Part shown: positions 1 to 60,662 of the stretch, piece after piece
Layout: each line of letters begins with the position of its first letter
How positions within the stretch are numbered: the first letter of the stretch is position 1
DNA from: a virus
Lineage: Duplodnaviria > Caudoviricetes
Virus record (IMG/VR): IMGVR_UViG_3300011339_000240
Span: 1-60,662 of that record
DNA: 60,662 bases
Reading direction: 5' to 3' (one strand)
Translations under genes and position numbers: made by a program
Notes under the pieces: generated by a model
Seen by the model: only the letters and a program-made list of their open reading frames with translations
The model's database searches: none
Told to the model about the DNA's origin: nothing

Positions 1-128
1 TGAATAGGAGAAGCTAAACGACGATCAAACTTTCCTTCAAGCTTGGATGTTTGAACTACACCAGCTTGGTTTGCGTCACTTTTGAATTGGGGAACATCTT
101 CAGATAGCTTCAATTCTGAAACTGGAAC
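1..128. repeat. Terminal direct repeat (circular assembly overlap), left copy
   Basis: 1..128 is identical to 60535..60662 and lies inside an ORF that stays in frame across the join. Confidence 0.95.
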
Positions 129-1466
129 CTCTGAAACCGAACCTTCTGTATAAGTAGGTTGGCTTGCAAGTGTTTGGTCTTGTTTAATTTCTTCAGGTAT
201 ATCTAATGCAGCGGGCTGTTCTCCCTCTCCTGTTGTAGTAGGAACAGTAGGTGGCAAAGTTGCTCCCACTCCCACTCCTTCAGGTGCGATAGCTCTTTCG
301 GCGGGTTGTACGATTTCTCGTTCACTAACCACAGGAACGCTGTCTCCAACTGGGGGATTGATAACTGGTTCGACATCTTTTACCCTTTCTATTGGAGGGG
401 GTGGAGGAGGTGGAGGATTAAGAACATCTAATGCCTCTTGCCCTGCCGTGGTAGAAGCCCGCTTAGTTAAATCTTCTACTGGTGCTTTGCTGCTTTGAGG
501 AATGCTGACCGCTCCAGCAGTCAATGCAGCAGTAAGGGCTTCTTGTGCCGCTTGTCCACCTACGCCTTGGAATGTGGGTACATCCCGTCCGGTACGTTGT
601 AGGGCGATGTTAGATGCAAGCCGTTCTTGTCCACCTTGTGCGCCCTCAGTAACTGATTCCTCTGTCGTTGCTTTAACTACTCGTGGCGCTATTTTTTCAG
701 CAGCTTTCTCTCTGCCTTCTTTGGTAAGGAACTTTTCTATACCGCCTTTGGATGCAACATACCCCAAGCCAGCGCCAAGTGCAATCTGATCTAAGTTCTT
801 GCCGGTATAGTCTTGTGCTGCGGTAGCCTTCTGTCTTGCCTCTGCCTCAGACAAGCCAGATTCTTTTTCTGCTTTATAAACGGCATCGTAAATAGCGCCT
901 TTTACAGAGCCTGCTCCTTGTGCTGTACCAATAACGGGCGCGTATGCCTTGGCTACTACGTTAGCAGCAGCTACAGCGCGTGAACCAAGTCCAAGCGCAG
1001 CGGCGGCGGGGCCAGCAAACATGGCTGGAACATAAGGTACAAAAGAGCCAAGCCCTTGGGCGGCAGACTGTAATGGCGCTTCGTAAATGTTTTGCGCCCC
1101 AGCCTTAATTTCTTCCCACGTACTACCAGATTCCTCAGCTTTTTTCATGCGCTGTTGCTGACGCTGCATTTCTGCCTGTCGTTCTGGTGTGTACTTTTCG
1201 CCTAAACTTTTGCTTACATCTCCAAGATATTGCGATGCAACATTACCAGCGCCAGCAACATTAGTTAGTGCTTCTGCGCTACCTATAGCACCTTGACCAA
1301 AGGCTGTACCTATGTCCCTGAGGGAAAACCCTGCTTCTTTGGCTTGGACAGTGGGTTTAGGGCGTGATGGATTAGCTAAGTATTGCAACCCTTCCGTAGA
1401 AACTTTTGAGAAATCTTTAACTGCAAGGGCTTGCAGGTCGCTATCGGAAAGCTGGGATAAATCCAC
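1..1466 (-). CDS. 5' part of large polyvalent internal-virion protein (continues at 60534 down to 55803; ~2,065 aa total)
   Basis: GTG at 1466 (MDLSQLSDSDLQALA...) directly follows the previous stop; in frame with the 1614-aa ORF after removing the overlap (frame spot-checked, not read codon by codon); absent from the ORF track, presumably because it runs off the edge. Confidence 0.85.
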   Translation of the reverse strand, partial: MDLSQLSDSDLQALAVKDFSKVSTEGLQYLANPSRPKPTVQAKEAGFSLRDIGTAFGQGAIGSAEALTNVAGAGNVASQYLGDVSKSLGEKYTPERQAEMQRQQQRMKKAEESGSTWEEIKAGAQNIYEAPLQSAAQGLGSFVPYVPAMFAGPAAAALGLGSRAVAAANVVAKAYAPVIGTAQGAGSVKGAIYDAVYKAEKESGLSEAEARQKATAAQDYTGKNLDQIALGAGLGYVASKGGIEKFLTKEGREKAAEKIAPRVVKATTEESVTEGAQGGQERLASNIALQRTGRDVPTFQGVGGQAAQEALTAALTAGAVSIPQSSKAPVEDLTKRASTTAGQEALDVLNPPPPPPPPIERVKDVEPVINPPVGDSVPVVSEREIVQPAERAIAPEGVGVGATLPPTVPTTTGEGEQPAALDIPEEIKQDQTLASQPTYTEGSVSEVPVSELKLSEDVPQFKSDANQAGVVQTSKLEGKFDRRLASPI

Positions 1467-1467
1467 G

Positions 1468-2883
1468 TTAACGTCCTCCGGTTAGGGTTCTACGTTGTCC
1501 TTGTCGGCGGGCTAATTCTTGGGCGGCAAGTGATGCTATATCACCACCACTGGGCTTGACGCTAGACTTTAATAATACATCAGCCGCTTGGTCAATTGCA
1601 GCTTCTCTAGCTTCAGGAGAAGCACTTATCATATTAATATCGCCATAAACAGCTTTCATTGCTTTTTCGCGGGCATCTAACTCTCTTTTAGCTTGACGAT
1701 CATCTCCGGCAAGTTTTCTTGCTTGAGCAAGTTCTGCATATTTAAATTTAAATTCCCGCTCAAGTCTTTCATTTGTTTCGCGCTTTTGTGCCAACAAATT
1801 TGCAGCAATTTCTTCTTTTGCGCGTAAAGCTTCGGTAGCTACCTGTCGCTTACGTTCATCTTCTAAACGTTGCGATTCTCTTCTTTGCTGCACTGTTGCA
1901 AAATTACTTTGTCTGCCAGCCAATGTCCGCTGCAATACATCAGACATACTGGTGCTTGACTCAAGGCCAGATTTAACTTGGCCTTCAATGTCTTTCCTGC
2001 GTGTTACATAAGCGTTGTATTTGTCTACATCATTAGCCGCAATAGCTTTGTCAATTTCTTCGTCTATTGCGCTTAAAGCATTTAGCTGAGTAATCTCTTG
2101 CTTTGTATAACCTTCACGCGCAGCTTGTCCTGCCTGACTAACTCCCTGCATAGCTGCACCATATCCACCCGGCGCATTAATATTCTGACCCATACGCTCC
2201 AACAAAACTTCTAAACCACTTGGGCGTTCAGCTTTTTGGCGTTCATACAAAGCTTTTAATCCTGTTTGTTGTTCACGCATACGGGCAATTGCAGCTTCCC
2301 TGTTGGGACTTAACATTTCTTGCTGCATTGCGCTTGCAGCCTTGCCGCCTGCTTCAGGATCTTGGTCACGCAATCGTGCTGCTACGGCCTGTGTCTGCCG
2401 AATAAACTCAGCGTTTTCAGGAGACATCTCTGGAGGTTGTTCAATATCTGTTTGGCTTGGAACATCCTCTTGATTTAATTCTTCAACCTGTTGGCGATAT
2501 CTGCCATGAGCATCTCCACCACTACCGCCTTGGGCAAAAGCAATGATTCCTCCACCTTGGTATTCAGTTGGTAAATTAGTTGGCGCTCCCATTAATCCTT
2601 GAGGCATTGGGCCAGCGGGAGGTTGCTCTTGTGATAGCCCTGCCAAGCCCATTTTCTGAGCTACTTCTTGGCGCGCAGAATTCATTGCCCGCTGTTGTAA
2701 GCTTTGAGCTACAGTAGGTTGTGCTTGTCCACTTGACATAGCAAGCTGTTGGGCGGCGGCTTTTTTATCAGCCTCAACCTTTTGCAGCGCCAGTAAATCC
2801 AACAGTTGCGGCGTAATCGCTGCGGGATTTTGCTGTATTGGCAGCTTACCTGTATATGCGAGGGCTTCTCGTGTACTGTACAT
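1468..2883 (-). CDS. Putative internal virion/ejection protein (helical, Q/A/E/R-rich)
   Basis: 471 aa; after tail genes and before the largest gene; YQGGG/FAQGG motifs. Confidence 0.65.
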   Translation of the reverse strand: MYSTREALAYTGKLPIQQNPAAITPQLLDLLALQKVEADKKAAAQQLAMSSGQAQPTVAQSLQQRAMNSARQEVAQKMGLAGLSQEQPPAGPMPQGLMGAPTNLPTEYQGGGIIAFAQGGSGGDAHGRYRQQVEELNQEDVPSQTDIEQPPEMSPENAEFIRQTQAVAARLRDQDPEAGGKAASAMQQEMLSPNREAAIARMREQQTGLKALYERQKAERPSGLEVLLERMGQNINAPGGYGAAMQGVSQAGQAAREGYTKQEITQLNALSAIDEEIDKAIAANDVDKYNAYVTRRKDIEGQVKSGLESSTSMSDVLQRTLAGRQSNFATVQQRRESQRLEDERKRQVATEALRAKEEIAANLLAQKRETNERLEREFKFKYAELAQARKLAGDDRQAKRELDAREKAMKAVYGDINMISASPEAREAAIDQAADVLLKSSVKPSGGDIASLAAQELARRQGQRRTLTGGR

Positions 2884-2892
2884 ACAATTTCC

Positions 2893-4683
2893 TTAACCAA
2901 AAATACTTTTGAAAAGAGCAGAAGTTCCCGTCGCCCCAGCCGCTGCGGCAGAGTACGGGTTAGTAGTTGTACTATACGATTGTGTTTGTAGCGGCATGCC
3001 CTGAAGCATAGACTGTTGGAACTGAAGCTGTTTATATGGATCAGCTTTTTGCTGTTCAAACTGTGCCTGTGCAGCGGCAAGACCTGCTTGTTCAGTCTGC
3101 TGTTGAGTTCCACCCAAGCCTGCCATCAAATTAATATTAGCCAAGTTCTTGTTTTGCTCAGTGTTGTACTGACCTTGTGCAGCTTGGTATGCGGCCTGCA
3201 ATCCTTGTGCTTGAATGTCGTTCATCTGGGTTCCCAGATTACGCTCACGTTCTGCGCGCTGAATAGCGTCACGACCACCACCAAATGCCCCCGCCTGCAC
3301 TGCTTGTGCCTGTTGCTGAGTACCTTGGATGCCTGATTGACGAGCCGCCTCACGTTTTTGGATATCCACTACATTTTGCATATAGGGAGACATATAAGAA
3401 GCCGCCGTACCTGCATTGGTAAACGACTGTCCGGTCAAATTACCCGCTTCTCCAAAAGCTTTATTCTGAAGCGCAGAAGGCCCAGCGGTAAGCTCACCTT
3501 GATAAAACTGCGGCTTTTCTAATGCAGCACTGGTAAGTGCTTGGGTTTTACCCATTAAATCCGTAACGTAAGGGCCAGCCCAAGTGGATAAATTGGATTC
3601 CGATCCTGTAGCTGTTGCCGGAACAGCGGGAACTTTAGGTGTAGTAACTTCATCTCCCGCAGCAAACCGAGCTACACCGCCAGCAGCGTAACTAGCAAGA
3701 CCACCCGGCATAAATTTACTTGGGTTAATTTCCTTGCCCTGTTTTTCGCTACCTGTACGAGCCATGCGGATTCTGTCCATCATCTTGTAGAGTTGCTTAG
3801 CCCCTGCATCAGAGTTGCCATTGCCAAGATGGGACACAACGTCAGCAGGAATAACAAACTCCCCATGAGCCAGACGAGCAGGTTGAATATCGTCAATGGT
3901 TCCCGGAATCTTGTCTGCCATACCATCGGTATCACCCCTCAAATAAGTGCCATGTGGATGTGTTGGCTTTCCACCACGAGCTAGTCCCATGATACCTCCG
4001 TATGCAGCTTTAACCGTGGTATCAACAGGTAACCTTGCCGCTTGTTGAGCTGCATCCTGTTGAGCATTAGCGGCGTTAAGCGCGTTCAAACCTGTTACCT
4101 GTGTATCAATAGCTGTTTGTGCTGCGGGCAGTCCACCTGCGGGCGCAAATTTAATGCCTGTAAAGTACTGGTGTCCAGCACCCGGACGCGCCCCAGCAGC
4201 AGGTTCAGCCGCACGACCTTGCACCGCAGTGTACGAAGGGATGCCGCCTTGGTAGCCCACGGGTTTGTTAGACTTTTCAGCATCCGTATATGCTTTGTAC
4301 GCACCAACAAGTCCAGCGCCGCTTGATGCAACTTTGCCCCAATCTATATCAGTTGTTCCCGGTTTTAGGAACTTAGCTTTAAGTGCATTTTGAATATAGT
4401 CAGGTATACCTTTAAGCTGATCTAAAAAACTTACCCCCGCAGCATCAGGCGGAGTCCCCCAAATTTGTTTTTGAGTTTCCCGTTGTAGCTCATCGGGGTC
4501 TAATTGATTTGTAGTATCCCCCGAAAGAGGAACATCAAAAGAAGTATCAGTGTAACCGTCACCGGGGGTACTTGTGGTATCCGTGGGAACAAAATCTGGT
4601 GCATACGATGTTGTATCGGTGGCATCTACCGTCAGAGGAACGTCAAAAGAAGTGTCAACGTAATCCGTATAATCATAAGCCAT
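2893..4683 (-). CDS. Putative internal virion (DNA pilot-like) protein with 'GDTDGMADKIP..LAHGEFVIPADVV' domain
   Basis: 596 aa; C-terminal Q/A-rich region (YMSPY, AGAFGGGR) typical of podovirus pilot proteins; several x-x-GG motifs. Confidence 0.65.
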   Translation of the reverse strand: MAYDYTDYVDTSFDVPLTVDATDTTSYAPDFVPTDTTSTPGDGYTDTSFDVPLSGDTTNQLDPDELQRETQKQIWGTPPDAAGVSFLDQLKGIPDYIQNALKAKFLKPGTTDIDWGKVASSGAGLVGAYKAYTDAEKSNKPVGYQGGIPSYTAVQGRAAEPAAGARPGAGHQYFTGIKFAPAGGLPAAQTAIDTQVTGLNALNAANAQQDAAQQAARLPVDTTVKAAYGGIMGLARGGKPTHPHGTYLRGDTDGMADKIPGTIDDIQPARLAHGEFVIPADVVSHLGNGNSDAGAKQLYKMMDRIRMARTGSEKQGKEINPSKFMPGGLASYAAGGVARFAAGDEVTTPKVPAVPATATGSESNLSTWAGPYVTDLMGKTQALTSAALEKPQFYQGELTAGPSALQNKAFGEAGNLTGQSFTNAGTAASYMSPYMQNVVDIQKREAARQSGIQGTQQQAQAVQAGAFGGGRDAIQRAERERNLGTQMNDIQAQGLQAAYQAAQGQYNTEQNKNLANINLMAGLGGTQQQTEQAGLAAAQAQFEQQKADPYKQLQFQQSMLQGMPLQTQSYSTTTNPYSAAAAGATGTSALFKSIFG

Positions 4684-4684
4684 A

Positions 4685-6493
4685 CTAACTCCTTAAATTC
4701 CGCAACAATTCCTCAATGGACATTGATGGCGAATACTGGTTTAACAATGATTCTACTGGATTGCGTTCGTTTGTAGGGGGCAAAATATCTGCCCCAGTCA
4801 TATCCAAATAGTACTGTATGTCAGCCAAAGGTGTAGGCTGACTTTGAGTTGTGGTCTGGTAAAGCTGCTCCACCGGGTCGGTTGATTTAACCGGAGTGGT
4901 AGGCGTTACCGGAGTAACGGGTTTTGTAGGTATCTTGGGGGCAACAGGTATCTTAGGGGTAACAGGCGTGCCGGGGGTGTCCGCTATTACTTCTTTTACC
5001 GTGTTATCCGGCAAGGGCGGTGCTGGCTCTAAAGGAAGTAACGGGGTATCTTCGCCCGCTATTACTTCAGTAACTGTATTATCTGGTAATGGCGGCGCTT
5101 CTTCTAAATCTTTAAGAATAGTATCAACTTCGGTTACTGTGTTATCTGGCAGCGGCGGGGCTTCTTCCAAAGGAATTAACGGGTTGGCTATACCAGTTAC
5201 CTCTACTGTAAAAGGAGGTTCCTCATCTGTTACTAAACCTGCATCAGTTAATACGTCTTCTATTGGTTTATTTTCAACAGGTATGTCACTAGTGGTACTA
5301 CGGTCTAATGCGTCTTGAAATGCTTGGTCAGAAGCGGCGGGGCTTATAAGGTCTTCATCTTTAGACCCATCTACTAATCCTGCATTAGTCAATACTTCCG
5401 TGACCGTGTTGTCCGGCAGTGACGGCGCTTCTTCTAAAGGAATTAACGGGGTATCGGTGATTTGATCGCCAGTCAGCGCCGCTACTTGGTCTGGTGGAAG
5501 CGCCTTCACATCACCTGTTGGTGCTACATCAGGTTTATTAGCTTGACTAATTAAAGTATTAACTACACTTTTAGCGGCTCCTTCAGCACCACCAGTTGCA
5601 GCTCCAATAACCCCTGATGTAATCAGACTAGCTGTTTTTGGGTCAACATCTTTTAGGGCTACGTTAAACGCAGCATTTGTACCACTATTAACAAGGCTGT
5701 TAGTCAATGAGTCTGTTATCTGGTCAGCATTACCCCCAGCAGCGGCGGTTTTTACTACAGAAGCACCGGCGTTAACAATAGCTTTTGCTACAGCCGGACT
5801 TTCAAGAACCGTGGATAAAGCTTTTGTTGCTTCGGGCGAATAAACACCCAACCCTGCGTTAACAATGCCGTTTTTTATAGCTTCGTCAATAGGCTTGCCC
5901 TGTGCTACTTGTACCGCCGTACTTGCAATCGCGGTTCCAATAACAGTAGCGGTGGCAGTAGCAGCAGCACCCGCAGCCGCCGCACCAGCAGCAGTAGCGC
6001 CAGCCGCAGTGGCAGCAGCAGACGCACTAGCGGCACTAGTCAAAACCCCCGCACCCATTAGTTGACTACCAATTGCGGCTCCAATACCGGGGAGAAATAT
6101 AGGTAAGGCTACTGCTAGCATTACGGTCAATGGATCAGGCCCTTGGCTTTTATCGCTGTAATGACTTCTGAATTCTCCTTGTTCCCCATAGTATGTTCTA
6201 CCGTCTGATGTTATTTTTTCGAACACCATACGGTTAGGTTCAGTAGTTAACTGAGGTTTTAACCCATTAGCTGCAACCCAATCTGGCAAACCTTGTGGGT
6301 ACTTAGATGCTATTAAAGCGTCAAGTTTTTGTTTATATGCAGCCTCAGCAGACGCAACTCTATCCTTTTCTGCCTGTAATGCTATTGCTTGACCTCTGCT
6401 GGCCGCAGCTAATCTGTTCCTGTAGCTTGTATCTGATTCGCCTCTTGCTCTTGGAAGTGATGGAGTTGTTGATGGTCGTACTTGTCCTCCCAT
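4685..6493 (-). CDS. Putative internal virion protein with hydrophobic Ala-rich segment and acidic Pro-rich repeats
   Basis: Start moved to ATG 6493 behind AAGGAG RBS; 602 aa. Confidence 0.65.
   Translation of the reverse strand: MGGQVRPSTTPSLPRARGESDTSYRNRLAAASRGQAIALQAEKDRVASAEAAYKQKLDALIASKYPQGLPDWVAANGLKPQLTTEPNRMVFEKITSDGRTYYGEQGEFRSHYSDKSQGPDPLTVMLAVALPIFLPGIGAAIGSQLMGAGVLTSAASASAAATAAGATAAGAAAAGAAATATATVIGTAIASTAVQVAQGKPIDEAIKNGIVNAGLGVYSPEATKALSTVLESPAVAKAIVNAGASVVKTAAAGGNADQITDSLTNSLVNSGTNAAFNVALKDVDPKTASLITSGVIGAATGGAEGAAKSVVNTLISQANKPDVAPTGDVKALPPDQVAALTGDQITDTPLIPLEEAPSLPDNTVTEVLTNAGLVDGSKDEDLISPAASDQAFQDALDRSTTSDIPVENKPIEDVLTDAGLVTDEEPPFTVEVTGIANPLIPLEEAPPLPDNTVTEVDTILKDLEEAPPLPDNTVTEVIAGEDTPLLPLEPAPPLPDNTVKEVIADTPGTPVTPKIPVAPKIPTKPVTPVTPTTPVKSTDPVEQLYQTTTQSQPTPLADIQYYLDMTGADILPPTNERNPVESLLNQYSPSMSIEELLRNLRS
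4983..5452 (-). repeat. Four imperfect coding repeats (PLIP)LEEAPPLPDNTVTEV
   Basis: Visible in the translation and in the DNA. Confidence 0.9.
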
Positions 6494-6503
6494 AATTATC
6501 TCC

Positions 6504-7157
6504 TTACGGCAGCGCCGAAACAAACGACATGGTGGCTACAACCGACTGGGTTGAAGGTTTGGTTGGCGTGCCGGATGCTGCATAGTACTCAATAGTTACG
6601 GTGGCAATTGTGGGTGACCAATAAATTTCTATGTAGTCATTTGCCGCCATAGAAACAAAGTAGTTCCAGCCTTTAATATCATGGTAGGGAACACCCGCGC
6701 TTTTACGAGCTGGCATGCCAACTTTACCCGTAGAACCCACAATATCTGTGCCGTTTTGTTTAAGCCAAATAAAAACATCTTGCGGAGCGTTATCCAGATT
6801 TTGTAACTGGGCGCTGAACTGAAGGTTGTATATCCCAGCGGCTGCTACCGTGATCTTGGAAGTGCTAATCGTCACACCGTTGGTAAAGTCCGTGGTGTTC
6901 AGTGTCATCAACGTGTCTGTGTTTGCCGTTGTAGTTTGTGTTTGGTCACTGGAAAACGCGCCATAGGGAACCCGCAAGCCAGACGTATCCGATGAAGCCC
7001 GTAGCTGCCCAAGGATGTTGTCTAGCTGGTTAAAATACAACCGCAGGACGTTATTAAGCTGGTTGATGTAGTTTTCTTCGTACTGCTGAGTAGCCGCAGG
7101 TAGGCGCGGCGCAACAACCCTGTTGAGTTCGTATTCAGAGGTGACAACGTAGGTCAT
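6504..7157 (-). CDS. Tail-associated structural protein (coiled coil plus C-terminal beta-sandwich)
   Basis: Likely start MTYVVTSE at 7157; GIYNLQFSAQL motif; follows the nozzle gene. Confidence 0.6.
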   Translation of the reverse strand: MTYVVTSEYELNRVVAPRLPAATQQYEENYINQLNNVLRLYFNQLDNILGQLRASSDTSGLRVPYGAFSSDQTQTTTANTDTLMTLNTTDFTNGVTISTSKITVAAAGIYNLQFSAQLQNLDNAPQDVFIWLKQNGTDIVGSTGKVGMPARKSAGVPYHDIKGWNYFVSMAANDYIEIYWSPTIATVTIEYYAASGTPTKPSTQSVVATMSFVSALP

Positions 7158-7161
7158 AACT

Positions 7162-9522
7162 CTACCTTCTGCCGTCAGGACGCAAATCGATTCTAGGAGA
7201 GCCAAGCTGCCACTGTGTACCAATTTGATTAGAGGTAATCCGCAAAGCCATTTGCCGACCACGAACCCTAATATAAATCTGCCCGTTGTAGGTATCCAAA
7301 TCTATTGGGTACGTCTGCGTGGCAGTCACCGCCTGCTCCGCATCAGAACTTGTTCCGCCCACGGACTTGGGGCTGTTATACCCAGAGCCGGAATTTTGTA
7401 ACGGCAGTAGCTGCATAGTCAACGCAGGAGTTGTGCCATCTGTAGACCCATTAAACGTCAAGTCTGGTAGCATTCTCCAAGCAAACGCCATGTTATGCCC
7501 ATCCCCAATATCAAACTGAGCCGAAGTTATAGACGCTTCAATTGCTAAAGTAGTTGCAGTTTCATTGTTGTCTACACCGTACTCATGGTTCACAATGTTG
7601 TAGCTGTAGGTAGCTGCCATTGGATAGTTACGTAAGCTGGTATCTAACCACGCAGTGCGGGCAAGTGTGCCGTATGCCCAAACATTTTCCACGTAGTTGT
7701 ACAGGACGTACTTATCAACAGTATTGCTGGTTTCTGAGCAGTAAAAAAACCAAACCTCGTTAAAGCCTTCGCTGGTGCTTGCAAATATTTGATCGTATTG
7801 AAGTTGGTTAATGTCGTTATATACATACCGTAGTAAGTCACAGCGTAATGTTGTGACGCGACCATCGTACTTATAGAACTTGTCCACGCCCATCCAGTAG
7901 GTAACTCCTGAAGCCATAGCGGCGGCATTGGGGCCAGCAATAGATACATTATCAGCAAGAAGCTGTGAGCCCCACACATACGGGGGGCCAAGATACTGCA
8001 ACGAATACAGGGCTGAATCTGTCCATACTACGATCTCTTGGCGGCTTTGCAAAGTCGTAACGATCTTGGAGCCGTGAGACAACCGCAAGCTACCTGCTTG
8101 ATTGGTTGCGGCTGGATACCACGTAGTCAAAGATTCCTGATCCGACCAGCGGATTAGCATCGGGTCAAACACAGTGCTTCCGTAGTCGTTTGTGCCAAAT
8201 ACAATTAAAAATCGGCTAGCATCAGACACGGTAAATGTGTTTTGATAGAGTGGTGTATACCCATCTGCGCCGGGTAATGTAGATAGCAACATACCACGGG
8301 GAGATATAGCTTGTGTACCCGATTGCGTACCGGAGGTATTAATGGTTGTTGATAAAGTATAGGTAAGCCCCGTTGGTGTGCCTGCCGTGGTTGTGACCCC
8401 TGAGCCGCCCGCAGTGGTAGATAGCGTAAATGTTGTTGAGCCGTTAGTAGCAATGATGTAGTAGGTTGTAGGGTTTGTATATCCGGTAATAGACCCCGTG
8501 CCTCCGTATGTTCCGCTAATTGCCAATGATTGACCAACTGCCAAAGAAATACTTGAAGCAGTACAGTTAAATTGCCCCGCCGTTCCCGTAATAGTTACAC
8601 CTGATAAAATTGAACTTGCAGTGGCGGATGTTGCAAGGTTATAAGTTGTAGAGGTGACGTACCGCACATAGTAAGTAACCCCCGGCAGTAAGCCCGTTGG
8701 CAATGCGCCTGTAGTCGTGAATGTGATTGGAGTCTTGTCTACAAGGGTAACTGTGGTTGTCATTACACAAGGCGCTGCTATTGACAACGTAATTTCTAAA
8801 TTACGAACACCAATAGTTGCATCCCAGTAGTACAGTGGCCCGCCACGGGGGCCATACACCAAGTTTTGCCCCCAGTTTACTTGGTTCCAAATACGCAGCG
8901 CATCGGTGGAAGAAAGGCCAATGCCCCACGTACCCGAACCCCAAGTGCTTGCGCCCCAACCAGAAAGCGGAGCAGCGTATGATGGCCCTGTATTGATTTG
9001 ATAAGCGGCGTAAACCGTGCCACCACCAGTGGCGGCTGTAGCTGCGGCTGAAATGGTAATGTTGTAAGTATTTATTGAAACATACGCAATTTGATACTGC
9101 CCTACGATTGTCTGCCCACCAACCGCAGTGCTACCGTAAAAGGTTACATAGTCCCCGTTAATTGCGCCATGTGCAGCGTCCGTTACAAGCACCGTAGTTG
9201 TGCCGTTTGTGGTAAACGGGTTAGTCAGGGTATCTGTTACGCGGACTGGCGTGATGTCATAGTACGCCCCACCGTTCTCAATATAGAACTTTAGGTTTGT
9301 GCCAACACCAAGCAGGTTTAAGGAGTTAAGAGTTACCCAGTTCCACAGGGAGCGGCATACCCCTAAGAATGTTTCTGCTGAAATACGTTGCCATCCACCT
9401 ATTTTTTCTGGTGTGTTTTGACGAAAACGTACTTTATCGGACTCATACCAACCATTTTCATTGGTCAGGCGCGTATTTTCGCGATTCACCCCGCTTTTCA
9501 ATTGCAATTTTTGCAAAGTCAT
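7162..9522 (-). CDS. Tail nozzle / packaged-DNA stabilization protein (P22 gp10-like)
   Basis: 786 aa, beta-rich; VRFR..PEKIGGW N-terminus, IRWSDQE, C-terminal RIDLRPDGRR. Confidence 0.7.
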   Translation of the reverse strand: MTLQKLQLKSGVNRENTRLTNENGWYESDKVRFRQNTPEKIGGWQRISAETFLGVCRSLWNWVTLNSLNLLGVGTNLKFYIENGGAYYDITPVRVTDTLTNPFTTNGTTTVLVTDAAHGAINGDYVTFYGSTAVGGQTIVGQYQIAYVSINTYNITISAAATAATGGGTVYAAYQINTGPSYAAPLSGWGASTWGSGTWGIGLSSTDALRIWNQVNWGQNLVYGPRGGPLYYWDATIGVRNLEITLSIAAPCVMTTTVTLVDKTPITFTTTGALPTGLLPGVTYYVRYVTSTTYNLATSATASSILSGVTITGTAGQFNCTASSISLAVGQSLAISGTYGGTGSITGYTNPTTYYIIATNGSTTFTLSTTAGGSGVTTTAGTPTGLTYTLSTTINTSGTQSGTQAISPRGMLLSTLPGADGYTPLYQNTFTVSDASRFLIVFGTNDYGSTVFDPMLIRWSDQESLTTWYPAATNQAGSLRLSHGSKIVTTLQSRQEIVVWTDSALYSLQYLGPPYVWGSQLLADNVSIAGPNAAAMASGVTYWMGVDKFYKYDGRVTTLRCDLLRYVYNDINQLQYDQIFASTSEGFNEVWFFYCSETSNTVDKYVLYNYVENVWAYGTLARTAWLDTSLRNYPMAATYSYNIVNHEYGVDNNETATTLAIEASITSAQFDIGDGHNMAFAWRMLPDLTFNGSTDGTTPALTMQLLPLQNSGSGYNSPKSVGGTSSDAEQAVTATQTYPIDLDTYNGQIYIRVRGRQMALRITSNQIGTQWQLGSPRIDLRPDGRR

Positions 9523-9524
9523 TT

Positions 9525-10148
9525 TTATACCTCAAAGTAATTTGACTTACGCACATTTTCATGTCCCGGAATAACACGTAGATTAATTGGTGTATGTAAC
9601 CCCGACACTAATTTTCCTTGCAATGGAACTATATGATCTACATGCCATGCAAAACCAAACAATTTTGTACGTAATGCAGCTAGTTCGTAGGCTTGCTCCA
9701 TCATCCAATGGTCATCATCTGTAAGCCATATCGGGTTACGTTGTAGCTTTGCTGTTTTTCGTCGTGTTTCTTTAACATTCAACTTTTCAGGAAACCGCAA
9801 CCTAAACAATTTATAGTAATTAGGATTATTTGCGTAAAACTGTTTGCTTTTTTCTTGTAAAACAATCTTATTTTTTTCAGAATATTCCCGTTGGTATGCC
9901 CGTTTTTTGTCAGCAACTTTTAAGTATTCGGCTTTTTTACGTACCAATAACTGTTCTCGATTAGCCGCATAATGGGCGCGTTTCTGAGCCGTTATTGTTT
10001 CACGGTTATTTTTTACGCTAACAATCCTACATGCCAAACACCTATAGGTATACCCATCCCACCTACCCGCATCACGACCAAACAAGTCTATAGACTTTGT
10101 GGTATTGCATTTGTTGCAGTGTTTGGTAGGCATGGTTGATTTTCCCAC
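9525..10148 (-). CDS. HNH homing endonuclease
   Basis: N-terminal CxxC..CxxC; C-terminal WHVDHIVPL..GLH...NL.....EN..KSN. Confidence 0.85.
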   Translation of the reverse strand: MGKSTMPTKHCNKCNTTKSIDLFGRDAGRWDGYTYRCLACRIVSVKNNRETITAQKRAHYAANREQLLVRKKAEYLKVADKKRAYQREYSEKNKIVLQEKSKQFYANNPNYYKLFRLRFPEKLNVKETRRKTAKLQRNPIWLTDDDHWMMEQAYELAALRTKLFGFAWHVDHIVPLQGKLVSGLHTPINLRVIPGHENVRKSNYFEV

Positions 10149-10151
10149 GAA

Positions 10152-10580
10152 TTAAGCGTAAGGGCGAGTCCCAGCTTTGTCGATGATTAGCGTCTGGCCT
10201 CGTGGTTTACCCTTGGGGTCATTGGGCACGCTAATGTGCGTCCAGCGGTCAAACTCGCGGATTATCTGGTCGAAGGGGAGTTTAGCAGCTATCACAGCTT
10301 TTACAACAGCGTCAGGGGCCATGCCGGGAACACGAATATCAGCAGCGCAACCTATCCGATGCTGGGAAGTATCCTTGGAGCCAACCGCATCGTTAACCTT
10401 TTTAGATCGGAAGGCGGAGTTGACCATGACGGGTTTACCTCCAATCGCCACCTTGACCAACTCCAGTAAGCCAGCCAGTCGCACCAAATTTTCTCGCTCT
10501 GTTTCATTGGGTGTGTTGTCAAACTCGCGGTGGTCGGTTATGGTCAGTTCTTCAAGGGTGAAGTGTTCGGTCAGGTTCAT
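10152..10580 (-). CDS. Endolysin, peptidase M15A family
   Basis: LTEHFTLEE, SAFRS, SQHRIGCAAD, WTHIS Zn-peptidase motifs. Confidence 0.85.
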   Translation of the reverse strand: MNLTEHFTLEELTITDHREFDNTPNETERENLVRLAGLLELVKVAIGGKPVMVNSAFRSKKVNDAVGSKDTSQHRIGCAADIRVPGMAPDAVVKAVIAAKLPFDQIIREFDRWTHISVPNDPKGKPRGQTLIIDKAGTRPYA

Positions 10581-10984
10581 CTTGCCGCCTTATCTGCCAG
10601 CTTCTCAGCAGTACGCAAACCGCCAAGGCCGAGCATTCCCAAGAGTAAAGGCATCATGGTTCCTGTGTCCATCTGCGGAAACTTGACTGGATGCCCATAT
10701 AAAGCAGAACCCCACTCAGCCAGCGGGCCGATGACAAATTGGACAGCAAATCCCGCGCCGCACACCCAGCCGATGCTTGGACGCCACCCACTGACGAATA
10801 GGCTGGAGCTTGCTGCTTCAACTTTATTGATCTCCATCTGCCCGGTGATCTGGGCCAGTTCGCCGTTTTGTTGCAGCTTGAGCAACTCCAGCTTGGCAGC
10901 GGCCTGCTGCGCCGGATCAGGCAGAACTCGGTCTAAGACTTTGCTGCCAACTTCAAACAATGCGGATACGGGATCAAGTGCCAT
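10577..10984 (-). CDS. Holin (3TM family)
   Basis: FVSGWRPSIGWVCG and LLGMLGLGGLRTAEK motifs; adjacent to endolysin. Confidence 0.8.
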   Translation of the reverse strand: MALDPVSALFEVGSKVLDRVLPDPAQQAAAKLELLKLQQNGELAQITGQMEINKVEAASSSLFVSGWRPSIGWVCGAGFAVQFVIGPLAEWGSALYGHPVKFPQMDTGTMMPLLLGMLGLGGLRTAEKLADKAAR

Positions 10985-11204
10985 CTGGCGCTCCTTTGTT
11001 AGTGCGGATGTCTACGATGCGCTCGGCAGTCTTACCGGCAAAAATAGCGGTGATGACAATAATCATTGCTTGACCGAGCAGGTCAACGTATGCGCCCCGT
11101 GTTTCCATCTCAAAGACAGAAAGCAGTGCAAAGAAAAAGTAGGAGAACAACAGGAACACCACCGTGACCGGCTGGATGTTGCGTGCTAACCATGATTCAG
11201 TCAT
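10974..11204 (-). CDS. Small 2-TM membrane protein (lysis-associated)
   Basis: Two hydrophobic helices; within the lysis cassette. Confidence 0.6.
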   Translation of the reverse strand: MTESWLARNIQPVTVVFLLFSYFFFALLSVFEMETRGAYVDLLGQAMIIVITAIFAGKTAERIVDIRTNKGAPDGT

Positions 11205-11503
11205 CTTGCCTTCTCCATTACTTTGGCCCTGAGTAGAGGGCTATCTGAAGTACCTGCCCACTCAGGTAGGGCATTCCAAATTAGGACGTAATCATCTGCG
11301 CTACATTTTGCCTTATCTAGCCACTCCAGCATGGCCTTGTGGCGCTCTGCTGGATCGTGCATTGTCCAACCAATCACATACAACTCCTGTACTGCACAAA
11401 TTAATTGCTTTTTGGGCAGAGGCGGCGGTGTGCTGCTCAGAATGAGCTTGTTCTGTGCCGAAGATACCGTTGCCAGCATCAAAAAAACCAAAAACAAGCG
11501 CAT
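11201..11503 (-). CDS. Hypothetical exported protein
   Basis: N-terminal signal-peptide-like segment; coupled to the next gene. Confidence 0.55.
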   Translation of the reverse strand: MRLFLVFLMLATVSSAQNKLILSSTPPPLPKKQLICAVQELYVIGWTMHDPAERHKAMLEWLDKAKCSADDYVLIWNALPEWAGTSDSPLLRAKVMEKAR

Positions 11504-11518
11504 ACATGGGCTACATCC

Positions 11519-11746
11519 TTAATTCAATACTTCAACTTCTTTGGGCTTGGCGAGCTCGGCTTTGAGCATCCCTAGGAATGCGTCCTTACCTACCATGAGT
11601 TGCTGTAGCTGAAACTGCGTGGAGCCGATCTTGCGATCCAAATCAATAATATGGTTTAAATAGGTAACTTCTTGTTCATTAAAATCATTAGCATTGTATT
11701 CAACATTATCTATTGTAACAATTTGAGGGCTTTTTTCTTTGCTCAT
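11519..11746 (-). CDS. Small coiled-coil protein (MSKEKSPQIVTIDNVEY...), own internal start
   Basis: AAAGGAAACACAAA-ATG RBS at 11746-11760, inside the endonuclease frame. Confidence 0.65.
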   Translation of the reverse strand: MSKEKSPQIVTIDNVEYNANDFNEQEVTYLNHIIDLDRKIGSTQFQLQQLMVGKDAFLGMLKAELAKPKEVEVLN

Positions 11747-12322
11747 TTTGTGTTTCCTTTGTTTACATTTATTAAAATGCCAGCGAGACATATTAGCTAT
11801 ATCGCCGACCTTAGCACAGTAAGGGCAAGTAACTCGCGGAGCAGTTAATCTTGCTACGCTTATTCTCTCCCTAGCTGATTCTGAATGCGTTTTCCCGTAC
11901 ATAACATTTTTATTTCCAGCACGAGCTAACGAAAATTTTTTCCTAGTTTCATCCGATATTTTTAATAGTTTTCGTTTTTCCAAAGCTCTTGCATAAGATT
12001 CTTTTGAATGTGGAATTCCAATTTTAGCTCTTGATTCTGGGGTATGAACCATTCCAGATGTGCCTTCTCCACCATTGGTAATGTTGCACAATTTGTAACC
12101 TAAACGCTTTAACTGGTCAATTTTTTCAACTTCTGCAAGTAAAACTAATTCTTCATCTACATGCTCAAATGTTTTACGTGCTTCAAAGCCGCCGCATTTA
12201 TTAACAACATTTCTCCAGTATCTATTACGATTCCTTGCCGCTGTTAATCGTTTTAACGTGCCTTTTCCTACATAAAAAATAGCACCCGTATCTAAACGGA
12301 TATGCTCATAAACGTAGAACAC
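11519..12322 (-). CDS. GIY-YIG/NUMOD3 homing endonuclease reading in frame into the downstream small gene
   Basis: FYVYEH..FYVGKG, NITNGGEG, HTPESRAKI and MYGKTHSESARERIS NUMOD3 repeats. Confidence 0.75.
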   Translation of the reverse strand: MFYVYEHIRLDTGAIFYVGKGTLKRLTAARNRNRYWRNVVNKCGGFEARKTFEHVDEELVLLAEVEKIDQLKRLGYKLCNITNGGEGTSGMVHTPESRAKIGIPHSKESYARALEKRKLLKISDETRKKFSLARAGNKNVMYGKTHSESARERISVARLTAPRVTCPYCAKVGDIANMSRWHFNKCKQRKHKMSKEKSPQIVTIDNVEYNANDFNEQEVTYLNHIIDLDRKIGSTQFQLQQLMVGKDAFLGMLKAELAKPKEVEVLN

Positions 12323-12334
12323 GGCGGCTTCCCG

Positions 12335-12628
12335 TTACCAAGGTACGCCAGCGGCGGTTACCGGATTCTTTTGCAGTTCGATCTGCTGTGCAAGGCTTGC
12401 CTCTGTAGCGTCCTTGTCCACGCCGTTTGCCCAGCACCAGCTAAGCACTTCAGCCTCGGTCACGCTGGCGTAGGGGATAGCAGGGGTCGCAGCAGCAAAG
12501 CCGCAAGTGCTGTAAGCGGATGCGGAATAAACACCGTCAACAGCGGTTGCAGTCCAATGTGCTGTGGTGATGAAACCGTCTGCAACTAAGTAGTCGGTCT
12601 GTGTGATTGTCCAAGTGGTAGTGGTCAT
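12335..12628 (-). CDS. Tail-fibre-associated hypothetical protein
   Basis: 97 aa ending GVPW; coupled to the tail fibre gene. Confidence 0.65.
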   Translation of the reverse strand: MTTTTWTITQTDYLVADGFITTAHWTATAVDGVYSASAYSTCGFAAATPAIPYASVTEAEVLSWCWANGVDKDATEASLAQQIELQKNPVTAAGVPW

Positions 12629-14550
12629 AGTTTGCTTTCAAGTTGAGCCACGCGGCGGCGCAGCGATTGCAATTCGGCTATGAGGTTGGCGATGATTTCA
12701 GCACTGGAGTAATCCATCGCTTGCATCTCAGAGCCGTCTTTTACGCCCGTTGCCACGTTGGTGCGGCTGGCCTCTTGGACTTCGTGAGCAATCAAGCCAA
12801 CAAAGGTAGAGCCATCAGCCTTCCATGTTCCTTCAACGGGGTTCAGGCTGTCGATGTATGCACCAGAGGTGGTAATCGGGCCTGTGATGTTTTTCAGACG
12901 GTAGTCGGAGGATGTGTTGTATGCAACTGCGGTTGTGCCGCTTTGCGTAATGGAGCCGATTTGACTGCCGTTATATCCGAACCCAATATAGCCGTCCCCA
13001 TTAGTGTTTGCCGTTGAATGGTTAACGTAAACCTTACCGTCTCCAACTCCTTGAAAGGTAAAGGATCGAGAGTTTGTAAAGCCAGTACTCGTAGTCCCCA
13101 CCAGCAAGTTACCGCTGGAGTCGATGGTGACACGAGCGATAGCGCTACCGTTCGCCGCATTGGTGTAGAAAATCTGGCGTGTAGGTGGGTTTTGACCTGA
13201 CGTATACGTGCCATCAACCTCAATCGTCATGGCGTTAAGGTAGGTGTAAGCAGACCCTTGGTATGGTGCTACACGCAACAAGAACAGACCGTCACCGTCA
13301 GATACACCAGCAGGCGATGCAGTTGTACCACGCGACTTTATGTAATCCAAAACAGGCGCAAACGCATTGGCCGTAGACCGTTGCATTGTGATGCCGTCTG
13401 ATCCATTTACGGTCAGCTTTGTGATTGCGGTAGTAGTACCAACAGCCAAATTCCCACTCGCATCCAGCGTCATTGCTTGGGTGAAGGTGATGGCAGCGCC
13501 TGCGGTGCCGGAGGGGGCGTTGAACCAAGCGTGTTGGCCGCTGAAAGATTGGTATTGCGATGCTGCAGCAGTAATTCCGTACCGCCAGTTGGTACCGTTG
13601 TACCAAGCGTTTGCTGACAAAAACACGTTGTTGTTTGCAGCACTGGCAAGGCTTGATCCAACACCCGCAAACTCAAATGCCTTCAACCCGCTCCACGCAC
13701 TCGGCGTCACCCCCAAGCCGAGGTTGCCGGAGGAGTCGAGGCGCATAGACTCCGCACCGCCTTCCGCAAAGGCAATAGTGTCAGCAGCAGGGAAAAAGAT
13801 GCCTGTGTTGGTGTCGCCTGTAGTGGTGATGGCGGGAGCAGCAGCAGAACCCGCAGAGAAGGTTGCGACACCCGTAGCACTCAGCGTAGTAAACGCACCC
13901 GCCAACGGAGTAGTTGTTCCGATAATGACGTTGTTAATCTGGTTGCCGCCGCCAGCAATCGTCCCACCGAGGGTAAACGCGCCGATGGTGTTAGCCGTCA
14001 ACGTAGTGCCGTTGAAGGTCAAGTTGGCGGAGTCAGTTTCAAGGCCACCAGTGGTGGAGTACACCACACGGCCCGATGTCAGGCCAGAGTTGGTGATGGA
14101 GCTAAATACCCCTGCGCCGCCCGAAGCGTTGGACAACTTGGCGTAATCAGTGCCGTTCCAGAAAACATGCGCCTTCTCGCCATTGACCAGCGTTACGCCG
14201 CTGGTAGCAGAGCCTTTGACGGTCAGAGCAAACCCACCAGTGGTGTTGTTGTTGATTAGATAAATACGGCTGCTGCTAGGCACAATCAAGTTACGCGCTG
14301 CGGTCATAGCCCCGCTGACGTTTAGGATAGCGTACTGCGCCGTGGTCGAGCCGATGTTGGTTGCCGAGCTTGTACCCTGCGTAATACTGAGCGTGACATC
14401 AGTTGTGGTGATGGTGATCGCCAAGCCGCCAGCAATGGCAATGTCCAAGTAAGACGTAACGGCGTTGTTTACGTCATCGCCCCATGTGCCGGACTCAGTG
14501 CCGGTTACCGGCTGTCCAAGGGAAAGGTTAGTTGTGTAATTGACTGTCAT
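12625..14550 (-). CDS. Tail fibre/spike with C-terminal intramolecular chaperone (peptidase S74)
   Basis: GTWG N-terminus, repeated MRLDSSGNLG units, YNTSSDYRLK cleavage motif, GLIAHEV, terminal coiled coil. Confidence 0.85.
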   Translation of the reverse strand: MTVNYTTNLSLGQPVTGTESGTWGDDVNNAVTSYLDIAIAGGLAITITTTDVTLSITQGTSSATNIGSTTAQYAILNVSGAMTAARNLIVPSSSRIYLINNNTTGGFALTVKGSATSGVTLVNGEKAHVFWNGTDYAKLSNASGGAGVFSSITNSGLTSGRVVYSTTGGLETDSANLTFNGTTLTANTIGAFTLGGTIAGGGNQINNVIIGTTTPLAGAFTTLSATGVATFSAGSAAAPAITTTGDTNTGIFFPAADTIAFAEGGAESMRLDSSGNLGLGVTPSAWSGLKAFEFAGVGSSLASAANNNVFLSANAWYNGTNWRYGITAAASQYQSFSGQHAWFNAPSGTAGAAITFTQAMTLDASGNLAVGTTTAITKLTVNGSDGITMQRSTANAFAPVLDYIKSRGTTASPAGVSDGDGLFLLRVAPYQGSAYTYLNAMTIEVDGTYTSGQNPPTRQIFYTNAANGSAIARVTIDSSGNLLVGTTSTGFTNSRSFTFQGVGDGKVYVNHSTANTNGDGYIGFGYNGSQIGSITQSGTTAVAYNTSSDYRLKNITGPITTSGAYIDSLNPVEGTWKADGSTFVGLIAHEVQEASRTNVATGVKDGSEMQAMDYSSAEIIANLIAELQSLRRRVAQLESKL

Positions 14551-14906
14551 AGGATTTCTTTCCAAGAAGTAGTTTGCTCATCCCACTCGTAACGCTTGTC
14601 ATCACTGGGGTATTGTATCGGAGGATGCCATTGGCATGTCTGTTCGTCAAGCCCCCAGCTAGGGTACGGCTGCGGCGGGATAAACGCATCCCTGTCTGGG
14701 TCGTAGGTGTAGCCAATCCCAGCATAGTTTTTACGAAATGGTGTACCGCCTAATGAATGCTGATTGCTCCTTGTGTTGTAGCTGGTCTTTTTCCAAACGG
14801 TTCCTGTTGTCTCTGCATAGATAGCTTCACCATCAAGCGGCTCGTCAACGCCCACAATCACTTGTAAGACTACATTGTTTTCGTCAAGTTCAGCAAAATG
14901 TGCCAT
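14547..14906 (-). CDS. Tail-fibre accessory protein
   Basis: MAHFAELDENNVV, FRKNYAGIGY.YD..RDAFIPPQPYPSW; follows Gly-rich fibre genes. Confidence 0.65.
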   Translation of the reverse strand: MAHFAELDENNVVLQVIVGVDEPLDGEAIYAETTGTVWKKTSYNTRSNQHSLGGTPFRKNYAGIGYTYDPDRDAFIPPQPYPSWGLDEQTCQWHPPIQYPSDDKRYEWDEQTTSWKEIL

Positions 14907-14908
14907 TA

Positions 14909-15895
14909 TTAGAAAATAATTGTTCCAGAGTCAGTAAATTTGTAATACCGGTAAGTTGCGTCTGTAGTTACAGTCGGTGAGCCTGTTGTAGTTGCTGTCG
15001 GTACGGCAAGTAAAGTACGAATGCAAACTATACCTTTACCGCCAGCACCCCCTGTTCCAGAGTTTCCTGATCCAGCAGTTCCAGCACCACCCCCTCCGCC
15101 GCCGGTATTTGCAGTTGCAGCAGCACCATTAAAACTTGTCGCAGTATTGCCGCCAGCACCGCCACCATCTGTTGCAGTTCCTGCTGTACGGCCTGCATAA
15201 GCACCGCCACCACCGCCGCCAGCATACGTTACTGTTGCGCCGCTATATGTACTAGATGTTCCGCCGCCTCCATTGCCGCCCACAGATGCAGTTCCAGCCG
15301 CACCTACCGCACTAGCTCCACCCCCACCACCTCCACCATAAGCAAAAGGTGATGTTGCCGTTCTAAAACCAACGCCGCCTGTGTTTCCTTGCCCTGATGT
15401 ACCAGTGCCTGCTACGCTTGCTGCACTACCACCGCCCGGGCCTCCCCCACCAGAACCCCCAGCTAAACCGGCTAATCCAGCGGCTGTTGAACCACCCCCA
15501 CCACCCCCACCAGTTGCAGTGATTGTTGTTATTCCTGCTCCGCTAATAATAGAATTACCACCGCTCGTACCTCGCGTACTTGCGGGTGTCCCTCCCGCCC
15601 CTAATGGGCCTACGGTAATAGTGTATGTAGTGTTAAAACGCAATAAAAGATCGGTTGCAGTTAATAGCCCACCCGCGCCGCCACCGCCGCCTGATGCCCC
15701 AACTCCAACCCCTACCCCACCGCCACCACCGCCGCCAGCAACTACTAAATAGTCTACTGAAGCCGTTGTAAAAGGCCATATTCCAGCTTTTAGTGCTTGC
15801 AAAACAGTAGCTATTTTCCAAATGCCTTTAGCACTAGCCGTTGTCGGCGTTTGTGCCGTGGACGACATAATAGAACCTTTATATCTTGTAGCCAT
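14909..15895 (-). CDS. Glycine-rich tail fibre/receptor-binding protein
   Basis: YLVVAGGGGGG, YAGGGGG, GGKGIVCIR. Confidence 0.75.
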   Translation of the reverse strand: MATRYKGSIMSSTAQTPTTASAKGIWKIATVLQALKAGIWPFTTASVDYLVVAGGGGGGGVGVGVGASGGGGGAGGLLTATDLLLRFNTTYTITVGPLGAGGTPASTRGTSGGNSIISGAGITTITATGGGGGGGSTAAGLAGLAGGSGGGGPGGGSAASVAGTGTSGQGNTGGVGFRTATSPFAYGGGGGGGASAVGAAGTASVGGNGGGGTSSTYSGATVTYAGGGGGGAYAGRTAGTATDGGGAGGNTATSFNGAAATANTGGGGGGAGTAGSGNSGTGGAGGKGIVCIRTLLAVPTATTTGSPTVTTDATYRYYKFTDSGTIIF

Positions 15896-15901
15896 TGTTG
15901 T

Positions 15902-17065
15902 TTACCAAGATATAGAGCCAGTGCCAGCAGTGAATCTGTACACTTTATAACCAGAGCGATACGTTGTATTTGGCGTAGTGTTTCCTGCGCTTCCGTTGCA
16001 GACTAATCCTGCGGATACAGAAGAAAGATCGGCGTATATATTAGCGTAAGCAATAATTAATATGCCAGAGCCTCCAGTCCCGCCTAGAACACTAGCTGCT
16101 GCACCGCCGCCTCCACCACCTTGGTTAACACCGCCTGCGCCCGGGCCAGAACCTGTAACTCCTCCACCGCCTCCGCCTAAACCGCCAAGAGTCGTACCCG
16201 TGTTGCGAGTCCAACCACCCCCACCTCCAGCGTAGTAAACGCCAGTACTTGTAATTGCGGTTCCGGTTAACGTAGTAGTGGTAGCCTTGTTCATGGTGTA
16301 AGTACCAGTGCCGCCAGTGCCTGTTCCCAAAGCAATAACAACTGTGCCTGCGGGGACACCTGACCCCGTTATTTGCGTACCAATACCTATAACCCCAGCA
16401 GAAACGGCAGTGATATTTATGCTTGTGCTGGTGCTTGTGTTAGCAGTCCCAGCAAACGCTGTGGTAATGGTGCTTAATATTCCAATCCCGCCAGTACCTG
16501 TAGAAGAAGCACCGCCAGAACCAGCAGCAGCTTGACCACCACCACCGCCACCAAAGTTAGTAGAAGTAGAGCCAGCACCGCCATTACTCCCTTGACCTGC
16601 TGTTCCAGTTCCACCAGCAAATCCGCTTAAATAAGCAGCGCCGCCGCCAGATCCGCCATTTGCACCAGCTTTACTAGAATCAATACCACCACCGCCTCCA
16701 GCTATTGCGGGGCTTAAACCTGATGCCGTAAATACTGAATTGTTGCCATTTCCATTTGCAGCCGTTGTATCAGATGAAGATGATGTTCCACCGGCTCCAA
16801 TTGTTACCGTGTAACTTGTTGTAGGGGTAATAGTTGCGGCTGAGGATGAAACTACACCTCCAGCACCGCCCCCTCCGCTATATTGATAGCCTCCAGAACC
16901 CCCGCCAGCAACTAATAAAAACTGAATTGGAAACGGTATAGTGGGCCATGTGGTCGCTTTTTGCGCTTGCATTACATCACTAGTAGTCCAAATCCCTGCG
17001 GCACTAATGTTTGATGTAGCCTGTTCTGTTGATGAAAGAACAGACCCTACATATTGCGTTGACAT
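15902..17065 (-). CDS. Glycine-rich tail fibre/receptor-binding protein (paralog)
   Basis: Same architecture as the neighbour, with an extra beta-rich insert. Confidence 0.75.
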   Translation of the reverse strand: MSTQYVGSVLSSTEQATSNISAAGIWTTSDVMQAQKATTWPTIPFPIQFLLVAGGGSGGYQYSGGGGAGGVVSSSAATITPTTSYTVTIGAGGTSSSSDTTAANGNGNNSVFTASGLSPAIAGGGGGIDSSKAGANGGSGGGAAYLSGFAGGTGTAGQGSNGGAGSTSTNFGGGGGGQAAAGSGGASSTGTGGIGILSTITTAFAGTANTSTSTSINITAVSAGVIGIGTQITGSGVPAGTVVIALGTGTGGTGTYTMNKATTTTLTGTAITSTGVYYAGGGGGWTRNTGTTLGGLGGGGGGVTGSGPGAGGVNQGGGGGGAAASVLGGTGGSGILIIAYANIYADLSSVSAGLVCNGSAGNTTPNTTYRSGYKVYRFTAGTGSISW

Positions 17066-17436
17066 TAGGTTATAGCTTCGTAAGATGAGGTTAATTCAAT
17101 TGCGGATGACGTTCCTACAGTAACCACAATCGACTGTGCTTCACCCAAATATAACGCCGTACTTTTGTCAACAACCACAATTGAAGCGTTTACTGGCACA
17201 GGCACTTGATAGATTAAACGGTAGTTTGTACCAGCGCCAGCCGCAGCACTGTTGACTGCTACAGTTACGGTTGCAACAGATGCAGTTACATTTGACGCAA
17301 CAATATTGTTAATTTTATTAACCGTGCCCGCCGCAGGTGTAAGCGCAGTCCAAGTCGTAGCCGCCGTTGTGCTTGGAATTAAATAGTTTGTACTACCGTA
17401 AATTGATGATACGTTAACAATGTTTGGGTTTGCCAT
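17065..17436 (-). CDS. Structural protein (fibre connector-like)
   Basis: MANPNIVNV.., beta-rich, within the tail module. Confidence 0.6.
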   Translation of the reverse strand: MANPNIVNVSSIYGSTNYLIPSTTAATTWTALTPAAGTVNKINNIVASNVTASVATVTVAVNSAAAGAGTNYRLIYQVPVPVNASIVVVDKSTALYLGEAQSIVVTVGTSSAIELTSSYEAIT

Positions 17437-17445
17437 ATTTATTCC

Positions 17446-17790
17446 TTAGTATCCAAAAACCATTGCCATAACTATTGCCTTACCTTCTGGCACTGACATA
17501 GAAGCAGGGTACGTTACAAACACATTCTTTGCGCCTGCGGAAAAATTTACCAACGAACCAGAATTGCTAGAAGAAAGTACAGTTGTTCTAGACAAAGTTG
17601 TACCAGAGGAGGTGTACGTCCCAATACCCACTTCCCACTCTGTGCCGCCTTCAATGGTGTAGTAAGTGGAATTCCCGTCACCAACGGCGGCAAAGGTCTG
17701 ATACCCAGTTGCTGCACCGGCAAGCGTAACAGTTCCCGTACCCGTTGTCGTGGTGGTTTCTTGAACCCGATCAGCTAAGACAAGTGCCAT
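17446..17790 (-). CDS. Structural protein
   Basis: MALVLADRVQETTTTTGTGT, WEVGIGTY, VFVTYPA. Confidence 0.65.
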   Translation of the reverse strand: MALVLADRVQETTTTTGTGTVTLAGAATGYQTFAAVGDGNSTYYTIEGGTEWEVGIGTYTSSGTTLSRTTVLSSSNSGSLVNFSAGAKNVFVTYPASMSVPEGKAIVMAMVFGY

Positions 17791-17798
17791 TTACACCT

Positions 17799-18653
17799 CT
17801 ACGTTGCGTTATCAATCAACACCCAGTTTGCTGTTTGGGTATCTTGGATTGTAGACCAGCCGGGGGTCTGCGTGCTGTTAATATCTATCCAGTTTGCGTT
17901 TTCGCTGTCATCAATTAGTTGCCAATATACAGGAATCAACGTTCCAACAGCGCCCGCCGCAGACACACCAGTTAGGGCCAGAGTCCTGTCCCCCAAGCCT
18001 AAGCTGCCTACTGAAGCGGCTATCGCGGCGCTGGTTAAACCAAAACTAAACTCAAATTCGACAGAGCCTACATCACCAGTTGCAGTCAACGGGCTAAGCG
18101 GGACAATCAAATACCCAGTTTGGCCTGTTGCCTCAACGCCTGACAGTGCAACTTGTACACTCTGAGTTACAGTTCCTACTGCTCCAGTCGCTGCATTCCC
18201 TGTTATGTCAGTACCAATTCCTTTGTCAGAAACCGTACCTGCCGTACCCTCCGCAGAAACGCCGGTTACTGCTACGACACGACTAGACCCTAATGAGCCA
18301 ACTAAGCCGCTTGCAGTAGTGCTTGTAAGGGCAACAGTGGATGAATTAACAACAGACCCTACCGCCCCAGCCGCGTCTACCCCAGTTATGGCTTTGCTAA
18401 CACTTACCCCAACAGTCCCCACGCTACCTATAGCGTCATCCCCAGCATCTGAATCCGTATTGCTTGGGGCTAATGTTCCAACTGCCCCAGATGTCTCTAC
18501 CCCTGTTATGGCAACAGTAACATCAAGGGGGCCACCCCAAGGGCCAAAACCCCATGTTTCGTACCCCCACGATGCCACCGGGAGAACGGGAGTTACAGCA
18601 GTGTCACCAGTGGCGCTAAAAGGCGCTCCAGCAAATGGGGTTATACCAAACAT
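17799..18653 (-). CDS. Repetitive fibre-like structural protein
   Basis: About 19-aa VAITGVxAxGAVG repeats. Confidence 0.65.
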   Translation of the reverse strand: MFGITPFAGAPFSATGDTAVTPVLPVASWGYETWGFGPWGGPLDVTVAITGVETSGAVGTLAPSNTDSDAGDDAIGSVGTVGVSVSKAITGVDAAGAVGSVVNSSTVALTSTTASGLVGSLGSSRVVAVTGVSAEGTAGTVSDKGIGTDITGNAATGAVGTVTQSVQVALSGVEATGQTGYLIVPLSPLTATGDVGSVEFEFSFGLTSAAIAASVGSLGLGDRTLALTGVSAAGAVGTLIPVYWQLIDDSENANWIDINSTQTPGWSTIQDTQTANWVLIDNAT

Positions 18654-18683
18654 GGCTTAAACGGCTTTTAGCCGCCCCCGGCT

Positions 18684-19160
18684 TTAGGTTGTTGCCAAAC
18701 GCAGCAGCGCAGTAGTCGTGGTATTAGAAGGCATCGTCAGTGTAAACGTACCCGCCGTAATGGTTTGGGAACCAAACGTATGTACGCTCACTGCCTTATT
18801 ACTTTGCGTCGAGTTGTACACTAAAACACAGTCAAACGCTGTAGACAACGTAACTGTTGTGTACACAAAAGAAGCAGAGGGAGTCCAGTAAGCTACTCCG
18901 GCTGTAGCTGAAGCATTGGTTGCAATCGGTGCAGTAGCGTTGGTTACAGTGACCCCGCCAGCCGTGTAGCCTGTACCAGTAACTTCACCAGTAGTAGAGT
19001 ACGCAGTAGTGGCAGCATTAATCGTAGCCGAAGCTAGGAACAAGGCCGCTTTAAACGTGTCCGCAGTGCTTGCAGCACGAATAGGAGAAGCGCCAAAATT
19101 GTGGGTAGCAGTCATCAATTCCCCAAGGAACGATGTAGTCATGCTCTGTGTGTTCGCCAT
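18684..19160 (-). CDS. Structural protein (paralog of 19358..19774)
   Basis: TSF..EL, T.K.AL, EV..GYTAGG and FG shared with the paralog. Confidence 0.65.
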   Translation of the reverse strand: MANTQSMTTSFLGELMTATHNFGASPIRAASTADTFKAALFLASATINAATTAYSTTGEVTGTGYTAGGVTVTNATAPIATNASATAGVAYWTPSASFVYTTVTLSTAFDCVLVYNSTQSNKAVSVHTFGSQTITAGTFTLTMPSNTTTTALLRLATT

Positions 19161-19169
19161 AATAGTTCC

Positions 19170-19361
19170 TTAAAAAGATGCTGCTGCGCCACCTGCAAAG
19201 GTAGGCATTTTCTTCAACGTAACATGCGCTGATCGGTGAACTAATTCGCCATCCAGCCAGTACTCAACCCATGTGGTTAACTCATTGTCATTTTCAATTT
19301 CCCCGGCGCGGTGTTCCAATAGGGAATCATCCATCTCGCCTTTGGTAGTAGTAACAATCAA
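19170..19361 (-). CDS. Hypothetical protein
   Basis: 63 aa, coupled within the operon. Confidence 0.6.
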   Translation of the reverse strand: MIVTTTKGEMDDSLLEHRAGEIENDNELTTWVEYWLDGELVHRSAHVTLKKMPTFAGGAAASF

Positions 19362-19774
19362 TTTGAACTCCTAATAAGCGCAGTTGTGGAGGTATTGGCT
19401 GGCATAGTGATTGTAAACGTGGTGGTCGATGTTTTGTCAGACCCAAAGTCCAGCACTGCAATAGACTTGTTACCCTGCGTAACGTTGTACATCAAAGCAC
19501 ACCGAGCCGTAATCGCCCCAGACCAAGACACATTAGCCCAATTTACATAAGCTACATAACCAGAAGAACTTATAGCTACCCCGGTCATAATTTCACCGCC
19601 AGCCGTGTAGCCTGAAGCAACCACTTCATTGGTGGCGCTGTAGACCGTAGTGGCCTCGTTCAAGTCAGCATTACCTGTATACAGCGCAATCTTGATCGTG
19701 TCCGTGGACAAGTCGTGGATAGCCTGATACAACTCCTTTTTGAAGCTGGTGGTCTGGGTCTGGACTATGCTCAT
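19358..19774 (-). CDS. Structural protein
   Basis: Paralog of 18684..19160. Confidence 0.65.
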   Translation of the reverse strand: MSIVQTQTTSFKKELYQAIHDLSTDTIKIALYTGNADLNEATTVYSATNEVVASGYTAGGEIMTGVAISSSGYVAYVNWANVSWSGAITARCALMYNVTQGNKSIAVLDFGSDKTSTTTFTITMPANTSTTALIRSSN

Positions 19775-20436
19775 TTCACGGCCTGCCTAAACTGCCCACT
19801 ACGATAAGCATCTTGACGTTCCATGCCATCTCCTAAACGTTTGGCTAGGACTATAGCTTCCATATACTTTTGATTGTACAAAGCCATCATGTCTGCTTCA
19901 CCCTTCATATAGGTATAAGCTTCCACCAAAGAGCCATATAACAACACGGAATCAAAGTTATCACCAAGCCATGTTTGCCCGCCTGAAACAGTAGTAATAG
20001 ATTCAGGATAGTAGTAATAATGCAACTCTGCGGAGTAAGTAGCATCCGGCGTTGGGCCAAGGATAAAACTCAACTCATTGGATATGGCCCCGCTAGAAAC
20101 AGTAGGCCCAAACAAAGCGTAGTACTTAGGTGTTCCAGTATCCGTTGGCGTGGGATACGCCTCACGAATAAAGTTTACGTCCTTATTCAATAGAAACGTG
20201 TAAGGGCCAGAACCGGAAAAAACAGCTAATGAGTACGGCGCTAAAAAATCTTCTGGGCAAGACAAATATTTGTTACTGGCAGTAATTGTTCCAATTACAT
20301 TCTTACGTAACGAAGGAAACTGCACTGAGTTGTAGATGCGTTGTTCTGCCTGTGTAATAAACAGGTTTACATCCACCGTTTGAAAGGTGTTTTCCGTGTA
20401 ATCGGAAATCGCAACTACAAGCGCAGCGTAGTTCAT
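19771..20436 (-). CDS. Head-tail adaptor-like protein
   Basis: FITQAEQRI, GTPKYYA, LGPTPD, LLYGSLVEA. Confidence 0.65.
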   Translation of the reverse strand: MNYAALVVAISDYTENTFQTVDVNLFITQAEQRIYNSVQFPSLRKNVIGTITASNKYLSCPEDFLAPYSLAVFSGSGPYTFLLNKDVNFIREAYPTPTDTGTPKYYALFGPTVSSGAISNELSFILGPTPDATYSAELHYYYYPESITTVSGGQTWLGDNFDSVLLYGSLVEAYTYMKGEADMMALYNQKYMEAIVLAKRLGDGMERQDAYRSGQFRQAVK

Positions 20437-20696
20437 GCCATCGGGCCTCGCGCCATAACACCTTTAGTAGCCGCACCAGTACCACGAATTTTGATGCCAC
20501 TAGTTTTTGCAGATTCATTGCCAGCAGATTTGCTAATATTGCCAAGGCTAATATCAACAGTATCAAGTTTGCTACGATTTGGCTCTTTGCCGGGTTGAGA
20601 AGAAATACTCATAGCTTTACCATCCATAGTATGCGGTTGTGCATAGACGGCAGCAGACCCAACTTCTTTTCCCATTTTTTTCATACTGTAAGCCAT
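20433..20696 (-). CDS. Small basic protein with C-terminal RGTGAATKG motif
   Basis: 87 aa; motif resembles the RADG..KG tag. Confidence 0.65.
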   Translation of the reverse strand: MAYSMKKMGKEVGSAAVYAQPHTMDGKAMSISSQPGKEPNRSKLDTVDISLGNISKSAGNESAKTSGIKIRGTGAATKGVMARGPMA

Positions 20697-20699
20697 GAT

Positions 20700-20870
20700 T
20701 TACCCCGTTTTTTGGTTAGCTGCGCGGGACAGATTACGACCCATGCGCATACGGTCATCCGTAGTAGGGCCGCCTTTTTTCATGCCTTTGGCGTGCATAC
20801 GACTTTCGTGACCTTTGACCATTTTCTTGGCCTCAGTATCAGCAATTTGCTTTACTTTTTTCGTGTCCAT
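20700..20870 (-). CDS. Small basic protein (MDTKKVKQ...GMKKGGPT...), not in ORF track
   Basis: 56 aa with GGAG RBS; fills an operon gap. Confidence 0.7.
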   Translation of the reverse strand: MDTKKVKQIADTEAKKMVKGHESRMHAKGMKKGGPTTDDRMRMGRNLSRAANQKTG

Positions 20871-20879
20871 CATTCACTC

Positions 20880-21269
20880 CTATGAAACCGTTACCGTTAC
20901 CGTGCCAACACTTGTAATTCCAATTAAGTAGTTAGGCGTTAAAACTGTATCAAAAAAACTAGCTCCACCTACAGGATACCAGCCCCATTGAATATCCCGT
21001 GAACCTCCAGAGGCATACCCATTTACATTGTTACCCGAAGTTACATATGTTGTGTCTCTTCTTGGGTTACGAAGCGCCTGTGGGTCTTCTACTGGAAATG
21101 TACCAAGCATTAATTGCGGTTGATCTGGATCCCAGCATTCAGGGCAAACAAGTAGTTCATATTTCCGTTGCTTGATTATCTCTGTTTTTAGCTTCTTTAG
21201 CAGGAATTGTTGCCCACAGCGATCACATTCTGCAATCGCTTTTTTACCTGAGGCAAACCGATTAGACAT
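20880..21269 (-). CDS. Zn-ribbon structural/assembly protein
   Basis: CDRCG...CPECWDPDQPQL. Confidence 0.65.
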   Translation of the reverse strand: MSNRFASGKKAIAECDRCGQQFLLKKLKTEIIKQRKYELLVCPECWDPDQPQLMLGTFPVEDPQALRNPRRDTTYVTSGNNVNGYASGGSRDIQWGWYPVGGASFFDTVLTPNYLIGITSVGTVTVTVS

Positions 21270-22195
21270 TAAGAATTCCCGATAAACATTTGCCTTGGAA
21301 CAAAACGTATAGCTGCTTTCTCACGATCTTCATCTGCGGCTAATTGCCATGCTTCATCATATTGAGCTTTTAAAATTGGCAAACGCTCCATGCCGCCCGG
21401 TACTTTTTGGGCTACGTAATATGCCAGTCCTGCAATCATACAAGGCAAAAACCTAAATGGTACATCCATTGTATTTACGCCGCCACCAGCATCATTGACA
21501 CGGCGCATACGCCAGTAGACAAATTGGTAGGTTGTAGAGTTGTCCGGCGTAGGCCAAAGAGTTACCCTTGGAATATTCTGGATAGCTATTGCATCACCTG
21601 ATGTATGTGCGGCAGCGGTTGTATTGTTCTGACCACGGGCGCAGCTATATAGGGTATTCCCTGATATGTATCCGTAGTAAATGGTTTCAGTTCCTATTAG
21701 CAAGTAACCAGTAGCGGGCAAGTTGGCAGCAGACGTTACAGAAATTGTGGTGTCTGTAGCCGTAATAGTGGCGCTCAATGTAGTTATTGAAGCTGTAGTT
21801 TGCCCGTCAAGCCGCTGGAACCACATTTGAATTGGGCGGGCTTGCTGAAGTTTATTAGGTATCGTAGCGTAAGTACTAACACTAATTCGGGTAATGGTTA
21901 AGTCAGCCTGCGTAGACGCTGTATTAGCGCCGGTACGAATTACATGTTCTAGCAAGTCCACTGTGTCCGCAGGTACTGGATAAGTGTTTAGCCCCGGAAC
22001 TAAATTAATAGTCCCCTGCTCAAATGTCCACATATTGATACCACGGTTTGCCCAATCAGCAAACATGATATTCAAACTGCGCCGCGCAGTACGCATTTCG
22101 TAGCCCGTGCGTAACTCGGAACCTGCACGTTCAAATGCTTCCTCGACTATCTCACTCAAGTCAAGGTTGAAGGTAGAGGTTCCCGAAGTGGTCAT
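21269..22195 (-). CDS. Head-tail adaptor-like protein
   Basis: EEAFERAG, ARRSLN, WPTPD, DVPFRFLPC; contains an inserted beta-domain. Confidence 0.65.
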   Translation of the reverse strand: MTTSGTSTFNLDLSEIVEEAFERAGSELRTGYEMRTARRSLNIMFADWANRGINMWTFEQGTINLVPGLNTYPVPADTVDLLEHVIRTGANTASTQADLTITRISVSTYATIPNKLQQARPIQMWFQRLDGQTTASITTLSATITATDTTISVTSAANLPATGYLLIGTETIYYGYISGNTLYSCARGQNNTTAAAHTSGDAIAIQNIPRVTLWPTPDNSTTYQFVYWRMRRVNDAGGGVNTMDVPFRFLPCMIAGLAYYVAQKVPGGMERLPILKAQYDEAWQLAADEDREKAAIRFVPRQMFIGNS

Positions 22196-22452
22196 TATTT
22201 GTTCCTTGCGGCTCTCATATTATCCACGAGATTAGGGTAAGGCCGACCAGCAGCTTTAGCCATTTTCTTAGCTTTAGCTTTTTTACCAGCACTTAAAGCT
22301 TTAGGTGCGCCTAAATTTTTAGGACGGGGTTTATTCCACACTTCTCCGCCTTCAGCGTACTGCGTGAAATTAGTGTTGTCCCTGCGAGGCATTGTCTTGC
22401 CTTTGGGCATTTTGGAGGGAGAAATATCACCCATTCCGCGACTTGCTCTCAT
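22195..22452 (-). CDS. Small basic protein (YAEGG; AGRPYPNLVDN)
   Basis: 85 aa, in operon. Confidence 0.7.
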   Translation of the reverse strand: MRASRGMGDISPSKMPKGKTMPRRDNTNFTQYAEGGEVWNKPRPKNLGAPKALSAGKKAKAKKMAKAAGRPYPNLVDNMRAARNK

Positions 22453-22453
22453 A

Positions 22454-22714
22454 TCAGCACGCCTTGCCGCCGTAATTCATTCTAATCATCGTGCCTTTAG
22501 TTTTGCCACGTTCAGCACAACCATCAGCGCGTGAAGAAGCTGTTCCTCCAGCAGCCATTTTTTTAATGGGAGGATTTACAAAACCACGACCTGCACCTGC
22601 CGATGGAGGAGCTTCTTCTGTTGAAGTCATAGACTCCATGTATGGTTTTTCTGCTTTAGATGCTGCTGCATCTTTACGCATATTTTCAATTTCTTGTTTG
22701 GTTGGGCGTGTCAT
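22454..22714 (-). CDS. Small basic protein with RADG-GKTKG tag
   Basis: MAAGGTASSRADGCAERGKTKG. Confidence 0.75.
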   Translation of the reverse strand: MTRPTKQEIENMRKDAAASKAEKPYMESMTSTEEAPPSAGAGRGFVNPPIKKMAAGGTASSRADGCAERGKTKGTMIRMNYGGKAC

Positions 22715-22723
22715 AATTTATCC

Positions 22724-23191
22724 TTAACAAAACTTACCTTTGGTTTTACCACGTTGGGCAATACCATCAGCACGACTAGATGCAGTTCCGCCAGCCGCCA
22801 TACGAGTAGGCAACAATGTATTGGAGTTAACGCCCATAGCTTGTGCAATCTTATTGCTAGGACGGCTAACTGCAACACCTTTAGTCATTGAACTACGGCG
22901 ACCTTCATTGCTGTACGCAGGCATATCTTGTCCGGGGCGAGCAGGCCGTTTTGTTGAATTTGTCTCTTTACGGCGGGTTAAATTCTGCTGTTTATTTAGG
23001 TAATCCCGCAAACTCATACCGCCAAGCTCTTCCTTGGTAACTACTTTAGGTTTTTTAGCAGGCACAGCTTCTGAAGATTTTTTTTCTTCTGCATCAGGAC
23101 TAGCAAACTTTTCAGCCGCTGTCATTTGCGCTTCGTCATCAGCAGATACTTCGCTGCCATCTTCACCATCATAGCGTTTGGTTTTCATCAT
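22724..23191 (-). CDS. Low-complexity protein with RADG-GKTKG tag
   Basis: MAAGGTASSRADGIAQRGKTKGKFC. Confidence 0.75.
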   Translation of the reverse strand: MMKTKRYDGEDGSEVSADDEAQMTAAEKFASPDAEEKKSSEAVPAKKPKVVTKEELGGMSLRDYLNKQQNLTRRKETNSTKRPARPGQDMPAYSNEGRRSSMTKGVAVSRPSNKIAQAMGVNSNTLLPTRMAAGGTASSRADGIAQRGKTKGKFC

Positions 23192-23198
23192 ATATCCT

Positions 23199-24197
23199 TT
23201 AGCAGAGTTTGCCTTTAGTTTTGCCGCGCTGGGCTATACCGTCACCACGCCTAGAAGCAGAGCCGCCAGTAGACATTTTTTTAACCGAGCCACCTTTTTT
23301 AAGGTTTGCAATCCGCTCATCATTAGCTTTAAAAAATGATTTTTTATTTGGATCTTTTTTAAGCAGGCTTTCTAAACTATCACCATATAAATTAACACCA
23401 CGGCCTTGTTCCATAACAGTGCCTTGACCGCGAGGACGTTTAGTAGGAACTGATCCCCCCGGCTGGCCTTGCGTATTAGGCATTAGTACCCTTGAAGGCG
23501 CGTTAGATGATCCGGGAGGGGGGGTTGATTTACCGCGAGTTTTAGCATTAAGGTAATCGCGCAAATTCATACCAGAAGCAGCAAGCTCTTCTTTGGTGAC
23601 TATTGGGGCCGCAGAAGTTACTACTCCAGATGTTTTTTGTCCGGGGCGCGTAGGCATACGCATACCTTTGAAGTCATCCCTCTCGCTGCGTTTATACACT
23701 TCAGTATCCGGCACGCCCATAGCGTTAGGAGTTATTTCACTATCACCGGCATTGCGTCGGCCCATACCCGCATTTATATCAACTCCGCGCCCAGCATCTC
23801 TTCGGTCTACGCCCGCATTCATATCAACGCCACGACCTGCATCTCTTCGGCCTACGCCAGCGTTCATATCAACAGGAGCTCTATCCACAGGAGTCCTAGC
23901 TACAGGAGCCGGTGCTTGCGTCCTACCTCGGCCTTCATTACTATAGTTAGGGTTATTTGCAAGCGCACGACCTAACCCAGCTCCATACTTGTTATAAGCA
24001 ACTGAACCGGGCTGGTCAAGGTTGCCCTCAAAAAGCCTGCCTAAAGATTCAAGAATACCCTGCTTAGGGGCGTTTCTCATTGCCTCATTACTTGCAGCTA
24101 AACCCGCACGTTTATATGCTTCCTCTTGCGGATCAAGAGGTTCTGGATCAGCATCATCATAATTTCTGGAACGCGGCATACTAGTACTCCTTAACAA
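23199..24197 (-). CDS. Low-complexity protein with RGDG-GKTKG tag and 15-aa repeats
   Basis: MSTGGSASRRGDGIAQRGKTKGKLC. Confidence 0.75.
   Translation of the reverse strand: MLRSTSMPRSRNYDDADPEPLDPQEEAYKRAGLAASNEAMRNAPKQGILESLGRLFEGNLDQPGSVAYNKYGAGLGRALANNPNYSNEGRGRTQAPAPVARTPVDRAPVDMNAGVGRRDAGRGVDMNAGVDRRDAGRGVDINAGMGRRNAGDSEITPNAMGVPDTEVYKRSERDDFKGMRMPTRPGQKTSGVVTSAAPIVTKEELAASGMNLRDYLNAKTRGKSTPPPGSSNAPSRVLMPNTQGQPGGSVPTKRPRGQGTVMEQGRGVNLYGDSLESLLKKDPNKKSFFKANDERIANLKKGGSVKKMSTGGSASRRGDGIAQRGKTKGKLC
23746..23873 (-). repeat. About three 45-bp coding tandem repeats (VDMNAGVGRRDAGRG)
   Basis: Seen in DNA and protein. Confidence 0.9.
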
Positions 24198-24547
24198 CCA
24201 CGGGCCATGCCGCCCTTTTTCATTACAACTTGAGCAGCTTGAGTTTTGCCTTTTTTAGCAATGCCATCAGCAGCACGGGTAAACCCGCCTTTTTTCATGC
24301 CTTTGGCTTCTGCCATTTCATGTTTTATCATAGAAGCAGGAGCGCCTTTTTTCTTCATAAAGCTTACTTCTTTTTTCATCATCGCTTTAGATTCAGCCAT
24401 ATCACCACCTTGTTTAAAAGTTTTGCCTTTATCGGCTTTATTAAAATCTTGCCCCACGGACTGTGGAACTCCTACTTTCTTAGCAAACGATGGCGAGTGA
24501 GCTATCGCAGCCATGAAATTATGTTGTTTTTTACTAACCGATGGCAC
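24191..24547 (-). CDS. Small basic protein with multiple KxGG motifs
   Basis: FKQGG, MKKGG twice, RAADGIAKKGKT. Confidence 0.75.
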   Translation of the reverse strand: MPSVSKKQHNFMAAIAHSPSFAKKVGVPQSVGQDFNKADKGKTFKQGGDMAESKAMMKKEVSFMKKKGAPASMIKHEMAEAKGMKKGGFTRAADGIAKKGKTQAAQVVMKKGGMARGC

Positions 24548-24782
24548 TTCTTTGCTCCCTCATAAATGTATCTAACTTTTCATCCATACGATCAAGTCGA
24601 GCTATTACACGGTTAATGTCTGCGTGCATATCATTCTTGGTAACAAACTTTTCTGCGTTTTCTTCACGAGTCTTACTCAAAAGAATGCCCAAACGCTTTA
24701 CCTCGTCATGCGAAACCTTTACCCACAACAGCAAAGCCGCTGATAGAAAAGATAAAAAAACATTCCATATTGGCAGTTCCAT
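24534..24782 (-). CDS. Single-TM coiled-coil protein
   Basis: N-terminal hydrophobic helix. Confidence 0.6.
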   Translation of the reverse strand: MELPIWNVFLSFLSAALLLWVKVSHDEVKRLGILLSKTREENAEKFVTKNDMHADINRVIARLDRMDEKLDTFMREQRSAIG

Positions 24783-25333
24783 TACAAATACCGGCCTTTA
24801 GTTTTACCGCGTTGGGCGCATCCATCAGCACGGCTAGAAGCACTAGATACTTTACCGCCTTTTTTCATACCAAAGTCACCTTCTGAATACCGGGGCTGAA
24901 ACTTGTCTGAAGTGCTTAAATCATCAGATTTTTCGGCTTTTTCTTTTGCTCGTGGACTAAGTTCTACTTTATCCCGCATGTTCACGATTTTATCTACTAC
25001 GTCACCAAGCCCAGACTTTTCAACAATCTTCTTGCCTATGCCGGTTTTTTCGTCAATTGCACGACCACCCAAATAACCAAGCTCTAAAGCTAAACTACCA
25101 AGTCCAGCACGACCTCCAGTACGGGTTGTACCCCTACCACCAGCTTCTTGCACTTGTCTCCGATTTTGTGGGCGTGTCTCAGAAGTATCCAATCCGCGAC
25201 GAATACGTTCTATATCTGCCCTTTGAGATTCAAGCACATCCTCACGCAGGTTTGGCATAAGATCTCTAGCATTGGTTTGCCCCGGAGAACGATAGTCATA
25301 TCCGGGTATTGCTGGTTTATTTAGGCGACCCAT
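24782..25333 (-). CDS. Protein with RADG-GKTKG tag
   Basis: MKKGGKVSSASSRADGCAQRGKTKG. Confidence 0.75.
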   Translation of the reverse strand: MGRLNKPAIPGYDYRSPGQTNARDLMPNLREDVLESQRADIERIRRGLDTSETRPQNRRQVQEAGGRGTTRTGGRAGLGSLALELGYLGGRAIDEKTGIGKKIVEKSGLGDVVDKIVNMRDKVELSPRAKEKAEKSDDLSTSDKFQPRYSEGDFGMKKGGKVSSASSRADGCAQRGKTKGRYL

Positions 25334-25342
25334 GATCTACTC

Positions 25343-25588
25343 CTAGCAGTTCCAAGCCTTCAGGCTTTTATTGATACGGGAATTCGGGTCTTTCGCCGTC
25401 TTCTCGCTGGTAAGTTTCTTCTTCATCCCAGTCATCCTTGCGCAAAAAGAGTCGCGCCTGCTGCCGCCTTCTGGCTGGGGCGGTTTCAAGTTCATACCTT
25501 GCGCTTTTGCCGAGGCGCGGCCCTTGGCGTTCAATCCGCCCTTGGGGTTTTTGCCTTCCTTGCGTGTCCATGCTGGTGACTTAGCCAT
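25343..25588 (-). CDS. Small basic protein
   Basis: GGLNAKGRAS, RRDSFCARM, SLKAWNC. Confidence 0.7.
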   Translation of the reverse strand: MAKSPAWTRKEGKNPKGGLNAKGRASAKAQGMNLKPPQPEGGSRRDSFCARMTGMKKKLTSEKTAKDPNSRINKSLKAWNC

Positions 25589-26324
25589 TTGCTACTTTAA
25601 GTTTAAGCCGTGCATGCTCTTTTAAAAGCGGCTGCAAAGCATCTTGTTCAAAGTTACGGGTAAATTCTTTTGAGCCTATATGTGGCAAACTAATCATTGG
25701 ATCTAGATAAATCTTAAACCCTTCTTCGCGGGCGCGGCGACAGAATGCGTAGTCTTCTCCAATGTACTTGCCATCAATTAACAAAAAGTCAAAGATAGCG
25801 TATTCAGTCTCGCCATCACCATCCCCCTCATACTTCCACTCAGGATGTTTTTCTATCATGTGGTCAATCACATGGCGGCGAATAAGCATAAAGCCTGTGG
25901 GCGCGCTCTCAACCCGCATTAAGCCATTTTCGTCAAACTCTAGTTGATGATCTTCATCTAAATAGAAATCAAGGAAAAACTTAGCGTCATCTGCACGGCG
26001 CGGATAAGTACCAGCAACTACATCTTTGTCTGTAGATAGGGCCAACAACCTAGTTACAGCTTCTACGTTAATAACCACATCTGCGTCTACAAAAAGTAAA
26101 TCGGTGCAGTCGGATTCCGTAAAGCTACGTACTAATTTATTGCGCGCCTTGGAAATAATAGAGCAGCCAGACAGGTGAGTCAGATGAATCTGAACGCCCA
26201 TTTTGTCCAACTTGGGAACGAGTTGAGCTATAGCAAAGGCAGTCCTGATATTGACCTTGCCGTCATAACACGGGATAGCAAGCATAAGCTTGCGTCCCAC
26301 CAAGTTGAAGCTCTTATCAGCCAT
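25581..26324 (-). CDS. GT-A fold glycosyltransferase-like protein
   Basis: AIPCY, ARNKLV, LLFVDAD (DxD), TGFMLIRR, GEDYAFC, LPHIG. Confidence 0.8.
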   Translation of the reverse strand: MADKSFNLVGRKLMLAIPCYDGKVNIRTAFAIAQLVPKLDKMGVQIHLTHLSGCSIISKARNKLVRSFTESDCTDLLFVDADVVINVEAVTRLLALSTDKDVVAGTYPRRADDAKFFLDFYLDEDHQLEFDENGLMRVESAPTGFMLIRRHVIDHMIEKHPEWKYEGDGDGETEYAIFDFLLIDGKYIGEDYAFCRRAREEGFKIYLDPMISLPHIGSKEFTRNFEQDALQPLLKEHARLKLKVANG

Positions 26325-26820
26325 AGTACACGTTGGCAGAGGTTATGTTGCTCATGCTCAAGTAGATGCCGTTTTTAACCAGCATCCCTTCGCCGGGAAT
26401 TAACGCAAAATTACCAAACAAATCACCTGCGCCAATATCGTAGCTGGCAAGCCACAGTGATGCGTATACGGCTACAGTTCCGCCCGCAATAGTTCCAGAA
26501 TTAATATCTGTAACGGTGAACGTGTCTGCGGTTAAACGTGTGATTGAGTAGTTTCCGTTCGTACCAGATGCCCCGCTTGCTGTTGCAAAAGCAATACCAA
26601 CTACGTCACCAGTAACTAAACCGTGAGCTACCTTTGTAACCGTAATAAGAGTCGTAGTCCTTGCGTATGTGGCAGAAACAGGCGCTGTAGTAGTATCAAA
26701 AATATCCAGTGTCCCCGCCGTAGCTGTTCCAACCATAGAAACAGCTTTGAGCCTATTCCGCCCTAAAACAACAAAACCAGAGTTGTTAAGGTGTCCCGCT
26801 TTAACATCTGTTTGCATCAT
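26317..26820 (-). CDS. Structural (decoration-like) protein
   Basis: MMQTDVKA, IPGEGML; AHGLVTGD insert. Confidence 0.6.
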   Translation of the reverse strand: MMQTDVKAGHLNNSGFVVLGRNRLKAVSMVGTATAGTLDIFDTTTAPVSATYARTTTLITVTKVAHGLVTGDVVGIAFATASGASGTNGNYSITRLTADTFTVTDINSGTIAGGTVAVYASLWLASYDIGAGDLFGNFALIPGEGMLVKNGIYLSMSNITSANVYYG

Positions 26821-26834
26821 AATCAATCTCCTAT

Positions 26835-26856
26835 AAAACAGGGGCCGAAGCCCCTG
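26835..26856 (-). terminator. Rho-independent terminator
   Basis: CAGGGGC-TTCG-GCCCCTG-TTTT. Confidence 0.75.
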
Positions 26857-26863
26857 AGATTAA

Positions 26864-27361
26864 TTAAGCAGACGCTGGGTTAGCAGAACCGTCAGAGTCA
26901 CGCACAATGTACTCAACAGTAACGGTAATCGTACCGGCAGTAGCATCGGCAGTAGCTGCGGTAAACGTACCGTAAATGATTGCATCAGTTGTTCCAATGC
27001 TGTCATAAACACCTGAAGTAGCCGCTGCAATGGTGGCTGGAGAAGTTTGAACCGCCGAAGTGCCGGTGTTAACCGAAGCCATGTACAAGTTGGCAGTGCC
27101 GCTGCTACCGATGGTAACGCCGCAGTTTGTTGCGCCAGTCAGGGCAACATTAACTTCTAGGCCAAAACGAAGAATCTTAGCGCCAGCAGGCAGAGTAAAC
27201 ATCTGTTGTGCTGCGGGGGTTGCCAAAATAACCGAAGCAGGGGCCGTATAAGTTTGGGCAACAGTAGTTGCGCCCATGTTACGGATCGTGCCAGCAGTCG
27301 TGCCAGTGGTGTTTTTAACAGTGCCGAGCAGCCAAGGGCCGAGATGAGTTGCGAATCCCAT
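26864..27361 (-). CDS. Capsid decoration-like protein
   Basis: MGFATHLGPW start behind TAAGGA RBS; LPAGAKI beta-sandwich; follows the MCP gene. Confidence 0.65.
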   Translation of the reverse strand: MGFATHLGPWLLGTVKNTTGTTAGTIRNMGATTVAQTYTAPASVILATPAAQQMFTLPAGAKILRFGLEVNVALTGATNCGVTIGSSGTANLYMASVNTGTSAVQTSPATIAAATSGVYDSIGTTDAIIYGTFTAATADATAGTITVTVEYIVRDSDGSANPASA

Positions 27362-27371
27362 GATAAATATC

Positions 27372-27445
27372 CTTACATACAAGTTAAGTACATCAATCGG
27401 TATGTCGTCAGCCGGGACTGTTTGATGTACCGGAAAGCCCGGATT
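27372..27445 (-). ncRNA. Pseudoknotted RNA downstream of gpT-like MCP (possibly the Mu-gpT-DE motif)
   Basis: Interleaved stems CCGGG/CCCGG, GTACATCAA/TTGATGTAC, ACATAC/GTATGT; family assignment from recalled genomic context only. Confidence 0.55.
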
Positions 27446-27451
27446 AGCTGC

Positions 27452-27481
27452 AATATATCACAGTTTTTAACGGCTGTGCAA
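27452..27481 (-). promoter_or_regulatory. Sigma70-like promoter
   Basis: TTGCAC-N18-TATATT with extended TG. Confidence 0.5.
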
Positions 27482-27483
27482 AT

Positions 27484-27507
27484 AAAAAGGGCCCCCGAAG
27501 GAGCCCT
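27484..27507 (-). terminator. Rho-independent terminator after MCP
   Basis: AGGGCTCC-TTCG-GGGGCCCT-TTTT. Confidence 0.8.
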
Positions 27508-27542
27508 AGTAGGAGGATAGTTAAATCTTCCTTGTTATCCAA

Positions 27543-28451
27543 TTAGGAGCCCGGCGAACCGAAGATACCCAGAGGATCAGACACGCCGAAGCTGTAACGC
27601 TCACGAGCCTTGTAACGCACGTTACCGGTATCAAAATCGCCGTCCATGCTGTTAGCCAGCGGGGTGCGGACAAAATGCTTCAAACCGTTAGGTACGTCAG
27701 TGGTCAAGAACCAGCCATTAGTGTCGGTCAAGAAGTGGTTAACAGTGTAACCACCGGGGATCGAACCATTGTTCTTCAATGCGTTGATATCGTTGTCGGT
27801 AGTGCCAACACGGAGGCTGGTTTCCAACAGACGGGTAGCAACGAACATCAGAGATGGAGGAACAACCAACTTAGCTGGCTTAGCTGCAATCAGCAAACCG
27901 CGCTCGTCTGTCCAACCAGCGATCTGAATAACTGCGTTTTCCAACGAAGTCTCATTCAAGTCAGCGCCGGTAGAAGGACGATTGCTGTTAGTGCCGCCAG
28001 AAATCAGCGGGTGTGCTGTTGAGCATAAAGACACGCCGTCACCATAAGTAACGGTAGTGGTAAATGCATTGTTCAACACATAAGCTGCTTTGACTTGCTT
28101 GGTGTAAGCCATACCACGAGCCAGCGCCTTGGTGTAACGAGCAGACAGTGAGTCATACAAGTTATCTTCCACAGCCTCTTCCGTAATGGAAAAACCTAGG
28201 GCAATGGTTTCATGGTTGTAACGAGCAGTCCATGCTTCCTGTGCATTGTCGTATTGAATGGCAGAGCCTTCATTTTTAACAGGTGCAGCATTAAAGCCAG
28301 ACAGTTTCGTTTCTTCTTCAAAGCTACGTTCCGAGGTTTCAGTTTCGTAGATTTCTTTATGCTCTTCGCCGTATTTAGCGTACTCCAGACCAAACAAAGC
28401 ATTCAGTCCGGGGAGCAGTTCTTTAAGTAGTTGTGCGCGTGAAATAGCCAT
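27543..28451 (-). CDS. Major capsid protein (Mu gpT-like family)
   Basis: MAISRAQLLKELLPGLNALFG, GDFDTGNVRYKARERYSFG; followed by a terminator. Confidence 0.9.
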   Translation of the reverse strand: MAISRAQLLKELLPGLNALFGLEYAKYGEEHKEIYETETSERSFEEETKLSGFNAAPVKNEGSAIQYDNAQEAWTARYNHETIALGFSITEEAVEDNLYDSLSARYTKALARGMAYTKQVKAAYVLNNAFTTTVTYGDGVSLCSTAHPLISGGTNSNRPSTGADLNETSLENAVIQIAGWTDERGLLIAAKPAKLVVPPSLMFVATRLLETSLRVGTTDNDINALKNNGSIPGGYTVNHFLTDTNGWFLTTDVPNGLKHFVRTPLANSMDGDFDTGNVRYKARERYSFGVSDPLGIFGSPGS

Positions 28452-28461
28452 GATTTACTCC

Positions 28462-29061
28462 TTAAACACCAGTGGTGTTGTTATATTGGTGAGTGTTGAT
28501 CTTCACCAATAGTTCGGTGTAGGTATCGGCTGCGGTAGCAGTTTCAGGCACTACGTCGATAACACGGATTGGGATAGTCGCGGTAGTGCCAGCGCCGGTA
28601 GTGGTAACTCCATACGCGGAATCACCAGTGGTGGTGTTACCGGTATTCAATACCAAAGCCAAGTTGGAACCAACCACAGCGCGACCTGCGGAACTCATGG
28701 TTGTTGCGCCAACTGCAACTACAGCAACCTTAAACAGGGCCATAGGATCATCAACAACATACGCATAAGCAAGGTTAGTAGACGTAGAAATCGAAGCAGG
28801 CAGATATTGGCCCTGAACGGTTTGACCGCTAGAGTTTACATACTGACCGCCAAGACAAACGCCAACCACTGCACCAGAGTTAGTAGTGGTAGAGAGAATC
28901 AGGTAACCATCGCTATTGATTTGCACGGTATCGCCATTGAAAATAGCAGTACCAAAACCAGCAGCTACGGGAATCTGACGAATAGCACCGGCATAAGGCA
29001 GGCCGTCAACTCGGTTGACAGGCTTTAGACCATATGGGGCGCTAACTGTAGGATAAGCCAT
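28462..29061 (-). CDS. Capsid-associated (cement/decoration) protein
   Basis: APYGLKPV, IFNGD, VVDDP; directly upstream of MCP. Confidence 0.65.
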   Translation of the reverse strand: MAYPTVSAPYGLKPVNRVDGLPYAGAIRQIPVAAGFGTAIFNGDTVQINSDGYLILSTTTNSGAVVGVCLGGQYVNSSGQTVQGQYLPASISTSTNLAYAYVVDDPMALFKVAVVAVGATTMSSAGRAVVGSNLALVLNTGNTTTGDSAYGVTTTGAGTTATIPIRVIDVVPETATAADTYTELLVKINTHQYNNTTGV

Positions 29062-29078
29062 AGTTAAACTCCAAAAAA

Positions 29079-29534
29079 TTAAATACCTTTACCAAAAGTA
29101 ACACTGGAGCTTCGTTCTTTAAACAAAGGCATCCGAGGATCACTTTCTCGCATGTAAGTGTTATCTACTGAATTCATCTGATTTTCCGCTTGGTTGCGGA
29201 AATAATCATCACGTTGGTCAATAAATTCCACTGGTGTTTTGCAAAGGATAAGGCCACCAGTAACAATATTGCCGGGGAAGTCTTTGTTAGAAGACGAACC
29301 AAACAATCTAATCTCTGGGTGGTCAGATGCTTTTACGGGCTCCCAGCCCTCCTGAAGTTTTGAATTCAAGTTAGTCGGATCATCTTTGCCTAAAGTAGCG
29401 ACACGAATCCAGCGAAACGCATACCCCGGTTCCGGCTTGGGATCGGGGAGAAGCTGTGGAGGTTTCCAGCGCGTAGGACGAGCGGTAGCCTCACGAGTAT
29501 CGGTTTCTCTACTTTTGCGAATTTGTTCAGTCAT
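29079..29534 (-). CDS. Head-module protein
   Basis: GYAFRWIR, EGWEPV, GGLILCK. Confidence 0.65.
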   Translation of the reverse strand: MTEQIRKSRETDTREATARPTRWKPPQLLPDPKPEPGYAFRWIRVATLGKDDPTNLNSKLQEGWEPVKASDHPEIRLFGSSSNKDFPGNIVTGGLILCKTPVEFIDQRDDYFRNQAENQMNSVDNTYMRESDPRMPLFKERSSSVTFGKGI

Positions 29535-30487
29535 GCTTGTTTCCTCATTTCTTCAGCAACCTTACGAGCATAAAGTTCCAAAGGAACCCCAAGCCGCTTG
29601 GCGATATTTACCTGCGTTTGCGTAAGTACGATCTTTCTCGGCGCTGTACTACGTGAAGCTGGTGCTACAACATTTGATCTTGTTCGCTGAGATGGTTTCG
29701 CATCAGCGGGTTCCTCTGCAAATGCCTCAGGGAACCTTTGTTTCATATCCGCATCCACCGCAGCAAAGTATTCATCACTTGCCACAGGAATACCAGAGTC
29801 TACAATATCTTCATGGAGAGTTACTGCGTAGGCAGTCATCTTTCGATTCTTGCCCCACCATGGGTTTTTTGATACCCAGTCCTTTGTATTCTCATCCAAT
29901 TCAGGCGCTTGTGGCGCTTGCTGTTGCGGTTGTACTACAGTTTTAGGTTGTTGTAAAGGGGCCGGTTTAAAATTATTTACCTTGTCTGCACGGATTGCAG
30001 CAGTAGTTAATTTTGATTGGGCCTTAATAAGCCGGTCAGTATCCCCAGATTCATAAGCTTCTTTATATTCCCGCTGGGCATTATCAATCTCTGACTCTAC
30101 AACTTTTTTGGCTTGTTCCAATAAAGCATTTTGGTTGGTAGCCAAAGAACCTTGTAGACGTTTATTTTCTTCTACAACTGCTTCAGCCATGCGTAAAGCT
30201 TCTTCTCGCTCACGTATAGCTGCGTCTTTTGCCCTGCGTTCCTCGTGATACCCTTTATTAATATGGGCTAGTCGGTCTTTGAGCTTTTGGTCAGTATATT
30301 TAGATAGCTCTTCGTCCGTTACTGGAGCAGGAGCTTCTTTCATTGGTGTGCGATGCCTGTCCTCTACCGGCGTATCATCAACTATCTCAATATCCGGTTC
30401 CGGTTCAGGAGATACTATTTTTCCACCTTCTCGTGAATTTTTAGCTTCTACTTCATCTGGAAATTCAAATTCGGTTTTTTCAGCCAT
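29531..30487 (-). CDS. Scaffolding protein
   Basis: Acidic coiled coil, W..NPW, C-terminal IAKRLGVPLELYA. Confidence 0.75.
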   Translation of the reverse strand: MAEKTEFEFPDEVEAKNSREGGKIVSPEPEPDIEIVDDTPVEDRHRTPMKEAPAPVTDEELSKYTDQKLKDRLAHINKGYHEERRAKDAAIREREEALRMAEAVVEENKRLQGSLATNQNALLEQAKKVVESEIDNAQREYKEAYESGDTDRLIKAQSKLTTAAIRADKVNNFKPAPLQQPKTVVQPQQQAPQAPELDENTKDWVSKNPWWGKNRKMTAYAVTLHEDIVDSGIPVASDEYFAAVDADMKQRFPEAFAEEPADAKPSQRTRSNVVAPASRSTAPRKIVLTQTQVNIAKRLGVPLELYARKVAEEMRKQA

Positions 30488-30496
30488 AATAACTCC

Positions 30497-30898
30497 TTAA
30501 GGACGCTGAACGCCACGCGGATCCTGCACAACTGCTTCAACAGATTCATCGTGAATTAATCTCCACTCGGTTCCGTGGATTTTCATTCTAGTACCTGTGT
30601 TGGGCCGCGTAAGAATGAAATCTCCTACTTTGCAGCTAGGGCCGCTAGGGAATCGTTTTTCATCTTTATAAGCATCTGGCCCCATTTTTGCCACAAATAA
30701 CACGGGGGATAAAAGCTCCTCGTGGTGCATCATTTGTGCAGTTTTTACCAGCCCTGAATCTCCCATTTCCTCTTCGGCTTTGGGAACCATACACAATAAA
30801 TAATATGTGGATGGATCAGGTACTTGCCTAGCCTTTTCTTCTGGAGTAGTATTTAATACTCCAGATAAATCAACCGCAGCAACATTAAAGTCATTCAT
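30497..30898 (-). CDS. groES: Co-chaperonin GroES-like protein
   Basis: SGLV, VAKMGPDAY, CKVGDFIL, RLIHDESVEAVV. Confidence 0.8.
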   Translation of the reverse strand: MNDFNVAAVDLSGVLNTTPEEKARQVPDPSTYYLLCMVPKAEEEMGDSGLVKTAQMMHHEELLSPVLFVAKMGPDAYKDEKRFPSGPSCKVGDFILTRPNTGTRMKIHGTEWRLIHDESVEAVVQDPRGVQRP

Positions 30899-30970
30899 TT
30901 ATTTTCCTTACTATCACGCATGGGGTTTAAGCGTATTTCGGCGGGTAACCCCAGATAAACCCATCCAAAC

Positions 30971-31162
30971 CTAACTATCTGATTGTTGTAAACGCTTTTC
31001 CATATCTTTTACATAGTATAAAGATTTAGTTAAACCTAGTATCTGACCACATAAATATTTATATTCTGCAAAATCATGTATTGCACCAGAAGTAATTACT
31101 TGATTCATTTGTTGTAAATCTTCATCTATCTGTTTAATTAATACACTCATAGCATCCATCAC
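30971..31162 (-). CDS. Hypothetical protein
   Basis: DFAEYKYLCGQI.GL; coupled to the portal gene. Confidence 0.65.
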   Translation of the reverse strand: MMDAMSVLIKQIDEDLQQMNQVITSGAIHDFAEYKYLCGQILGLTKSLYYVKDMEKRLQQSDS

Positions 31163-33636
31163 ATACCTCCGGGAGTTAGTTTCTGTTGCTGAAGTTGATC
31201 TTTATGCATCATGCCTTGTTGATGTACTTGGGCTTGTTGTTGTTGGGCTTGGGCTTGGGCAGCTTGCGCTTGAGCAGCTTTTTGAGCATTAATTTGAAGC
31301 TGTTGCTGATGCAGTTGTTCTGCCTGCATAGCTTCTTGTTCAATCTGCATCGGGCTGATGCCACTCTTATCTGCATCTAAAGCTAGTCTTGCTTGAGCCA
31401 GATTAATGTCCGCTTCAATTTTTCTAACGTCTGCATCAGTCTTTTGCTTCTTAATCTGAAGCTCTTGCATTTGCATTTGAATAATTGGGTCTTGCATCTG
31501 TTGTTGTGCTTGGACTTGCGCCGCTTGAGCTTTATTCATCTGCAACAATTGCTGTGATGCCTGTGCAACAGCACGGGACAATTCAACTTCAAGCTCAGGA
31601 GAAAGCTCAACGTCCGGCTTAGGCAATGGAGCGCCAAGGCGTTCTTCAATCTTGACGCGGTACAAGAATCCTAGATGCTCTGCAATATGCGACTGAATAG
31701 CTGCTTGCATTTGTTGAGCCATAGGGTTTTGACCAATCTGTGCTGCAATCATTGGGTCTTGCATAAAGGTTGAATGCACAGCAATGTGAGCTTCGTGGTC
31801 TTGGTAGATAAATGCCTTAGTAGGTTTACCTTTGAGAAAAGCCATGTTTTCACTAATAGGATCACGCGGTTTCTGGTCATCCTCAATGGGCACAATTTTG
31901 TCGGCATTTTTAACACCCAGCACTTCAATCATCTGGCGATGTAAGTACGGCAGGTTATAAATATTAGGAGCTTGAGCAGACAATTGGGTAACTGCCTGAT
32001 ACTGCATAATCCGCTGCGCCATCGTGGTGCTATTGGGATCGCTGACCGGAATAATCTCAACCAAGTCATAGTCTGCTTGTTTGGCTTTACGGTTTCCGCC
32101 TTCTGGTTTATAGTTGTATTCTTCTGGCGTATGGTCACGAATTAATTCTTTAAGCAGTTTAAATTCCTGCTTCATAGAATAGTGAACACGCGCCTGCACC
32201 GCGCTCATTGTTTTTAACTGACGCTCTAACAAAGCTAGCGTAGTTCCTACAGGCGCATTAGCGCCCATGTCACTTACTTGGATATCAGCTATTGAACCAA
32301 GGCGACGGCCTTCTTCTGTAATCTGATTAAGCAGGGCCAGCAATACTTGGCTTGGCTCTTTATAGGGAAGCGGCATGATGTTGTCACGGATTGATCCAGA
32401 CGCAACATCAACATCCCTAAATTCTCCCGGCGCAATAGGAGTATCGTCACCCTTAACTCTAAGGCCACGGGCTTTCATACCTCCGGGCAAGTTGCTCAAA
32501 GTACCAGCATCTACCAACTGGCGAATTAAAGAAGTACCCGCACGGGCATATCCACCAATCAGGTGAATCAGTCCTAAGCCATAAGCTCCAAAGCCGGGTA
32601 CATACGTGTACTGTACAAAGTGTTGGCGCTTTTGTTTTGTCTTGTCATCCTCTTCCCAGTTACGGCGTATGGCTAGGATTTCAGTAGTACTACGATCAAT
32701 GGTAACTACATAAGGGCGGGCTACTCCATCTTTATCCTCGTACCCCGGCATGTCGTAGTCAACGTGGATTTCATAAATCTGGTAGCGGTCATCGTCAGTT
32801 AATGAATAGCCTTGGCCTTCGGCTTTTTTCTTTTCTACGTCAGTATGTGTGTTGTCTGGCTCACCTAGATCAATATCCCGATAAAAGCCTGCAACTTGTA
32901 AATGACGGATTTCATTTTTAGTCTTACGCATTAAGTGCGTAACACGTTCCGCTGTATTGGCACTAGATGCGCCATAGGGAATAATTAAATCTTCGGCAGG
33001 AATAAACATTGCCGTTTGGCGATTTAAAGCAGGGTCAAAGTAGACCTTTTTAAATGCTGCTCCAGCTAGACCAAGGTTATACAAAAGCCGTTCATGTTCA
33101 GGCCGGTACTCGGTCATTACATCTGTTAGCTGGTAGTTCATGTCCTCACGAACACGCTCTGCTGCTTCTACAGTTTGCTCATCGTCATCACCAATAATTT
33201 GAGTCTTAACTGGGCCTTGTGCCGGGAAGCTTTCAGTAATTGTTTCACTTTGGAAACGGATAGCTGCTTCGGTAAGAATAGTAGAGAAAACTCCACAAGC
33301 GCCATTCCAAGGTTCTGTTCTTTCTTCGTAGTTCATGCCAAGGACTTCTAGTCCTTTTACATACATCTCTACCCAGTCTTTTCTAGATTGGATATCTGAT
33401 TCCACTAACTCTATTAACTCCGAGCCAAGTTTTTGTAACTCGCCCTCGTCCATTGCTTCGGCTAGGTTTTCATCAAAGTCACCTTCTGCATGGGAGAGAA
33501 TTTCAATCTCCATGTCCCCCGCATGAACTGTAACGCTATCAGGATTCTCAATTTCAATCTCAAGCGCATCTTCAATATTTTCATCAATACCCATTGGCGC
33601 TTGATACAGAGAAGGGGCCATGCTATTGGTTGCCAT
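31159..33636 (-). CDS. Portal protein
   Basis: 825 aa after terL; RTEPWNGAC, FKKVYFD, GAYGLGLIHL, long Q-rich C-terminal helix. Confidence 0.9.
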   Translation of the reverse strand: MATNSMAPSLYQAPMGIDENIEDALEIEIENPDSVTVHAGDMEIEILSHAEGDFDENLAEAMDEGELQKLGSELIELVESDIQSRKDWVEMYVKGLEVLGMNYEERTEPWNGACGVFSTILTEAAIRFQSETITESFPAQGPVKTQIIGDDDEQTVEAAERVREDMNYQLTDVMTEYRPEHERLLYNLGLAGAAFKKVYFDPALNRQTAMFIPAEDLIIPYGASSANTAERVTHLMRKTKNEIRHLQVAGFYRDIDLGEPDNTHTDVEKKKAEGQGYSLTDDDRYQIYEIHVDYDMPGYEDKDGVARPYVVTIDRSTTEILAIRRNWEEDDKTKQKRQHFVQYTYVPGFGAYGLGLIHLIGGYARAGTSLIRQLVDAGTLSNLPGGMKARGLRVKGDDTPIAPGEFRDVDVASGSIRDNIMPLPYKEPSQVLLALLNQITEEGRRLGSIADIQVSDMGANAPVGTTLALLERQLKTMSAVQARVHYSMKQEFKLLKELIRDHTPEEYNYKPEGGNRKAKQADYDLVEIIPVSDPNSTTMAQRIMQYQAVTQLSAQAPNIYNLPYLHRQMIEVLGVKNADKIVPIEDDQKPRDPISENMAFLKGKPTKAFIYQDHEAHIAVHSTFMQDPMIAAQIGQNPMAQQMQAAIQSHIAEHLGFLYRVKIEERLGAPLPKPDVELSPELEVELSRAVAQASQQLLQMNKAQAAQVQAQQQMQDPIIQMQMQELQIKKQKTDADVRKIEADINLAQARLALDADKSGISPMQIEQEAMQAEQLHQQQLQINAQKAAQAQAAQAQAQQQQAQVHQQGMMHKDQLQQQKLTPGGM

Positions 33637-33645
33637 ATGTATTCC

Positions 33646-36033
33646 TTAATAGTAAGTGTTCTTGCGGCGGAAACTCTTTATCTCTTCTTTTTCATCTGAG
33701 TCCAGACGGATAAAGCCACCTTTTCTAAACCGAATTAATGCCTGTGTTGATGAGTCCACCAAGTCATCGTGATCCCCGTTTGGGAAAGCTGCCATCTGCT
33801 CAATCACTTCTGTAGCCCACCTTGTTTCAGGAGCCCACACTTTACCACTACTAAATAAATCAGTAATAGAATTTATCCGCACAAATTTATCATTGCCACG
33901 GGTAGGTGTGTATTCTGACACAGGGATTCCCATTTGTCTAAGCTCAAACACAAGCGGAGCGCCAGCAGCTTTGGCTTCAATAATACAAGCATCAGGCTCC
34001 CAGTCCTGATACATAACAAGAGCCTTTGCCTTCAGTTCAGGGAACTCCATCCTCTTTTGGAACGCATCTAACAGGATAATGTTTATATTATTAGGGTCAT
34101 CATTTAACCCAAAGACACCCCAAGTCGTGCAGGCAGAATAGTCAGACCTCTCGTTTTTTGTAAACGCCGTATCCCAAGACTGAATAATAAAATCACAAGG
34201 CGGCGGTCTTTCTGCTTTCCAAATCTTCCACCACTCTCTTTTAACTAACGCACCCTCCTCCCCAGTAGGAGTCTGTTGATATTGTGCGTACCATTTAGCC
34301 GGGGGTAGTTCATCCCTTAAAGCCTCCAATTCCTTAGCCGACCAGAATTCAGGCCATAAGGGTTTACCCGAAGGCATGATGGCTGGGAATTCAATGACTT
34401 CCCACTCCTCCCCTTTGTCTCGGAGCATGGCATCTTTGATAACTCTGCCGGTCAGATCTCTCTCACCCCAGCGGGTATTATGGCTAACTACTCCATTTGC
34501 AATAAAGTTTTCAGTCCGGTCAACCTCAACATCAAAAACTTCTTCTTTTCCTGAATAGGCAATGCTAACTATTGGATTTGCCGTAAAGTCGGAGATACGA
34601 TGCAGCTCGCTCAAGAATGCTTGCTGTTTTTCCATATCCAACTGCAAGATTGCAGTCGTTACACAATAATCCTCTGATTTTCCCTGTGGTGTGGCAGTGG
34701 TCAATACAGAGTTTTCCGTTCCAATGCGCCCTTGTATTTTTTTCTGAAGGCGGTTTACCGCAGACATCGCAGAGGTTATTGCGGTCTTGAACCATACGCT
34801 CGTACTGCTCTTGGGTAATTCCGTAGCGGTGTTTAATACGATGTTTGCGCGCTTGGTCTGAAGATTTTTTTGGTGTGTATGTTTTACCGTAATGCGTAGA
34901 ACATAACCCACGACTTGCAATAATTTTGCTGCACCCTTCAACGCTGCATGTAAGACCTTTCCACTTCCCATGATGCCCAATCGGTTGATAAGGGGCATCT
35001 GGATTTTTCCGGTGGTAACTTTCTCTTGCTTGGCAAGGTGCACACTTTCCGGGCTTAATTTGTGATCTTGCTGGGCGTTGGCATCCTTCGTTGTTACAAG
35101 CAACATACCCTGTTTTAAGTGTTTTAGTCTTGTCCATTCCAGTACACCTTTATTCATTACAAGAAACGGATGCCTCTCGTTTGCTCGAATAATTATACCA
35201 GATTGTGTTTGTACTGTGTATATAGAATCAACACCACTTGACCGCCAATTGTTAACTTTGCTGGCGTTTAATTTACCTTTGTCAAACGTAGCTACCATGT
35301 CTCCGGGGCGGATGTTTTTTAACTGGGTATTTGTACCATTTGCCATTAAGACATTAGTATCTCCCGTCATGCACATCACAATAACAATTGCCCCACCCGG
35401 CTGCAAACGCTGACGCGGCCCAGATGTGTACCACTCATACACTTTGTCAAAGACAGACGGATCACCAGACGCTAAAGCCGCTTCTTGTTCTGAATGTGGG
35501 TCATCAATAATAAGTAAGTCTGCCCCTTTGCCGGTAACAGTTCCCCCCACCCCGATAGCAAAGTATTCCCCGTTCTGATTAGTCGCCCACCTACCAGCGG
35601 CTTTACTGTCCTGTCTCAAACTTACATTAGGGAATACCCTAGCATACGTCTCTGACCCAACCAAGTTCCTAACCTTCCGTCCAAATCCTACCGCGAGATC
35701 CGCCGTGTTAGAAGATTGAATCACTTTCTTATCAGGGTACTTCCCTAAGAACCAAGACGTTAGTAAATAAGAGGCAAACTCACTTTTAGTGTGGCGAGGC
35801 GGCATATTGATGATGAGCCTCTTCAAACTCCCATCGGCAATAGCCTCGAATTTTTTTGCCATTACAGCGTGGTGTCTCCCGTGGATAAATCCGGGCCACA
35901 TCAGTTTCACATACTCCATAAAAGACTTCTGAGCCAGCTCCCGCGACAAAGCACCCTTGTACTCCATCACATCCGCCATGAACTTTTCGTATTCAGCGGG
36001 CTCTAACTTGTCAATCAAGTCCTCTAGCTTCAT
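33646..36033 (-). CDS. terL: Terminase large subunit with intein (mature ~496 aa)
   Basis: MPPRHTKS Walker A, LIIDDP Walker B, IVIVM|TRW split by the intein, SWDTA, IIEAKA, HDDLVDS nuclease motifs. Confidence 0.95.
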   Translation of the reverse strand: MKLEDLIDKLEPAEYEKFMADVMEYKGALSRELAQKSFMEYVKLMWPGFIHGRHHAVMAKKFEAIADGSLKRLIINMPPRHTKSEFASYLLTSWFLGKYPDKKVIQSSNTADLAVGFGRKVRNLVGSETYARVFPNVSLRQDSKAAGRWATNQNGEYFAIGVGGTVTGKGADLLIIDDPHSEQEAALASGDPSVFDKVYEWYTSGPRQRLQPGGAIVIVMCMTGDTNVLMANGTNTQLKNIRPGDMVATFDKGKLNASKVNNWRSSGVDSIYTVQTQSGIIIRANERHPFLVMNKGVLEWTRLKHLKQGMLLVTTKDANAQQDHKLSPESVHLAKQEKVTTGKIQMPLINRLGIMGSGKVLHAALKGAAKLLQVVGYVLRITVKHTHQKNLQTKRANIVLNTATELPKSSTSVWFKTAITSAMSAVNRLQKKIQGRIGTENSVLTTATPQGKSEDYCVTTAILQLDMEKQQAFLSELHRISDFTANPIVSIAYSGKEEVFDVEVDRTENFIANGVVSHNTRWGERDLTGRVIKDAMLRDKGEEWEVIEFPAIMPSGKPLWPEFWSAKELEALRDELPPAKWYAQYQQTPTGEEGALVKREWWKIWKAERPPPCDFIIQSWDTAFTKNERSDYSACTTWGVFGLNDDPNNINIILLDAFQKRMEFPELKAKALVMYQDWEPDACIIEAKAAGAPLVFELRQMGIPVSEYTPTRGNDKFVRINSITDLFSSGKVWAPETRWATEVIEQMAAFPNGDHDDLVDSSTQALIRFRKGGFIRLDSDEKEEIKSFRRKNTYY
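34477..35373 (-). mobile_element. Intein (299 aa) in terminase ATPase coupling motif
   Basis: Block A CMTGDTNVLMANG, block B ANERHPFL, blocks F/G VFDVEVDRTENFIANGVVSHN, +1 Thr. Confidence 0.92.
34565..35137 (-). CDS. Endonuclease VII-family homing endonuclease nested out of frame in the intein
   Basis: RYGIT..QY, CDVC, LCIDHCHTTGKIRGLLCNDCN; two N-terminal Zn-finger-like motifs; AAGGTG SD-like sequence upstream. Confidence 0.88.
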   Translation of the reverse strand: MDKTKTLKTGYVACNNEGCQRPARSQIKPGKCAPCQARESYHRKNPDAPYQPIGHHGKWKGLTCSVEGCSKIIASRGLCSTHYGKTYTPKKSSDQARKHRIKHRYGITQEQYERMVQDRNNLCDVCGKPPSEKNTRAHWNGKLCIDHCHTTGKIRGLLCNDCNLAVGYGKTASILERAASYLRLYGKSNS

Positions 36034-36347
36034 TGGATAGTCCTAAAGTTAATGTAAACCGGTCTGACCGTCCTACCCTTACCCTTTAACCTCTTCACCA
36101 CCCCCAAATCCACTAAGTTATCCACAATCCGCTTCGTATTTCCCAGCCCCATCTTTCCCCGCTGGTAAGCAATCTCCCTCAAAGACGGCGAATACCCAAA
36201 CTTCTTCCACCATTCATCAATAATTAAGAACACTTCACTCTGTCCGGGGCTCATATCCTTCTCCATACACTGTTCATACGTAAAATCCGCCAACTTTCGC
36301 GTCATCTTCTTGTTTATTTGCACTGTTCCCATACAAATCCTTACCAA
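36030..36347 (-). CDS. LexA-type winged-helix DNA-binding protein (no peptidase domain)
   Basis: SPGQSEVF..I...W...GYSPSLREIA; true start may be further downstream. Confidence 0.7.
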   Translation of the reverse strand: MVRICMGTVQINKKMTRKLADFTYEQCMEKDMSPGQSEVFLIIDEWWKKFGYSPSLREIAYQRGKMGLGNTKRIVDNLVDLGVVKRLKGKGRTVRPVYINFRTIQ

Positions 36348-36431
36348 AATTACTATTCTTGTGAAAACCGAGGCAACTTTGCTCTAAATTTCTGCATTTT
36401 TGCCGTTTTCATTTAGTAAAAAGCCGTTATA

Positions 36432-36495
36432 AATCAACTGTTTAGCTACGATATCTAGACTTTAGGTGTCATCTGGTAACGTTACCACTCGGAAT
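36432..36495. promoter_or_regulatory. IHF-consensus box plus 16-bp palindrome (copy 1)
   Basis: AATCAACTGTTTA 36432-36444; CTGGTAACGTTACCAC 36473-36488. Confidence 0.7.
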
Positions 36496-36555
36496 AATTG
36501 TGAAAACGATAAGAAACGTGTTTCCAAATTTTATATACCCCCCACCCCTTTTTAT

Positions 36556-37233
36556 TTAGGAAGATAAGGGGGGGTCTTCTGGAAAATCAGGATTTTCTTG
36601 AGGCACTTCGAGTGGAATAGTATGTAAATAATTCAGGGACTCCTCGCTGTCGTTTGGGGGGGTGGCGGGTGGGTGGGGTGCGAGTTCGGCGAGTAGTGAA
36701 TCGGCATCTACGTCCACGGCATCGATTGATTGTGCGCGCATGATGGCCCGCAGTTGTTCAAGTACCTGTGCGCGAGCATCGACACTATGCTTGATGGTCG
36801 TTACTTCCTTCCTCTCAGTGAAGGCCGCCACTTCGGTAACAGTGCCCAGCACCTTCGCAGCGGCGACCTTTGTGGCCTGTTTCGCATCGGGATCGATCAC
36901 CACTTGCACTAGGGATTGAATGACTAAAGCACGGAGAGCCGCAGGGGATTGGTATTCCTGAGCCGCTAATGCAAGCTTGTAAGCTTCGATTTCACGGGAC
37001 ACCAATGGGTTTCGCGCTACCGCATAAGGCTCTGATACGATTGTAGAGGGCGCTGCATTGGGTTTATATGATCGCCTATAGGCTTCGGCCTTAGTTGATC
37101 CCCTCGCTACTTCCCTAGCGAATGTCTTTTGTTTATGTGTTAACTCGCGGGAAACGCTAGAAGAAAACAATTGATCTAGTGGTACTGTATCTAATGCTTG
37201 GTTTACTTGCTTACGAGATAACTTGCCTGCCAT
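36556..37233 (-). CDS. terS: Terminase small subunit
   Basis: LTHKQKTFAREVARG.TKAEAYRRSY HTH; upstream of terL; start moved to MAGKLS. Confidence 0.7.
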   Translation of the reverse strand: MAGKLSRKQVNQALDTVPLDQLFSSSVSRELTHKQKTFAREVARGSTKAEAYRRSYKPNAAPSTIVSEPYAVARNPLVSREIEAYKLALAAQEYQSPAALRALVIQSLVQVVIDPDAKQATKVAAAKVLGTVTEVAAFTERKEVTTIKHSVDARAQVLEQLRAIMRAQSIDAVDVDADSLLAELAPHPPATPPNDSEESLNYLHTIPLEVPQENPDFPEDPPLSS

Positions 37234-37506
37234 GGCTTCGCCTTTTAACGGGGCCGCGACCGCCGCGACCATGCGCGGATTATAGGAACAAATCAGGAAA
37301 CCGCAATAGCCTGTATAAAACCCCAGTAGCAATCCATACCATTGTCCCTAAAAACCACTGTATATAAACCCATTAGGGTTTTGGAGGGGTCTTATAGATC
37401 AACAACTTACAAGAGTTGGCACGATTCTATTATGCTATATAGGGTAAGAGGGTAACATTTTAACAGGTAGCACTAGCCCTCTGCTACCACCTACAAAGGC
37501 CACACA

Positions 37507-37722
37507 ATGAACAAAGCCACTTACCGCGCACACCGCCGCAGCATCCGCGATAACGGACTGCAATACACAATCAACCGCGCCGACAAGATGACAGGCTACC
37601 AATTGGCAAAACTGGACATTCTCGCCAACCGCCCCGACTTACTCGCTTGGCGCGTGAAATGGTTAGCGCAGCCGGACACTAGCCGCCTTAATATTTTGAA
37701 ACTTACATCGACAATAGCTTGA
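37507..37722 (+). CDS. Early hypothetical protein
   Basis: AAAGG RBS; first gene of the plus-strand cluster. Confidence 0.6.
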   Translation: MNKATYRAHRRSIRDNGLQYTINRADKMTGYQLAKLDILANRPDLLAWRVKWLAQPDTSRLNILKLTSTIA

Positions 37723-37782
37723 CCGACTGTAAGCCCTTCGCTGGAGGGTTTACGGGCGCTTATGCCAAACAGAAAGGCCACT
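37720..37782 (+). repeat. Intergenic hairpin repeat, copy A
   Basis: CTGTAAGCCCT..AGGGTTTACGGGC..GCCAAACAG; related copies at 38354 and 40086. Confidence 0.8.
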
Positions 37783-37914
37783 ATGTACACCGCACAGAAA
37801 AATGCCCACGGGAATATCATTGTTTGCAAGGGCGCAGATGTCCGCAATTCATACCGCATTGTTTATTCCGGCACTTATGCCGAATGCTTACGCTTTAAAG
37901 CCCTAGGGGAATGA
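37783..37914 (+). CDS. Early hypothetical protein (43 aa)
   Basis: MYTAQKNAHGNIIVCKG..; RBS lies in the repeat. Confidence 0.6.
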   Translation: MYTAQKNAHGNIIVCKGADVRNSYRIVYSGTYAECLRFKALGE

Positions 37915-37918
37915 CACC

Positions 37919-38080
37919 ATGAAAAATTACACTTTCACCCTTTTTTATGTTTTTAAAACGTTTGTTTTTTTAGTGGGCGCGCTAGTCGCTACCATCTTAA
38001 ATATTGACGCTGGAAACCTAATAGCCGCCGGACTGCTATCGCTAGCCGCGATCCCCCTTTTCGCTTACTTCGGAGAATAA
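37919..38080 (+). CDS. Small membrane protein (53 aa)
   Basis: Two hydrophobic segments. Confidence 0.5.
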   Translation: MKNYTFTLFYVFKTFVFLVGALVATILNIDAGNLIAAGLLSLAAIPLFAYFGE

Positions 38081-38083
38081 ACC

Positions 38084-38356
38084 ATGCACACCACAAAAAC
38101 ACACGAAACCATTGAGTACAACATTGGCGGGCATTATTTGTCTGCCCTAATAAATTGTGATCTGTCCGGCCTTGCCGATGAAGAAGCCGCCGCGCTGGAG
38201 GATTTTGAATTTCAAGCCCGATGCGATGCGCCCGCAGGGTTTGAGTTTGGGCACTTTAGCTGCCCCGATGGAGAGCCCGACAATTTTATGATGTGCGAAA
38301 TATCCGGACAAATGGCGCAGACGATACCAGTAGCCGCTATTTATTGGGCTAAGTGA
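38084..38356 (+). CDS. Early hypothetical acidic protein
   Basis: GGAG RBS; SALINCDLSGL. Confidence 0.65.
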   Translation: MHTTKTHETIEYNIGGHYLSALINCDLSGLADEEAAALEDFEFQARCDAPAGFEFGHFSCPDGEPDNFMMCEISGQMAQTIPVAAIYWAK

Positions 38357-38416
38357 CGGACTGTAAGCCCTGCGCGCAGGGTTTACGGGCAATCACGCCA
38401 ACAGGAGAAATAAACC
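38354..38416 (+). repeat. Intergenic hairpin repeat, copy B
   Basis: CTGTAAGCCCTGCGCGCAGGGTTTACGGGC. Confidence 0.8.
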
Positions 38417-38875
38417 ATGGATCAAAATATTCTAGTAAACGCCCTGCGCTGCGCAGGGTTTAACGCCTACGACAAAAGGGCCGGAAGCTTTAAAGCACAG
38501 GCACAAACCGCCTTAATGGGCCGGACGCACTATGTAGACCCTAACACCCTGCATTTTCATAAAAGCCGCATTACCAGCGCGCAGCCTATCAGCATGGGCG
38601 CATTTTTTCTGATTGTCGAATCCTGTGCAGCCGACTACCACAACACCCGCAGGACTTTTCGCGCCGTATGCTTTGATATTTTCGGCACGACTGTCTATCA
38701 CCCCGACCTAGATTCAGGCAGCAGCAGCACCCAAGCCGCTACCACCGCCTTTTATGCTTTTTGGAATAAATTTAATGAAACGACTTACTATCAGGAAGTT
38801 TTAAAAGACAAAACCCGCCGCACCCAGCAAGCCGAAATTGTATTTAATCAATCACTATTAAAGGCCGCAGCATGA
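38417..38875 (+). CDS. Early hypothetical protein
   Basis: AGGAG RBS; 152 aa. Confidence 0.65.
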   Translation: MDQNILVNALRCAGFNAYDKRAGSFKAQAQTALMGRTHYVDPNTLHFHKSRITSAQPISMGAFFLIVESCAADYHNTRRTFRAVCFDIFGTTVYHPDLDSGSSSTQAATTAFYAFWNKFNETTYYQEVLKDKTRRTQQAEIVFNQSLLKAAA

Positions 38876-39132
38876 TCGCCTATCACCAAAAAGGCCGCCA
38901 TGGTTGGGCGCATATGGTCACCCGTCCCGCCGACGATCCAGCATGGGGCAAAGTAGATCGCGAATATATAGCGCACCTATTGCAGCAAGGGGAAAGGGTT
39001 GTAACTGTAGGGCATTCAATGTGGGAATTCAAACCCGCCGACCACCTACAGGCAGACGAAGCCGCCGCCTTTACCCTCGCGCATACACCAAACCGACCTA
39101 AAACCACGGGCGCGCAGCCGCCCTTATTTTGA
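38872..39132 (+). CDS. Early hypothetical protein
   Basis: ATGA coupling. Confidence 0.55.
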   Translation: MIAYHQKGRHGWAHMVTRPADDPAWGKVDREYIAHLLQQGERVVTVGHSMWEFKPADHLQADEAAAFTLAHTPNRPKTTGAQPPLF

Positions 39133-39143
39133 AAGGCCACACA

Positions 39144-39341
39144 ATGAAACACGCCGAAAGCGCATACATAAACGCAGGGGCCCGATTCGAACGGGTACAA
39201 AGCACCGCCGGAAATATCGCCGCAGCCGCCGCCCTGCGATCCATGCTGGACACCGAAACACCGGAAGATCAAACCGAAGCCCGCCGCCTTATCGAACAGG
39301 GGCGCGCCGAGATTCGACTATCGGCAAGGCACAAACGATAG
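39144..39341 (+). CDS. Early hypothetical protein
   Basis: MKHAES start behind GAAAGGCCACACA leader. Confidence 0.55.
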   Translation: MKHAESAYINAGARFERVQSTAGNIAAAAALRSMLDTETPEDQTEARRLIEQGRAEIRLSARHKR

Positions 39342-39425
39342 AAAAATACAATAGGCAGGGGCGCACTTCGTGCCCGATGCTGCCTGATAGAATTACTTAC
39401 AACCTAACACCTACAAAGGAACACA

Positions 39426-39728
39426 ATGGACAAACAACAAAAGCAATCCGATGCATTGGATCGCGCACGAAACAATCAATCAATGGCTAACTATGGACAG
39501 ATCATGCAGGGGTTAATAGAAAAAGGCATCAATCCCGACGATATCGCTTTCCGCGAAAACGTGTTGACCTATGACGCATGGCGCGCACTAGGCCGGACTG
39601 TACGCAGGGGCGAAAAAGGGGTTAGATGCCTAACTTGGATACCAATTGAAGACGATACAGGGGCAAAGAAAGCCCGCCCACGTACCGCCTATGTTTTCCA
39701 CATTTCACAAACGGAGCAATTGCAATGA
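39426..39728 (+). CDS. ArdC-like N-terminal ssDNA-binding domain protein
   Basis: LTYDAWRALGRTVRRGEKG...VFHISQT. Confidence 0.75.
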   Translation: MDKQQKQSDALDRARNNQSMANYGQIMQGLIEKGINPDDIAFRENVLTYDAWRALGRTVRRGEKGVRCLTWIPIEDDTGAKKARPRTAYVFHISQTEQLQ

Positions 39729-39892
39729 CCGACTACGAAGCAAACGGATTCAAGAACCGAAAAGAATATTTGGACGACCTAGCCCAAGAGTATGACCGCA
39801 CTACAGTTTATGCATTGGCTGGAATGCTTGGCCCATCAGAAGATTTTGATGGCCTAGTAACTGCACTAGAGGATTACGCCGATGGATACTAA
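39725..39892 (+). CDS. Acidic hypothetical protein (55 aa)
   Basis: MTDYEANGF..LGPSEDFDGLV; ATGA coupled. Confidence 0.6.
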   Translation: MTDYEANGFKNRKEYLDDLAQEYDRTTVYALAGMLGPSEDFDGLVTALEDYADGY

Positions 39893-40088
39893 ATTCTGCA
39901 TCAACTGCAAGCATTACACATTGGAGAACACATCCGCCCATTTGCCCCACCTAGGCCGATGCCTTAAATCCGCCGATATGTGCCTAGTGACAGGCAAGCA
40001 AAAAGCATATTCCGACCTAGGATTTTGCTCGACCATGAGGATCAAGCCGAACTGCGGGCCGAACGCTGAATTGTTTGAAGCAAAGTGA
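39882..40088 (+). CDS. Cys-rich hypothetical protein
   Basis: FCINCKHY..CGPNA. Confidence 0.6.
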   Translation: MDTKFCINCKHYTLENTSAHLPHLGRCLKSADMCLVTGKQKAYSDLGFCSTMRIKPNCGPNAELFEAK

Positions 40089-40148
40089 AAATTCTATAAG
40101 CCTTGCGCGCAGGGCTTATCGGGTATTTCCCCAAACAGAAGGATTTTT
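40086..40148 (+). repeat. Intergenic hairpin repeat, copy C
   Basis: CTATAAGCCTTGCGCGCAGGGCTTATCGGG..CCAAACAG. Confidence 0.7.
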
Positions 40149-40415
40149 ATGCAAACCTACCGCTACATTCAAGACCCCGGACATGGCTGGATCGAAGTGC
40201 CATTGGAAGAACTGGAAAGCATTGGCTACAAGATTAGCCGCTATTCCTACATGAACCCCAAGACAGGGAAAGCTTACTTAGAAGAAGACTGCGATGCCGC
40301 CATTTTCATTAAGAAACTGAAAGATACCGATACACCATATGAGATTAAAGAAGTGTATCAAGAGAACACATTTGTCCGCAATTTGCCTAGCTTTGAGCAT
40401 GGGTTTGGAGCATAA
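40149..40415 (+). CDS. Hypothetical protein (DPGHGW/YLEEDCD motifs)
   Basis: Recognisable small phage/MGE protein motifs; RBS. Confidence 0.65.
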   Translation: MQTYRYIQDPGHGWIEVPLEELESIGYKISRYSYMNPKTGKAYLEEDCDAAIFIKKLKDTDTPYEIKEVYQENTFVRNLPSFEHGFGA

Positions 40416-40417
40416 GC

Positions 40418-41079
40418 ATGGAAACCGAACAAGTTAATCAAGAGTTGCTGGACGCTTGCATTGAAGCATTGGCACTATTTGACGATTACCCGCAATGCTA
40501 TACATCTGTCGGCACTTACCAAGTGCTGAACATTGCCATCAATAACGCACTTAAAGCATTGGAAGCAGCATGAACATAGAACAGTTACAAATTGCATTGT
40601 TTGATATGTACGAGCTACGCAATGCATTGTTTTCAAAGCGCAATGAAGTAATGTGTCCGCATGAAAGTGAGGCCACTTTTGGAGAATGCCTAGACGACAC
40701 GATTGCATTCTTGGAACAGTTGGAAACTGAAATGGAAGGAGCAGCAGCATGACCGAAGACCATCAGCGAGTGTTACTGCTAATGAGTGATATGCTGGAGG
40801 GACTGTACCGAGCCCTGCCAGTTATCGAAGATGCAGAGGACGATCCACACTATAGACAGGGGTACATCAAAGCTTTGCGAGTGGAAATTGTAGACTTAAT
40901 TGAAAGGGCCGAACGTGAATGACACTACCAAAACCTATCCCCGCACCCTGCGCGAGGCATTCCCGCATGACCATTCTCTGCTAGACGTACCGCCGGACAA
41001 AGAAAGGGCATTGGATTTAGCTGCCATGTTCTTTGCCGGAATGGTTTTCGGTCTAATGCTAGGTGTATATTTTGGCTAA
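40418..41079 (+). other. Four coupled small ORFs (40418-40573, 40570-40752, 40749-40922, 40915-41079)
   Basis: Overlapping stop/start codons; the last has YPRTLREAF plus a TM helix. Confidence 0.55.
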
Positions 41080-41919
41080 TCAGAATGTCCGGCTGACCAC
41101 CGGACTAAACGTTTTTGCAAGACTCTGCGAGAACTTAAACAACCCCATCTCTTTGTGATCGTCATTGGCATCGTGGCCTACAGTCTTACTAATCCAATAG
41201 GGCCAGCCAATATCATTAGCCGCCTTTTCCCCTGTCCCGCTTGCATCGTTATCTGCAATCACAACCCCCGCATCTAGACCTTTGGCTATCTTTACCATGT
41301 TGCCAGCACTAAAACATACATGGATTTTGTACCGCCGCCGCAATCCTTTTAATGCCGCCTGTACAGACAATGCCGTGGCAAACCCTTCACACAATACATT
41401 GGTTCCCTTGTTGTCAATGACAAAGGTAGAGTAAGAAGTCTTTTGCCCGCTTAGGAATTTCTTTTTTCCGTCCTCGTCAATCAACTGACAACCATATACC
41501 TTGCCCTCAATACGCATGGGAATTACAAGGATAGGGCTCCCGTCTTTACGCCATACATTACCTTGTTCCTCAGGGAATCCCTTTGCTGCAAGGTACTTGT
41601 GCCGTTCGGTATGGCACTGGTGAAGTATCCACGCCGCCCGTGCAGCCGCTTCCCTCTGTTTCTGTTCTATATGGGTTTCACTAGCCCGAAGTATGTTTAA
41701 AAACTTGGCCCGATCTATCTTGTCCGCACCATCAGACTTCCATATAGACACTTCTGAATCAGTAGCATGGTTCTGAACAAAGGCAATATCACCCATGAAC
41801 TTGACCGCCCCGTTCTTTTTAGTGGGATGATCCTCTGTGGGATAGCGCCGCCATACGCCCAGCGGAGGCATGGATGCCACAATAATTCCATGCGCCTTGC
41901 AATAATTAATTAAATCCAT
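41080..41919 (-). CDS. TOPRIM-domain DNA primase
   Basis: HKYLAAKG, LVIPM, LCEGFATALS, VIADND, GHDAND. Confidence 0.85.
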   Translation of the reverse strand: MDLINYCKAHGIIVASMPPLGVWRRYPTEDHPTKKNGAVKFMGDIAFVQNHATDSEVSIWKSDGADKIDRAKFLNILRASETHIEQKQREAAARAAWILHQCHTERHKYLAAKGFPEEQGNVWRKDGSPILVIPMRIEGKVYGCQLIDEDGKKKFLSGQKTSYSTFVIDNKGTNVLCEGFATALSVQAALKGLRRRYKIHVCFSAGNMVKIAKGLDAGVVIADNDASGTGEKAANDIGWPYWISKTVGHDANDDHKEMGLFKFSQSLAKTFSPVVSRTF

Positions 41920-43409
41920 TACATCCTCTTAAATGGTGTTCTGTTTTTGCCTTTTAAATAGGCAATCAAACGTGACTTTACAAACTTCTCAAACCCTACA
42001 TCAGGAACTGTTGCTACGTCCTTCAGACTCCTAGGCCATACGCCGAACTTATCTTTATAGGTATGCGCCGCCCTGCCCGATGACCATCCTCCATAGAAAA
42101 CTTTGTGCTGACACATAGACCAAAACTTTTGCTTATCGTCCATGCTCATAGAGCCCTGTAGCTCATGCATTTCTCCAGCAACCGCAACAACTTTGTTAAG
42201 TTTCTCCTTTACAAATCCGCAGTTATAGCAAACATCGCTATTGAAATTCCATAGTGCTTGGCACTTAGGACACTTCATTTGCTCCTTTTCTTTTTCTGTT
42301 TTCTCTTTGCGCGACTTCTCTTTTCCATCATCCAATTCTTCTACGCCACTCTCAAAGACTTCTTCCCATACTTCTTTGAACCGCAGGTAATTGCCGGAAT
42401 GATCCAGCCACAGGGCAAAGTCTTTCTCAGGATAGCCGCGCATCACCCGCCCCATTTGCTGAACATGACTAGACAGGGATTTACTGAATGGCCTAGCTGA
42501 TACACCTATCATTACGTCCGGCACATCAAAGCCCTTGGTAAGAATGTCAGTAGCGATTAGCCCGTGGATTTCTGTATCCGGCTTGGCAAAATCTTCAATG
42601 GCATCCTTCTTGAACTGGTCATCGTCCTTGTAGCTGATGCTGACAAAGTTATACCCTTGCTCTGCGAACTTGCGGGCTAGGTCTGTCCCATGATCTACCC
42701 CCGAACAGAACACAATGGTCTTGCGAGGCCGACCAAATATCTCATGGGTTTTCTTAATCCATTCAGCAACAATATCGCCCGTGATCTTCATGCCCCGTGT
42801 TGTAGCCTCCTGCTGACTCCACTCCCCCGCCACCTTCTTTGCGCCCTCCATATCAATTTCTTTGGCTATGAATACACGCAGGGGGACAAGTATCTTGTCT
42901 GCAACCAACTCTTTTGTGGTCACAGTAGACACTACGTTCTCATAGGAATTGCCCATGCCCTTGGTAAATGGCGTAGCAGTAAGCCCAATCACCCTGATGT
43001 TTGGGTTGTTCTTAATGAACTCCATCGTCTTGCTGCGCGTGGTATGCGCTTCATCCACGATTAGAAGGTTAAGGTCGGGAAATGATCCCCGCTTCTCTAG
43101 CGTTTGAGCAGAACAAATCTGTATCTTTTCATAAGGCCGATAGCGCCAATGGCCCGCCTGTAGAACGCCGTGGTCTATGCCGTATTTCTCTAGCCGCTGA
43201 CTGGTTTGGTCGCACAGAATGATCCTGTCCAAAACCATAGCCGCCTTGTTGCCTTTTTCTTTTGTGGCCTCCAGCAAAGCAATCGCACACTCAGTTTTTC
43301 CGCCGCCAGTTGGCAGATACAAAATCTGAGAGCGAACACCCTTCGCAAAATTTTCTCTCAGCTTGTGCAACGTGCCTTCTTGGTAACTTCTTAGTTTAAG
43401 GCTCGACAT
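41919..43409 (-). CDS. Superfamily 2 DNA helicase
   Basis: LRSYQ, PTGGGKT, DEAH, GLTATP, GFDVP, QMGRVMR, C-terminal Zn ribbon. Confidence 0.9.
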   Translation of the reverse strand: MSSLKLRSYQEGTLHKLRENFAKGVRSQILYLPTGGGKTECAIALLEATKEKGNKAAMVLDRIILCDQTSQRLEKYGIDHGVLQAGHWRYRPYEKIQICSAQTLEKRGSFPDLNLLIVDEAHTTRSKTMEFIKNNPNIRVIGLTATPFTKGMGNSYENVVSTVTTKELVADKILVPLRVFIAKEIDMEGAKKVAGEWSQQEATTRGMKITGDIVAEWIKKTHEIFGRPRKTIVFCSGVDHGTDLARKFAEQGYNFVSISYKDDDQFKKDAIEDFAKPDTEIHGLIATDILTKGFDVPDVMIGVSARPFSKSLSSHVQQMGRVMRGYPEKDFALWLDHSGNYLRFKEVWEEVFESGVEELDDGKEKSRKEKTEKEKEQMKCPKCQALWNFNSDVCYNCGFVKEKLNKVVAVAGEMHELQGSMSMDDKQKFWSMCQHKVFYGGWSSGRAAHTYKDKFGVWPRSLKDVATVPDVGFEKFVKSRLIAYLKGKNRTPFKRM

Positions 43410-43890
43410 GATTAAACCTTTTTCCATTTACAACCTTGGAAATTGTCTGGCGGGCAACGCCGTAGCACTTTGCAATCTCGTCCTGAGTGCAACCAAGTTT
43501 TTTGTATGTATCTCGAATTACCCTTACTTGTTCTTCAGTTAGTTTAGATAGCGGGTGTTTAGAGCCTATTACATGAGGATTGCGAGGAGGCTTGCTATTG
43601 CGCTTCTTTTTAACCATGTCATTCACGTTATCTTGGTTTGTACCAAGGAATAAATGGTCGGGGTTGCAGCATGACGGCACATCACAAGTGTGACAAACAA
43701 ACATTCCGCTCGGTATTTCTCCGCAGAAGTGTCTGTAAGTTATACGATGCGCTCTATCGGTTGGCATTCCTCGTCCGCCGGTTCCAACGATTCCATATCC
43801 GAAATGATTGACGGCTCCGGTAAATATCCAGCATCCAGAGAACGGAATGCGGGATGCTTTTTCTAAAATTCTTTCAATTACAGGTTTCAT
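43396..43890 (-). CDS. HNH homing endonuclease with C-terminal HTH
   Basis: GCWIF, AHR, VCHTCDVPSCCNPDHL..GT..DN; start at 43890 behind GAGGA. Confidence 0.85.
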   Translation of the reverse strand: MKPVIERILEKASRIPFSGCWIFTGAVNHFGYGIVGTGGRGMPTDRAHRITYRHFCGEIPSGMFVCHTCDVPSCCNPDHLFLGTNQDNVNDMVKKKRNSKPPRNPHVIGSKHPLSKLTEEQVRVIRDTYKKLGCTQDEIAKCYGVARQTISKVVNGKRFNHVEP

Positions 43891-43903
43891 TTGTTCTTCC
43901 TCT

Positions 43904-43931
43904 GTCAGCATACAGGCCCGCTGACTTGGGC
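43904..43931 (-). promoter_or_regulatory. H-type pseudoknot abutting an RBS
   Basis: GCCC-AAGTCAGC-GGGC-CTGTAT-GCTGAC. Confidence 0.5.
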
Positions 43932-43957
43932 ACTTATCAAAATTAAAAACATTCCAC

Positions 43958-43973
43958 GTGGTAACGTTACCAC
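43958..43973. promoter_or_regulatory. 16-bp palindrome (copy 2)
   Basis: GTGGTAACGTTACCAC preceded by AAACATTCC, as in copy 3. Confidence 0.75.
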
Positions 43974-44341
43974 TAGAACTGCTCCAATGCCCACCGCGCA
44001 GCCTGTACTTCTTTGGGTTTAGCCATGATGTTTTCCGCTATTTCTTTCCATGCTTTTAGTTGCCGCTGATGACCTACTAGGAATGCTTGCTCCCGTTCTT
44101 CCCGTGACGCATCGCCTTGGTCTAGCCATGTATGACATACAACACAAGCCCAAACGGAATAGGTATCGTCAGCTTTTAATGACTTGCCTTTGCCGTGGGC
44201 TGCGCTGTTGGAATGCGCCGCTACTGTGGTACTGCCCTCTATCCCGCGACAGAACGGAGTAACCACAAGTAAGCAGCGTTTCCCATTAGCCATAGCCAAC
44301 AAAGCAGGATTACGTTTTGCTGGAACCTTGGCGTAACTCAT
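43973..44341 (-). CDS. DUF1364/YbcO-like Zn nuclease
   Basis: C..C..TTVAAHSN..GKG..KADD...ACVVCH..LD. Confidence 0.75.
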   Translation of the reverse strand: MSYAKVPAKRNPALLAMANGKRCLLVVTPFCRGIEGSTTVAAHSNSAAHGKGKSLKADDTYSVWACVVCHTWLDQGDASREEREQAFLVGHQRQLKAWKEIAENIMAKPKEVQAARWALEQF

Positions 44342-44481
44342 TGGATCTCTCTGAGGTGTTCTAAAACTTCCTGTACGGGCTTCCATACCCTTGGCTCAAA
44401 GTCGCGCCGCTCAATCCATTTTGCAATTTCATCCAGCACAAACTCATACCCGGCATCAAAGCCGTCTTGGTAATCGCTCAT
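44338..44481 (-). CDS. Hypothetical protein (47 aa)
   Basis: MSDYQDGFDAGY; coupled on both sides. Confidence 0.5.
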   Translation of the reverse strand: MSDYQDGFDAGYEFVLDEIAKWIERRDFEPRVWKPVQEVLEHLREIQ

Positions 44482-44690
44482 CTAGTTTTCCTTTCTTCTA
44501 AGAATGCTTCAGCTATATCGTAGGACTCTTTGGCAATCACCTCCGGCGTAGACGTTCTACCTATGGACGTAAGGATCGCAAAGAAGTCCAGCAAAGTAAT
44601 CTCCTCTAGTGAAATCTTTGGATCTTCCGCCAAGGACAAAAGCCCCTCAGACTTTTTCTTTACCATTGCGCGCCTTTGGAATAACAACAA
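44478..44690 (-). CDS. Hypothetical protein
   Basis: ITLLDFFA..SYDIAEAFL; same family as 50743..50961. Confidence 0.55.
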   Translation of the reverse strand: MLLFQRRAMVKKKSEGLLSLAEDPKISLEEITLLDFFAILTSIGRTSTPEVIAKESYDIAEAFLEERKTR

Positions 44691-44958
44691 TCATCATATC
44701 TAACTGTTCGGTCAAAAGGTCTTTGATAGTGTAGCCACCAACAGAAATGTTTCCTGCATTTCCATCGCGGGCAATGACACCTATGGCATCTCTGATAGCT
44801 TTGTTGTATCCTGAGTTGAACATATCATCGCCTTCAATAATCATAGTGATAGCATCACGAACCAATCCTGATGCCTTCCTATTTCCCGCTGCGGCCTTGA
44901 GCTTTGTGTAGATTTCAATTGGTAGGTGTACCGAGTAGGGTACTAAACGTTTTTCCAT
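44647..44958 (-). CDS. Possible ribbon-helix-helix protein
   Basis: YSVHLP.EIY.KLK...S.LVRDAI. Confidence 0.5.
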   Translation of the reverse strand: MEKRLVPYSVHLPIEIYTKLKAAAGNRKASGLVRDAITMIIEGDDMFNSGYNKAIRDAIGVIARDGNAGNISVGGYTIKDLLTEQLDMMIVVIPKARNGKEKV

Positions 44959-45353
44959 TTTTTAAAGTCCTCGTTGATTGATAAAAATATCTTGGCTGCT
45001 TCGCCATTGACCCTGAGTTCTGATCTGGACTTAATGCCGCACTTGGCATACAGCCAATCAACTGCATAGGTTTCATCTGCTTCAAAACATTCCCCCGTTT
45101 CTTCTAGCCACTTGTGAAACTGTGGATCTTTGGAAACGATGGCAGATATCTTGACCACATCTATGAAATTGTCCCGATTCACTGGACGTTCATCTTCGCC
45201 CAGCCGAACCATGACCACCTGATAGCGCGCACCAACAAAATCCCTAAGAATCTCAGAGGGAATTTCGTCAGGATGCACGGACAAGGTAAGCACATACCCC
45301 GTCCGATCTTGCTTGATGGCTACCTTAACGCCTTCAAATTGACTGGTTTGCAT
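44943..45353 (-). CDS. Hypothetical protein
   Basis: CGIKSRSEL motif. Confidence 0.6.
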   Translation of the reverse strand: MQTSQFEGVKVAIKQDRTGYVLTLSVHPDEIPSEILRDFVGARYQVVMVRLGEDERPVNRDNFIDVVKISAIVSKDPQFHKWLEETGECFEADETYAVDWLYAKCGIKSRSELRVNGEAAKIFLSINEDFKKWKNV

Positions 45354-45356
45354 GGT

Positions 45357-45659
45357 CTAAAAAGGAATATCTTGGTCGTCAATCGGCGCTTGCTTGGGCT
45401 GCTGCGGTTGAGCATAGGGGTTTTCCTTTGGAGCAGGTTTGTAGTTGTTCCAAGCCAAGCGAAACCACGGGCCGTAGTTACCACTCATATCCCAACAACT
45501 TAGCTTGATTGTGATGTCGTCCTCGTCTGTTTCTTCCAGCAATTTCTTCAGAGCAGAACGCTCCATGATTAACTCACCAGTTTTATCCGGCTTCTTGTCG
45601 CCCGACTCTTTGTACTTGTTGGGGGAAAGCTTTCCGCTATTGGGGTACTGTGCCATCAT
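45357..45659 (-). CDS. Putative ssDNA-binding protein
   Basis: NSG.L..N, KPD.TG, acidic DDQDIPF tail; next to ERF. Confidence 0.7.
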   Translation of the reverse strand: MMAQYPNSGKLSPNKYKESGDKKPDKTGELIMERSALKKLLEETDEDDITIKLSCWDMSGNYGPWFRLAWNNYKPAPKENPYAQPQQPKQAPIDDQDIPF

Positions 45660-46318
45660 TGTTCCTTTTTAAATTTAAGTTTAGCTGCCGTGAACTTCGC
45701 CATTACTTCTTTGTACTTGGCATCATCAATCTTCTTCAACTCGTCCATGATGGCTTTGTTGTTGCTATAGATAGCCATTACATCTTCCAAGCTTTGCACC
45801 GCAGACAACATCAGGTCTACGCCTTGGGTTACTACCTTCAACCAGTCTTCTGTTTCTGATCCAGCAGTTACCTTGATAGACCACTCACCGCCACCGCCCA
45901 TAACTTTAGGTGGTGACTTGGGTTCTGCTTTGGCTTTAGGCTCTTCAGACTTTGGAGAAGAATCAATGGCATCATGCTCCACAATCTCCAATGCCGTCAT
46001 CCATAGGTAGCGGCGCTGATAAGTCTCAACCGCCCCCAAGTTTTGAATGGGATGCGCGCCCTTGAGTTCTGCACCAGCCATAGGACTAGAGATAACAATC
46101 ACTGTGCCATCATCTAAATCGGTGATGGACAGGGTTGCGTAGTTTGCGTCATAAGACACAACGCCACACAATCCAATGTCGTTAAAGATGATTTGAATAT
46201 CGGGCAAGAAGTCGCCCAATTCAAAGTAAGAATACCCAGCAAACTTGTTCAGTCCGGTCTTCTTTAGCTTCGTGTTGTACAGACGTATCCGCGCTTCCAT
46301 TAGTTTCTTATGTACCAT
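45656..46318 (-). CDS. ERF-family single-strand annealing protein
   Basis: NKFAGYSYFELGD, QNLGAVETYQRRY. Confidence 0.8.
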   Translation of the reverse strand: MVHKKLMEARIRLYNTKLKKTGLNKFAGYSYFELGDFLPDIQIIFNDIGLCGVVSYDANYATLSITDLDDGTVIVISSPMAGAELKGAHPIQNLGAVETYQRRYLWMTALEIVEHDAIDSSPKSEEPKAKAEPKSPPKVMGGGGEWSIKVTAGSETEDWLKVVTQGVDLMLSAVQSLEDVMAIYSNNKAIMDELKKIDDAKYKEVMAKFTAAKLKFKKEQ

Positions 46319-47180
46319 TTTTCTCTTTCAGGTAGTTTTCATATTGGCTGCAAAAAGAATTGACTTGGCAATACTTCTCACAACGGGTGCGCTCCCCTTC
46401 TCGGATCTCAATAAAGTGACCCTTCTCAGGTAACGCTGCTTCAGCATCCTCCTTCGTTTTGTGAACGCTCTTGGCTCTTACGCCGCCTTCTTTTTTGACG
46501 GCGTACAAAGTAGGTTTTTCCCAAGTATCTTCAGGTGTGCATGGTGGAATGTCTCCTTCTGTTTCTGATTCAAAGTACGCTTCGCTGTGCATACGGATAC
46601 GATCCTCTACGTACTTCTGGCGCTGCTCCATAGGCCATAGGGGAATGTCTATCGTAGCTACTGGTGCGGACGGATAGCCTTCCTTCTCTGCATCCCGTGC
46701 CGCCCAATCACGGATGATTGCAACAATCTGTAATTTCTTGACGGGCTCTTTCTTTACCCGCTCCACCAGCCATGCGTATACGTTTAGCTGGTTGTGCCAA
46801 TCATCCTTCTCATTCATTACAGACCATGCGCCTGTAACTTTGTAGTCGCTGATGATGATGCCGTCTTCTTCTACTTCCTGTAGGTCAATGGCCCCGCTGA
46901 CTGTCCAGCCATCGGTTTCTGAGAAGAGCCGCTGCTCGACTAGGTGGTGTTCATCCTTGCCATGCTCTAAGATGTTGTGTACGGCAGAACCAAACAAGGC
47001 CCATACCATTTCACTTACGTCCTGCTCTATGCTGTCCCAGTGCTTGCGCTTTAGCTGGACAATCCGAGGACTGTTCAATAACTCTGTACAAGAGATGTTT
47101 GCGTTCCCCTTGGTGTAGGTGGGCCGCTCCATCACGTTTACAAATGTTTGTGGTAAGCCGTACTTGTTGGTTAGTTTCAC
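46308..47180 (-). CDS. PD-(D/E)XK (RecB/Cas4-like) exonuclease
   Basis: GSAVH, GAID, DYK, QLNVY, C-terminal Cys cluster; GTG start behind AGGAG. Confidence 0.8.
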   Translation of the reverse strand: MKLTNKYGLPQTFVNVMERPTYTKGNANISCTELLNSPRIVQLKRKHWDSIEQDVSEMVWALFGSAVHNILEHGKDEHHLVEQRLFSETDGWTVSGAIDLQEVEEDGIIISDYKVTGAWSVMNEKDDWHNQLNVYAWLVERVKKEPVKKLQIVAIIRDWAARDAEKEGYPSAPVATIDIPLWPMEQRQKYVEDRIRMHSEAYFESETEGDIPPCTPEDTWEKPTLYAVKKEGGVRAKSVHKTKEDAEAALPEKGHFIEIREGERTRCEKYCQVNSFCSQYENYLKEKNGT

Positions 47181-47295
47181 TGTTACTCCTGTGTGTTGAG
47201 AGAAGCTCCAATGTACCACACAAGTTGCCTGTTGGATGCCTTTGTGTTATAACTGCCAATGAATTTTTACTATCGACAATAGGAGAGTGATTGAA

Positions 47296-47352
47296 ATGTC
47301 TAAATATGCTAGGAGAGTAGATGCAAAACAAATGTATGCTATCATTGCGTAA
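47296..47352 (+). pseudogene. Truncated 5' copy of the VRR-NUC gene (MSKYARRVDAKQ..)
   Basis: Resembles MKYANRVDRNQ at 47909; has an AGGAG RBS. Confidence 0.55.
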
Positions 47353-47369
47353 ATTAGTTACCGCAAATT

Positions 47370-47912
47370 ATGAAAACACTTCAAGATTTTGACTTGTCAA
47401 CTAGGACTGGTAGACACAAAGCAAGAAAAAATGGTCTTGATGTGCCAAAACAAAAACCCGGAACAAAGCAACCTGATTTTTGGTCACTTGTTGAAAAAAA
47501 AAGCCAAGATGAATGCTGGCCTTGGCTTGGGAAATTGAATCAATGGGGCTATGGTCGCATCAGACATGGCGGCATTCAAGCAATGGCGCATAGAGTGGCA
47601 TATCAATTGCAAACTGAAAAAAGCATTCATGGGTTGATTGCAATGCACATTTGCGACAATCCAGCGTGTTGCAACCCAAATCACATAGCTCTTGGCACTC
47701 ATGCCGACAATCAAAAAGACAAATTTAACAAGAATCGCCAAGCCAAGGGAGAAATAAATGGGCAATCAATTCTCACAGAAGAACAAGTAATTGAAGCAAG
47801 AAAGTTGTATGTTGAAACAAAAACAACTTACAAAAAACTTGCAGAAAAATTTGGTGTTAGCAAAGATACCATGCAAAAAGCAATACGTAAAATCTATTGG
47901 AAACATGTATGA
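47370..47912 (+). CDS. HNH homing endonuclease with C-terminal HTH
   Basis: ECWPW, GYG, AHRVAY, MHICDNPACCNPNH..GT..DN. Confidence 0.85.
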   Translation: MKTLQDFDLSTRTGRHKARKNGLDVPKQKPGTKQPDFWSLVEKKSQDECWPWLGKLNQWGYGRIRHGGIQAMAHRVAYQLQTEKSIHGLIAMHICDNPACCNPNHIALGTHADNQKDKFNKNRQAKGEINGQSILTEEQVIEARKLYVETKTTYKKLAEKFGVSKDTMQKAIRKIYWKHV

Positions 47913-48214
47913 AATATGCAAACAGGGTAGACAGAAACCAAGGGGAAATCGTTGCTGCACTACGGGCTTACGGGGCTACAGTCCGAGTGGTTACCCAAGG
48001 CGGCGGCATACCTGACCTACTGGTGGGATACACCAATCCTGATAGTCTTACTAAGTACACGCTTCTGTTAGAGGTAAAGGACGGGAACAAAGTGCCGTCT
48101 GCCCGCAAGCTTACCCCGGCAGAGGAAAAGTTCTTCTTTGAGTGGACGGGTGGGATGCTGGCTATCGTGGAAAGTGCCGAGGAAGCAGTAGATATTTTGA
48201 AACATTGCCGTTAG
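47909..48214 (+). CDS. VRR-NUC-type nuclease / Holliday junction resolvase
   Basis: RVD.NQ.EIV, GIPDLLVG, LLEVKDG, LT..E..F. Confidence 0.8.
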   Translation: MKYANRVDRNQGEIVAALRAYGATVRVVTQGGGIPDLLVGYTNPDSLTKYTLLLEVKDGNKVPSARKLTPAEEKFFFEWTGGMLAIVESAEEAVDILKHCR

Positions 48215-48256
48215 CTTGTATAATTTATCTGTCTCCTTGGTCTGGCAAGACCCTTA

Positions 48257-48282
48257 CCCCTCGCTGGTCGGGGGGCTTTTTT
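48257..48282 (+). terminator. Rho-independent terminator
   Basis: CCCCTCG-loop-CGGGGGG followed by T6. Confidence 0.6.
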
Positions 48283-48381
48283 AGGAGCTAACACGCATGG
48301 GGATTGGTCTTATCGGGAAAGCTGCCGGTGACCAGCAGACACATCGTCTGACAAACCAGTCCCCAGCCGTGTTGATGTGTG

Positions 48382-48411
48382 TTGACATGTTACGAGACTT
48401 GTTGATACAAT
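48382..48411 (+). promoter_or_regulatory. Sigma70 promoter
   Basis: TTGACA-N18-TACAAT. Confidence 0.7.
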
Positions 48412-48420
48412 TCAGACAAA

Positions 48421-48517
48421 TGTTGTCGTACAAAACAACAGTAGAACCGTTATTGAAGCGCCCTCACCCAGAAATGGGTTTGTACTGAGGGCAACTTCAA
48501 TAACGGTTTTGTTTTTT
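48421..48517 (+). ncRNA. Structured leader/small RNA with kissing-loop potential
   Basis: Hairpin TGTTGT-CGTACAAA-ACAACA; long stem AACCGTTATTGAAG/CTTCAATAACGGTT containing TTTGTAC; U-rich tail. Confidence 0.55.
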
Positions 48518-48540
48518 GTGCGTCGTTTTTTAGGAAAAAA

Positions 48541-48831
48541 ATGTCACATCAATACAAAACAAAACCAACGCCGAATACCAAGCGTTTTAGAGTTCAGGAT
48601 CTTCATCAAAAAACAGATCCAAAATTTGCTGTTTTTGCCAGAACTACTTCTGGTAAATCTGCCCATTTCAGCTATTTAAGAAATGACATGGCAGAAGCTC
48701 TTGAAAACGCAAGGCATTTTGCTTCCACGCTTGTAAGCCACGGAGAGACTGATTTCACTTATTACGTTGTGGAAATCAAGCATCGCGTAGGAATTGAGCA
48801 TGGCAAACCAGTGGATGAATCAATGCTCTGA
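48541..48831 (+). CDS. Hypothetical protein
   Basis: TAGGA RBS; 96 aa. Confidence 0.6.
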   Translation: MSHQYKTKPTPNTKRFRVQDLHQKTDPKFAVFARTTSGKSAHFSYLRNDMAEALENARHFASTLVSHGETDFTYYVVEIKHRVGIEHGKPVDESML

Positions 48832-48832
48832 C

Positions 48833-49202
48833 ACATACCCTCCAAACAGGGTATGTTTGGCGTCAGGGCGCGTTAGCTAACGGGGCAGACATCTCCCGCA
48901 CCCAGAAATGACCTTACCCTTGAGTACCAAGGGCCGCATCCTAAGGAAGCCGTGCGGTACTGGCAAATGATTCAAGGCCAGTGTAAAAGAGGGTAACTAA
49001 CAGATGAGCGAGCGGTAAGATAGAAGTATCAGGGCGTACCGAAAAGCGCCACCCTCATAGAAACCGAATCCGGCACACCACCGCACTTGGGAAACCCGCC
49101 GATAGGGAATCCGGAGAACTACCCCCAACCCCCAATACCGGGGGGTTCAGAGTAGCGGCTTCCTCTATGGCGAATCCAATAGTCATTTCCTATTGATTTT
49201 TT
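48833..49202 (+). ncRNA. Candidate large structured ncRNA or origin region
   Basis: No ORF in the track; about ten helices identifiable by eye. Confidence 0.45.
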
Positions 49203-49233
49203 CCGGCGATAGAAATTATTTTATTTATACCTG

Positions 49234-49261
49234 TTGTAACGTTTACCGTCCTATGTACAAT
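49234..49261 (+). promoter_or_regulatory. Sigma70-like promoter with AT-rich upstream region
   Basis: TTGTAA-N16-TACAAT. Confidence 0.5.
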
Positions 49262-49290
49262 GAGCGCTCCTAAACCACTGGAGAACAGAG

Positions 49291-52200
49291 ATGACATGGA
49301 ACATTTTTAAGAGAGTAGCTGCACTGGAAGAGAAGGTAAAAGAATTAATGAGCTTTAGCGACGATAGCGGACGGATTGTTCGGCTAGAAGAAAAAGTAAA
49401 GCGATTAGAGAACAAGCTTTTTATTCAGGCGGTGGAGCGCAATGCATTTAGCGCCGCCCCAGTTCGTAGTGAGGGTGCGCCGGTCTTTACCAAAGATGAA
49501 GTAGCCAGAGAGAAGGCCAGAGAGAAGGAAAGAAAGCGCCAGTACCACCGCGAGTGGTACGCAAAGAGAAGGGTTGAGCTTAAGAAGGCTAGGTCTACAA
49601 AAGAACAAAAGGAAAAGAGAGCCGCCTACGCAAGAGCCTACTACCTGCGTAAAAAAGGAGAGAAGAATGCGTAAAGTAACCCTTATGGAAATGCTCAAAG
49701 AGCCGTTCAAGAAACCATCGCCCCTTGAGGTTATCGCAAGGGAACTAGCGAATGCCCACCTAGAAAAATTAGAAGCTGAGACTGCTTGCGAGTACGCACA
49801 GTCCATAGTGGACTACAACGTAAACAGAATCGCCAGACTAAACAAACGGCTGGACGAATACAGAACTGGTGAATAGCCATGAAGCTTGAACCTATGTCAG
49901 CGTATGCGTTTAGGAATAAACATAAAGTTATTCGTGAGCCACTATATGCATTACCTGAGATAGCAGACAAGCTAGGGATGGAATATGAAACTCTTAAAAA
50001 GCTTGTTCGCAATAGGTACAACAAAGTGCCTCCGCCCAAGTTTGAGATGAGTCCATCATCATCCACAAGGATGAAGCAAAACCTTTACAAACTATCTGAG
50101 TTTAAAGCTTGGATTAAAACTTTGGAGGAGTACAAATGACCCCGACTAGTATGACTAAGATGCCTGTGAGGATTAAGTATGAGTACGGCAAGGACTGGCG
50201 TATGGGCTGGGACTTAAAGTTTGCTGACGAGCTTGCCAAATATGATGCCGAACACAACGTTGGGGATGGGTCGCTCAAAGCTCGACTGCGAAAAGAAACA
50301 GGGGTTAAGGTGCTTCGTCATTGGACGCATTTCAATTTCGGCAGAACTGTTGCTGATAGAGAACTTGAGGCGTACTACGAAAAAAAGCGTGCCCATCACA
50401 TGGCGGCTTACCTTGATGATCTGATAGATAAATTGGAGGAGTACAAATGACTGAAGAAGAACTGTATGAAGCTATGGGCCGAGCCATCGACAGAGAAATA
50501 GTTGGTGGAAGTGTGGACAGAAGCGAGATAAACAAAAACCGTAAGTCAATACTGCAATCGTTTGACCACTACATACCTGATTTTCAGACCTACAGTGGGC
50601 ATGTGGATGGTCGGGCAGTGCTGGTGTATTTCAAAGACGGTGAGGAAATTGCGCGGTATGAAAACAGTGTGAAGACATACACGCCAAGGTTCAAGGAACT
50701 GTGCCACGAGTTAGTAAACGAAATGCTTGAAGGAAAAATGAAATGAAAGATACACGAGAAATCGCTGAAGATTACACCGACTGGATGGTCAAGACCGGAG
50801 GCTACGCAAGGGACATGACCATGCGTGACTATTTTGCTGCCACAGTTATTCAAGGCCATTTTGCAAGACATGGATGGGGTTCTGACCAAGAACATTTTGA
50901 GGACGTTGCACAAGGCGCATACAGAATGGCAGATGCCATGCTCAAGGAGAGAATCAAATGAAATACTGCGTAAAAACTAGAGGCGGGGAAATCCTCCCCG
51001 TGTGGCATGGCAATACATTCAAGGAACCGCACAATCAATTTGGTGAGGTGTACCACTTAGTGTTGACTACTAAGGACAAGGAGGCGGGTCACTTGAAGTA
51101 CAAGTTTGTTGGCCCCAATGACGAGTACACGATGCTGTGTGATGAGCAAGGCAACCAAGTGGAGGTGGAGCAATGAACTGCTGCGATGGCAATGGGAACT
51201 GCAACCAAGGCAGGGATTGTCCTGTACGCAAGCAGCGCATCAAAGAAGTTAATGATGCCTACATCAACGGCAAAATTGACAATAACCCCTACGATGAAAC
51301 GCTGGGTTCGTTCAGCGACTTGGTCACCGTGATTATGGTGGTGGCGTGTATCACAATGCTGTTTTTTGTGATTTGTTGGGGGATGCTATGAACATCATTG
51401 CGATGGCTGAAGAAGCTGGATTGGCTTTTAATTTTGATGGTTATCCAGACATCTGGGCTACATACACGAATATTGGGCGTAAAGAAATTGAATGCTTTGT
51501 CGCCTTAGTAGAAGCAGCAGCCCGTGCTGATGAGCGTGAAGCAATAGCGCGGATGTTTGAAGATGCGCCTGCATTGGTGCAGTTTGCACAGAATGACCAA
51601 GGCGGCTGTTTGGTTTGCGGGTTTACACCAAAGCTAGTAATTAAAGTAATCCGCGCAAGGGGAACAACATGAACAACAGATGTACTTTTAAACAAGGGAT
51701 ATTTAACTGTGGTAGTTACGCCTTTAATTTATACAAGGAAAATATAGAACAGGGCGACTATTGCGACCATCATTACTGGGAAAACCAAGCCAAGAAAGCA
51801 GCAGCACAGGAGCGTGAGGAATGCGCTAAGGTGTGTGAGGAAGATGGTTTGCTTTGGGGGCAGCGGTACGCCGCCGCGATTCGGGCAAGGGGGACAACAT
51901 GACACGGGATGAAGTTATTGAGCAAGCCGCGCTGATAGGTTGGCACGCCGTTCCTTGCGCCCTACCAAATTTAATTGCCCTCCGCGCTTACAAGTCAGAG
52001 GAGCCCAATGAGCGTATGCGCCTTAGTTCCACTGGGGCGATGTACACCCTTGGCGATGACGGTTGGATGTATCAAATCGGAACGGTTGAGGATGTGGCAG
52101 CAGCAATCCGAGCAAGGGGAACAACATGATGACACCGTGGTTCCCGCCGCACATTAAGCCGGTAAATGTGGGTGTGTATGAGGTGAAGTTCACACCAAAA

Positions 52201-53449
52201 GGTGGACACGAAAGTTATATGTATGCAGCATGGAACGGACAGCAATGGTCGCGAGGAGCGCGTTACGAACAAATGAAACTTTTCCACTCAAATTTTGCCG
52301 CTATTCAACACAAATACTGGCGCGGTTTTCTGAAGGAGCAGACATGAAAGTGTATTTGGCGTGGAATCATCAAGCGTACTGCGTGTATTGCAAACGTCCT
52401 GTGTTCACGATATTAACTAAATGTAGGAGTTGCGGAAAATGACAGGCTATCAATCAAAACGCGCTGCGGCGCAGGACAAACTGAAATGCCAATGCTCATT
52501 GAGTACAAAACTTGTCGGCAGCGGATGTCAGTATTGCAACCCTGAGTACATGGATGATGCTGACGCACAGCCAGCGCAGGAGCCTGTGGCGTGGGCGGTT
52601 GTTGGTGATGGTAAGTTTGGTGAATATGAGTTAGGACAAGTTTTCGTAGATTACGAAGCAACACATATCTACTGGAAAAACAGAGGTTACGAACTTGTTC
52701 CTGTCTACACCACCCCACCACAGCGCCAGCCGCTGACGGATGAGCAGATTGAAGATATTGCAGCGCAAACCATGTTCCCTATTAATTTTGCCAGAGCCAT
52801 TGAAGCCGCCCACGGCATTAAGGAGAACACATGAAAGACAAAGTATTGAAGATGGCGCTTGAGGCGCTTGAGTTGTTGTCGCAACAGCCGACAGACTCAG
52901 CACTTGATTACGCAGACAACGCCATCAACGCCCTGCGCGAGAGGCTGGCACAGCCAGAGCAGGAGCCTACCGAAGCATGGCCTTGCGTCATTGAAACAGC
53001 GGATTTCGAAGAAGACACCATGACTTTGGCAATGCAATGCACAGATTACAAAGTCTCCGCTGGTAAGCACTGGTTATCCACCATTCCACCACAGCGCACA
53101 TGGGTAGACCTGACGGATGACGAAAGATACGACTGCGTTCACAGCGGCGCAGAAGATTCATGGGATGTAGCTTTACTAGTTGAAGCCAAACTCAAGGAGA
53201 AGAACAATGGGTGAAATAGCAGATATGTATGACGAATATGACGGATATGACGCTGATGACAGCGGTGTTTTCAATCATGCCGAAATTAGGGAGATTGATT
53301 GGGTTACCAAAAGCGGCGCAAAAGTGATGATTAAAGACATGACCGACACGCATTTGTTAAATTCCTACAAAATGAGTAGGGATGAATACCTGTTTGCTGA
53401 ACTGGTGGTGCGTTTGTTTGAAGCCAAACTAAAGGAGAAGAACACATGA
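49291..53449 (+). other. Array of ~16 translationally coupled small accessory ORFs (49291, 49667, 49879, 50136, 50447, 50743, 50958, 51173, 51388, 51669, 51899, 52126, 52344, 52439, 52831, 53207)
   Basis: Mostly ATGA overlaps with the RBS embedded in the previous gene end; AQEPVAW and LTDEQI modules; functions unknown. Confidence 0.7.
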
Positions 53450-54117
53450 AAAATTGTTTTACAAACGCAACGGTAATGTGGAATGAGCGAGAAATCCTAC
53501 GCCGCGAATCACTGGTGCGGGAAATTCCTGCAATGCTGCTTGATGTGTGGCGTAGCTTAAACCCTGCTGTTCAAATGGAGCGCGTCGAGACACCTGTGTT
53601 GACACCTGCCGAATACCTAACAGGTCACATTGAAGCTAAGTTTGATTTGATTAACGCTGGTCGCCGTGGGTATCTACGGCCTGAGACTACGGCAGGAACC
53701 TTTGAGGCTATGCGCTTGCGGTATGAACAAGAGGCGCAGATGAAGAAGCGACTACCTATGTGCTTATGGCAAGTGGGTTTGAGTTTTAGGGACGAGGAGA
53801 ACCCCGACACCATGCGTGCCAGCAAGTTGCGGTTAGTACAGTTTTACCAGATGGAGTTTCAGTTGTTTGCAAGCTATGGAAGCAAAGCGCCCTACCTTGA
53901 AACTGCGTTGGACGCATTGACGAAAACGTATGGCGGTACATACGACATTGCTGATGAGCTACCGCACTATAGCGAGAAGACACTGGATTGGCACATTGGT
54001 GGCCTTGAAGTTGCTGGCTGCTCTGTCCGTAAAGATTGGGCGCACGGCACAGTGTTTGAAGTAGCTATTGGCATAGACAGGTTGGTGGCACTACAAATGC
54101 AGGAGAAGAACACATGA
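53446..54117 (+). CDS. Minimal glycyl-tRNA synthetase-like protein (class II catalytic core only)
   Basis: VETPVLTP, YLRPETT, QVGLSFRDE, FYQMEFQLF, LPHYS, LEVAGCSVR.D, FEVAIGIDRL. Confidence 0.8.
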   Translation: MKNCFTNATVMWNEREILRRESLVREIPAMLLDVWRSLNPAVQMERVETPVLTPAEYLTGHIEAKFDLINAGRRGYLRPETTAGTFEAMRLRYEQEAQMKKRLPMCLWQVGLSFRDEENPDTMRASKLRLVQFYQMEFQLFASYGSKAPYLETALDALTKTYGGTYDIADELPHYSEKTLDWHIGGLEVAGCSVRKDWAHGTVFEVAIGIDRLVALQMQEKNT

Positions 54118-54949
54118 ACGCACCAATGGCAAGAAAAGCATGGCTTGAATACTTACATAAAGCGGTGGACGAATTTGATTGGGGTAAAGAGTGGGAACAG
54201 GAACCTGATTTTGGGCCACAACCGGGCATGCAATTTGGCATGAACCAAGACGATTGGAAAGACATAGTTGCCGCCATATCCAAGGCGCGTGATAGCAGAG
54301 GCATATACCTAGGATGCCGCCCTGCTGATGTGTTCCAAGATTGGTTCCTAGCAATGGGCTTATTTAAACCAAAGGAGAAAACATGAAAGTTGAAGAAATT
54401 AAAGACTATGCATACCCTTGCATGATGGCAGAAAAAAAACTTAAATTAGTGCATGAACTTATGCTGCAAAACAAACATGAAGGCGCATTGTCTGAGGCAA
54501 CACTGGCAATAACTTACATTGCAGAAATGATGGAAGCAATAAAAGGAATGAAGAATAAATGAGCAAATCAAGACATTCGGAACTACGTGAAGTACTTTTA
54601 AAACATGAGGAAGGACTGACTGCGCTAGAGATATCCAAATACGTAAACATGAAATCTGACAACGTAACGCAGTCTGTGAGGACAATGGCTGACGTTTATG
54701 TTGATCGCTGGACAAAGCCAAAGAAAGGCGTTAAGTACGTTCCTGTTTACATTGCCATAAAAATACCAGAGAACTGCCCTACGCCATATGCCAAGACCTA
54801 AAACAGAAATTACAGGACAACCTACTAGAGTAGGAATACGGTTAACGCTATTGCAGCGTGACGAATACCGCAGACTTGGTGGCCCAGCATGGCTCAGAGG
54901 ACTGCTAAACCTAAACATATTAAAACGCCAAAAAAGGAAACAGAAATGA
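54114..54949 (+). other. Four small ORFs (54114-54386, 54383-54562, 54559-54801 HTH-like, 54788-54949 RHH-like)
   Basis: Coupled ORFs; GLTALEIS and LGGPAWLR motifs. Confidence 0.55.
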
Positions 54950-55719
54950 CCATCTTAAACATCAAACTTATCCGCATGGATTGCGGTACACAGTCCCGTG
55001 ACGCAAACGATCAGGAGCATATCGACTACCTAGCCGAACAGATTCAGAGCGGGGAAACACTGCCTCCTGTTACTGTAGTCCATGACGGCCTAGAGTACTA
55101 CCTAGCCGATGGATTCCACCGCGTACACGCCCACATTAAGCTAGGCAAAGCCAGCATTAATTGTGATGTTATTACCGGAACGCTACGCCACGCCATTGAC
55201 CTTAGTGGTATGGCTAACAAGACGCACGGATTGAACCGCTCCCACGCAACAAAGCGCAAACAGACCCTAATCTACTTGGAAGATTTTGAGTGGAGCGAAC
55301 TGAGTGACAGGGTGATTGCCAAGAAGGTAGGCGTTAGCCATCCATTTGTTGCAGGTTTACGCGCAGAGTTAAATGGGGATGTTAAAAAGCCACAAGCAGC
55401 AAAACAACCCAAAGCAGTAAAGAAGACTTTCCAAAAGCCGCCAGAGCCCGAAGTAGACTTGAGTGACGAGCCGGACGAGATGGTAGAGGAGTTGATTAAA
55501 GAAAACCAACGGCTATCAGACCAACTAGCTATCAAAGCCATGACAGGCACGGAAGAAGAAAAGAACCTAGCGCACGAAACCATAGAGAGTTTGCGCGAGG
55601 AACTTAGGGTAGCTAAGTTAGAACTGGTAGCAGTGAAACAAAGCCGCGATACCTACCAATCAGAAAACGCCCAGCTTAAAAAGCAGGTCGCTATGCTACA
55701 AAAGCAGCTAAAGAAGTAG
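54946..55719 (+). CDS. ParB-like protein (ParB/Srx N-domain, HTH, coiled coil)
   Basis: TQSR, LPPVTV, YYLADGFHRVHA, SDRVIAKKVGVSHPFV; start MTILN behind AAGGA. Confidence 0.85.
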   Translation: MTILNIKLIRMDCGTQSRDANDQEHIDYLAEQIQSGETLPPVTVVHDGLEYYLADGFHRVHAHIKLGKASINCDVITGTLRHAIDLSGMANKTHGLNRSHATKRKQTLIYLEDFEWSELSDRVIAKKVGVSHPFVAGLRAELNGDVKKPQAAKQPKAVKKTFQKPPEPEVDLSDEPDEMVEELIKENQRLSDQLAIKAMTGTEEEKNLAHETIESLREELRVAKLELVAVKQSRDTYQSENAQLKKQVAMLQKQLKK

Positions 55720-55729
55720 TCAATATGAG

Positions 55730-55801
55730 AAACATTCCGAGTGGTAACGTTACCACATGAGACTAATTCTAGAAACCCGTCATAAGTTGTTGATTTATAA
55801 C
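55730..55801. promoter_or_regulatory. 16-bp palindrome plus IHF-consensus box (copy 3)
   Basis: GTGGTAACGTTACCAC 55741-55756; AATCAACAACTTA on the minus strand at 55783-55795. Confidence 0.75.
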
Positions 55802-55802
55802 A

Positions 55803-58800
55803 CTAAATTTTAGCCATTTCGCGGAGATTTTTAACATTGATAGCTTTTAGCATCTCTGTTTCTGATTCTCGGAGTTGTTTAATCTGTTTTTGTTTTTCAT
55901 CGGAGTCCATGACTGAAGTTGGCAAGTTGCTAATTCTGGTCATGGCCTTGCGAATCTCACCAAGCTTTCTATCAATTCCTTGAACCGCTTTGGACACGCC
56001 AAGCTTTGCCATTACGTCTGGATCAGCAATGTACTCAGCAATTTTCTCAGGGCTACGCTGTTTGAGGTCTGACAATGTGTTGGTAACTTTTCCAACTTCA
56101 TCGCGCAGAACATAAAAGTCTGCCTTCAAAGCTGATTCTTTTTCCTTAGAAACAAAAGAACTAGCGCCCGGAAGAGTAGCCAGCATATCGCGGGCAGACA
56201 TAGTTGGTTTGTCCACATTGGGATCGCTATGCAACAAGGGGTTGGTCATGTATATGATTAGACCGCCAGCAGATCCAAACATCCCCCTCATTAAATGGTC
56301 GGCAGCTATAGGAGATACGCCAAACTTGCCCATCATCTTGGCTATTTCAGATGTAGATTCGTTGAATTGACGTTCTTTCTCTAGCCGTTTTTGGTACTCA
56401 CCAATCAACGAACGGCCTTGGAAAAAGTCATAGTTAACCAATACTTCTAAACCGGGTTTAATGGCTTGAGGAACAACAGTTGGGCTAAGGAAAGAATTAC
56501 CCAAAGCGTTTGCCATAGAGTCGCGGAACTTACGTCCATCCTCATACCCCTTATCAGTAATCATCAAGTACATATGCTCTGTGATGATCTTGGGGATGGA
56601 GAATAGGTCAGACCGCAGGGGAATACCAAATCCATTAGTACCCGGAACCATCAGCATACGGTCACGGATTGCCGCTGGTTTTTTCAGGTAGTCTTCATCA
56701 TCGCCGTTCATCATGGCGTACAGCAAAGATAAAGTCATAACCGATGCAGTCGTGCCAATCAAAGCGCCAAGCGCAGCATTGCGTTCTGTTGGTGATGTGC
56801 TTTGCAACGTTATTGTTTTAAGCATAACGTTCTGCGCGGCAAGATAAGCCCCAAAGAACGGGATCACTTGGCTTGCAATAGCCAGCGATTGACTGGTTCC
56901 CTTGCGACGGATATTCCAGATTTCAAAAGACTTCTCTAGTGCTTCTGCTTTGCTGAGTTTTTGGGCAAGTGCTGCTTCATAGGTGGCCTGACGTACGGCA
57001 TTGTCGCCTGCCATAGCAATATGCTCTAAAGAACTTTTTAGCCTACCAATAATTCCGGGAGAAGCCTTCATCCCGGCGTACACCTGAGCATCTAACCTAG
57101 CCATCTGGGAGGTAAAGTCCCTGACCCCAACAACGCCGTACTTTTTCAACTCATTGTTGGTTGCGCTACGATGAGCCAATGTTTTAGCAAACTCTTTAAC
57201 CGCACGAACCGGAATCTGCAAAGCATACTGAGGCTTCAACCCAGACGTAAACATAGCAGCAAACGAATCCTGTGGGATCTGCGCTACCGTAAACAAAGGA
57301 TTAAGAACAACAGACTGACGTAGGATGTTGGCTACAGTAGAGGCCCACTTCCAAGCTGGTATCGTTATAGATTCCAAGCCGGTAAAAGCTTCAACGAACA
57401 TGGGATCAGCCATGTCATAGAACTCTTCTTTACCATTTCTCCAAACGCGAACTGCATTGTCGCCGTCTGCTTTGCTTGCAATTTTCTTGGCTTGACCAAA
57501 TTCAGCGGCAGTATCAATCAACGACAAAGCAGAACGATTGCGGACAGCACGGTTAACCGAGTACTGCATCCAGCGATTCATGTTGTCAAAGATGTCGTTG
57601 ACGGGCTTGTTAGAACCCTTCAACTTCTTCTCTTGCGCTTGAACCATTAGGCCACGGATGTATTCCTTTGGCCCTTTGCCTTTTTCCAATTGCTCTTCAC
57701 GGAAGAATGGAACGTAGTCGGCATTACTCAAAAGGAATTCAGCTTCCTTTTTGCTCCATAGACCGCTATCTACCAACATATTGGCAGCGTTATCCCGCAT
57801 CTGATTCCATGTTTCCACTACGCCGTTCAACTCAGGAATAACTTTGAACAACTTATTGCCAGCAGCTATCTCTGCGGCAGTCATGTGGATAAATTTCTTG
57901 TCTTTAGAACGTCGAGTGGCCTTTTCTCTTAAAGCGTTTGCTGCGGTTTCCTTCCCCGGCTGTGCTGCAAGAGGGTTTAACAAGTCTTGCATTGCGTCCA
58001 TATCAAGCTTGTCCGCCTCTGCCCGCATAGCAGCTACTTCTTGATCCACCTGATTGTTGAATTGCAAAAGCGACTTCAACCGCTTGGCTTCAAACGCAGT
58101 GTGACCTATCAGTTCTGTCTGGGCTTGGGTAAGACCATACTTATCTTTAATCTCACCAAGCTGTTTGGCTAGTTCAACAATGTTTGCCTTGTCTTCTACG
58201 GCTTCGTACTTGTACAACTCTTTGTCGTATTTAAGATTGCCGGACGTAAGGAACAAGTTAGCCAATGCATCTGCGTGAACCACTTGGCTCTGACTAATGT
58301 TCAGCATCGTGCCAACGGCTTGCTCATTGTCCTTAACAAATTCCTCTACGCCCCTGCGGATAGAATTGTTTATAGCGGCATCACTAGAGAATGACCATGT
58401 TTGAAGTTTGTCACTCCATTTAACAACACCAGCTTTGGCTGCGGCAGCAGTAGCTTTTGGGTTGTCAGTTATATTATTCCAACCCGCTCTAATTTGCTCT
58501 TTATAAGTAGGATCTGGTTGTGCGCTTACACGCCCTAGCCCGCCAGTAATGTCTAAGGCTGCTTGGCCCTCTGCGGTACTAGCTTTTTCTTTGCCTGCTT
58601 GAGAACGTAGGTTCTTACGAATATCGGCATTTGTTAGGCCATAGTCTCCAACTTTACGTGGTTTTCTAACCATGACTTTTCCAGATTTTTCTGTTGGCTC
58701 AAATCCAGCGGATGCATAAAATGCGCGTAACTGACCCGCATCCATGCCTGCATTTTTTTCAAGTTGCACTGGTTCTAAATAAAGCTCAACACCAACATCG

Positions 58801-60662
58801 TCAGCAAGGTTGACAACCATATTTAATGCTTCTTTTGCTTTGCCTTTTTGTCTCTGGTCTGCATCAACAAGCAGAGCCTCAAGCGTCATCTCGCCATCGT
58901 CTGCCGTATATTTCACAACAGAACCACGTTCCTGTATTAGCACACCACTAGAAACAGAAATGCGAACGCCATTTTTTTCCCATGTTCCAAACTCTTTAAA
59001 ACGTCGGGGGTTACCACGCTCAAGACGCTGGTATCCATTAGCTATTAAACCACTAGGGATACTTGTGTAATTTTTATTGCGTAGACTTTTTGCTTCGCCT
59101 TTAACCTGTTTACCTTCTGGTTTCAACGCGCCCTTTTCCGCCTTACTAAAGATTTGTTCAGCAGATTCCATCTTTGTCAGAGCAGACTTGATGGATTGAA
59201 ATAGGTTACGCAACTTCTGAAGGATAGCCTGAATCATTCCTGCTGGTGGCTTGGTGGCATCAAAGTCTGCAAAGGCATCAGCAACAGCCTCTTCAGTAAT
59301 CTTCTCCATATCCCCTTTGTACTCACGCATGTAAGCGTCATACCGGGACTCTTCGCCAGCCTTCAGTGGTTTGCCGTCTACGTCCCTTTGTTTAAGGTAC
59401 TGGTCAATCCATTTATCCTTTGCCATCTTGGACAAAGAGTTCCACTGTGCATCGGTAAAGAAACCAAGCTCTCGCAACGCATGGACAGATTCATGTCTCA
59501 AAGCGCGGATTGGATTGGCAGAGTCAGCAGCTATTTGGATAAGTTCCCCCGCATAGGAACCTTCTTCCCTCATTCCCTCAGAAAGTTTTAGGCCAACATC
59601 TTTTAAGCCAAACTTGTTTAACAGGGTACGGAGTGATTGCTCAAAGGCAGTTATCTGCTTTTCAGATTTGCCGCGAAGGGAGAACATTGCTTCTTGATCT
59701 GCATTATCAGAGCGATCTTCCTCCATTTTTAATTCTTCTAGCGCGGGCGGAGTTAACACCTCTTCTAAGCCAGCGTCTTGTCGTAACTTTTTATACAACT
59801 CAGGGTTTGTATGAAAGTTTTCTAAATCGTTTACCGTCTTCTCAAGCTCAGCTATTTTGGCTTTTGTTTGCTCAATGTTTTTAACATCTACGCCGCCCAG
59901 CTTTGCCTTTTCAGGGCTCTTTGCTGCACCTTTAATAGCAGACAGTTGTTGCCGCGCTTCTCTTTGTTGCTTGGTGGCCTCTTTGGTTACAGCCTCCGCC
60001 TCTTTAGCAAATGAATCATCAAAGCCAAACAAGTCACCGCTACCTTCTTGCCCCTTAAACCCAGCAGCCATAGCAGACCGCATGAAGTTCACAGCATGAT
60101 TGATAGACTTCCCATCCTTAACCTGAGCCATGCCAAGGTTTTGTAGAGCGTCATCCTTGGGTGCGTTTATGGCAATTGAAGTTGCGGCATCATCGGAGAT
60201 TTCTTTGTTAAAGTGCGCGGCAATGAGCGATGGGCTTCCAGCATCCGCAATCTCGTAAGCCTGTCTCCCGATGGCAGTGTTAAGGAGTCCCTCTGATCTT
60301 GCTTGGTCTTTTTGGAGGCCAAATTCTTTGAAGAAGCTAACATAATCTTTTACCTTTCCTCGTCCGTCTTTTACGTTAAGTTCAATGTCAAGCATACGAG
60401 CCATGTCAGCATTAAAGCCTTCTGACTCTTTGTAAATCTGTGCCGGAATAGTCTTCTCTCCACTGCGCTGTGCAAGATCAAGACGGTGGCGACCACTGAT
60501 AACTTCTAATGCCCCATTGTCCCGTTGCCATACTTGAATAGGAGAAGCTAAACGACGATCAAACTTTCCTTCAAGCTTGGATGTTTGAACTACACCAGCT
60601 TGGTTTGCGTCACTTTTGAATTGGGGAACATCTTCAGATAGCTTCAATTCTGAAACTGGAAC
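55803..60662 (-). CDS. 3' part of large polyvalent protein: ParB-like domain, HExxH metallopeptidase, GNAT, LPD38-like C-terminus
   Basis: VISGRHRL; LRHESVH..EEAVAD; QRQKGKA..LRAFYASAGF; YVPFFR, IPFFGAY. Confidence 0.8.
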   Translation of the reverse strand, partial: VPVSELKLSEDVPQFKSDANQAGVVQTSKLEGKFDRRLASPIQVWQRDNGALEVISGRHRLDLAQRSGEKTIPAQIYKESEGFNADMARMLDIELNVKDGRGKVKDYVSFFKEFGLQKDQARSEGLLNTAIGRQAYEIADAGSPSLIAAHFNKEISDDAATSIAINAPKDDALQNLGMAQVKDGKSINHAVNFMRSAMAAGFKGQEGSGDLFGFDDSFAKEAEAVTKEATKQQREARQQLSAIKGAAKSPEKAKLGGVDVKNIEQTKAKIAELEKTVNDLENFHTNPELYKKLRQDAGLEEVLTPPALEELKMEEDRSDNADQEAMFSLRGKSEKQITAFEQSLRTLLNKFGLKDVGLKLSEGMREEGSYAGELIQIAADSANPIRALRHESVHALRELGFFTDAQWNSLSKMAKDKWIDQYLKQRDVDGKPLKAGEESRYDAYMREYKGDMEKITEEAVADAFADFDATKPPAGMIQAILQKLRNLFQSIKSALTKMESAEQIFSKAEKGALKPEGKQVKGEAKSLRNKNYTSIPSGLIANGYQRLERGNPRRFKEFGTWEKNGVRISVSSGVLIQERGSVVKYTADDGEMTLEALLVDADQRQKGKAKEALNMVVNLADDVGVELYLEPVQLEKNAGMDAGQLRAFYASAGFEPTEKSGKVMVRKPRKVGDYGLTNADIRKNLRSQAGKEKASTAEGQAALDITGGLGRVSAQPDPTYKEQIRAGWNNITDNPKATAAAAKAGVVKWSDKLQTWSFSSDAAINNSIRRGVEEFVKDNEQAVGTMLNISQSQVVHADALANLFLTSGNLKYDKELYKYEAVEDKANIVELAKQLGEIKDKYGLTQAQTELIGHTAFEAKRLKSLLQFNNQVDQEVAAMRAEADKLDMDAMQDLLNPLAAQPGKETAANALREKATRRSKDKKFIHMTAAEIAAGNKLFKVIPELNGVVETWNQMRDNAANMLVDSGLWSKKEAEFLLSNADYVPFFREEQLEKGKGPKEYIRGLMVQAQEKKLKGSNKPVNDIFDNMNRWMQYSVNRAVRNRSALSLIDTAAEFGQAKKIASKADGDNAVRVWRNGKEEFYDMADPMFVEAFTGLESITIPAWKWASTVANILRQSVVLNPLFTVAQIPQDSFAAMFTSGLKPQYALQIPVRAVKEFAKTLAHRSATNNELKKYGVVGVRDFTSQMARLDAQVYAGMKASPGIIGRLKSSLEHIAMAGDNAVRQATYEAALAQKLSKAEALEKSFEIWNIRRKGTSQSLAIASQVIPFFGAYLAAQNVMLKTITLQSTSPTERNAALGALIGTTASVMTLSLLYAMMNGDDEDYLKKPAAIRDRMLMVPGTNGFGIPLRSDLFSIPKIITEHMYLMITDKGYEDGRKFRDSMANALGNSFLSPTVVPQAIKPGLEVLVNYDFFQGRSLIGEYQKRLEKERQFNESTSEIAKMMGKFGVSPIAADHLMRGMFGSAGGLIIYMTNPLLHSDPNVDKPTMSARDMLATLPGASSFVSKEKESALKADFYVLRDEVGKVTNTLSDLKQRSPEKIAEYIADPDVMAKLGVSKAVQGIDRKLGEIRKAMTRISNLPTSVMDSDEKQKQIKQLRESETEMLKAINVKNLREMAKI
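60535..60662. repeat. Terminal direct repeat, right copy
   Basis: Identical to 1..128. Confidence 0.95.

Follow-up and report, generated by a model that had tools for sequence, protein, structure and literature searches.

A large terminase intein of an uncultured phage with an endonuclease VII-type gene nested in a second reading frame

The large terminase gene (terL) in the complete 60.7-kb genome of an uncultured phage (IMG/VR record IMGVR_UViG_3300011339_000240; its 60,662 nucleotides, analysed as a whole, are referred to here as the window) contains a class-1 intein whose central DNA also encodes, one base out of step with terL, a predicted zinc-finger and endonuclease VII-type nuclease. 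This layout of intein and nested nuclease is real and under selection. In our favoured reading, which we hold with high confidence, the intein is mobile and its out-of-frame middle is a separate homing endonuclease gene with its own start; splicing, translation of the nested ORF and cleavage of the empty site are inferred. A layout of this kind has already been described for other phages, and the element is thus a further example of an out-of-frame-nuclease intein, not a new kind of element. The genome has a GC content of roughly 46% and is of an aquatic, non-actinobacterial type; its nearest TerL relatives are those of phage 023Pt_psg01, DSL-LC04 and Pelagibacter phages.

Organisation of the terL intein and the nested gene

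The intein is inserted immediately before the conserved TRW motif of TerL (Table 1). The initial annotation had described an intein of 299 aa with intact splicing blocks, and these are present as C1 (CMTGDT), ANERH and SHN/T, the slash marking the junction. An alignment of 49 relatives shows no variation at C1, H68, H298 or N299, and in block B (TxxH-type, here NERH) N65 is invariant together with H68. The intein begins with CM followed by T, V or A in 66 of 67 relatives, the exception (L015) looking like a chimeric contig, and the HN/TRW junction is found in all 67 evaluable relatives. The frame from C1 to HN/T is uninterrupted in 67/70; of the remaining three, two are truncated at a contig end and the third is frameshifted next to an 'n'.

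Table 1. Features of the terL locus in the window.
Feature	Position	Strand	Basis or remark
terL (large terminase) precursor ORF including intein	33646..36033	-	795 aa; PHROG 38 terminase large subunit 7.5e-102; Pfam Terminase_6C 3.6e-12
N-extein (TerL aa 1-220), end ...AIVIVM	35374..36033	-	aligns gapless at the junction with intein-less TerL relatives
Class-1 intein, 299 aa, TerL aa 221-519 (C1 ... SHN), then Thr+1	34477..35373	-	Pfam Intein_splicing 1.4e-17
HINT splicing fold, N-terminal half (intein aa 1-100)	35074..35373	-	pLDDT 82-95; conserved in alignment of relatives
Intein-frame 'filler' (intein aa 101-241)	34651..35073	-	stop-free, protein not conserved, predicted disordered
HINT fold, C-terminal part (intein aa 262-299, blocks F/G, ...VFDVEVDRTENFIANGVVSHN)	34477..34590	-	pLDDT 90-95; invariant block in alignment
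C-extein (TerL aa 520-795), starts TRW (Thr+1)	33646..34476	-	ORF; HN/TRW in relatives
Nested endonuclease VII-type gene, putative homing endonuclease, 190 aa + stop, +2/-1 frame relative to terL	34565..35137	-	ORF, ATG start, profile matches, conservation
Endonuclease VII / beta-beta-alpha-metal catalytic core (nuclease aa 99-183)	34589..34843	-	Pfam, invariant residues, structure comparison
Shine-Dalgarno-like AAGGTG	35145..35150	-	7 nt before nuclease ATG; family consensus GAAGGAG
Suppressed synonymous block, intein codons 45-79, candidate expression signals	35138..35241	-	directly upstream of nuclease start
Sigma-70-like promoter match TACACA-17-TGGTATAAT, a lead	35192..35220	-	10/12 matches; ends 55 nt upstream of nuclease ATG

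In the predicted structure the HINT fold is made by the N- and C-terminal parts of the intein, and the model matches the mini-intein NpuDnaB (4o1r) in Foldseek with an E of 7.5e-10, a TMt of 0.89 and an rmsd of 1.8, there being 56 matches in all at E <= 0.001. The intervening intein aa 101-241 are modelled without secondary structure at a pLDDT of about 30, and no Pfam or PHROG match was found for the 178-aa middle of the intein frame (intein aa 81-258), in agreement with the earlier claim that this frame holds no recognisable nuclease. Nor does the middle look like a conserved folded domain in its own right, being predicted disordered, without a family match and not conserved. From the intact blocks and the essential role of TerL we infer that the precursor is probably spliced.

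The nested ORF starts 896 nt into TerL (896 mod 3 = 2), which places it in the +2 (= -1) frame, and it spans intein aa 79-270, between the splicing blocks. It is a complete endonuclease VII-type ORF, as had been annotated. HMM searches of both frames, which had been suggested as a check, returned Intein_splicing in the intein frame and Pfam Endonuclease_7 (PF02945) in the nested ORF, the latter at 7.9e-18 and 64.6 bits (cut-off 23.6) over aa 99-183 and profile positions 2-81 of 82; in PHROGs the ORF matches endonuclease VII (PHROG 2914, 2.2e-27). Nuclease residues C123, C126, D146, H147, H149, C159, C162 and N163 are invariant in 49/49 sequences and align to the 'DHDH ... GLLCNLCN' stretch of T4 endonuclease VII; presumably they have the same roles as there, as four zinc-binding Cys and a D-H-x-H ... 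N catalytic motif.

A zinc-bound beta-beta-alpha-metal core with this motif and four Cys would be shared with T4 endonuclease VII (1e7d, 1e7l, 1en7) and with Hpy99I (3fc3). Profile matches reach 1.1e-3 for T4 endonuclease VII 1e7d and 2.4e-4 for Hpy99I, and the best Foldseek match of the nuclease model is 1e7l (probability 0.98, E 0.02). Compared with 1e7l by VIA, the model gives a Z of 5.3 (range 5.3-5.4) over 61 aligned residues with an rmsd of 3.5, a Z under 8 being one that can reflect a common arrangement; with such modest scores, the predicted core may resemble T4 endonuclease VII and HNH folds. The nuclease has ~95 extra residues at its N-terminus, with two Cys-rich modules, whereas the C-terminal dimerisation region of T4 endonuclease VII is unmatched. 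The T4 protein resolves DNA junctions and is not known to act as a homing enzyme. We regard the product of the nested ORF as a zinc-finger and endonuclease VII-type nuclease with predicted activity, encoded by a single copy in the genome.

Conservation of the layout and selection on the shared DNA

Read across TerL, the nuclease frame contains 61 stops and one 194-codon gap, which falls exactly at the nested ORF, the longest alternate-frame open run within the window. By an exact dynamic-programming calculation, the probability that the nuclease frame is open when the intein-frame protein is kept is 8e-7, and the probability that the TerL frame is open when the nuclease protein is kept is 1.1e-3; the naive estimate of 1e-4 in the initial annotation falls between these two nulls, and its claim of a shadow frame open beyond chance stands. 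The frequency of alternate-frame stops in the 28 long ORFs of the window (0.070 per codon) gives 9e-7 for 191 codons. A chance origin of the double open frame is excluded, with P between about 8e-7 and 1e-3 according to the null used, and at ~46% GC the two long open frames are not attributable to base composition.

The same layout was found in every relative examined. Measured against every part of TerL, the nuclease reads in the +2 frame at 107/108 loci, as well as at 11/11 metagenome loci and 23/23 further loci, both frames are open in all 74 distinct sequences, and the insert length is a multiple of 3 in 99/100; loci were selected for their similarity to the query, and these counts do not estimate frequencies in a population. 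When longer proteins were searched for in-frame variants, four matches were obtained, among them P0001 and P0002, which are N-extein-IntN-nuclease fusions ending at the nuclease stop. Both are singletons with internal deletions, and their closest relatives carry either the usual two frames or no insert at the site. Neither contig turned up in the metagenome scan or in two viral scans, and the pair may represent genuine deletions, split genes or errors.

Substitutions in the shared DNA follow the pattern of a nuclease gene, with purifying selection on the nuclease and the intein frame merely kept free of stops. Column entropy at nuclease codon positions 1, 2 and 3 is 0.69, 0.49 and 1.23 bits respectively, and amino-acid identity is 67% in the nuclease frame versus 42% in the intein frame, the nuclease frame being the more conserved in 2477/2485 pairs. 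Among 401 isolated differences in 17 disjoint pairs, 69% leave the nuclease residue unchanged while altering that of the intein frame (23% expected), and in the same pairs no stop-creating changes were seen where about 9% were expected. The comparison of substitutions per frame across homologues, which had also been proposed, yields an omega-like ratio of 0.13 for the nuclease frame versus 1.7 for the intein frame. This per-frame pattern is clear evidence for a functional nested gene.

The nuclease start and its upstream region

The nested gene had been credited with its own ATG and a Shine-Dalgarno-like site, and both are in place. The start lies at one alignment column in all 71 sequences compared (ATG in 66, GTG in five) and 236 nt from the intein start in 66/67, and it falls on the same HINT Trp codon in phages Phlyer, Affeca and AlanGrant. 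In the 105 nt before it, the entropy of 4-fold third positions is 0.60 bits, versus 1.64-1.84 in the flanking extein and intein zones.

The signals behind this constraint can be named only as candidates. The Shine-Dalgarno-like site has GG in 71/71, at a position shared with a conserved Gly codon of the intein, and the promoter-like match, a good extended -10, has TG in 67/67 relatives and at least 5 of 6 hexamer positions in 47/67; the conservation of both motifs is confounded because both overlap conserved Hint codons. Promoter-like sites are not enriched upstream of the nested start, with four found versus 4.7 expected from shuffles. The RNA fold at the start has a z-score of -0.46 for the single sequence, and the consensus fold of the alignment is weak (-5.26 kcal/mol), with a double change in 3/20 pairs and little covariation; these values speak neither for nor against a hairpin that would sequester the Shine-Dalgarno-like site. 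An antisense ORF (35078..35413, + strand), for which no family match was found, was considered as the cause of the synonymous constraint and rejected, the matching frame being broken in 5/66 relatives within 35 codons.

Mobility, alternative readings and relation to described inteins

Loci with both extein flanks (n = 156), chosen for similarity to the query and classified as occupied or empty by separate queries with each flank, comprise 56 with an empty site and 100 with an insert of 885-915 nt; intein and nuclease are both present in 100/100 inserts and neither is present in 56/56 empty sites. On an extein tree of 109 rows the intein label changes 12 times, with at least eight changes forced, and a count as low was reached in 0/500 shuffles. 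The window lies within a 99%-supported clade of eight whose other seven members are empty, and the site is empty in phages whose exteins are 97-98% identical. At the insertion site the intein-less terL allele reads ...GTTATYGTRATG followed directly by ACYCGCTGGGG.... Empty sites among such near-identical exteins would fit homing. No co-conversion tract was seen beside the insertion site against the eight nearest empty alleles (DNA identity about 80-91%; mismatch density flat around the junction in two gapless comparisons), and at the DNA identity of the nearest empty alleles, only about 90%, such a tract would escape detection. The nearest intein found has a nuclease only 77% identical, so no donor is identified.

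We propose that the two ends of the intein would form the HINT splicing fold, and that the middle in the terL frame would be an unstructured filler that need only stay stop-free and is excised as part of the intein during protein splicing. The same middle DNA, one base out of step, would be the separate zinc-finger and endonuclease VII-type nuclease gene, translated from its own (A/G)TG, on the conserved HINT Trp codon, after the Shine-Dalgarno-like site; further signals in the 105 nt upstream probably serve this start. By analogy with intein and free-standing homing endonucleases, the nuclease may cut intein-less terL alleles at co-infection, and repair would copy the intein with its nested gene into the cut allele. 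An origin by invasion of a mini-intein by a free-standing nuclease gene, as the initial annotation had suggested, is plausible as a hypothesis, and invasion of the intein by a free-standing HEG is also what Gosselin et al. (bioRxiv 2025) propose.

It seems to us unlikely that the nuclease is instead a phage housekeeping enzyme riding in the intein, either a packaging-associated resolvase like T4 endonuclease VII or a terminase-associated HNH protein. Its membership of the Endonuclease_7 family is compatible with such a role, as is the fact that T4 endonuclease VII clears branched DNA before packaging. A 2015 brucellaphage paper likewise speculates on a functional association for an HNH that overlaps TerL. 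However, the nuclease never occurs without the intein in the inserts and empty sites counted above, and it is absent from relatives with 97-98% identical exteins and therefore dispensable. There is also only a single copy in the genome, and the N-terminal Cys-rich modules replace the T4 dimerisation domain, only aa 99-190 aligning to T4 endonuclease VII residues 1-87. Very improbable, in our view, is production of the nuclease by programmed -1 ribosomal frameshifting, as a fusion to the N-extein and intein-N with no start of its own. The -1 frame relative to terL would suit this, as would the in-frame fusions P0001 and P0002, although these are deleted singletons beside relatives with two frames. 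A stop in the nuclease frame lies four codons before the ATG in the window and directly before it in some relatives, the position of the start codon is conserved in 71/71, and no slippery heptamer is conserved, conservation being poor over the first 10 nuclease codons; the frameshift fusion is rejected.

Still less probable is decay, in which the nested ORF would be a nuclease relic and the intein, a mini-intein with a long linker, would by now pass only by vertical inheritance. Such a history would agree with the lack of a donor or co-conversion tract, but not with the omega-like ratio of 0.13, the lack of stops in 74/74 distinct sequences, the invariant catalytic and zinc ligands (49/49) or the sporadic distribution on the extein tree. 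We give almost no credence to an assembly or indel artefact that hides a nuclease truly in the intein frame, a danger recognised from the outset and judged through independent assemblies. Relative L022 is indeed frameshifted beside an ambiguous base, but both frames are open in the window, the +2 relation recurs across more than 100 contigs from independent assemblies and in the finished genomes of cultured actinophages, and all but one of 100 insert lengths are divisible by 3. A mobile intein with a separate nuclease gene is the reading that we retain.

Homologous actinophage inteins with an Endo VII-like ORF in frame 3 (+2) were described by Gosselin et al. (bioRxiv 2025), with Affeca, Keitabear, Sedona, Angelicage and others as members. 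The window element shares with these its TerL site (...CM/...HN/TRW), the +2 frame, a start codon on the HINT Trp codon and an unstructured in-frame middle. The whole intein matches published members at E 8e-40, with about 34-35% identity over the full length, and the nuclease is 36-53% identical (53.4%, E 5e-40, for the ORF nested in the terL intein of Gordonia phage Affeca). The 39 cultured phage records that the intein matches (E <= 1e-5) are all actinophages. The window is an uncultured ~46% GC phage of aquatic type, and its TerL is not closest to that of a high-GC actinophage. The main text of Gosselin et al. (2025) contains no occurrence of 'metagenom' or 'start codon', and upstream synonymous suppression was not found reported in it; the per-frame substitution analysis, the homology of the start codon and the upstream synonymous constraint are what we add to that work.

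The 2015 brucellaphage paper also notes an out-of-frame intein HNH in TerL. As presented there, this nuclease gene, in a phage whose host is Gram-negative, follows the design of the window element and overlaps the central part of terL in a different frame. It is apparently a different intein, and no brucellaphage is among the 39 cultured-phage records matching that of the window at E <= 1e-5. With these two reports, the expectation in the initial annotation that such nucleases would be rare rather than unprecedented proved sound. A cyanobacterial dnaX intein with a LAGLIDADG homing endonuclease in the +2 frame is described in a preprint by Phillips, DeSimone and Gogarten (bioRxiv 10.64898/2026.09.14.751524); it has the overlapping-frame nuclease, the low omega in the nuclease frame and high omega in the intein frame, and the sporadic distribution in common with the window element, but it is an unrelated intein with a LAGLIDADG nuclease in a cellular host gene. 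Canonical inteins with an in-frame LAGLIDADG or HNH nuclease, such as the first intein in the TerL of locus L195, have the same HINT fold with the nuclease between blocks B and F. Their nuclease is a domain of the intein polypeptide, whereas that of the window is a separate polypeptide in another frame; L195 has both intein types in one terL.

Beyond the cultured actinophages from which it was reported, the overprinted-nuclease intein is widespread among uncultured phages of the environment, with at least 309 related stretches in IMG/VR, and annotation of one frame per locus misses nested genes such as this endonuclease VII-type ORF. The synonymous constraint ahead of the nested start offers a testable lead on the expression of an overlapping selfish gene from within an essential late gene. 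Tentatively, and with a little less than even confidence, we suggest that the element is not a transient accident of invasion but an old and stable three-layer design, common to phages of unrelated hosts (phages of actinobacteria, and aquatic phages whose TerL is Pelagibacter-phage-like). The nuclease start would be welded onto the HINT Trp codon, constraint would be handed over at about nuclease codons 10-20, and the last 105 nt of HINT-N coding would be a control element at the nucleotide level, either an internal promoter or a structure that sequesters the ribosome-binding site. If this is true, the control element would set nuclease expression independently of the highly expressed terL.

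Packaging module and the nested endonuclease gene

Direct terminal repeats bound the 60,662-bp window, and the virus record is complete. The small LexA-type gene sits between the genes for the small and large terminase subunits, with its stop overlapping the terL start. The initial annotation described a TerL intein with intact splicing blocks and no recognisable nuclease in its own frame, overlapped by a complete endonuclease VII-type ORF in a shifted frame, and profile searches of both frames bear this out. The intein frame matches Intein_splicing, and the nested frame matches Endonuclease_7 in Pfam (7.9e-18, 64.6 bits; cut-off 23.6) and endonuclease VII in PHROGs (2.2e-27). No PHROG family matches the intein's own frame, and its middle 178 residues have no match in Pfam (E ≤ 0.1) or PHROGs (E ≤ 0.01). 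The nested ORF starts 896 nt into terL (896 mod 3 = 2), and AAGGTG lies 7 nt 5' of its ATG. We note that a 111-aa ORF on the opposite strand overlaps the N-terminal third of the intein. With no family match, and with the corresponding frame interrupted in 5 of 66 relatives, this ORF is unlikely to be a gene.

Features of the window discussed in the text
Feature	Coordinates	Strand	Assignment
Terminase small subunit-like gene	36556..37332	-	PHROG 51, 1.9e-5
Small LexA-type winged-helix gene (105-aa DNA-binding domain protein)	36030..36347	-	Pfam LexA_DNA_bind 1.3e-5; PHROG 3502
terL, 795 aa	33646..36033	-	packaging module
Intein, TerL aa 221-519	34477..35373	-	C1, ANERH, SHN then Thr+1; Pfam Intein_splicing 1.4e-17
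Nested nuclease ORF, 190 aa, ATG	34565..35137	-	Endonuclease_7 (Pfam); endonuclease VII (PHROGs)
Antisense ORF, 111 aa	35078-35413	+	
Portal gene	31159..33636	-	packaging module
Alternate-frame open run, 162 codons	~13391-14143	+	

When terL is read in the nuclease frame there are 61 stops and one 194-codon gap, exactly at the nested ORF. With the intein-frame protein fixed and synonymous codons redrawn from the window's usage, the probability of an open nuclease frame is 8e-7, and it is 9e-7 when computed from how often stops actually occur in the alternate frames of 28 long ORFs (0.070 per codon); with the nuclease protein fixed under a synonymous null, the terL frame is open with a probability of 1.1e-3. 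Second in length among the window's alternate-frame open runs is one of 162 codons, +2 relative to the long ORF that it overlaps; here the other frame may simply be the real gene.

In a model built with a 49-sequence alignment, the two ends of the intein (aa 1-100 and 262-299) are predicted at pLDDT 82-95 and match mini-inteins (NpuDnaB 4o1r, TMt 0.89, rmsd 1.8; 56 matches at E ≤ 0.001), and residues 101-241 have no secondary structure and a pLDDT of ~30. The nuclease model (mean pLDDT 72) has T4 endonuclease VII 1e7l as its top Foldseek match (probability 0.98, with a modest E of 0.02), and VIA gave similarly modest Z values of 5.3 to 1e7l (61 residues) and 5.4 to the EcoKMcrA HNH domain; the sequence profile matches Hpy99I (2.4e-4) and T4 endo VII (1.1e-3). 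Residues C123, C126, C159, C162, D146, H147, H149 and N163 are invariant in all 49 sequences, as are two N-terminal Cys-rich modules (C14/C19/C32/C35 and C64/C69/C79).

Selection on the two frames and the region upstream of the nested start

Across 183 ungapped codon columns in 71 sequences, variability at nuclease codon positions 1, 2 and 3 is 0.69, 0.49 and 1.23 bits, with the maximum at the third position, which is the second position of the terL codons. The same DNA yields a mean pairwise identity of 67% in the nuclease frame against 42% in the intein frame, and the nuclease frame is the more identical in 2477 of 2485 pairs. Seventeen disjoint nearest pairs provided 401 isolated differences, 277 of which (69%; expected 23%) are synonymous in the nuclease frame and non-synonymous in the intein frame. 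The non-synonymous/synonymous ratio relative to expectation is 0.13 in the nuclease frame versus 1.7 in the intein frame, and none of the changes introduces a stop codon into either reading frame (~9% expected). Periodicity of the terL frame is limited to nuclease codons 1-10 and hands over by codons 11-22, coinciding with the point where confident modelling of the HINT fold stops. That the middle of the intein frame might itself be a conserved folded domain is disfavoured both by its low model confidence and by its low identity in that frame.

The nuclease start column holds ATG in 66 of 71 sequences and GTG in five, and its distance from the first base of the intein is 236 nt in all but one of 67 relatives, which has 239 nt. 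In the window and in the cultured actinophages Phlyer, Affeca and AlanGrant, the first base of the start codon is the third base of one intein codon, and its TG belongs to the next, a conserved HINT Trp codon. The family consensus 5' of the start is GAAGGAG with a 7-nt spacer, overlapping a Gly codon. Third-position entropy at conserved 4-fold codons is 1.70 bits in the N-extein, 1.84 in intein codons 1-44, 0.60 in codons 45-79 (the 105 nt preceding the nuclease start), 1.64 in the last 30 intein codons and 1.78 in the C-extein; synonymous variation is suppressed 5' of the start, over and above the GAAGGAG overlap. A TGnTAnAAT-like motif starts 60 nt 5' of the nuclease start (TG in 67/67, at least 5/6 hexamer matches in 47/67). 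Shuffled sequences contain promoter-like matches at least as often as this region does, and a candidate SD/AUG-pairing stem at the nested start has weak energy and little covariation, so we claim only constraint at the nucleotide level, which most plausibly reflects expression signals for the nested gene.

Conservation of the frame relation and mobility

Searching IMG/VR with the nuclease found at least 309 related stretches, of which 80 (62-77% identity) were retained; the TerL query found many more among the matches listed. Among these loci, the window and the three actinophages, the nuclease is +2 relative to every TerL part found in 107 of 108 nuclease-bearing loci, as it is in 11/11 metagenome and 23/23 further viral loci, some contigs being shared between searches. 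The terL frame is open over the entire nuclease stretch in 74/74 distinct sequences, and C1..HN|T is uninterrupted in 67 of 70, the others being two truncated by contig ends and L022, the sole +2 exception. L022 is also the only relative with a frameshift in terL between block F and the stop of the nuclease (3560-3600); an ambiguous base 'n' stands at that point, so an assembly problem is the probable cause.

Several other arrangements were observed. A related 1135-aa terL in L195 (2453-5860; also in L196, L244 and L245) carries two inteins. One is canonical, with an in-frame LAGLIDADG domain, and directly follows the Walker B-like LLIIDDPH; the second is of the out-of-frame endonuclease VII type and occupies the TRW site (nested ORF 4348-4944). 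In two singleton database proteins, P0001 (476 aa) and P0002 (449 aa), N-extein and intein-N continue in frame into the nuclease, whose C-terminal two thirds are retained up to its stop; the junctions differ between the two and involve internal deletions, and each protein may be a decaying variant, a split-gene variant or an error. In the terL locus L015 (1221-1290), the first 22 C-extein codons (TRWGKRDLTGQV...) replace the first 22 intein codons and the intein resumes at residue 23. This pattern suggests that two alleles of a single sample, one with the intein and one lacking it, were joined in a chimeric assembly or by recombination.

The 156 loci with both extein flanks comprise 56 empty sites and 100 inserts of 885-915 nt, counts that follow from choosing loci for their resemblance to the query and so are not population frequencies; intein and nuclease are both present in all 100 inserts. 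The seven nearest exteins (~97-98% amino-acid identity) all have an empty site, and the nearest bearing the intein is 84% identical. Mapped onto a tree of 109 distinct exteins, presence or absence of the intein requires 12 changes, eight or more of them forced, and none of 500 shuffles was as low; the window is the sole intein carrier in its 99%-supported clade of eight. No co-conversion tract was detectable at the insertion site.

Relation to known inteins

The best nuclease matches among cultured phages lie within terL of Gordonia and Mycobacterium phages (53%, 47% and 36% identity), and the nested ORFs of Phlyer, Affeca and AlanGrant likewise occupy the +2 frame. The window element is homologous to the actinophage inteins with an out-of-frame nuclease of Gosselin et al. 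(bioRxiv 2025), who term theirs the first report and propose that a free-standing HEN invaded an intein; metagenomes and start codons are absent from their main text. A 2015 brucellaphage paper already describes a putative intein-encoded HNH gene out of frame inside terL, and a 2026 preprint by Phillips, DeSimone and Gogarten (bioRxiv 10.64898/2026.09.14.751524) shows frame-dependent selection on the +2-frame LAGLIDADG gene of a dnaX intein. The window intein matches 39 of 50,697 cultured-phage records, all actinophages, and the window TerL is nearest to phage 023Pt_psg01, DSL-LC04 and Pelagibacter phages; judged from these matches, the element is a further member of a known intein type in a different phage group. 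What the initial annotation observed is confirmed and its interpretation, a separate nuclease gene inside the intein, is supported; the origin that it proposed, invasion of a mini-intein by a free-standing nuclease gene, is plausible. To the known type the element adds clean selection evidence at moderate GC, positional homology of the start codon between distant phage groups, and a constrained block 5' of the nested start.
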